Part shown: positions 1 through 64,000 of the stretch, piece after piece
Numbering within the stretch: position 1 is the stretch's first letter
Layout: each line of letters starts with the position of its first letter
Assembly (NCBI GenBank): GCA_964016885.1
Contig: OZ024760.1
Location: forward strand, 23,746,001-23,810,000
Source of the DNA: Eledone cirrhosa
Lineage: Eukaryota
DNA: 64,000 nt
Reading direction: 5' to 3'
Notes under the pieces: model-generated
What the model was told of the DNA's origin: nothing
Seen by the model: only the letters and a program-made list of their open reading frames with translations
Database searches by the model: none
Position numbers and translations under genes: made by a program

Positions 1-67
1 CACTTACTTAAATGTAAGTATGTATGTATACGTACATACATATATGTATACAGACGTACAGTAGCAA

Positions 68-116
<49 letters not shown>

Positions 117-289
117 TATACACATATGCATACAGGTACACATACATATATGCACGCATCAGTTTAGCCTACGTTTATTATAACGCCGGCCGCTTTGTTC
201 GTTTGTTTGTTAACAAAGCGAACAGCCTGAATTTATGCCATACGGTGTTAAGGCAACCACGTCACCTTTTTGTTCAACACTGACACAGG

Positions 290-334
290 AACGATGTACT
301 AGTTTCAAGCTTGTTAGCTATCATCAGCACCGTT
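290..334 (-). ncRNA. Type I hammerhead ribozyme (R1 copy 1)
   Basis: Minus strand reads AACGGTG-CTGATGA-T-AGCT-AACA-AGCT-T-GAAA-CTAG-TA^CATCGTT. Stem I is 7 bp with one GU, stem II is 4 bp, stem III is the palindrome ACTAGT, and the cleavage site is GUA. Confidence 0.9.
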
Positions 335-569
335 TACCCATCTGCCAGATAGTTGAACGTTCGAAAGTATATACTTTCCTTATGAAAATTAACGGCTGAG
401 CAGCCTAATTTGCATATAGAGTGAGTTAAATCGGTCAGGCATACCGAAAACGATAAGTTGAAAAAAATGAAAACGAAATTTCATTTCTCACTCTTAGTAT
501 GGCACTTACTTAAATGTAAGTATGTATGTATACGTACATACATATATGTATACAGACGTACAGTAGCAA

Positions 570-620
<51 letters not shown>

Positions 621-793
621 TATACACATATGCATACAGGTACACATACATATATGCACGCATCAGTTTAGCCTACGTTTATTATAACGCCGGCCGCTTT
701 GTTCGTTTGTTTGTTAACAAAGCGAACAGCCTGAATTTATGCCATACGGTGTTAAGGCAACCACGTCACCTTTTTGTTCAACACTGACACAGG

Positions 794-838
794 AACGATG
801 TACTAGTTTCAAGCTTGTTAGCTATCATCAGCACCGTT
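794..838 (-). ncRNA. Type I hammerhead ribozyme (R1 copy 2)
   Basis: Identical to 290-334. Confidence 0.9.
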
Positions 839-1073
839 TACCCATCTGCCAGATAGTTGAACGTTCGAAAGTATATACTTTCCTTATGAAAATTAACGGC
901 TGAGCAGCCTAATTTGCATATAGAGTGAGTTAAATCGGTCAGGCATACCGAAAACGATAAGTTGAAAAAAATGAAAACGAAATTTCATTTCTCACTCTTA
1001 GTATGGCACTTACTTAAATGTAAGTATGTATGTATACGTACATACATATATGTATACAGACGTACAGTAGCAA

Positions 1074-1122
<49 letters not shown>

Positions 1123-1295
1123 TATACACATATGCATACAGGTACACATACATATATGCACGCATCAGTTTAGCCTACGTTTATTATAACGCCGGCCGCT
1201 TTGTTCGTTTGTTTGTTAACAAAGCGAACAGCCTGAATTTATGCCATACGGTGTTAAGGCAACCACGTCACCTTTTTGTTCAACACTGACACAGG

Positions 1296-1340
1296 AACGA
1301 TGTACTAGTTTCAAGCTTGTTAGCTATCATCAGCACCGTT
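1296..1340 (-). ncRNA. Type I hammerhead ribozyme (R1 copy 3, in the loop of the terminal fold-back)
   Basis: Identical to 290-334. Confidence 0.9.
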
Positions 1341-1531
1341 TACCCATCTGCCAGATAGTTGAACGTTCGAAAGTATATACTTTCCTTATGAAAATTATAA
1401 CACCGTATGGCATAAATTCAGGCTGTTCGCTTTGTTAACAAACAAACGAACAAAGCGGCCGGCGTTATAATAAACGTAGGCTAAACTGATGCGTGCATAT
1501 ATGTATGTGTACCTGTATGCATATGTGTATA

Positions 1532-1584
<53 letters not shown>

Positions 1585-1817
1585 TTGCTACTGTACGTCT
1601 GTATACATATATGTATGTACGTATACATACATACTTACATTTAAATATATATATATATCTATATATTATATTTATACATTTATATATACATATATATATA
1701 TATTTATATATGTATATATATATAATATATATATAATATATATATATATATAGATAGATAGAGAGAGAGGGGGGTATTGAAACATAGCCAGGTAGATAGA
1801 TGTTTAGGTAGATAGAA

Positions 1818-1864
<47 letters not shown>

Positions 1865-1892
1865 GAGACAGACAGATAGATAGATAGATAAT

Positions 1893-1932
<40 letters not shown>

Positions 1933-2896
1933 CAGATAGACAGATAGATAGACAGATAGACAGACAGACAGATAGATAGATAGATAGATATATTTATCCT
2001 ACCATAGCCCCCAGCTATCAATATTCCTTATCGTATTGGCCAACCATTTCAACACATCACCTTGATTGATTTTTTTGCCCCTCCCCGCCACTCTGGCAAG
2101 CTTTCAGATGTGTATTCCCAAATTTACCAATTGACAACGCCACCAAGTCATCCCTGTGTTTTTGATATGAACAATTAGATTATCGAAGCTTTTTTCCTTC
2201 CCCCATTCAGTTTTCTAATGATTTTTAGCATATTTACAGCAGAGCGAATTCACCCCCATCAACATCACCAACGCCATTGCAACCACCAGTATCTCTACAA
2301 CAACAACCTCCACCACTTTGAACGCCTTCGAAAAACTTGCTAATGTATTCACACATTAGTTCTTAAATTCGTTGGCTTACGGCCAAATTTAATTTTGCAC
2401 CTTATCAAAAATATCTCACAGAGACCAACGAGCAAACTACCAACTTAATGTAGTTCACCGATGCTGACAATGAAGTTAGCTAACCTTCACCCTTTCATTT
2501 ATATATATTTAAATGTATATATGAATGTATATATATATATGTGTGTGTGTGAGTGTGTGTGTTTGTGTGTGTGTGTGTATATATGAATATGTATATTTAT
2601 TTATTATATACATGTGTATATATATATTATATATAAATGTATTATATACAAATATATATATTACTTTATATACGTATTATATATAAATATGTATAATTTA
2701 TGCACACACAAACATATATATATATATAACATATATATATATATACAAACATATATATATATATATAACGTATATATATATATATATATGTATGCGATTA
2801 TCTATTTATTTATACATTTGTGTATAATATATATTTATGTATATATATATTATGCACACATGTATATATATATATATACGCATGTATACACACATG

Positions 2897-2989
<93 letters not shown>

Positions 2990-3019
2990 GCGTAATATAC
3001 ATATAATGTAATATAATAT

Positions 3020-3199
3020 AATTGTTTCTACTTGTTGGCACAAGGCCAGCAATTACCCAGTACATTACTGGTACTTTATTTTATCGACCCCGTAAGAATG
3101 TAAGGCAAAGTCAACTTCAGCGGGATTTGAACTCAGATCGTAAAGGGTCGTAACTATGCTGGAAAGCATGGCAGCCGACTCTCTACGGATACTGACAAT
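3020..3199 (-). mobile_element. tRNA-derived SINE (dominant family of this window)
   Basis: Minus strand shows an A-box-like head, B-box GAGTTCAAATCCC, central TTTGCCTT..CATTCTTACGGGGTCGATAAAATAAAGTACCAG and an (ATT)-like tail. Many other copies occur in the window. Confidence 0.85.
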
Positions 3200-3871
3200 C
3201 GATATAATATAATCAAAAATATAAGACAAACAATCGAATGGGTATTTACCTTGAGGTTTACAAATGTCCTTGCCTTTTTAAAAACGATCTTAAGATGAGA
3301 AGGTTATTCATTTATTCACAGATGTGTTAGTTTTGCTTGCTTTTGTATTCGATATTTAGCAGGGATAGTTATGTATTTTTCTGAAAACATATATCAGATG
3401 ACTATGGGAGTATGTGTGATTGTCTGTGTATTGACGCTTGTGTTTATGCATAAACATTTAATATATCTTTCATAAAGTTTATATATATATATATATAAAT
3501 ATATATATATATATGAAATCAAACGCTATAGACACGTTCAAACGAATGCGCAGAGAAGAAGACAAAAATAAATAAATAAATAATAAGCAGATTAAAAAAG
3601 ATGGCGTAGATATACAATACAACAGGAGGAAACATAATAGCACCACTGACTATGTTGCAGATGTGAAACAAAAGAACTTTGTTAGACTATATATAGGTGT
3701 TTGCGTCTATATTATATCTGTATTTTTGACCGTTGGTCAGTCAAAGGTAAACATTGAGGACCGAATAAATTAACTGATATAAAAGATACAGAAGCGAAAA
3801 CCAACCAAACAGTGAGTGTGTTCCGCTATCAATTCTGGAAATATTATTACAACAATATGACCCATCCCCAA

Positions 3872-3931
<60 letters not shown>

Positions 3932-3936
<5 letters not shown>

Positions 3937-4059
3937 GATGTTATATTTAATTTGTTGGGATACAACAAGCACAATATTTTTATAACTGATATAAAGTACT
4001 TGAAATATGTATAATGAAATAAATATGGTTTTATCAATATAGTTTCCATTTATTAATAT

Positions 4060-4124
<65 letters not shown>

Positions 4125-4203
4125 AAATGGAAACTATATTGATAAAACCATATTTATTTCATTATACATATTTCAAGTACTTTATATCAGTTATAAAAAT
4201 ATT
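3932..4203. mobile_element. Family B PLE-terminus fragments, rearranged and inverted across a (TA)n tract
   Basis: Matches TTGTTGGGATACAACAAGC..AACTGATATAAAG and ATGGAAACTATATT..AAAACCATATTTATTTCATTATACATATTTCAAG of other family B copies. 4121-4203 is an inverted copy of ~3974-4053. Confidence 0.7.
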
Positions 4204-4210
4204 ATATATA

Positions 4211-4297
<87 letters not shown>

Positions 4298-4728
4298 GCT
4301 TTAATTCATTATAAACTCCCAGTCGGTGACATTAATAACCGGATGGTTATTTAACTGTTGATTGCCAAAGCCCTATCGTCACGCATACTGTTACCTCCTC
4401 CGCGACCAGCTTTGTTGTTATGTAGTGTTTCACTTATGTCCTCTCCTAAATTATCTAGATCATGAAAGAGATTATAAGAAATTGATATGAAAATCAGCAG
4501 GTGCATATGTTTTTACTTGTAGCATGATCCTCCCAAAATATGACATTAGTAGAATCGGCAACGGGTGGCAACGACGCATAAAATGGAAACTGAAAAGCAG
4601 GTGGGAGATTCTGTATAAGTATGTATATGTATTTATATATATGTATATATATATACATATACATATATACATATATATATATACATATATATATATACAT
4701 ATATATATATACTTATATATACATATAC

Positions 4729-4779
<51 letters not shown>

Positions 4780-4781
<2 letters not shown>

Positions 4782-4891
4782 AACCAGTAAGACCCCGACA
4801 GCTGAGCTCAAGCCGTTTCGACGGCTAATTCTGGACTAAATGAAAATGTATCCTGGTATTTAAATAGCCGATCTTCTCAAGGGGTAATTCC
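4780..4891 (-). ncRNA. Full-length type I hammerhead, U3-A8 core variant (family A, inverted arm)
   Basis: Reverse complement of 5036-5147. Confidence 0.75.
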
Positions 4892-5035
4892 ATATATGGT
4901 CAAAGTGATTTTCAAAAATCAGTAGTAATTCTGTGGTTGCAAATTAGTAGGGGAGATGGTTTAGCCACCATCTCCCCTACTTATTTGCAACCACAGAATT
5001 ACTACTGATTTTTGAAAATCACTTTGACCATATAT

Positions 5036-5147
5036 GGAATTACCCCTTGAGAAGATCGGCTATTTAAATACCAGGATACATTTTCATTTAGTCCAGAATT
5101 AGCCGTCGAAACGGCTTGAGCTCAGCTGTCGGGGTCTTACTGGTTCC
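5036..5147 (+). ncRNA. Full-length type I hammerhead, U3-A8 core variant (family A)
   Basis: GGAATT-ACCCC-TTGAGAA(5047-5053)-GA-T-CGGCTA..TAGCCG-TC-GAAA(5108-5111)-CGGCT-TGAGCTC-AGCTG-TC^(5130)-GGGGT-CTTACTG-GTTCC. All three stems close and the site is GUC. Confidence 0.78.
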
Positions 5148-5230
5148 TATTACCCACTCTACTACCTCAAGTATTGAGTACTTTGGTGCGTTATGGTCCA
5201 CCTGGTTCCTTACCACATTTCCTTCGTTAC

Positions 5231-5267
<37 letters not shown>

Positions 5268-5462
5268 AGTATATATATATGTATATATATATAAGTATAT
5301 ATATATATGTATATATATATAAGTATATATATATGTATATATATATAAGTATATATATATGTATATATGTATAAGTATATATATATGTATATATATATGT
5401 ATATATATATATATATGTATAAATATGTATATATATGTGCATATATATATGTATATATATGC

Positions 5463-5493
<31 letters not shown>

Positions 5494-5501
5494 GATATAT
5501 G

Positions 5502-5532
<31 letters not shown>

Positions 5533-5554
5533 ATATATATATGTATATATATGC

Positions 5555-5591
<37 letters not shown>

Positions 5592-5598
5592 TATATAC

Positions 5599-5673
<75 letters not shown>

Positions 5674-6010
5674 GATATATATATATATGTATATATATAT
5701 AATATGAAAAGAGAATGAGTAAGACTGGCAGACAGATTTCGAGGTGTTGAGGCACCGGAGACCACTAAACATGTGAGTACTCAATGCATGGGAAGATGCA
5801 GAGTGGCTGTAGTTATAGGTAAAACCCTGACTGGTGTCAGCAAGACCTCGGCTGGACAAGCTGAAAGTCCTTGGCACTACTGTCAGGATTGTATTTATCG
5901 ATCTATTTCTCTCACTTTATAAATAAATATATATTCATTAGTTAACCAAAACAAGATCACGAAATTCACATAGAAGGCATTAGTTAAAGAGTGCCAACTT
6001 AGTTGCAGTT

Positions 6011-6079
<69 letters not shown>

Positions 6080-6231
6080 CGTATGTGTGTGTGTGTGTGT
6101 CTGATGGTAGCTAAGATGCTTCCATAGCCGGTATGCCGATTGAGCTGTCCGCCGGCGAATCAATCGGAACACAATACATTAAGTTCAGATGCATCACTGA
6201 TTTTTCGTTTTCTACTATCTCTCTCTCTCTC

Positions 6232-6302
<71 letters not shown>

Positions 6303-6305
6303 GTA

Positions 6306-6350
<45 letters not shown>

Positions 6351-6351
<1 letters not shown>

Positions 6352-6472
6352 CAAAAGTTCTATTTAAATTGTTGGGATACAAGCAAATATTTTTATAACT
6401 GATATAAAGCACTCGACAAGTATTTGGAGTAAATATACGATATTAACATGAATATAGTTTCCGTTTGTTAAT

Positions 6473-6477
<5 letters not shown>
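6351..6477. mobile_element. Family B terminus fragment
   Basis: Contains TTTAAATTGTTGGGATACAAGCAAATATTTTTATAACTGATATAAAGCACTCGACAAG, shared with 7138, 12780 and 55131. Confidence 0.7.
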
Positions 6478-6528
<51 letters not shown>

Positions 6529-6574
6529 GGTATGTATATATATACGAGAACGTTATATTGATTTTTCTCATCTC

Positions 6575-6620
6575 AGGCTGAACAAATTGGGACCCAGAAC
6601 CCAACGAAACTTGAGTACCT
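6575..6620 (+). ncRNA. Degenerate minimal hammerhead (family D-related tail follows)
   Basis: AGG-CTGAACA-AA-TTGGG-ACCCAGAA-CCCAA-C-GAAA-CTTGAG-TA^CCT, with G8 mutated. The downstream AAACTCGTCC..ACTGAGTGCTCT is shared with ~38331 and ~54941. Confidence 0.5.
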
Positions 6621-7023
6621 CTTTTAATTATTTATTCTAAACTCGTCCTATGAACTGAGTGCTCTCATTCTTGGATATTTCCACTTAAATTTTACTACAG
6701 TATATATATATATATGTATATATATATATGTGTGTGTGTGCGTGTGTGTGTGTTTGTGAGGGTTGGGTGTATGCGATGTGGATATATTAGAGGAGAATCG
6801 GCACTTGATTTTCAGATCCGTTCAAAAGGTTTCGCGATAATTATGACTCGGCAGTGGTTGCCTCCCTGAACTCTCACTTGACAGATTTATGAATATAATA
6901 TCTTCCTGTGAAAACTAATTATATTGTAATAAATTTTTCGAAAATTGCATTGTTGACAGCCGGGATTTAAATGAGAAATGTACAAATCCGGCTAGCTATA
7001 GTCTCCATTTCACACACACGGTT

Positions 7024-7490
<467 letters not shown>

Positions 7491-7552
7491 AAATATATAT
7501 ATATATATATATACATGCACGCCAAAACCTAATCCAGACATACATACACACA

Positions 7553-7639
<87 letters not shown>

Positions 7640-7642
<3 letters not shown>

Positions 7643-8005
7643 ATCAAAAGATGGTTTAAAGAGTTCCAAGTATTTTATTATGCGCCTTTCAAAACAAATA
7701 TCATCATGAGATTATATCTGCGTTTTCATTAGGTAAAAGAGGGATACATGATATGAGGGTTAAAAAAGACTTGTGAATAGTGAAGTTTTAAATCAACATA
7801 TTTTATCGACATATTTTATCTGATGAAAACGCAGATATCATCTCATGATGATATTTGTTTTTGAAATGCGCATAATAAAATACTTGGAACTCTTTTAACC
7901 ATCTTTTGATATTATATTATTCATACTCCAGTCCTACAAACTGTAGAGTGTTACTTATCCGATATTTGCATTGCTTTATTGTGCTACAATAAAACTCACC
8001 TCCTA
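7640..8005 (+). mobile_element. Family C fold-back element with tail
   Basis: 7640-7738 is an inverted copy of ~7812-7910. The tail ..CCAGTCCTACAAACTGTAGAGTG..AAAACTCACCTCCTA is shared with the 14213 copy. Confidence 0.8.
7812..7882 (+). ncRNA. Minimal type I hammerhead (family C)
   Basis: TATTTTAT-CTGATGA-AAA-C-GCAGATATCATC-TCAT-GATGATATTTGT-T-TTT-GAAA-TGCGCA-TA^ATAAAATA. Stem I is a perfect 8 bp, stem II is long, and stem III is the palindrome ATGCGCAT. Confidence 0.88.
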
Positions 8006-8227
8006 CATATATATATATATACATGTGTGTGTGTGTGTGTGTTTGTGTCTATGTGTATGAGTAAGTTTGTGTGTTTAACTTTGGTTTCCATATACACACA
8101 CACACATATATATACATATATATAGAGGGAAAGAGGTGGGGTGGATGGTGTTTCAGCGATAGATAGATATATATGTAGGTAGGTAGGTAGATAGATACAT
8201 AGATATATAGATAGATAGATAAATACA

Positions 8228-9100
8228 TTTCTGTATTAGCCACAAGGGCACAAAAGAAGGGGACAAATACAAATGGGGAGTTTACATACAGGTATATGAA
8301 AATAAAACTATTAATAAAATAACAAATAACAATTGAATTCCCCAATAGGGGGAGGCGTTACACAGGGATTGTACACAACCCAAAAAGAAGTACAACCCTC
8401 ATCTCCAGAAGCACCAAGAGTGAGTACTCCCTTCCTCTCTTCCTCTTTTTTCCTCAACCTACAGGCTTATATAGAGAGAAGGCCCAACCACTCGGGCCAT
8501 CTCTGCCACATTCACCCACCTTTTATAAAACTTGCTGGGGTAAAGCACTTCTCTCTCCACCCTGATTCTTCTTCCAAAATGATATTTGAAAAAACGAATC
8601 AGTTGCTCTCCGGAGAGAAAGGTGTCTGACCTCAACCCTTTTAACCTCGTCCATCATATAACCTCTTTCACCATAGCCAACACATAGGAAAACCGCCTCT
8701 CCCTCGTTTTTGAAGGAGGGTGGCGGTTTGATCATGACAATGGACTCGGTGGTCAACTGAATTGGTCCCACCCAGGACAATAGTCGTTCTACATAGCCCC
8801 AGAGGTCGGTAACGCCTGGGCAGTGTACAAATGCGTGTGCGACGGTTTCCTCGTCGCGCACGCATCTCGGACAGATCTTTTTCGAAGAGTCCCTACCCGG
8901 GCGCCCATGTCTGTAGAGTTTGTCTCGAACTGGTAGAGCTCCTCGGTAGCACTGCCAGGCCAAGGATTTTGGTAGTTGTCCATTGGTCCCGGGCGGAAGG
9001 TCCTACCGAACAGACTGGCCAGTTCGTCCTCCTCTACGCCTAGAGTTTCTCCGAGCGTGTCGTCGCACTTGGTGCGGACCAACCCTCTATAGAGCGTCGA
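8228..9100 (-). mobile_element. 3' fragment of a Tx1/L1-type LINE (ORF2 C-terminal zf-RVT-like zinc finger)
   Basis: ORF 8523-8963: WQCYRGALPVRDKL..CPRC..EETVAHAFVHCP..LW (CxxC-x8-H-x4-C). Flanked on both sides by (GATA)n. Confidence 0.8.
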
Positions 9101-9135
9101 AATAGATAGATAGATAGATAGATACATAGATAGAT

Positions 9136-9186
<51 letters not shown>

Positions 9187-9735
9187 ATATTGGTGTGCGT
9201 GCGTATCTCTACTTTCTAAGTCACCATCTCCTCTCTAATTGTGCATCCCTAGACTCATTTACGAGAAATATTCCAACGTCCAACTTTAATGGATAATTCT
9301 ACTTAGAAGTTTGTCGTATCTTTCTCCACTCCAAAAACCATTAACTTGATTGCTTTGACACCTTTAATTGGTTCCTGTCTCAAAGACACTCAAACACAAA
9401 CATATAACAAACATAACAAATAATATAACAAATATAAAAAGCAAAATGGAGGAAAGAGGGGAAGGCGGAAATCTCACTTTTTGTTAATATAATTGGCTTA
9501 TAGGATATTCGGGATCAATCTGTCGTTCATTTCTTTAGTGTATATATATGTATGTTTTCACTTTCTCTTAATTTCGAGTATATTTTTTTGACCGGCCACC
9601 TTCCTGGTGGCAAAGTTGTAAAAGAAAAGAAATTGTCATCCCTTGAATCGCAAGAATGTTTTGCATATTTTGAAGGTGCCAGCTATCGCAGCCATTTGTA
9701 GACTATGAATTAGGGAGCTGCGCTTTTTGTCCGCA

Positions 9736-9791
<56 letters not shown>

Positions 9792-9793
9792 GG

Positions 9794-9856
<63 letters not shown>

Positions 9857-9858
<2 letters not shown>

Positions 9859-10002
9859 AACGAGTAGGACCCCGACGGCTGAGCTCAAGCCGTTTCGACG
9901 GCTAATTCTGGACTACTCGTCCCTATTACCCACTCTACTAACCTAAGAATTGAGCACTTTGGTGCGTTATGGTCCACCTGGTTCCTTACCACATTTCCTT
10001 CG

Positions 10003-10004
<2 letters not shown>
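9857..10004 (+). mobile_element. Family A short copy (inverted partial HHR arm plus tail)
   Basis: Same left boundary (TA)n-GGAAC and right boundary CCTTCGTTA-(TA)n as 4777-5229. Confidence 0.8.
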
Positions 10005-10070
<66 letters not shown>

Positions 10071-10319
10071 ATATATATATATACACACACATACACACAC
10101 ATACACACACATACATACACACACATACACATTCACACATACATATATATGTATATAACCGTGTTATATAACGTATCAGTATAGAATCAGAGTTAAATAC
10201 ATGAAAGTGTTCAGGAATTTCGAAATGTAAGTTAACAAAAATCGATTCTTATAAAACACAGTGAGTTCAGGGTTTGCTATATCTGGGTTAACTCCGAAAG
10301 TGTGTGTATATAAATAATT

Positions 10320-10385
<66 letters not shown>

Positions 10386-11020
10386 GTGTCTGTGTATTTA
10401 TATATATATGTATATATATACAAAGATAGGAAGAGTGAGCGACAAACGAAATGGGTGTGAGGGGTGAATGTTACTTGTTAATATCTTGCTATTGATCCAT
10501 TTGGATATATGGAATATTATATGAAAAGATAAAGGATTGGGAATATGAAATAATGTATTGTTATATGTGTAGTTTGGGTGTGATTGTTCCAAGTAAATAG
10601 ATAAGTATTGATTCGCAACTCTATTTGGAAATGAGATAAAGATAAAGGATTGAATATATCAAAGACTTATCAGGATTATTTGTGTATATATATATATATA
10701 TATGTAAATATATATGTATATGTGTGTGTGTATATGTGAGTGTGTATTTGTGTGTGTTTGTATGTATGTGTGTGTATGTGTGTGTATGTATGTTTATGAG
10801 TGTGGGTATGTGAGTGTATGAATGAGAGCGGAAAGACTAAAAGTATGTGTGCATGTATATAATTGTGTATGTGTTGATGTATGCAGACATGTATGTATGT
10901 GTTTGTAAGTATACATATATTTATATATACTTAGTCCCTAGTATATCGTTCTTTGAAACAGTCATCGTCACAATTAAACCGCTGCACTCGATAATTTAGG
11001 CGGGCAGATATAAGCCTTAG

Positions 11021-11068
<48 letters not shown>

Positions 11069-11178
11069 TGGGGGTGTAATCTATATGTATATCTATATAT
11101 ATTGCTTACTAGCCGACTATATATATTTAAATACTAATTATACATTTATATATCAAATATATATATATATATATATAT

Positions 11179-11288
11179 GTAACAAAGGAATTGTGGTAAG
11201 GAACCAGATGGACCATTACGCACCAGAGTACTCAATACTTAGGGTAGTAGAGTGGCAAATAGGAAAAAGTAAGACCCCAACGTCAGAG

Positions 11289-11291
<3 letters not shown>
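11179..11291 (-). mobile_element. Family A tail fragment
   Basis: TAACAAAGGAATTGTGGTAAGGAACCAG..GTACTCAATACTTAGGGTAGTAGAGTGG. Confidence 0.75.
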
Positions 11292-11369
<78 letters not shown>

Positions 11370-11381
11370 TGTTTGTATACA

Positions 11382-11427
<46 letters not shown>

Positions 11428-11736
11428 CATTCTGCTCTAATGGTACAGTGGTCACAGCATTTGATATTTGAGTTCTGCAAATAGTTGTAAATTTGCACAT
11501 AGCATTACTAGGCTGTATAACCACCGTGGAAACACGGAATAAATTACCTTTTTATGATGTCTACCTGTTATTATTCATTCTTTATCTACACACCGGAATA
11601 CAGAAGGATCAGGAACTAAGTTTCTTCAACAATTCTTCCATAACTCGTTGAGTAACCTCTCACCGTACGTCAACCATAACCAGTGTAGTAATTAACCATT
11701 ACTGCATCTAGGATAATCCTACTCGTAATATATATA

Positions 11737-11777
<41 letters not shown>

Positions 11778-12369
11778 GTCTGTGTGTATGTGTGTGTGTA
11801 TTTATAAGTTGAGCCACTTTATGCAGGTTCATATGCAAGTGAGATTAATCACCGTATTTACACAAACTAGAAAAGCATATATTCTCGTCTGTTTTCAAAT
11901 TCAAGCAGTTGTAAGTTTGGCCAGGATCGTGTTGATGAGAACCAGTAAATTTAGAAATCCATTACCACGATTGTCCCCCATGTTTCTGGACACCAGCAGA
12001 CGGCGTTAGTCACTGTTTTGGTGTTTTGGCATAACCCGGCTCTCTAAATGTTAATTTTAAACATACCGTATTTCCTCTGAAATAGGAAATTCCATCACAT
12101 ATCTGTATACATCTCTGCCTGAAGCTAAATTGTGATTATACATATATATATATCTATATATATGTATGTTTGTGTATACATGTCTATGAGTATGTGTGTT
12201 TGTGTGATCCCGGGTTCAATTCGGGGTTAAAAAAAAAAAAAACAGTTCCTTCGAAATAAATATAATAAAGCATATATTTTCATTATGTGACTATCTTCAT
12301 TTGTTAATATTTTGAATAATATTAAAACTTCAGGAATATTTAACATGATTCTATGTGCATAATTTATAG

Positions 12370-12404
<35 letters not shown>

Positions 12405-12418
12405 GTATACACACACGT

Positions 12419-12483
<65 letters not shown>

Positions 12484-12518
12484 CACACATATACATATAT
12501 ATATATATATATATATAC

Positions 12519-12850
12519 GATAAATTAACAAATGGAAAGTATATTTATAAAACCATAAAGCTCCCGGATAGACTATCCGGGAGCTTCCAACAGAAATGGT
12601 CGCATTCTTTAAGGGTATGTCAATATTTATTTATAAAACAGCTCTATATCATATTTTATCTGATGAAAGCACGCCATAATTTAACTTGGTGTCCTTGAAA
12701 TATGTATACTGAAATAATTTTGGTTTTATAAATATAGTTTCCATTTGTTAATATATCGTATTTTTACTCCAATTATTTGTTGAGTGCTATATATCAGTTA
12801 TAAAAATATTTGCTTTGCTTGGTGTATCCCAACAATTTAAATAGAACTTC

Positions 12851-12852
<2 letters not shown>
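12519..12852 (+). mobile_element. Family B element with short inverted 5' arm; HHR at 12652-12716 (+)
   Basis: TATTTTAT-CTGATGA-AAGCACGCCA..TGGTGTCCTT-GAAA-TATGTA-TA-CTGAAATA. Junction hairpin AAGCTCCCGGATAG-A-CTATCCGGGAGCTT. Confidence 0.8.
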
Positions 12853-12941
<89 letters not shown>

Positions 12942-12984
12942 TTATACACACGTATACACACACATACATTTATATATATATATA

Positions 12985-13473
12985 GAGATTTCTTTATTAG
13001 CCACAAGGGCGCAACAAGAAAGGGGACAATACAAAGACATGCCGGGGATTTTACATACAGTCGTGTAAAAAATATAAAAACAAACAATTTCAACAATCGA
13101 AATCCCCAATAGGGGGGAGGCGCCACAAATGGGTTGTTTAATACCCCGTCGATAGAACAACCCTCAACTCAAGGAGCGTGTTGTGCAAGTGCTCCTTTCT
13201 TCCTTTTGCTCTCTTCCTCAACCTACAGGCTTATAAACAGAGAAGGCCCAATCACTCGGGCCATTTTCGCTTCATTCACCCACCTTTCAGTAAATTTACT
13301 GGGGTGCAGTGCCTCTCTCTCCACCCTGATTCTCCTTCTAAAGTGATACTTAAAGAATGGAATCAATTGTTGTCCGGAGAGAAAGGCATCTGTCCTCAGT
13401 CCTCTCAACCTCGTCCACCATATAACTTCTTCCACCATAGCCACCGTACAGAGGAAAACCGCCTCTCTTTCGT
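12985..13473 (-). mobile_element. Second 3' fragment of the Tx1/L1-type LINE
   Basis: Homologous to ~8228-8710 (TATTAGCCACAAGGG..CCTCAACCTACAGGCTTATA..GGAAAACCGCCTCT). Confidence 0.75.
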
Positions 13474-13498
13474 TTTATATATATATAGAGAGATAGAT

Positions 13499-13559
<61 letters not shown>

Positions 13560-13966
13560 CACACACATACATATATATATATATATACACATATGTATAT
13601 ATTTATACACACACATGCATATGTATATATTTCATGGTTTATGAAAAATGTAGTCGGGTTCATAACCTGACAGTAATTACATTATGATTAGAATTGAAGA
13701 TGTTAGACATGCGCAAGTATTAGTAGACTTTACCTTCAAACCAGATATAATATTTATGTCATTGCATTTCTATTATTTATATAACGTCCTGGTGGTTGAT
13801 GTTATCATTACTTAAACGATATATTGTCTTAAATTTCGTTTTCTCTTTAAAGGTCTATGGTTTTTCAGTATTGTGACTCATGTTTCAAATTCTCTGTCAT
13901 TTTTCTTATATGTTTGCACACATATTTACCCGTCTGCATTTTAGAGGCTTCACAATCGTCTGTGTT

Positions 13967-14071
<105 letters not shown>

Positions 14072-14080
14072 ATATATATA

Positions 14081-14600
<520 letters not shown>

Positions 14601-14659
14601 AATTATATATATATATATACGTATATATATATATATATGTATTCGCTTATATATAGATG

Positions 14660-14773
<114 letters not shown>

Positions 14774-14873
14774 TATATGTGTGTTTGTGTGTGTGTGTGT
14801 GTGTGTTTGTGTTTATGTATATATATACATATATATCGTGACAGGAAATATGGTGGGTGATTTCAGATATATA

Positions 14874-15064
14874 ATTGTTTCTACTTTTGGCACAAGGCCA
14901 GCAATTATCCCAGCATATTACTGGTACTTTATTTTATCGACCCCGTAAGGATGAATGGCAAAGTGAACCTCGGGCGGTATTCGAACTCAGACCATAAAGG
15001 GCCGTAACTCTTTGCTGCAAAGCATGGCGCCCTACCCTCTACCGATACTGCCAATTCACCGCCC
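14874..15064 (-). mobile_element. tRNA-derived SINE
   Basis: Full copy; minus strand GGGCGGTGAATTGGCAGTATCGGTAGAGGG..GAGTTCGAATACC. Confidence 0.85.
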
Positions 15065-15579
15065 TTTAAGATATATAATGACGGTAGAAAGAGGACGAAT
15101 TTTTAGAAGTATGAAAAAAAGGAAAATCCCAATAAAAATACCAAAAACGATCGAAAGAATGAATGAGGTAAGAATTGGAGAAAGAAAAGTTGGATGAGAG
15201 AAAGAGTTTAAAGCGGAAAGAGAGCGAAAAAAGAGTGACAGAGAGAGAGAGGTGGTATATATATTTAAAAAAAACAAATAAAGAAAACAAAACAATTTAG
15301 TGTAAATACAAATATATACAGACAACTCATTCAATGGGACCATTCAATATATATATATTGTCATCATTAAGTCTGTCTTCCATCAATTTCTTTAAAATTT
15401 CTACGCCACAATTCTTATTTCACGCACCATTCCACAAATTCTGTGAGTTCTTACACGTCGATACATACCAAGGATTTCAGAATTCTATGCTAGACAAGTA
15501 GTTGATATCCTTCATTACATCACAATGTAAAAATTTCTCTCTATTTCTTTCAATATTATTTTATCCGTCGCCATTTTTA

Positions 15580-16650
15580 TTTTGTTATTCTTTGTTGCTG
15601 TTGTGTTTGTTTTTGTCGTTCTTGTCCTTGTGATGTTGATGTTGATGTTGATGGTGATAATTATGTTGATGGTGATGATGATGGCATTGTTGTCGTTGCA
15701 TTGGTTGTTGTTGTTGTGGTGGTGGTGGTGGTTTTTGTCTTGTTGTCAATGTTGTGTTATTACTTGTTTTTTTTGTGTGTTTCTGGTAGTGTGGATGTTT
15801 TTGTTATTGTTGTTGCTGTTATTGTTGTTGTTATGGTGGTGGTGGTTTTTGTTTTGTTGTGAAGTTTGTTGTGATGGTGATTGTTGTTGTGTGAATGTTA
15901 TTGTTGTTATTGTTGTTTTATTGTGAAGGTCATTTTGATGATTGTTCTTGTGTTTTCGGCAGTGTGGATGTTTTTGTTGGTGTGGTGGTGGTGCTGCTGG
16001 CAATGGTATTGGCGTTGTTGTTGTTGTTGGTGGTGGTGGTGGATTTTATTTTTTCTGGATGATGTTGTTGTTGTTGTTGGTGGTGGTGGTGTTTCCTTCG
16101 TTATTATGTTGGTAGTGAGGATTGTCGTTGCTATTGTTATGTTGTTGATGGTGTTGCTGGTGAAAATGGTGGTTCTGTTGTTGTTGTTGTATTGATGGTG
16201 ATGTTGCTGTTATTGTTGTTATGGTGATGGTTTTTGTTGTTCGTGTTATTGTGGTAGTTTTTGTTGTTGTTGTTGTTTTGGTAGTTTTAGTTGTTGCTGT
16301 TATGGTGATAGTTTTTGTTATTGTTGTTATGGTGATCGTTTTTGTTGCTGTTATGGTGATGGTGATGGTTTTTGATGTTTATTGGTGTTGTTGTTGCTCG
16401 ATGTTTTTTGTTGTCATAATTATTGTTGTTGACATATTTTTTTTTAGGTTTCTGTTGATTTTGCTATCGGTGGTGTCATAGTGGTTGTTGTTGTTGCTGT
16501 TGTTGTTGTTGTCGTCGTTGTTGTTGTTATTGTTGTTGTTATTGAAGATGTTGTTGTTGCTGCTGCCGATTTTGTTGTTATTGTTCATGCTGTTGTTGGT
16601 GTTGTTGTTGTTGTTATTGTTCTTGCTGTTGTTGTTATTGTTGTTACATT
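15580..16650. repeat. (GTT/GGT)n low-complexity tract
   Basis: Degenerate trinucleotide repeats. Confidence 0.9.
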
Positions 16651-16824
16651 ATACGAGAGTATTCAGAATTTAAAACAATAGTTCCAAGATATTCGTTCAT
16701 GGTTTTTTTATTTAATTTTCATGTATTTTTGTATATTTTTTCAATGACATTATATTTTGATATGAATAGAAGAAAATAAGTTTTTGCTGCTTGATTTTGT
16801 AATGACAATACACTGACGACGACA

Positions 16825-16868
<44 letters not shown>

Positions 16869-16964
16869 AACAATAATAATAATATTAATAATAATAATGA
16901 TGATGATGTGACTTGATGATAACTCGCATGAACATAAAGCAAGATAAACGAAATAATAATAATA

Positions 16965-17200
16965 ATCATTGTGGGAATTCCAATAATGGTTGGAGTCTTG
17001 GGAACATTGAGTACAGATCTTGATAAGTACACTAAATAAATAATTGTTCCTACTTTTGGCACAAGGCCAGCATTAATGGTACTTTATTTTATCGACCTCG
17101 TAAAGATGAAAGGCAAAGTTAACCTAAATAAATAATACTCGCAAAAAAAACAGCATTCCTTGGTAAAGCTCGAATACTCCGGAGGGTACTCATAAAATAG
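16965..17200 (+). mobile_element. 3' end of an R4/Dong-type (restriction-like endonuclease) LINE, interrupted by a SINE fragment at ~17042-17125
   Basis: Translates as IPIMVGVLGTLSTDLDKY ... TAFLGKARILRRVL, typical of the C-terminus of R4-clade elements. Confidence 0.6.
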
Positions 17201-17204
17201 GGGT

Positions 17205-17757
17205 TATTACCTCAATTCACTGGTAGTGAATAGCTAACACTGGAATATATCTTCAGTGTTAGAAGCTGAGATAAGGCATGTTACCTCAGTTCAATGGTAG
17301 TGAACACTTAATACTGTAATATATCTCCAGTGTTAGAAGCTGAGATAAGGCATGTTACCTCAGTTCACTGGTAGTGAACAGTTAATACTGTAATAGATCT
17401 CCAGTGTTAGAAGCTGAGACAAGGCATGTTACCTCAGTTCACTGGTAGTGAACAGTTAACACTGTAATACATCTCCAGTGTTAGAAGCTGAGATAAGGCA
17501 TGTTACCTCGGTTCACTGGTAGTGAACTGAGGTAACACTGTAATACGTCTCAAGTATTTGAAGCTGTGATAAGAGGTGTTATTGCAGTTCACTGGTAGTG
17601 AACAGTTAACACTGTAATACATCTCCAGGGTTAGAAGCTGAAATAATGGGTGTTATCTCAGTTCATTGGTTGTGAAGCTGAGATAAAGGGTGTTACCTCA
17701 GTTCTCTGGCAGTGAACAGATAACACTGTAATATATCACTAGCATTAGAAGCTGAGC
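17205..17757 (+). repeat. 74 bp tandem repeat (~7.5 copies), probably a reiterated LINE 3' UTR
   Basis: GTTACCTC(A/G)GTTC recurs at 17280, 17354, 17428 and 17502. Internal hairpin GTTCACT-GGT-AGTGAAC. Followed by (AAT)n. Confidence 0.85.
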
Positions 17758-17819
17758 GAAGGAACGACAACATAATAATAATAATAATAATAATAACACC
17801 TAGCCCAGACTCCCTATAA

Positions 17820-18300
17820 AGGCTAGACACATGTGATAGACACGGTGATCCACAAAGTAAACAATTTACCACATTCTGAGAAGTGGTATAAACATAAGCC
17901 GGAGTCGGTGTTAGAAAACGATGAGGTGAAGGTGCTATGGGATTTTAGGATAAATAGGCCCGACCTGGTGATTTTGAAGAAAGAAAAAAGATCGTGCCTG
18001 ATTGTAGATGTAGCCTGCCCATTTTACACGAGAGTGCATAAAAGGAGAGGGAGAAGATTAAGCGATACCAGGACTTAAAGTGGGAGTTAAAAAGGATTTG
18101 GAACTGCCATGAAATCAAGGTACTTTCTCAAAGAGTTTCCAAGGATAGTTAAAGAAGATTAGTCCAGTCCCCCTTTTTGGAACACTTCAAAAGCATGCTT
18201 GCTGGGAACAGCAAGAACCCTCCGATACGTCCTGAATGTCTGAAGCTGCAGGTAGCGTCTTGATATTCATTTCAAAAACTTTCCAGTTAAATAACATCAA
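17820..18300 (+). mobile_element. R4/Dong-type LINE restriction-like endonuclease fragment (decayed)
   Basis: KWYKHKPESVLENDEVKVLWDF..RPDLVI..CLIVDVACP, then after frameshifts KIKRYQDLKWELKRIW and ACLLGTARTLRYVL. Confidence 0.85.
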
Positions 18301-18324
18301 TCACTGAGACTCAAAGAACAATAA

Positions 18325-18500
18325 GGGTTTCCGATTTAGGGACAAGGCCAACAATTTTAGGGGAGGATAAAGTGAATTCAATAGACCCAGTACATTACTG
18401 GTACATTATTTCATTGACCCCGTAAGGAGGAACAGCAAAGCTAACCTCGGTGGAATTTCAACTCAGAACATAAAGGGACGTAACTATATGGTGCAAACCA
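18325..18500 (-). mobile_element. SINE, partial
   Basis: ACAAGGCCAACAATTTTAGGGGAG..GACCCCGTAAGGAG..CCTCGGTGGAATTTCAACTCAGAAC. Confidence 0.7.
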
Positions 18501-18501
18501 C

Positions 18502-18547
<46 letters not shown>

Positions 18548-18613
18548 GGATAGACTGATATGTGGGTAGGTCGCATTGCGATATGTAAATGTGTTATATA
18601 TATATACACACAC

Positions 18614-18693
<80 letters not shown>

Positions 18694-18774
18694 AAAGGTA
18701 AATAGAAATAACACAATAGGTACAGTATATGGAAGGAATATATTAGGTTAACGCTTGAAATAGTAGGAAGAGGG

Positions 18775-18810
18775 TCTTAACGTTTCGAACGCTAGTCCTT
18801 CATCAGAAGA
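18775..18810 (-). ncRNA. Minimal PLE-type hammerhead
   Basis: TCTT-CTGATGA-A-GGA-CTAGCG-TTC-GAAA-CG-TT^AAGA. Stem I is 4 bp and stem III is the palindrome ACGT. Lies in an ~210 bp island (18690-18910) between microsatellites. Confidence 0.75.
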
Positions 18811-18908
18811 AAGAATGAGAAATAAGATAGAATGAAGGGACGGGCGGGGTGGAATTTGAAAAAATCTCTTTAGATAAAATAACAGGTCCATTCCTGTTGA
18901 CATCTCTT

Positions 18909-18977
<69 letters not shown>

Positions 18978-19863
18978 AAAATGGGGAGAAAAATACTGCT
19001 GGTAGCACATGGATTACATGTAATAAAATAAGTCCCTCATCAGTGATTTGCCGACGATCATAGATATTTCATTGATATAAAAATCATATACCTCACGTCG
19101 GTGCAATAATAACTAAATTAAGTTTTAGGATAATTAAAACGCGTAAAGCGAGTGAGACAGGAAAACAACAAAGAGTGGAAAACAACAAAGAGTAGAGCTA
19201 ACCATAGAAGGAAGGAAACAAGCTTCATGGTTATTCTGTTAGCATAAGCTAGGTGAATATATGAGCGCTTAGAAAAAAGACCTTTTGCGAACGAATGCAA
19301 TGTGAGAAAGAGAGAAATTGCTTTCGTCGCGAACGGGGTGAAGTGAGAAGAGGAGAAACAGTGAGTGAGTATGCAATGAGAAGCGGTGTGAATTGATATA
19401 ACCTCAAGCAATTTCATAATTTAGACATTAATTCTTGCACTAACTAAATACGATTAATAAAGAGACAGACACATGTACACACACGTACACACACATACAC
19501 ACACGTACACACACGTACACACACACACTTGACCACACATGAATACGAAGATAAACACACGCTCAAACACGCACATAGACACAGGCATATACACAAACAT
19601 AGACACGTACACATGCGCACACAGTTACACACACACACAGAACCAAACACACGCGCATACACACACATGGACACATGTCTATAAACATGAGTACGTATAC
19701 ACTCATGTAAACAGGCGCATACACGTTAGCAAACAGTCACGCACATATGATTATACACACACAAGTAAACAGGCACACACCGATGAATATACGCACAAGC
19801 ACACTCAAACACATACATATGTGTACACACACAAATACACATATTTGAGTATAGAGACACAAG

Positions 19864-19935
<72 letters not shown>

Positions 19936-19953
19936 CAGACACACACACACACG

Positions 19954-19989
<36 letters not shown>

Positions 19990-20196
19990 CAACAAGGTGA
20001 AAGTAATAAAGAGAATATAATTAGTATGAATGTGTATATCCTTTAGATGTTTCGAAATTCTTCTGTTTTCTTCGGAAATGGTTTCTTCAATGGATACAAC
20101 AAAAGGCGCCGCAACCTTTAGAAGTTTATTAGAAAGGGAACCGTGTAAATATATAATATATATAATATGATATACATTAGCAAAGGCACACAGATA

Positions 20197-20303
<107 letters not shown>

Positions 20304-20713
20304 ATGTGTGTGTATGTGTGTGTGGGGGAGGTGTATACATGTGTGTGCGTTCGAGTGTTTATATATATATATATATACAATAGCCTGCGAATGTGTGTGC
20401 GTGTATATATATATATATAAATGAAAGGTATAGAAAGCATTGTAGCAAGAAGCCAACAGTATTCCATAATATATATTCCATATATATATATATATCATAA
20501 ATCATGTACTTAGAATATTGATTTTTTATATTGTTAACTATGCTAATTGGGAGAGGAAATGGTATATATTTTATCTAGTGGTTCTAAGGAGAGGGTTTAT
20601 GATATATTGCTCTGATTATTTAATTTATTAATTCTTCATTGAGCCACAACGTGACCGGTTGCAAAACATATGTATCTATGACTTTATGTATATGTAAACC
20701 TTTATATGTTATA

Positions 20714-20745
<32 letters not shown>

Positions 20746-20752
20746 TTTTATA

Positions 20753-20862
20753 GAAGGACTAGTACTGTTTCATTCAGATGAAATCTTCAGGAAGCATTTT
20801 ACTCTGCCATGTATTGAGTACCTTACTTACTGTGGTTATCCCCGACTCAACCCGGGACCTAC

Positions 20863-20863
<1 letters not shown>
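20753..20863. mobile_element. Family E element: inverted hammerhead-like arm plus tail
   Basis: Minus strand CTGAAGA-T-TTC-ATCT-GAA-T-GAAAC-AGTACT-AGTC. Tail TACTTACTGTGGTTA.CCCCGA is shared with 28746 and ~51670. Stem I is not evident. Confidence 0.6.
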
Positions 20864-20907
<44 letters not shown>

Positions 20908-21347
20908 CATATCCAAATGTCTTTCGGACATGAAACCCTTAATTTAATTTTGGATATATATACGGCCCCTTAATTGTAGAGCTAAGTCAGTTGAAAGGAT
21001 TCGGCTGCTATTTCTAGCTGTCGATAATCCTATTCACGCCACTGAGGTGACGCTGGTACAATGTGTGTATTTTTAAAAAATGCAACACATGGGACGGGTC
21101 ATTCGCAGATTTGCTTTTGCTATGTAAAGAGAGATAGTTAAATCTTCTCCCTTGTTCAAAATCCGGATTTGACTACTGTGAGTTTACGGATTAATGGTGA
21201 AATATATTTCTTTAATGAAATATATACAAGGAAGATTAATCATTTTAAAATGTATCTATATTTCCAGTGAAACTTTAATTAGTTACCTACCTAGCTGTGT
21301 GTGCTTACACACTTTACAAATTATCCCCTATGATTGCTTCATGTGTT

Positions 21348-21402
<55 letters not shown>

Positions 21403-21424
21403 AATCAATTTCTAGTTGATATAT

Positions 21425-21507
<83 letters not shown>

Positions 21508-21920
21508 CGGGAGAGATGACCCCTTAGCCTTTGTCAAGGCAGAATTCTAGGAGAAGGAAAACTCTGATATAACACCTGCAACCCTGATGGTATCCAATGA
21601 TGTTGACTTGTTCTTCTTTTTGGTAAATATCATCTTGGTTAACAGAGTGGGACTGGCTTTGTGCAGTGCCTTTGCTCACTATAAAAGCTTCACGGCACAG
21701 GCATTGCTTTATATCTGGAGATCTCTCTGCACTTGTCGTCACATGGTACCATGGGCCCAGCACTATGTGTCAGTAATTGTCACAAGTGTAGTGTTTGTAC
21801 CAGAGTTTTCAAGTCGCTGGCTGGACTAAAAAGTCACACTCGTTCAGCGCTCGTCGGTAGGGGTTCTCCTACATGGATATAAAGTAGTGGCCGTACTCGA
21901 AAACGAGTTGGCAGCCACCA
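21508..21920 (+). mobile_element. Non-coding repeat resembling an RTE-clade 5' UTR or non-autonomous derivative
   Basis: Near-identical inverted copy at 50818-51222. The motif CTAGGAGAAGGAAAACTCTGA is recalled from RTE 5' UTRs, so the family assignment is inference. Confidence 0.55.
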
Positions 21921-22199
21921 TATATATATATATATAACATATATAGTTATGTAATAAACAACATAAGATAATTAATTCATTTACCAATGAATATATATAT
22001 ATATATATATACATATCCACACAAACACATACAAACATGTGTATACATACATACACACATCTGTCTATACACGCACATATACACAGACATACATAAGCTC
22101 ACACACACGCGCCACGCTTACACTTAAGTGTGCATATACACATAATCGTAAAGGTATATATATACACACAGACATACTGCAAATTCCTGACCTTCTACG

Positions 22200-22600
22200 T
22201 CTTCTTCTCCTCTTTCTTCGTCGTTGTTTTGTCATTCTCCATCGCCATCCACTTATTCCTGGGAGGGTCTCGGGCTCTGATCACTTATGCAGCCTTTTCA
22301 TCCGGCTGAAGCCCCAAGCGAGATCAACCAAGCTCATGATCTGCACTAGAATCTTCTGCCGGTTGGTTTCCGCCATTGGAATCTGTCCAGCGATTCTTAC
22401 CTGAAACATTCGAAGCCGATACCTATAGAACAGGAGCTGTGATATTTCAATTCGTATAAAGAGCGGCCCTACCTGGAGCTTGTCTCTGATCTAGGAGCTA
22501 CATATTCTCTTGAATATCGTTGCTCAAAGCACTCTTCGGAGGAACCCCATTTCGGTTTCTTTTATTCGCCACCGTATTCTTTCGCTCATTATCCAAGATT
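22200..22600 (-). mobile_element. RTE-clade LINE 3' fragment (decayed)
   Basis: Minus strand SWIMSERIRWRIK/ETEMGFLRRVL*ATIFKRICSS*IRDKLQVGPLFIRIEISQL; ends in (GAA)-like repeats. Confidence 0.75.
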
Positions 22601-22896
22601 AATGATTGTCAAAATATATTGAAAAACATAGACAGGCCTATTCCTTAGAAACATGGTAACGATTGAGTTAAAAGCATTTAAATAATACAAAAAAATATTA
22701 GTACGGTAATTATATTTCTGTATGCAAATTATATTTTCAGTAAGAGGATTATGCCCATAACAATGGCTTGTCTGTCGATGTTTTGGGACTTGATAAAATA
22801 TTTATAATTACATAATTAGATTGAAGTCACGTTTTCTGTGAACATGTTATGAATACTGTACGCGTGTCTCCATATTTTTTTCGTTTACCCTGTCTG

Positions 22897-22975
<79 letters not shown>

Positions 22976-23080
22976 ATTATTGTATCTATCTATATAGCTA
23001 TCTATTTATCTATCTCTCTATCTATCTATTAATCTATATATTTATCTAGCCATATATCTATGTATCTATATATCTATCTC

Positions 23081-23162
<82 letters not shown>

Positions 23163-23165
<3 letters not shown>

Positions 23166-23480
23166 CGAAGGAAATGTGGTAAGGAACCAGGTAGACCATA
23201 ACGCACCAAAGTACTCAATACTTAGGGTAGTAGAGTGGGTAATAGGAACGAGTAGGACCCCGACGGCTGAGCTCAAGCCGTTTCGACGGCAAATTCTGGA
23301 CTAAATGAAAATGTTTATCCTGGTATATGAATAGCCGAGCTTCTCAGGTGGTATTTCCATATATGGTAAAAGTGATTCTCACAAGGATTGGTCAAAAGTT
23401 TGTTGTTGAGACACATAATTCTATCATGGCAATTTGTAGAGGGAAGGGGTAGCTGAACTCTTTCTTCTACTGGCAGGTTA
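23163..23480 (-). mobile_element. Family A copy; HHR at 23245-23358 (minus) with core CTGAGAA (C3/A8 mismatch)
   Basis: Colinear with 4981-5229; stem III CGGCT-TGAGCTC-AGCCG-TC-GGGGT is intact. Confidence 0.8.
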
Positions 23481-23481
23481 T

Positions 23482-23858
23482 TGGAGTAAAAATACGATAT
23501 ATTAACAAATAGAAACTATATTTATAAAACCATATTCATTTCATTATACATATTTCAAAGACACCAAGTTAAATTATGGTGTGCTTTCATCAGATAAAAT
23601 ATAATATAGAGCAGTTTTATAAATAAATATTGACATACCCTTAAAGAATGCGACGGTTTCTGTTGGAAACCTATCCAAGAGCTTCCAACAGAAACGGTCG
23701 CATTCTTTAAGGGTATGTCAATATTTATTTATAAAACTGCTCTGTATTATATGTTATCTGATGAAAGCACACCATAATTTAACTTGGTGTCCTTGAAATA
23801 TGTATAATGAAATAAATATGGTTTTATAAATATAGTTTCCATTTGTTAATATATCGTA
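23482..23858. mobile_element. Family B fold-back with two hammerheads (23537-23601 minus; 23750-23814 plus)
   Basis: Arms ~23492-23668 and 23683-23858. Confidence 0.85.
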
Positions 23859-24254
23859 TATATACATATATGTATGTGTGTGTGTATATATATATATATA
23901 TATACTGTATATATAAACACCTACGTATCTACCAACCTATGTAGCTCCCTATCTACTATTCTATATATCTATCAACATACCTATATATCTATATATCTGT
24001 CAATCTACTGTCTAGATTAGTCACCACTCTACGCTCCTCTACTCTCTACATTACTCTTGACAGATTGACAACGATTTAATTAATTGAGATCAAAGCTAGA
24101 CGCAGGCACGTGACTAGCATACTGAGACTTTCACTGTTATTTTTGTTTTGATTTTGTCGTTTTGCTTTTTTTGTTTTTGTTTTTTGTTTTTTTCTGTGTG
24201 AAGTGCTTGTTGGCAATACCTGGTTGTTAGTTCAGAGAGGGTCAGGAGTAAGTA

Positions 24255-26050
24255 TGTGGTGGCGCTAGTGGTGGTGTGGACGTGGCTATTGTGGTAATGG
24301 TGGTGGTGGTGGTGGTGGTGTCGTGGCTATTGTGGTAATGGTGGTGTGGTGTGGACGTGGCTATTGTGGTAATGGTGCTGGTGGTGGTGGTGGTGGCGGT
24401 GTTGGTGGCGCTGGTGGTGATGGTAGTGGTGTTTGTGTGGTGGTTGTCATGGTGGTGGCGCTTGTGATCGTTGTAGTGTTGGTGGTGGTTTTGATGTTGG
24501 TGGTTTTGATGGTGGTTATGTTTGTGTGGAGGAGGTCATGGTGGTGGCAGTGGTGTTGGTGTGGAGGTGGTTATGGTGGTGGTGTTCGCACTGGTGGTGG
24601 CGGTGGTGGCCGTGTTGATGGTAGTGGTATTATATGTGGAGGTGGTGATCGTGGTGGTTTTGGCGCTGGAGGTGGCGGTGGCGGTGGTGTGGTGGCACTG
24701 TTGATGATAGTCGTGTTGGTGTGGAAGTGGTTATGCTGGTGGTGGTGGTGTTGTTGTTGTGGTCGTGGTGTTGTTGTGGTGGTGGTGGTGGTGGTGGTGG
24801 TGGTGTGGTGGTAGTGTTGATCAAAGTGGTCTTGGTGTGGAGGTAGTAATGCTGGTGGTGGTGGTGTGGGGTTGTAGTGGTTGTGTTGGCGGCGTGGTGG
24901 TGTTGGTGTGGTGGTGATGGTGGTGGAGGTGGTGGTGGTGTAGTGGTTGCGGTAGTGGTCGTAGTGTTGATGGTAGTGGTGTTGGTGTGGAGGTGGTTAT
25001 GCTAGTGGTGGTGGTGGTGTGGGGTTTTAATGGTGGTGGTGTTGTTGTTTTTGTGGTGGTGGTGATGGTGGTGGCGGCGGTGGTGGTGTGATGGTAGTGT
25101 TCATGATATTGGTGTTCGTGTGGAGGTGGTAATGCTGGTGGTGGTGGTGGTGTGGGGTTGGTGTGGTGGTGTTGTTGTTGTTGTGGTGGTGGTGGTGGTG
25201 TTGGTGTGGTGGTGTTGGTGTGGAGGTGATTATGCTGGTTGTGGTGTGGGGTTGTAGTGGTGGTGTTGACGTGGTGGTGGTGTAGTGATGGTGGTGTTGT
25301 GATCGTGTTGATGGTAGTGGTTTTGATATTCATATTGTTATGCTGGCGGTGTGGGATTGTAGTGGTGGTGTTGGTGTGGTGGTCGCGGTGGTGGTATTGG
25401 TGGTTGCGTTGATGGTAGTGGTGTTGGTGGAGGTGGTTCTGGTGCTACTAATGGTGGTATGGGGTTGTAGTGGTGGTGTTGGTGTGGTGGTCGCGGTGGT
25501 GGTATTGGTGGTTGCGTTGATGGTAGTGGTGTTGGTGGAGGTGGTTCTGGTGCTACTAATGGTGGTATGGGGTTGTAGTGGTGGTGTTGGTGTGGTGGTC
25601 GCGGTGGTGGTATTGGTGGTTGCCTTGAGGGTAGTGGTGTTGGTGGAGGTGGTTATGGTGCTACCAATGGTGGTGTGGGATTATAGTGGTTGTGTTGGTG
25701 TGGTGGTCGCGGTGGTGGTATTGGTGGTTGCCTTGATGGTAGTGGTGTTGGTGGAGGTAGTTCTGGTGCTACTAATGGTGGTGTGGGATTGTAGTGGTGC
25801 TTGTGGTGTTGATGGTAGTGGAATTGGAGGTGGTTATGGTTTGGTAATGGTGGTATGGGGTTGTAGTGGTGGTGTTGGTGTGGTTGTAGTGGTGGTGATG
25901 ATGCTGTTGGTGACGATACAGATAAGGCTAGAAGCAAGTTGAGTGTGTTGTTGTTCATGATGGTTGTGGTGAGTGTGCTGGTGCTTGTGGTGGTAGTAGT
26001 GGTGATGGTGATGTAGGGTGCTGGTGCTGGTGGTGGTAGCAGTGGTCGTG
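24255..26050. repeat. (GGT)n low-complexity tract containing a 108 bp higher-order repeat (~4 copies, ~25345-25800)
   Basis: GGTGCTACTAATGG at 25441 and 25549; 36-aa periodicity in ORF 25340-25942. Confidence 0.85.
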
Positions 26051-27557
26051 CTGATGTAGGTTGCTCCTGCGATCAGTAAAATCAACAGAATCTTACTGAA
26101 ATACAATGATAATAATACACGTGTTTCGGGATTATAGGCATGCGCAATGAATTTCCGGAAGCGTGCCGTTATTGATAATCCCTTCTAATCTAAACAGAAT
26201 GCCAACAGGTCGGTTTTATTCGTCCTCTCCCGGTTGCAATATGTGAGTTCGATTTCAGGGCACCGCGTTGTGTCATATAAAAAGAAAAAAATACTTTTTG
26301 AAGAAGATGAAGAAGAAGAAGAAAAAAAAGAAAATGAAAAAGAAAAAGAAGAAGAAGAAAAATAAGATGACGATGATGATGAAAAAGAAGAAGAAGAAGA
26401 AGATTACATTATTCTGTATATTCTTCCGTCGTCAGATGTAAGTGTACTTTGAAAGAGATATACTCAATAGTTAAAATAGAAAACATTGATTATTAATGCT
26501 CTTCTGAAGAACTTTACTTTTTTTAAGAAATAAAGGGCTCAGAACAAAATAATTTCCAAGAAGTTAATAACGGAAATGTGGCCTCGTTGACACCCATTAA
26601 TGGTAGAAAATATAACACATCAATAGACTAAATCTAAATTATATTAGCACTGGAATGAAAACACAACTACCACACAAAAAATAATACAAAGATCAACCGA
26701 AAAAACTATGCATTATTGCCAGTGATATGTGTTAATTATGACTAAGGTTTAAGCGGCTAAGGAGAGTGATCTCATTAAACAAGTGAAACGCTTACATTTA
26801 GGAGACATTTTTTAATTTGACCACCATTTTGGTTCAGAGAGAAAAACAAAGAACATTACGCCGCCCAAAATTCTTATTGCACTAAAATGAAAAAAAATGT
26901 ACAGCCCCAGCTGTATCATCAACACAGCGACATCACCACTACCAAAAAACCAACACCGCCACCACGACCACGACCACCATACTAACACCACAACCACCAC
27001 CGCAACAACACCACCACCACCATACTAACACCAACACCACCACCGTCACTACCACCACAGCAAGAAAATCATCATCACCACCACCATATCAACACCAAAA
27101 CTACCATCACCACCACGCCACCACTACACAATCACCATCACCCCCACCACAACACAACCATCACCACCACGACACCAACAACATCATCACCACCACTACC
27201 ATCACATCAACAAAATCATCAAAACCGCCACCACACCACAACCACCATCACCAACAGACCGCCACTACACTACCACCATCACCACTGCACCAACACCACA
27301 ACCACCACTACCACAACACCAACAAAATCATCACCAGCACCACACCACGACTACACCATCACCATCACCACAACGCAACCAACACCACCACCACACCACC
27401 ACCACCACCACCACACCACCACCAAACCATTACAATCCCACAGCTCCACCACCACAATAAAAAAACATACAAAAACATTGAAAACATACTAACAACAACT
27501 ACGAACAAAAATAAAACAACAAGCAAAGAAAAGGTGGAGGAAAAGTAATTTCAACAA

Positions 27558-28101
27558 TAATTGCTTCACTTTAGGCACAAGGCCAACAATTAACTAGTGT
27601 ATTACTGGTACTTTATTTTATCGACCCCGTAAGGATGAAAGGCAAAGTTAAGCTCGGCGCGATTTGAACTCAGATCATAAAGGGCCGTAACTCTACGTTG
27701 TAAAGCATGGCGTCCGACCCTTTACCGATAATAGCAAAGAGAGGAGGGGAAAATTAGAATATAGAACGAGAAAACATAATTTGTTACTTCGCAAAGTTAA
27801 AGTTAACCTCGGCGGATTTGAACTCAGATCATAAAGGGCCGTAACTCTACGTTGTAAAGCATGGCGTCCGACCCTTTACCGATAATAGCAAAGAGAGGAG
27901 GGAACAATTAGAATATAGAACGAGAAAACATAATTTGTTACTTCGCAAAGTTAAAGTTAACCTCGGCGGGATTTGAACTCCGTCCATTTACGGTCTCAGT
28001 TCCCGTGGAGGTCAACTTCACCTTTCATCCTTACGAGGTCGATAAAATAAAGTACCAGTAAAGTACTGGTTTATTGCTGGTCTTGTGCCAAATGTAGAAA
28101 C
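27558..28101. mobile_element. SINE cluster with an ~175 bp local tandem duplication and an oppositely oriented copy
   Basis: GATTTGAACTCAGATCATAAAGGGCCG..TTCGCAAAGTTAAAGTTAACCTCGGCGG occurs twice; a plus-strand partial copy lies at ~27990-28101. Confidence 0.8.
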
Positions 28102-28601
28102 AGTGATTTTTTATTTTGCATTCGTATTTTTAAATGACTTCGATGTAAGGGAATACACTAGAATATTTGTGATGTCAAAAACCTAGTTGCGAATCAAGCC
28201 GTCGCTTCCAGTAAGTAGAGCAAAACACGAGGGAAAGATAATATAAACGAAAAACGAAAATCGTTGAAGGCAAAAATAATAATAAAAATAATTATAATAA
28301 TAATGATAATAAAGGAAAAGTTATATTCTATCTCAAATACTATATTTCATATATATATATATGTATAGGATTTTTTTTTTGTTGTACTTTTTTCATTATG
28401 TTCTAGAGAAATGTGCCAAACCTATTATGGAAAAAATAGATTAAGGCGAGCACTGATTGGGAAGTGCAGGCGTGTGAAGATATAGTTGTGTGGGTGTATA
28501 TATATGTATGTATATATATATATTTATATTTATATATAGGCATATATATATATATAGGCATATATATATATATATATATATATAGGCATATATATATATA
28601 T

Positions 28602-28672
<71 letters not shown>

Positions 28673-28693
28673 TATAAATATAAATATATATAA

Positions 28694-28744
<51 letters not shown>

Positions 28745-28745
28745 T

Positions 28746-28931
28746 AGTACGTTATTCCGGGTTGAATCGGAGGTAACCACAGTAAGTAAGGTACTCAATA
28801 CATAGCAGAGTATAACAGTTTTAATATAGATGAGATTCTACAGGACTAGAACTGTTTCATTCATTAGAAATCATCAGGATGATGATTTCTAATGAATGAA
28901 ACAGTTCTAGTCCTGTAGAATCTCATCTATA
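28746..28931 (-). mobile_element. Family E fold-back: 52 bp perfect arms centred on a hammerhead-like core, plus tail
   Basis: Arms 28825-28876 and 28880-28931. Minus strand CTGATGA-T-TTC-TAAT-GAA-T-GAAAC-AGTTCT-AGTC. Confidence 0.7.
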
Positions 28932-29102
28932 CACACATATATATATATATTTTTATATATATACATACACACATATTTGAGTGTTTATAAGGAGTACTAC
29001 ATGACAGGCGTCAATATAGAGCCTTAAAATGTTTCCACACACCACGTATTTATATATAGACATCAATATACATACATAAGAACACACATGTTTATATATA
29101 GG

Positions 29103-29135
<33 letters not shown>

Positions 29136-29302
29136 TTGTGTGTGTATATGTGTGTGTGTGTAGATATAAATATATATGTTTATATATATATATATGCATA
29201 TATATATTTATATCTACATATACATATATTTATATATATATATATACATGTAGACATATATACGAATTTATATATATACATGTAGTCATATATATGAATA
29301 TA

Positions 29303-29353
<51 letters not shown>

Positions 29354-29414
29354 TATAAAGTAAATATGTGCATAGAATCATTCGATTTATATATATACGT
29401 AGAGGCATATATAC

Positions 29415-29465
<51 letters not shown>

Positions 29466-29756
29466 TATATATACATACAAGGGTGTATATGTGTGTGAAC
29501 AATCTCGTTTCCCTTCGGCTTTTCCGACTCTCGATCGTTAATAACAAACACCACTAATAGACAACCGCATTAACTCCTCTAATAGTCAGTGAAGGTATAG
29601 TAATGGCGACAGGCCTAGGGAATTTCTGCATCCAATGAAAATATAAGTAACGTAATGGAAAATGGGAATAAGGTGAATAGCGATCACGGCTGCCTTGTTC
29701 TTTTATAATTATATATCATCAGGTGTGTGAGCTCATTCGGTTCTTATATATATATG

Positions 29757-29839
<83 letters not shown>

Positions 29840-30102
29840 TAATAAAAACAATGTATAAAAACAAAGAAACAGTTCCTTATATTAAAAAATTCATCATGTT
29901 ACGATCGTTTCTAGAATATATATGTGTGTGTTGATATATATATCATATAGATCTATGTAAAAAATTCACAAACTATCAGAGGGAATATTCATACCTACAC
30001 ATATATATGCTGTCTTCAGAAATAATGATATTTGTTTATTGAAAAACACCAACAAAGATTTAATATAATATCTATATATATATATATATATATACTTATA
30101 TA

Positions 30103-30291
<189 letters not shown>

Positions 30292-30901
30292 AGAGAGAGA
30301 GAGTGCGTGTATGAAAGAGAGAGAGACCGAGAGAGAGAGAAAGCGAAAGAGAGAAATGACTTCAACAGGGCTTAAAAGGTTTCATTCATACGTAACAAAT
30401 ATTTCTAGCCCTATGGACGCCATTTCTCTATTTATCAAAGATATACACACTTTATCAACTTATTGATTACATATGTTAACACTGGTTACGGACTGTCACA
30501 ATTGGGGAGACTAGTCTACATATTATATATAGGTGCAGAAACAATAATGTTATTACAAACAAGGTTTTTTAAGTGAAAAGAAAAAAGAAAACGGATAAAA
30601 AACTTACATAGTGTAGAGCATAAAAAGTCAATGTCGAAGGAAAAATAATGTTATTTACAAGCATAATTATTGAAGTTAAGCAGATTAAAATGTGTTAATA
30701 TAGCAAGAGTTCTTAGTTGATCCATGATTCCATGATGAAGACAAATGGTCGACTGAGGTTTGATATGATTTCCCTTTTTAGAGAGTTAATATGCAGGGGG
30801 AAGCATTTCTTGCTGGATGATATTTAATTTATTTAAGAAAAATGATTAGATAGGGTGTGAGGGAAGTAACTCTTGTAAATGTTTGATTGTTTGTTGCAGT
30901 T

Positions 30902-31330
30902 TTAGATTGGTCCGAATTTTAGAGCATTATGTAGAGGTTTGAATTTGTTAATGAAATATGTTTCCTTATTAGTACGTTGGATGAAAGTAGCGTTGTCTAT
31001 GAATTTGTAAATGGGGAAAAATTTAAAGTTTGGATGTTGGTTGTGAACACAATTGGCGATATGTTCACTAAATGCAATCTTTCTGTATTCCTGTATTTTA
31101 ATTTGTGATTTATGGACGGTCATAGGTTGACGGAGGCTGTTTTTTCTCTGTCCTGTGTAGTGCTCTTGACAACCTGAGCAGGTCAAAATATAGATTAGGT
31201 TTTAAGATGCACATGTAAAGTTGTGTTTAACTGTGAAACGCTGTCCTTGTTTAAAATAGAATGTTGAACCTTCTATTAGAGTTATGCATATCCCACTGTT
31301 GGGCCTTCCGCATTTTGTTACTGTAGGGTT
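30902..31330 (-). pseudogene. PLE C-terminal GIY-YIG endonuclease with Cys-rich linker (disrupted)
   Basis: TKCGRPNSGICITLIEGSTFYFKQGQRFTVKHNFTCAS*NLIYILTCSGCQEHYTGQ..LRQPMTVHKSQI..SEHIANC..KETYFINKFKP; contains an in-frame TAA. Confidence 0.85.
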
Positions 31331-31929
31331 CATTGTGAGGGTTTGTTGGAATTTGGCTTGTGTGAGGATGTTTTTTTATGGATTTAGGTTGTCTTTTGTT
31401 CTTTATGATGTGTGTTTGGAGGATTTTGTTCATTCTTGGGTCTCTTTTTAGTAAAGGAATGTTCTGGAGGATGGTGTCGAATGCCAGGGAAATCATATCA
31501 AACATCAGTCCACCATTTGCCTCCATCATGGAATCATGGATCAACTAAGCACTCTTGCTATATTAACACATTTTGATCTGCTTAACTTCAATAACCACGC
31601 CTGTAAATAACATTATTTTTTCTTCCACATTGACATTTCATGCTCTACATTATGCACGTTTTTTTCTTTTTTCTTTTTTCTTTTTTCTTTTTTCTTTTTT
31701 CTTTTTTCTTTTAGCTTTTTTCTTTTTTCTTTTTTCTTTTTTCTTTTTTCTTTTTTCTTTTTTCTTTTTTCTTTTTTCTTTTTTCTTTTTTCTTTTTTCT
31801 TTTTTCTTTTTTCTTTTTTCTTTGTTCTTTTTACTTTTTTCTTTTCACTTCATAAACCTTGTTTGTAAATAACATTATTGTTTCTTCACCTTCTGTTTAA
31901 CATGTGCGACACCACACTGATACATTTTA

Positions 31930-31971
31930 CTATCATTTGATAATGCATAAAAATGCTGAAACCGGTAATAG
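31930..31971 (+). ncRNA. Minimal hammerhead-like motif with U3-A8 core
   Basis: CTATCAT-TTGATAA-T-GCAT-AAAA-ATGC-T-GAAA-CCGG-TA^ATAG. Stem III is the palindrome ACCGGT; stem I is weak. Confidence 0.6.
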
Positions 31972-32161
31972 ACAATTATTAAATATATAAATAGATAAAT
32001 AAATGCTTGTTAAATAATAAATAAATCAACTAATACCCTAACACTTCACACAAAGTAAAGCATTTCGTTTTAATCATTTTCTAATCCAGAAAAAAGAGAG
32101 AGAGAAACAAAAAAGGAAAACAAAATATTTTTCTTCCTAATAATCGTCTCTTTCTCCCTGT

Positions 32162-32226
<65 letters not shown>

Positions 32227-32232
<6 letters not shown>

Positions 32233-32384
32233 TAACAGATTACAGTTTAAGCAAAGAATCGCTGCTTTCACCATTAACAGGATCTTCTGAAATATTTGCT
32301 CTACTGTTCTTATATATTTGATACATATTTATCCTTATCGAGCCCTCTTTGGATTTTAGTCTTCAAATTTATTATTATTACTAC

Positions 32385-32483
<99 letters not shown>

Positions 32484-32580
32484 GTAATAATAATAAATTT
32501 GAAGACTAAATCCAAAGAGGGCTCGATAAAGATAAATATATATCAATTATATATAAGAACCGTAAAATATTATATTATAA
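32227..32580. mobile_element. Family F: two copies tail-to-tail across one (TA)n tract, with a partial hammerhead-like arm at 32252-32289 (minus)
   Basis: 32290-32383 and 32482-32572 are inverted; homologous to 54070-54228. Confidence 0.7.
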
Positions 32581-32596
32581 AATTAAATCAAATTCT

Positions 32597-32697
<101 letters not shown>

Positions 32698-32922
32698 AAT
32701 ATAAATTAGCGAAAATCGTATTTCAGCTTTGGAGTTAGCGAAAAACAACTTCCGAAAAGAATTTGATTTAATTATATAATATAATATTATATCAACTCAT
32801 AACATTATAATATTATAAAATTAAATTAAATAATGTAACACTACAAGGGAAGTTATTATTTCCCCTTTTTCAAATATACCTAACTGTACAACGGATCTCA
32901 CATGTTTTCCAATATGTATATA

Positions 32923-33056
<134 letters not shown>

Positions 33057-33271
33057 TATAGTGTTGTGTATATCTGTGAATATAATAAATATTGATCAAA
33101 TTAAAATTATGTTAAGCATATTATATATATATATAACTTAATATGATATCGTCAAAGGGAATCGACTGCAATTGAAATCGAGTGATGTAGCTTCTAACGA
33201 TCAACGATATTTAGACATACCTGACTAATGAAACGATTGTTAAAATTTTAAATAAACCCTATTCACCCTTT

Positions 33272-33348
<77 letters not shown>

Positions 33349-33705
33349 GAGAGAGAGATAGAGAGGGGGAGAGTGAGAGAGACAGAGAGAGAGAATGTGT
33401 GTGTGTGATTGAGTGGGAAGGAGACCGAAAAGAACACTTTGAGAGAGAACAAACAATTGAGGCCTACATGTTTATCTATATTCACAAGCATATCCAGAAT
33501 TCAAGTTGTCCTTCGATTATAATATTTTGACAGAATCAATTAACTAACTATTGAATGTATATCGAAAATTTTGCTGCGATTAACATGCTTCCTCAATAAT
33601 ATTATCATTTATCCTATATGTTAATATACATATAAATAGAGGAATGTGGGAAGTATAACAATCAAAGAGGCTAATATCACCAAGAAGAAGAAACCACAAA
33701 TAAAT

Positions 33706-33885
33706 AATTGTTTCTACTTTTGGCACAAGGCCAGCAATTACCCAGTGTATTACTGGTACTTTATTTTATCGACCCCATAAGGATGAAAGGCAAAGTTAAC
33801 CTCGGCGGGATTTGAACTCAGAATGGCAAGGGCCGTAACTCTATGCGTCAAAGCATGGCGTCCGACCCTCTACCGATACTGCCAA
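33706..33885 (-). mobile_element. tRNA-derived SINE
   Basis: Full copy with A/B boxes on the minus strand. Confidence 0.85.
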
Positions 33886-34369
33886 TACCACGAAGCAGTG
33901 TGACAACTATAACGGCTCTATTCACGCGTATGTTAAGCACTTAGACCAGATAAGGAAGAACGCACGGTGCGTTCGTATTGTTTAAAACAGTTTTCGCTTT
34001 ACCGTTTGAAAAGGGGCTTTAACCCTGAAATATCATGTCGAAATATACTGAATAAAAAACATTTCTTCGTTTTGTATCATTTGTCATAGATTGTTCTGTG
34101 TATTCTTGTAACAAATTGTACCGGCTTTCTGAAAATTATCAGTTATCTATTATAGATATAATTCGTTTATTTCTTTTATCGTATCAAACATTGCTAACAC
34201 ATGAAATTATTTGTCACGATATATGTAATTTCAGCTGGGATAAAAGTCACTAAATTTGCATTCAACTCTTCAGGTCTAAAATATGTTTACACCAATCTGT
34301 ATCGTGTTTCTATATAGTGACACAAAACATCATCCGCTCACACATGCAAGCTTATATATATATATATAT

Positions 34370-34452
<83 letters not shown>

Positions 34453-34577
34453 CATACATGCATACATACATACATTCATATATACAAATATACATATATA
34501 CATACATGTATATACACACATACATACACAGATACATACGTACATATATATACATAAGTATTTACATACATATATGT

Positions 34578-34623
<46 letters not shown>

Positions 34624-34799
34624 CATATATATATACATACATACAAACATACATACATAAATACATAATACATAAATTCATACATACACGCATAAATAGT
34701 TACATACACGCACGCATACATTGATCCATGCACAATACATACATACACACACGTACATATATACACTCCTAGATACATACATACCTACATACATACATT

Positions 34800-36340
34800 C
34801 AGACATACACACACATACATACCGACATACATACATATATACATAGATTCATATATACATACATACATACATACATAGCTACATACGTACATATATAGAT
34901 ACATACATGCACACATACATACACTCCGACATACATACATACATGCTCAATACATACACAAACAGATACACTCCAACATACATACATACATAGATACACA
35001 CACGTATACACTCCGACATACATGTAAAGATACATACATACACACATACGTATATACATACATACACACATATACTCCGACATACATACATACATACACA
35101 CACATACACTCCGACATACATACATACGCACATACACTTACATACATACATACACATACACTCCGACATACATACATACACACACATACACTCCGACATA
35201 CATACATACGTACATACACATACATGCATACATACACATACACTCCGACATACATACATACACACACATACACTCCGACATACATACATACACACACACA
35301 CACTCCGACATACATACATACGTACATACACTTACATACATACATACACACACATACACTCCGACATACATACATAAATACGCACACATACACTCCGACA
35401 TACATACATACATACACACACATACACTCCGACATACATACATACACACACATACACTCCGACATACATACTTACGTACATACACTTACATACATACACA
35501 CACATACACTCCGACATACATACATACATACATACATACATACACACACATACACTCCGACATACATACATACACACATACACTCCGACATACATACACA
35601 CATACACTCCGACATACATACATACATACATACGCACACATACACTCCGACATACATACATACGCACATATACACTCCGACATACATACATACGTACATA
35701 CACACACATACATACATACACACACATACACTCCGACATACATAGATACATTCATACATACACACACATATACTCCGACATACATATGTACATACACATA
35801 CCTACATACATACACATACACTCCGACATACATACATACATACACACACATACACTCCGACATACATACATACACACACATACACTCCGACATACATACG
35901 TACATACATACACACACATACACTCCGACATACATACTTACGTACATACACTTACATACATACATACACACATATACACTCCGACATACATACATACATA
36001 CATACATACATACATACATACATACGTACATACATACATACACTCCGACATACACACATACATACACACATATACACTCCGACATACATACATACGTACA
36101 TACACACACACATACATACACACATATACACTCCGACATACATACATACATACATACATACATACACTCCGACATACATACATACATACACACATATACA
36201 CTCCAACATACATACATACGTACATACACACACACATACATACACACATATACACTCCGACATACATACATACATACATACATACATACATACATACATA
36301 CATACATACACACATATACACTCCGACATACATACATACA
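34800..36340. repeat. Minisatellite: TACACTCCGACA separated by variable (CATA)n/(CA)n
   Basis: Dozens of CACTCCGACATAC units. Confidence 0.9.
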
Positions 36341-36574
36341 ACTGTCATATCAGATATCTAAACCAATCTGTCCGTGGAAGTAAAATAAATTTGCACAAGA
36401 AGTCTTGATTAAATTACGTATATACATCCCTCCAGATGTTTATACTAGGAGTTGTCTTCATTTACAAAGCAGACATATACAAAGTTCAATGACTCTTTTG
36501 TCTATACCTGGTGAAATTCAACTGACAAATATCTATAAAACATTTGGCAGCCATTTTCTTATTTTATTATTATT

Positions 36575-38145
36575 ATCGGTAGAGGGTCGGACGCCATGCT
36601 TTCCAGCATAGTTACGTCCCTTTACGATCTGAGTTCAAATCTCGCCGTGGTTAACGTTGCCTTTCAGCCTTACGGGGTCGATAAAATAAAGTACCAGTAA
36701 TGCACTGGTTATTTGCTGGCCTTGTGCCTAAAGTAGAAACAATTATTATTATCGGTAGAGGGTCGGACGCCATGCTTTCCAGCATAGTTACGTCCCTTTA
36801 CGGTCTGAGTTCAAATCTCGCCGTGGTTAACGTTGCCTTTCAGCCTTACGGGTCGATAAAATAAAGTACCAGTAATGCACTGGTTATTTGCTGGCCTTGT
36901 GCCTAAAGTAGAAACAATTATTATTATCGGTAGAGGGTCGGACGCCATGCTTTCCAGCATAGTTACGTCCCTTTACGGTCTGAGTTCAAATCTCGCCGTA
37001 GTTAACTTTGCCTTTCAGCCTTACGGGCCGATAAAATAAAGTACCAGTAATGCACTGGGTATTTGCTGGCCTTGTGCCTAAAGTAGAAACAATTATTATT
37101 ATTATATTACGATTGGGCAGTATCGGTAGAGCGTCAGACACCATGTTTTGCAGCATAGTTATGGCCCTTTGCGTTCTGGGTTCAAATCCGCCGAGGTTAA
37201 CTTTGTCTTTCATCCTTACGAGGTCGATAAAATAAAGTACCAGTAATGCACTGGAGTAATCGCTTGCCTTGTGCCAAAAGTAGAAACTCTATAAGGCCTG
37301 TGGATTGGCACTATCGGTAGAGGGTCGGACGCCATGCTTTGACGCAAAGAGTTACGTCCCTTTACAATCTGAGTTCAAATCCCGCCGAGGTTAACTTTGC
37401 TTTTCATCCTTACGGGGGTCAATAAAATAAAGTACCAGTAATGTACTGGGTATTTGCTGGCCTTGTGCCAAAAGTAGAAACAATTATTATTATTATTATA
37501 TTACTATATTTCTTTGTATTAAATTCTTTATTTAGTTTCCTATTTACTAACTTTCTCATCAAAAGTAGTATTATTGTGATTGGCCATAATCAGTAGACCG
37601 TCGGACAACGTGCTTCACAGCATAGAGTTACGTACCTTTACGTTCTGAGTTCAAATCCCTCTGAGGTTATTTTTGCCTGATCTGAGTTCAAATCACTTCG
37701 AGGTTATTTTTGCCTGATCTGAGTTCGAATCCCTCCGAGGTTAAATTTGTCTTTCATCCTTACGTGATCGATAAATAAAGTACCAGTCACGCACTGGGCT
37801 CAATTTTAATCGACTATACCCTCTCCTTAAATTGCTGGCCTTGTTCCTATATAAGAAATCATTATTATATTATTATATATTTTTGTATTATTTTATTTAT
37901 TTAGTTTTCTATTTACTAACATTCTCAGCAGTAGTATTATTATGATTGGCAGAAATAGGTAGAGCATCGGACAACATGCTTTGCAGCATAGAGTTACGTA
38001 CCTTTACTTTGTGTATTCAAATGCCTCCGAGATTATTTTTGCCTGATCTGAATTTAAATTCCTCCGCTGTTATTTTTGCCTTTTATCGTTATGTGATCGA
38101 TAAATAAAACACCAGTCACGCACTGGGGTCGTATTAATCGACTTT
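36575..38145 (+). mobile_element. Head-to-tail SINE array (about 7 copies; the first three are near-identical ~176 bp units)
   Basis: ATCGGTAGAGGGTCGGACGCCATGC at ~36575, 36751, 36926 and 37313; related heads at ~37122, 37590 and 37957. Confidence 0.85.
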
Positions 38146-38194
38146 AAGCCCCCCCCCCCCCGGAAGAGAGGAAGAGGAAGAGAGAGAGAGACGT

Positions 38195-38387
38195 ATTTCC
38201 ATAACAGTTAATTCACCATTTCCGAGAACAATTGTTTCACCCTAGTCGCCACATCAGCTCATGATCCGACTAGGGTAAAACAATTGTTCTCACAAATGGT
38301 GAGCTAACTGTTGTGGAACTTCTTCTCCCAAACTCGTCCCATGGACTGAGTGCTCTACTACTATGAATATAGGCCACCAGTGTTCTA

Positions 38388-38390
<3 letters not shown>
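38195..38390 (+). mobile_element. Family D fold-back with degenerate hammerhead and tail
   Basis: Arms ~38197-38248 and ~38268-38318. Plus strand CTCATGA-TCC-GACTAG-GGT-AAAA-CAATTG-TT-CTC; the opposite arm retains GAAA. Confidence 0.7.
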
Positions 38391-38420
<30 letters not shown>

Positions 38421-38423
<3 letters not shown>

Positions 38424-38654
38424 AATTAAAATACTAGAGTGTGTTGGAGTAAAACACCCTCTTCATATTATAGAAATGACAGTATAAGATATAGCTCAAT
38501 GTAATTAAACAGAGCCGAAGAATTATAAAAAATAAACCAAAGAAGCCTTCAATACATCAAAAGTCTTTTGATGATGAGTCCTTAATAGGACGAAACATTG
38601 TTGGCTAATAAAGACTTTTGATGTATTGAAGGCTTCTTTGGTTTATTTTTTATA

Positions 38655-38657
<3 letters not shown>
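38421..38657. mobile_element. Fold-back element with a hammerhead core (38571-38606, +) in the loop
   Basis: Arms ~38522-38568 and ~38609-38656. Loop ATGATGA-GTCC-TTAATA-GGAC-GAAAC-ATT-GTT-GGCT followed by AATAAA. Confidence 0.75.
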
Positions 38658-38689
<32 letters not shown>

Positions 38690-39060
38690 AATCATTAAAA
38701 GGTATATATTTTTGAAGTTCTAGTTAACTTTATTTATTTGTTACCTACTAGCCATGCGTGGTTACACGCTTGTAAAAATGATCTCCTGTGATTTTTCATG
38801 TTTATATTTATTTATATATATGTTGATCAATTCCTAGTTATATATATATATGTGTGTGTGTGTGTATGTATGTGTGTGTGTATATATGTATGTCCTTCTG
38901 GGTTTATAATTTCACTATTTTTTTTTCAATAGAGAGAGAGTCGGTTTCTATCATAGACACAAGACTCTCTCATTGGAATGTACACAACATCAACTAGGTA
39001 GATATGTATGCATGTATGCATGTGTATATGCTTAGTATCTGTACATGTGTATATGCAGTA

Positions 39061-40260
39061 TTAGATGCAACATTTTTGGAATGGTTTACATATTTTTACT
39101 GTTCCATTAATGGATTGTACTTGTAATTTCCTAACTAGTTGTGTTCTTTCTGTTCCTGTGAAGCCTAGCTTCTCAAGATTTGTATTGAGGCAGTTACTAA
39201 CATACCCCAGTACCCCAATAATCACAGGCATAAATCTGAAGGTGTAATCAGGGTGGAGTATCTGCAGATTTCTCAGCAGTTCTGCATAAATATTCTCCTT
39301 TTCACTAATCTTTGATATTATATTGACATCTGCTGGGCAGCTAACTTCCACTACTGTGCATGCCTTCTTTTCCCTGTCCCATATCATAATATCTGATCTG
39401 TTATGCCTGCATTTTATGGGGGGTTTTACTGGAACATTCCACCAGTACCCTTTCATATTATGTATATGTATGTCTCCTGCATTGCTGTAGCTTTTAGTGT
39501 GTTTATTATCGGAGCTATCTTTTCTACTCATTGCATTGTACAGTGTTTTGGCCACTACATCATGCCTCATAGGTAGATAGTACCGCGATGACATCTTTGG
39601 GCAGCTGCTGATGACATGGGTGATATCCTCGATGTTAGTTCTGCAGAGTCTGCACTTGTTATCACATCTAGGTGTTTTGCCTGCATCCCTATCTCTTTTG
39701 TGAATCAGGTATTTCGTGTTGATTTCCTGTTCTTGGATTGCAAAAGCGTATCCTTCAAAGTGGGAGCCAATATAGCGGTTTTTGGTCCAAGATAGACTAC
39801 TTTCTTTATCTATATTACTATTTTTGCTATATTGCTATTTTGCTATATTACTATTTTTGATGATAAGCATGCAATTTTTCATCCATGGATTCACTGCGAT
39901 ACTGCTGAGCGACTTCCATGGGTGTGAGTTTTTGATTATCACATAGAGAATACCTCTCGAGGAGTTCCTTCCCAACTCTCATGATATTATCTGTTCCATG
40001 GAGATAGACTTGTTCAGGAGACGGGCTCCTACGCTTTGAAAGTTCGTAGATGTTGTCGGATGGATATGATGCGACATTCAAATGTCTGGACTGTTGTTAG
40101 GTCTCTGCCTCCCTGCTTACGTTTCAAGTAAAGGCAGTCTATGTCTCTGTTGATGTGGAAGTTTCCGGTGTTGTTTATGGTTTTTCAAGTTCTAACATCA
40201 ATTTCTCGGATTTCGTCTATCATCCAATTGAGTATTCCAAAGTTGGTGTTAGGAGAGGCA
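39061..40260 (-). mobile_element. R4-clade LINE 3' part (thumb, CCHC zinc knuckle, restriction-like endonuclease), decayed
   Basis: FEGYAFAIQEQEI..CRLCRTNIEDITHVISSC..RHDVVA..WWNVPV..NRSDIMIWD..VVEVSCP..EKENIYAEL..PVIIGVLG. Confidence 0.9.
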
Positions 40261-40319
40261 CAGTAAACACATTGTGAGCCACTTATTTCTTAATCGGGTG
40301 TAGTATTCCTTGGTTACGC

Positions 40320-40770
40320 GTTACGTATGTATGTAAGCACGTATGTATGTAAGCACGTATGTATGTGTGTAAGCACGTATGTATGTGTGTAAGCCCGTAT
40401 GTATGTATGGATGTATGTATGTAAGCACGTATGTATGTATGTAAGCACGTATGTATGTATTTAAGCACGTATGTATGTGTGTAAGCCCGTATATATGTAT
40501 GTATGGATGTATGTATGTATGTAAGCACGTATATATGTATGTAAGCACGTATATATGTATGTAAGCCCGTATGTATGTATGTATGTAAGCCCGTATGTAT
40601 GTATCTAAGCACGTATGTATGTATGTAAGCCCATATATATGTATGTAAGCACGTATATATGTATGTAAGCACGTGTGTATGTATGTAAGCACGTATATAT
40701 GTATGTAAGCACGTATGTATGTATGTAAGCACGTATATATGTATGTAAACACGTATGTATGTATGTATGG
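40320..40770. repeat. Minisatellite GTAAGCACGTAT(GTAT)n
   Basis: Roughly 20 units. Confidence 0.9.
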
Positions 40771-41113
40771 ATGTATATACATGTCAGTTCAAGAGGTTGT
40801 AGGTGTCAGTATGCACGTGTATGTTTCCAAAAGAACAAAGAATACAATGAGATAGTGATGGTGATTATATAGGAGTACACAATCACTTGATATGTATGGA
40901 AGAATGAAAACGTATATGGAAACATATTTATGTAACTAAGAAACACTAGTTAGGAGTAAAAAAACCTGGTGTTTTATCAAAAGATTGCTGTGAAGAAGAA
41001 ACATATTTGAATGCACTCACATGGATGCACAAATACACACACGCGCACCCCTCCCAACTCAGGCTCACAGACACCACTGCAATTATATGTATATATATGT
41101 ATATATATGTATA

Positions 41114-41157
<44 letters not shown>

Positions 41158-41253
41158 TATATACATATATATATGCACGTGTTACATCAAATTTTCTTTA
41201 TCTCCTTAGCGTATATTCTTTTCGTTGTGTGTATTCCAAATTATATTATGTTT

Positions 41254-41344
<91 letters not shown>

Positions 41345-41859
41345 CATATATATGCATATATATATATATATATGCGTGAATACATGTCACTCACGCGAAG
41401 TGATTTTTTTCGCAATATATATCGCTTGATATACATATAATCGCCACCCATCACCACACACCACACATCACACATACATATACACAGATACACACATATA
41501 TACACACACACATATATATACACATATATACACATAAACCTCATCCTTCCAACCACCACCACCACCACCACCACCACTGCCATCAACGCCGCTGCCTTTA
41601 CACATCTTCTAGATCAATGGGTAAAACAAATGAGAATGATGGCGGTGTTCTCTGATACTGAGAAATACCAAGAAACTGATGATATATGGCAGATTCATCT
41701 AAGTACAAGTCTTATCTCCAAGATCCATTGCTTATCAAAGAATATGGCTTTGGAATAACAACTGGTTACAACCTGCCAATATTATATATATTAGAGAAGA
41801 AAGAAAATAAAAGAAAATGGATGCCGATAAAAATATAAAGAAGACGTCTTCTTCCGTAT

Positions 41860-55808: not shown

Positions 55809-55930
55809 TATATATATAGTTTGAATTATTTTCTCACATCTTACGTTAACTATTTTTCCATTTTGACGTTATAGTCACTTATATATTATGAAATACTGTT
55901 GGCTTCACGCTCACAATAATTTCTACTTTC

Positions 55931-55965
<35 letters not shown>

Positions 55966-55969
<4 letters not shown>

Positions 55970-56382
55970 ATTAAATAAATGGAAACTATATTTATAAAAC
56001 CATATTTATTTCATTATATATATGTCGGGGATATCATATTAACAATATGCTATGCCTTCCTCAGACAAAATACAATATAAACAGTTTTATAGATAAATAG
56101 ATTCGACATACCGTAATAAACACCGACTTGCATTTGTGTTTATTACGGTATGTCGAATCTATTTATCTATAAAACTGTTTATATTGTATTTTGTCTGAGG
56201 AAGGCATAGCATATTGTTAATATGATATCCCCGAAATATATATAATGAAATAAATATGGTTTTATAAATATAGTTTCCATTTATTTAATATTGTAAATAT
56301 ACTCCAAATATTTGTCGAGTGCTTTTATATCAGTTATAAATATTTACTAGTTGTAACCCAACAATTTTAAATATAACTTTAC
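55966..56382 (+). mobile_element. Family B fold-back with tail; HHR at 56187-56252 (+) and a mutated copy at 56007-56072 (minus)
   Basis: Arms ~55966-56123 and ~56136-56293. TATTTTGT-CTGAGGA-AGG-C-ATA-G-CATATT-GTT-AATATG-A-TAT-C-CCC-GAAA-TATATA-TA^ATGAAATA. Confidence 0.85.
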
Positions 56383-56404
56383 ATATATATATATATATAT
56401 ATAC

Positions 56405-57029
56405 ACTCCGCACGCCATCTCACAGTCTGTGGCCTACTCCAGTGCCACGGAACACCCGCCCATCGCCTTACGGTCGAACAACGCACTATCTTCATCTTAC
56501 AGACCCACACTCCCCCGGCCTGAACTCCCCACCCTTATTCCTTCAGCGTTCGACCGCCCCCCTCCCCCCACACTTATCCCCCACTAACACCACTAACACA
56601 CCCCTCCTTTTCACCGCCCACCCCACACTAACAATACTAACACCTCCACGCCACCCCTCATCTGACCACCCTTCCCCAACTAACATACTAACATCCCTTC
56701 CTCCCTCTTCTCCTCCTCCCCCTCTCCTTATCACACGCACACACGCACCCACTTACACCACCCACCCCACACGCAACTAACATCACTAACACCCTCCAAC
56801 CCCACGCACACGCACCCACACACCCTCGTACACCACCAACTCTACACACCCTACCCCACTAACCCCCACTCACACCTGCATTCCACCCTCTCCACCTCCC
56901 GTATACTAACACCCACTAACACCTCTTCACCAAACTACACACACACCAGTACACCACACTCCTCCATAGAACCACACACACCCTTCTCTCCCCGCTCCAC
57001 ACTCACTCATCCCACTAACACCCCTACTA

Positions 57030-57066
<37 letters not shown>

Positions 57067-58010
57067 CCTCACTCCAACTCTCACACCTACCCGTCCTCGG
57101 CTACTTACCATTCCGCCGACTGCTGCTATGCCCTTCCCACCACCTCTCAGCACCAACTGACCACAGCACTCCCACTGCTGACCACTTCCTGTTGCGCGCG
57201 CACCCCACATCTCTCCTCTTCCGACCACCGCTTCTTGGATTACCCACACGCGATATTGACTTCTAAACAAAATCTCCAAACATCGGTGTAACTTACCAAC
57301 TTTTCAACCATCCTCTTACACCATCACCTATATAACTCACCCACACACACACCCCAACAAAAAATTTTTTTTATCCACACGCCACCCACACCCACAACAC
57401 GCTTAAACCACACACGTGCTTCCCACCACATATTTACACCCTCAGCCTCCTGATTCCTCTCCCCCACCCCCCTATCCACACACACACAGACACTCCGACC
57501 CACAAAAACACCCCCCACACACACCTTCCTGAACATGCAACCCCGTTCTTCCCCCAACCGTCACTTTCACATACACACACACACACACACACCACCTTCA
57601 GCCCTCCCCGCTCGGACACCCCGTCTCCCTCTCCCCACTCCACCCGCCACCACCCCTACTCACCCCACACCCTTCCACCACCTGTTTACCCCCCTTTTAA
57701 TTTCAGTTTATTTTGATCATACCTTTATTTTTAAATTTCTCTTTCCTTGTATTTTGATCATGCTTTATTTTTATTTATTATATTTTTTGTCTTTATTTGT
57801 TAATTTTTCATTCGCACCGTTTCCTTTCGCTATATGTCTCTCCACCACTCCCCTACACACCTTTTGAACTCTGTTCCCCCACACTTCTCACCTGAAGAAG
57901 GGCTTATACCCGAAACGTCGTCCCCCACCTACCCCCACTCTCCTGAGCGTGAATTTAATAAACATTTATCGTACTGCCTCTCTGTTCTGTCCCTGTTCAA
58001 TTTTTCATTA
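56405..58010 (+). mobile_element. 3' portion of a Neptune-type PLE: end of GIY-YIG domain, long C-rich 3' UTR, HHR and polyA signal
   Basis: 56416-56525 translates as HLTVCGLLQCHGTPAHRLTVEQRTIFILQTHTP/PGLN with a 1-nt frameshift, matching the R..EQ..IF.L.T..P.GLN end of PLE endonucleases. AATAAA at 57957; bounded by (TA)n. Confidence 0.72.
57890..57921 (+). ncRNA. Minimal PLE-type hammerhead
   Basis: AC-CTGAAGA-A-GGG-CTTATA-CCC-GAAA-CG-TC^GT; stem I is only 2 bp in this copy. Confidence 0.65.
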
Positions 58011-58304
58011 TATATATATATATATATCACATCACACTCTGCTTTACAGCCATTGTTGTCTGTGCGTCATATGTGAGAATATGTTGCAGTATTCAATTAT
58101 AATATAAGGACTTCAATGGATAATACACACACAGATACACACACACATAGACCTTTAGATAAATATATATATAGAGATAGATAGATATATAGATAGCTAA
58201 ATATATACCTAGAGAAGCAGATAAATAGCTATATATTTGTATAAATAGCTATATGTTTATATGCATATATATATATATATATATATATAAACCCATATTT
58301 GAAT

Positions 58305-58340
<36 letters not shown>

Positions 58341-58409
58341 ATATTTGAATCCATATATATATATATATATATATATAAATGTGTGTCTGTGTGTATATAT
58401 ATATATGTG

Positions 58410-58443
<34 letters not shown>

Positions 58444-58857
58444 CATCTAAACCCTTATTTGAATGTATATATATATATATATATGTATATTTAAATATGT
58501 ATATATATAAATATATATATACATATATATGTTTATATATACATATATATGTTTATATATACATATATATGTTTATATATACATATATATACATATATAC
58601 ACATATATATATATAAACATATATATGTATACACATATATATATATAAACATATATATATATATATAAACATATATATATATATATATAAACATATATAT
58701 ATATATATATAAACATATATACACATATATATATATAAACATATATATGTATATATATATAAACATATATATAAACATATATATATATATATATATAAAC
58801 ATATATATAAATATATATATAAACATATATATAAACATATATATGTATATATATATA

Positions 58858-58894
<37 letters not shown>

Positions 58895-59557
58895 ATATAT
58901 ATATATATAAACATATATATATATACATATATAAACATATATATATAAACATATATATATACATATATATATATACATATATAAACATATATATATAAAC
59001 ATATATATATATAAACATATATATATATAAACATATATATAAACATATATATATAAACATATACATATATATAAACATATATATATATAAACAAATACAT
59101 ATATATAAACATATATAAACACATATATATATATATAATATATATATATATACACACACACACAAATACAAACGTAATTAAAATGAGATATCTTGCGTAA
59201 ATGCAATGGAAATTCACTTAATTAAGATCTGGCAAATGGCCGAAAATTACTTGACCTAAGCGACCTCTGTTTGCCTTTCAATGTCCTAAGAGGTGAACGT
59301 GAAGTCAAGTTGTTACGCTGGAAGCTAATAATCACAGCTGACTGAACCGTCATATCCGTTATATATTTTAATCATATTTGTCAACGAAAGCGACAATTGA
59401 CCGAAGCTATCCCGAGTGTGTGTCGGTGTGTGTGTGTACATATATATATATATATATGTGTGTGTCTGTGTGTATATATATATGTGTGTGTGTGTGTATA
59501 TATATATGTGTCTGTGTGTGTATATATATATGTGTCTGTGTGTATATTTATATATGT

Positions 59558-59609
<52 letters not shown>

Positions 59610-59632
59610 ATATATATATATATGTGTGTGTG

Positions 59633-59664
<32 letters not shown>

Positions 59665-59742
59665 TATGTGTTTGTATATATATATATATATGTGTGTGTC
59701 TGTGTGTATATATATATATGTGTGTGTGTGTGTATATATATA

Positions 59743-59786
<44 letters not shown>

Positions 59787-60062
59787 CATATATATATGTG
59801 TGTTTGTGTGTATATATATATGTGTGTGTATATATATGTGTGTGTGTATATATGTATATGTGTTTGTATATATATGTGTGTGTGTATATATGTATATGTG
59901 TTTGTATATATATGTGTGTGTGTATATATGTATATGTGTTTGTATATATATATATGTGTGTGTGTGTTTATATATATATGTGTTTGTATATATATATATG
60001 TGTGTGTGTGTTTATATATATATGTGTGTGTATATATATATATATATGTGTGTGTATATATA

Positions 60063-60097
<35 letters not shown>

Positions 60098-60166
60098 GTG
60101 TATATATATATATATATGTGTATATATATATATATATATATGTGTATATATATATATATATGTGTG

Positions 60167-60200
<34 letters not shown>

Positions 60201-60269
60201 TATATTAGTTAAAGATAAACTTATAAACTAGCTATTTTTATATATTTAAATGTATATAAACACACATAA

Positions 60270-60314
<45 letters not shown>

Positions 60315-60484
60315 CGTGTCTGTGTGTGTGCGCGTTTATATATGTGTGTATGCGTGTGGGTGTGTATATGCGTGTGGGTGTGTGTGTGTGTGTGTGGTGA
60401 AAGGTTCGGCTGATTAAAAGCTTTCAGCGTATATTTAAGAATTGATGAGACACATTAAGACTTTAGAATAAGAGGGACTGAAAA

Positions 60485-60980
60485 GTGGTTGGTGGTGGTG
60501 GTGGTGGTGGTGGTGTTGATGGTGGTGTGATGGTGGTGATGATGGTAGTGTTGGTGATGGTGGTGCTGGTGGTGATGGTGTTGGTATTGGTGGTGGTGAT
60601 GGTGTGGTGGAGGTTTTGGTGGTGGTGTTGGTGGTGGTAGTGTTGGTGGTAGTGGTCGGTGTTGGTGGTGGTTTTGGTGGTGGCGTTGATGGTGGTGGTG
60701 GTAGGGGGGGTGCTGTTGGTGGTGGTGGTGGTGGTTGTAGTGGTGGTGTTGGTGTAGGTGGTGGTGCTGTTGGTGGTGGTGGTGGTGGTAGTGGTGGTGT
60801 TGTTGGTGGTGGTAATGGTGGTGGTGGTGATGGTGGTATTGGTGGTGGTGGTGGTGTGGTGGAGGTGATGGTGGTGGTGGTGGTGGTTGTGTGGTGGAGG
60901 TTTTGGTCACGTAGGAGGGGGGGGGGGGGGGGGGGTAGTGGTGGTGTTGATGGTGTTGGAGCTGGTGGTGCTGGTGACGT
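60485..60980. repeat. (GGT)n low-complexity tract
   Basis: Trinucleotide repeats. Confidence 0.9.
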
Positions 60981-61034
60981 CAAAGCTGTTCTTCATCATC
61001 ATCATCAACATCATCATGGTTACAATAATAATAT

Positions 61035-61480
61035 TGGGGTTTCTGACATAGGCACAAGGTCAACAATTTTGTTGGAGGGGAAAGTTGATTAAATGAACCA
61101 CAGTACATTACTGCTACTATATTTATTGCACCCCGTAAGGATTAAATGCAAAGCTTCTTCGACAGCATTTCAAATCAGAACATAAAGGGCCGTAACTCTT
61201 TCCCACGAAGCATGTTGTCCGGCGCTCTACCGATTCTGCCAATCTGCTGCCCCTTAATGGGGTTTTTCAGATTTACACAGAAAGCCCACAATTTGGTGGG
61301 CGGGAAAAGTTTATTTATCGACTGACCTCAGTACTTAACTGCTACGTTTATTTTATCAACCCTGGGATGATAAAAGGCAAAGTTGACCTCGGCTCTATTT
61401 GAACTCAGAACAAAGAAAGTCGTAGCTGAATACCACAAAGCAGATTATCCGATGCTCTACCGGTTCTGACAATCCACAGC
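61035..61480 (-). mobile_element. Two diverged SINE copies in tandem
   Basis: GGCACAAGG..CCCCGTAAGGAT..CTCTACCGATTCTGCCAAT, followed by a second related copy. Confidence 0.75.
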
Positions 61481-61502
61481 TCTTAAAACTTTATCTGATA
61501 AA

Positions 61503-61712
61503 TTAACCTTTTAGCATTTAAACCAGTTGTATCCGGTTTCTGTTCAAACCGGCTGTAACCGGTCGTTTATACTGATGTTAAGGCATTGTTCTCAAAATAA
61601 ATAATATCAAAATCTCATAGATTCGATATTATGTTAGATATTGTGTGAGGTAAAACCTTTACCATGATTATATAACAATAAATATAGAGTAATGTAAATG
61701 ATAAAGGGTTAA
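61503..61712. mobile_element. TTAA-flanked MITE (piggyBac-like ends)
   Basis: TTAA-CCTTTTAGCATTTA ... TAAATGATAAAGGG-TTAA; 14 bp TIR with 2 mismatches. Confidence 0.7.
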
Positions 61713-61772
61713 AGCAAAGTTCTGGCTCAGCTAATCATATATATTATAGAGTGGTCGTGGTGGTTTTTCAAT

Positions 61773-62374
61773 AATCGGTAGAGCGTCGGACAAAATGCTT
61801 TGCGGCATATAGTTAAGGAATTCAAATCCCTCAGAGGTGAACTTTCTCTTTCGTCCTTACGGGGCTGATAAATTACAGTACCAGAAACTCAGTGGGGTCG
61901 ATTTAATCGTTTTCACCACCCCAAAAATAGTTGGCATTCTTCCTAAATCAGAAATCATTATTATTATCTATCGTGGGACAGTGGATTGCCAGAATCGGTA
62001 GAGCGTCAGACAACATGTTTCACGGCATAGAGTTAAGGCCCTTTAAGTCCAACTTTGCCTTTCATCCTTGTGGGGTCGATACATTTAATACCAGTAATAA
62101 CTTGGAGCCGATTTAATAGACTTTCCCTTTCTACCAAATTGCTGGCCTTGTGCCTATAGTAGAAATCAGTTTGGCAGTATGAGTAGAGCGTCCGATGCCA
62201 TGCTTTGCAGCATAGAGTTACGGCCTTTTATGTTCTCAGTTCAAATCCGGAGAGGTTAACTTTACCTTTCATCATTACGGGATCGATCAAATAAAGTACC
62301 AGTCACGCGCACGGGTCAATTTAATCGACTTTTCCCTCCCCCAAAATTGCTGGCCTTCTGCCCATATAAGAAAC

Positions 62375-62407
<33 letters not shown>

Positions 62408-62812
62408 AAGGGCGGTGGATTGGCAGTATCGGTAGAGGGTCGGACGCCATGCTTTGACGCATAGAGTTATGGCCCTTGCCATTCTGAGTTCAAATCCCGC
62501 AGAGGTTAACTTTGCCTTTCATCCTTACGGGGTCGATAAAATAAAGTACCAGTAATGTACTGGGGTAATAACTGGCCTTGTGCCAAAAGTAGAAACAATT
62601 ATTATTATCATTATTATTATTATGGTTTGGCAGTATCGGTAGAGGGTCGCCATGCTTTCCAGCATAGAGTTACGGCCCTTTATGATCTGAGTCCAAATCC
62701 CGCTAAGGTTGACTTTGCCTTTCATTCTTACGGGGTCGATAAAATAAAGTACCAGTAATGCACTGGGTAATTGCTGGCCTTGTGCCTAAAGTAGAAACAA
62801 TTATTATTATTA
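61773..62812 (+). mobile_element. Five head-to-tail SINE copies of different divergence
   Basis: Heads at ~61773, 61985, 62171, 62411 and 62627. A-box TGGCAGTATCGG at 62421, B-box GAGTTCAAATCCC at 62487, (ATT)n tails. Confidence 0.85.
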
Positions 62813-63598
62813 TCTATCGTCTGCGTCTCTTTTTACTTTCTTTTTCGTACATGTGGCCATGGATGGGTATTCCAGAAGTGTGGCAGTGTGTCAGTCGGTC
62901 TCTTCCACACACACACACTCTCTCTCTCTTTATTTATATCTCTTTATCTATATCTCGTTCACTCTCTACCTAACTTTCTCTCTCGATCTTTCTCGTTTCG
63001 CCCCTCTCTCTCACTCTCTGTCTATCTATCTTTATCTCTCTTTAACTTTCTCTCTCGATCTTTCTCTCAATCTTTCCCCTCTTTCTTCTTCTCTATCTCT
63101 CTCTCTCTCTACCACTCACTTTCTCTGTCTCTCTCTATATATATATAGTTATCTCTTTCAATCTCTCTCTCTCTCTCATTTCTTTCTCTATCCTTCTCTT
63201 ACTTTCTCTTTATATATCTATCTCTGTCTCTCTCTAATTTTCTCTCTCGATCTTTCTCGTTGCCCCCCCCCCTCTCTCTCTATCTCTCTCTCTCTACATC
63301 TGTAGACAACAAGAACGCATTCATGCCTGTCAGAAGCAACGAAGCAACGAAATAATAACTACAACAACAAAAATAAAATAATAAAAATATAACGAAAAAT
63401 AACCTAGTGAAATAAAGAAGAAGAATAAGAAGAAGAAAAAGAAAAAGAGAAAAAGAGAAAAAGAGAAAAAGAAAAAGAAGGGAAGTGCGACCGTAACACC
63501 ACCAGCACCGTCACCAAGACCGCCTCTACTACCACCAGCAACAGTACTAACACCACCACCACAATCACCACCACCAACAACAACAACGACAACGATAG

Positions 63599-63633
<35 letters not shown>

Positions 63634-63956
63634 GCAACAACAGATGAAAACCCAGAAATAGGAACTGAACGGCAATCAGAAGGGTAATTCTAGAAATGCC
63701 AGCTACACATGTTTGAAGACAATACTCGCTGTAGCGTTTACCATATTCTTTTTTTTTCTTCTGGGTGAATGAAGATCTCATTAGAAAGATTTTGGTTTAA
63801 GAAAGTAAGAATATAATTAGTCTAAGAATAATTTTTTTTCTGGAAAATTTCCCAAAATGTGTTGTCTGTCTGTGTTATTGATTTAGTTTGGTGATTGGGT
63901 TATTGGGCGATTATTGAGCACTATGTATGTATGTCCTATATGTAAGTATATATGTA

Positions 63957-64000
<44 letters not shown>

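Follow-up and report, generated by a model that had tools for sequence, protein, structure and literature searches.

The window analysed here, a stretch of 64,000 nucleotides of Eledone cirrhosa (animal) DNA of which 42% is tandem or simple repeat, contains at 5036-5147 of its forward strand all the parts of a type I hammerhead ribozyme, as judged by reading the sequence and by folding. This hammerhead has a U3-A8 core and lies in the 3' end of an abundant repeat, family A, that is likely a Penelope-like element (PLE) pseudo-LTR; as a monomer or a dimer, and probably at a modest rate, it would cleave the RNA of the element after C5130. This reading is given a probability of about 0.68.

In this example, copy A, three helices surround the core and helix I is open. 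The inner part of helix I pairs 5042-5046 with 5131-5135 and, beyond a variable internal loop, 5036-5040 pairs with 5143-5147. The first half of the core, U3 U4 G5 A6 G7 A8 A9 (UUGAGAA; TTGAGAA in the DNA), occupies 5047-5053 and is followed by a 54-nt stem-loop II (5054-5107), formed by G5054-C5107, A5055-U5106, one bulged U and the pairing of CGGCUA with UAGCCG (5057-5062/5100-5105). The segment at 5108-5130 comprises the GAAA box (5108-5111), helix III (5111-5116/5124-5129; six pairs, one of them G-U), its 7-nt loop with the self-complementary word GAGCUC (5118-5123), and the NUH site GUC (GTC in the DNA, 5128-5130), with the predicted cleavage point after C5130. The hammerhead anatomy of the original prediction, with a TTGAGAA core mirrored in an inverted arm, is thereby confirmed by sequence, by the minimum free energy (MFE) fold and by the 183-bp arm, as are the 6-bp hairpin of stem III and the GUC site. 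Its stem II of about 55 nt corresponds to the 54-nt stem-loop, but only 8 bp of this are true helix, the rest being a 37-nt loop with a weak inner hairpin. No conserved pairing for a tertiary contact between loop II and helix I was seen, and the internal loop of helix I is variable (5137, 5142 and 5143). Two candidate contacts were set aside, namely six base pairs between loop II and the tail of the element, a match of which a rough count expects about 0.6 by chance, and a pairing of loop II with 5140-5144, which is not conserved.

The MFE structure was the hammerhead fold in four sequence contexts of 112 to 265 nt, with an unremarkable folding energy (z 0.03; 95 of 200 shuffles fold as well). 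A descriptor specifying a Y3/R8 core, GAAA, UH and helices I, II and III of at least 5, 8 and 6 pairs matched 1 of 1000 sequences when the 36.8 kb of the window outside simple repeats were dinucleotide-shuffled, and looser thresholds matched 3 and 6 of 100. Rfam gave no match at gathering score across the window, and none of the 43 matches up to E 10 in 4700-5300 belonged to hammerhead families; these were microRNA-type models fitting the long palindrome, all below gathering score. Such a miss is expected from the variant core and the long loop II, and a CUGANGA descriptor likewise misses the hammerhead of copy A, as had been foreseen for CUGANGA-based searches.

Helix I of copy A forms with a probability of 0.95-0.98 and helices II and III with about 0.66, helix III rising to 0.88 when 5127 carries the majority base. 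The probability of the whole hammerhead fold is 0.42 in copy A, about 0 in copy B and 0.001 in copy C (B and C being the other core-bearing loci, described below); B and C are predicted to misfold, C by slipping in helix II, and a competing hairpin across GAAA takes from 0.33 (A) to 0.95 (B) of the ensemble. By this modelling copy A would fold as a monomer with a probability of about 0.4-0.66, and higher with the majority base at 5127. The GAGCUC word is kept in all six arms covering loop III (such a word has a chance of about 3%), and helix III with its loop makes a long palindrome, which in the majority form has 18 nt and one additional base. A duplex of two such palindromes is predicted at -26 to -31 kcal/mol against -10 to -14 kcal/mol for two hairpins, a gain of 14-17 before concentration effects, and the metazoan PLE hammerheads described in the available parts of PMC4209133 and PMC6765202 are palindromic at helix III and cleave slowly, as dimers. 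Because loop III is a kept palindrome, dimer action would be at least as likely as monomer action, and monomer competence is possible. Of the monomer-competent ribozyme first proposed, the predicted fold of the copy A lineage stands; the palindromic loop III, the poor folding of copies B and C and sequestration by the inverted arm weigh against it. RNA spanning both arms is modelled as a hairpin of -359 kcal/mol in which every hammerhead pair has a probability of 0, and this insertion is probably dead, its read-through RNA being expected to form a 183-bp hairpin that sequesters the ribozyme.

BLAST of the window identified seven family A loci with ten arms, the weakest at 44723 (E 0.007), in agreement with the at least six copies or fragments originally counted. 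The locus of copy A is inverted. Its minus-strand arm (4777-4959) is 5'-truncated, has a short 3' end equivalent to 5150 and carries a second hammerhead copy, A', with U3 at 4880 and the predicted cut site after 4797; its last three bases merge into an (AT)n run. The 8-nt spacer between the arms (4960-4967) is likely part of the direct arm because, by eye, it resembles the sequence upstream of copy B. The direct arm (4968-5232, plus strand) starts at a 5'-truncated element end and reaches the long 3' end, followed by (AT)n, and it alone has a tail of about 80 nt (5151-5232, plus strand), a Penelope-type 'tail' between two alternative 3' ends. The arms differ at one of 183 positions (4777-4959 versus 4968-5150), and both outer ends adjoin (AT)n.

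Two further core-bearing loci, both with the long end, are copy B (23160-23480, minus strand) and the diverged copy C (45233-45483, plus strand), and the first half of the core is present in four of the ten arms, at three loci (A, its mirror A', B and C). The locus at 9854-10008 lies in (AT)n and consists of an inverted short-end arm (equivalent to 5089-5150) and a direct long-end arm (equivalent to 5138-5232), without the first half of the core. The remaining loci are a short 3' fragment with the long end, in (AT)n (11177-11291, minus strand), a 35-nt tail fragment that ends in (AT)n, the weak match noted above (44723-44757, plus strand), and an aged copy made of an inverted short-end arm and a direct tail fragment (55688-55811). 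Two arms in the window stop, by 5' truncation, at 5089 and 5091.

The core reads U3 G7 A8 in A and A', C3 G7 A8 in B (CTGAGAA, 23347-23341) and U3 A7 A8 in C (TTGAAAA, 45295-45301), the last two exactly as described before for the copies at 23245 and 45295. All four keep U4 G5 A6 A9, G12 A13 A14, A15.1-U16.1 and C17, whereas position 7 and the loops vary. In the window alignment 91% of cells are paired, against 23-50% when the partners are slid; the stem covariation suggested as a check is no higher than in shuffles in this alignment (242 of 500 as high), whose three independent core copies are too few for it.

The stretch or part of it is present in 16 public runs from 11 studies, six of which carry at least half of its words. 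Four of the 24 runs listed, X22 (22,672 reads), X1 (16,167 contigs), X4 (44 contigs) and X6 (4 contigs), were aligned at 80% likeness with a 2% reporting threshold, and the runs with small word shares (X12-X21) did not enter the comparison. The four differ from the window at 5016 and 5079 and may therefore come from relatives and not from the same species. The depth of X22 is biased because this library is of the reduced-representation kind, cut at AATT, and its read ends at 5038, 5086 and 5097 are AATT library sites rather than biological ends. Position 3 is C in 24 of 303 reads of X22, in 24% of the depth of X1, in 39% of that of X4 and in 0 of 6.9 in X6. At position 7, whose alleles across the family are G, U and A, X22 shows U in 39 of 307 reads and X1 in 11% of its depth. 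In X1, X4 and X6 the whole stretch is free of A>G changes at 2% or more; three such places occur in X22, and G8 at 2% or more is possible in that run. The frequent changes shown lie in loops or preserve pairing (5127 U>C at 72-82%; 5137, 5142 and 5143 in or beside the internal loop of helix I). Since U3 is the majority base, A>G is absent from X1, X4 and X6 at this threshold and position 7 is free, U3-A8 is a lineage state of family A and not decay. This upholds the claim that U3 and A8 are kept around a free position 7, and the competing C3-G8 family consensus, under which the variant would be decay, was not found in the four runs. The 3-8 'covariation' originally described is real relative to the canonical consensus; inside the family there is none, because A8 is invariant and only position 3 varies.

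The C3/A8 state, originally noted in the 23245 copy, is by the runs not that of one decayed copy. One X4 contig has C3.A8 together with all the diagnostic changes of copy B at a depth of 22.1, and the A-type contig has 26.1. From depth ratios X4 looks like a thin sample of the X1 repeat profile, so the C3.A8 mismatch type is likely a multi-copy lineage. Core depth is only 2-9% of the depth of the 3' half, presumably through 5' truncation or unaligned loop II variants, and the family consensus therefore rests on the alignable minority of copies. A loose-end consensus before 5144 (agreement 0.5-0.6) was read as alignment clipping of known lineages and not as a new family.

A multi-copy lineage with a mismatched 3-8 pair, nearly as deep in X4 as the A type, is what would be expected if the structure were hammerhead-derived, catalytically dead or near-dead, and retained because it marks a binding or initiation site for the element protein. 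The core is also missing from most copies, one of the 3' ends falls at the foot of helix I, the GAAA hairpin competes with the fold in copy A and dominates it in copy B, and hammerhead mutants of an anole PLE had no effect on insertion in vitro in the available part of PMC11167929. Such a landmark role is nevertheless unlikely, given that in A, A', B and C variation affects position 7 and the loops but spares the other core positions, and that the majority 3-8 pair is Watson-Crick.

The carrier, which the original prediction did not name, is by its anatomy very likely a PLE end; family A is an abundant (AT)n-inserted repeat and likely a PLE pseudo-LTR, a membership argued from anatomy because the frames scanned include none beside its copies. 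Its 3' end is fixed at either of two places, about 5147-5150, where helix I has its foot, and about 5229-5232, and the predicted cut site is 20 and 100 nt from them. (AT)n follows 5150 in 3444 reads of X22 and 75 contigs of X1, and 5229 in 8582 reads and 262 contigs. Three of the seven loci in the window are inverted, all three combining a short-end inverted arm with a long-end direct arm, all four solo copies have the long end, and (AT)n terminates ten of ten arms; 11 opposite-strand joints from 5086-5103 occur in the public runs. The available text of PMC8557442 gives 5' truncation, an inverted truncated copy, a one-sided tail and (TA)n preference as marks of PLEs, and that of PMC11167929 derives the tail from two internal starts of reverse transcription, with both target strands cut and extended. 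Family A also has the microsatellite insertion bias of the Neptune and Naiad types, and its tail is about 80 nt long compared with the 30-40 nt usually described for PLEs. Near the two alternative 3' ends, 5140-5157 resembles 5202-5217; each end also has a few bases in common with the (AT)n target, perhaps a trace of microhomology priming.

No reverse transcriptase (RT) or GIY-YIG frame is attached to the family A copies among the 150 of 191 candidate window frames scanned, and the family has no match to the Neptune-type remnant at 30.3-32.2 kb. Pattern scans for family A gave 0 matches in viral contigs and 0 in metagenome contigs. One match in a prokaryote genome and 62 in viral contigs to a 15-mer were attributed to chance, none of the 63 loci extending past about 24 nt.

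That no coding frame adjoins any copy would also suit a non-autonomous family, retrozyme- or SINE-like, that always lacked a gene of its own and uses the protein of a Penelope element, and animal retrozymes are presented as non-autonomous PLE derivatives in the available part of bioRxiv 10.64898/2026.07.22.740005. The animal non-LTR retrozymes covered there and in the corresponding portion of PMC7229834 resemble family A in being non-coding, with type I hammerheads, and related to PLE ends; they are head-to-tail tandems with canonical hammerheads, whereas family A is dispersed, truncated or inverted. The window contains no head-to-tail tandem of family A, the 5' ends are ragged with no fixed unit length, and upstream homology fades without a sharp boundary, which makes this origin rather improbable.

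For a hammerhead carried in a PLE end, the reading preferred here, a course of events can be proposed from PLE biology. An autonomous copy elsewhere would supply the RT and GIY-YIG nuclease, and the element protein would nick (AT)n. Reverse transcription primed by both target strands at two internal RNA sites would then give the two ends and the one-sided tail, and two truncated cDNAs joined head to head would give the palindrome. The cut site lies within the genomic copies, and no copy in the window begins at 5131; the copied templates were therefore uncut there, and the ribozyme may act on a tandem precursor RNA at another step. The anole PLE with a mutated hammerhead still inserts in vitro (PMC11167929, in the portion available), and the ribozyme would likely not be needed copy by copy, which would explain the amplification of the C3.A8 lineage.

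The U3-A8 core itself has precedents. U3-A8 hammerheads are natural and active in vitro according to the available part of PMC3088659, and in the hammerheads of Cercyon PLEs from Schistosoma mansoni a dedicated descriptor gave about 1,300 U3-A8 hits (Cervera and de la Pena 2014, PMC4209133, in the part compared), with UUGAUAAA and UUGAAAAA as examples. Such cores, called an uncommon natural variant in the original prediction, have been on record for PLE hammerheads since 2014. In the same material, Cercyon hammerheads resemble family A in being type I, in a PLE end, with U3-A8, G10.1-C11.1 and a self-complementary helix III region, and in occurring mostly as solo truncated copies and sometimes as opposite-strand pairs. 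They lack helix III and have loops II of 4-9 nt and an extra base after A9, whereas in family A helix I is in two parts, loop II has 37 nt, helix III has 5-6 bp and is closed by a palindromic loop of 7 nt, and the extra base is absent. Among the aligned U3-A8 examples of PMC4209133 that were compared, no loop II comes near 37 nt and no helix III has 6 bp. By the length of its helix III, family A also departs from the minimal hammerhead of PLEs, in which this helix is absent or a short palindrome.

The hammerheads of Perreault et al. 2011 (PMC3088659) have the same compensated 3-8 pair in different carriers, and a long loop II is not described in the portion available. The PLE insertions of Craig et al. 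2021 (PMC8557442) and Frangieh et al. 2024 (PMC11167929), again as far as the available parts go, share with family A the 5' truncation, the inverted 5'-truncated copy, the tail at one end, the (TA)n preference and templates uncut at the hammerhead; they differ in their tails of 30-40 nt against about 80 nt, and family A is known here from its non-coding end alone. Fungal and protist PLE hammerheads, in the available part of PMC4209133, likewise have a large helix III and a predicted single-motif fold; their elements are telomeric and nuclease-less and their cleavage is shown, whereas family A is animal and microsatellite-inserted, keeps a palindromic loop and has its cleavage predicted only. 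Eight short family A motifs had no match in the Naiad, Chlamys and Hydra sequences of the part of the PMC8557442 file searched, where line breaks may mask single matches, and by eye the three published octopus Naiad ends compared do not resemble family A. In the part of the PMC8557442 supplement at hand, the ends of Naiad_Obim and Naiad_Ovul by eye have GAAA upstream of CUGAUGA with complementary flanks, and they might be permuted hammerheads rather than a 'half core'. Family A is not described in the literature consulted on octopus or cephalopod hammerheads and on U3-A8, including the available part of PMC6155905; Repbase, an octopus repeat library or Lunse et al. 2017, on PLE hammerhead dimers, may hold a description. 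The motif is genuine, well formed and a trait of the family, and is best described as a terminal hammerhead, probably of Penelope type, whose core swap is already known and whose arms are unusually long; the long palindromic helix III and the 37-nt loop II would be new.

The extra base that PLE hammerheads usually have after A9 (consensus CUGANGAH in the part of the PMC4209133 supplement available) suggests another register, in which position 7 is deleted, 5051 becomes position 8 and an extra base precedes helix II; B would then have C3-G8, C would have U3-A8 and A a U3.G8 wobble, making a C-G, U.G and U-A series of the window copies. This register is very unlikely, as 5051 is G, U or A, like a free position 7, its U (11-13%) is unable to pair with U3, and the majority state would be a wobble. 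Deletion of position 7 is moreover poorly tolerated in hammerheads. An assembly fold-back at 4777-5150 is the least probable explanation, for although the arms are identical at 182 of 183 positions and share bases at 5016 and 5079 that differ from nearly all run reads, they finish at different natural ends (short and long), and the same layout recurs at two other loci in the window and in the joints of the public runs.

Several other hammerheads are present in the window. A second family, with a canonical CUGA(U/C/G)GA minimal hammerhead, about 9 bp of helix II, a palindromic helix III, inverted copies and two (AT)n-flanked ends, occurs at 7142-7413, 12518-12849, 23486-23865, 44755-44892, 51745-52156, 55135-55406 and 56010-56380 (cores at 7324, 23593, 51932 and 55318 on the minus strand and at 12660, 23758 and 56195 on the plus strand). 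At 23160-23865 a chimeric insertion joins this family directly to the 5' end of copy B, both on one strand. A third family (7641-8003 and 14216-14596) has CUGAUGA, about 15 bp of helix II interrupted close to the base by an internal loop, a palindromic UGCGCA helix III and the short-end/long-end layout. Both families share the two-end layout of family A, which supports a PLE carrier. Identical tandem units about 504 bp apart (128-571, 632-1075 and 1134-1397), each with a minus-strand minimal hammerhead (327, 831 and 1333) and followed by an inverted piece, make up 128-1520, which may be retrozyme-like, a PLE partial tandem or an assembly duplication. A Neptune-type PLE remnant (30290-32165, minus strand) has a cysteine linker and GIY-YIG (30905-31351, Pfam E 1.1e-4), one stop, and an inverted arm that ends in (AT)n and contains a degenerate minimal hammerhead, UUGAUAA (U3-A8), at about 31937, which is built on the same small plan as the C3-G8 motif in the 128-1520 tandem. 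A single classic minimal hammerhead, CUGAUGAA, with a 4-bp helix II and GAAACGU, lies at 18765-18820 (minus strand).

Other repeats include a C-terminal fragment of an R4/Dong-like restriction-endonuclease retrotransposon (39064-39834, minus strand; 67 homologs, one in Octopus bimaculoides with 59% over 60%), a C-terminal L1/Tx1-like fragment (8526-9002, minus strand; zf-RVT E 1.4e-7) and an abundant SINE-like family (3023-3199, 14864-15055, 33697-33886 and others), which presumably resembles an octopus repeat. This mix of Dong/R4-, L1/Tx1-, SINE- and Penelope-like repeats fits the available part of PMC13282606 and, with the Octopus bimaculoides homolog and the SINE-like family, points to a probable octopus host.

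Family A is a high-copy animal hammerhead invisible to Rfam and to short-loop CUGANGA descriptors, and genomic ribozyme counts are therefore low. Its overall significance is modest. The comparable abundance of the U3-A8 and C3.A8 lineages provides material to test selection for cleavage, dimerisation or fold in PLEs, a setting treated in the available parts of PMC8557442 and PMC11167929, and a helix III that is palindromic although its length would let it fold by itself is convenient for the same test. More tentatively, and possible rather than probable, family A may be an animal Penelope family with a hammerhead architecture undescribed in the portions of the literature compared, combining U3-A8 and a 37-nt loop II with a long palindromic helix III able to change from monomer hairpin to dimer duplex and back, and with one RT start at the foot of helix I; a sister C3.A8 lineage would have amplified about equally. 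If this is true, the lineages with paired and broken cores would be a natural experiment on the need of Penelope elements for ribozyme cutting.
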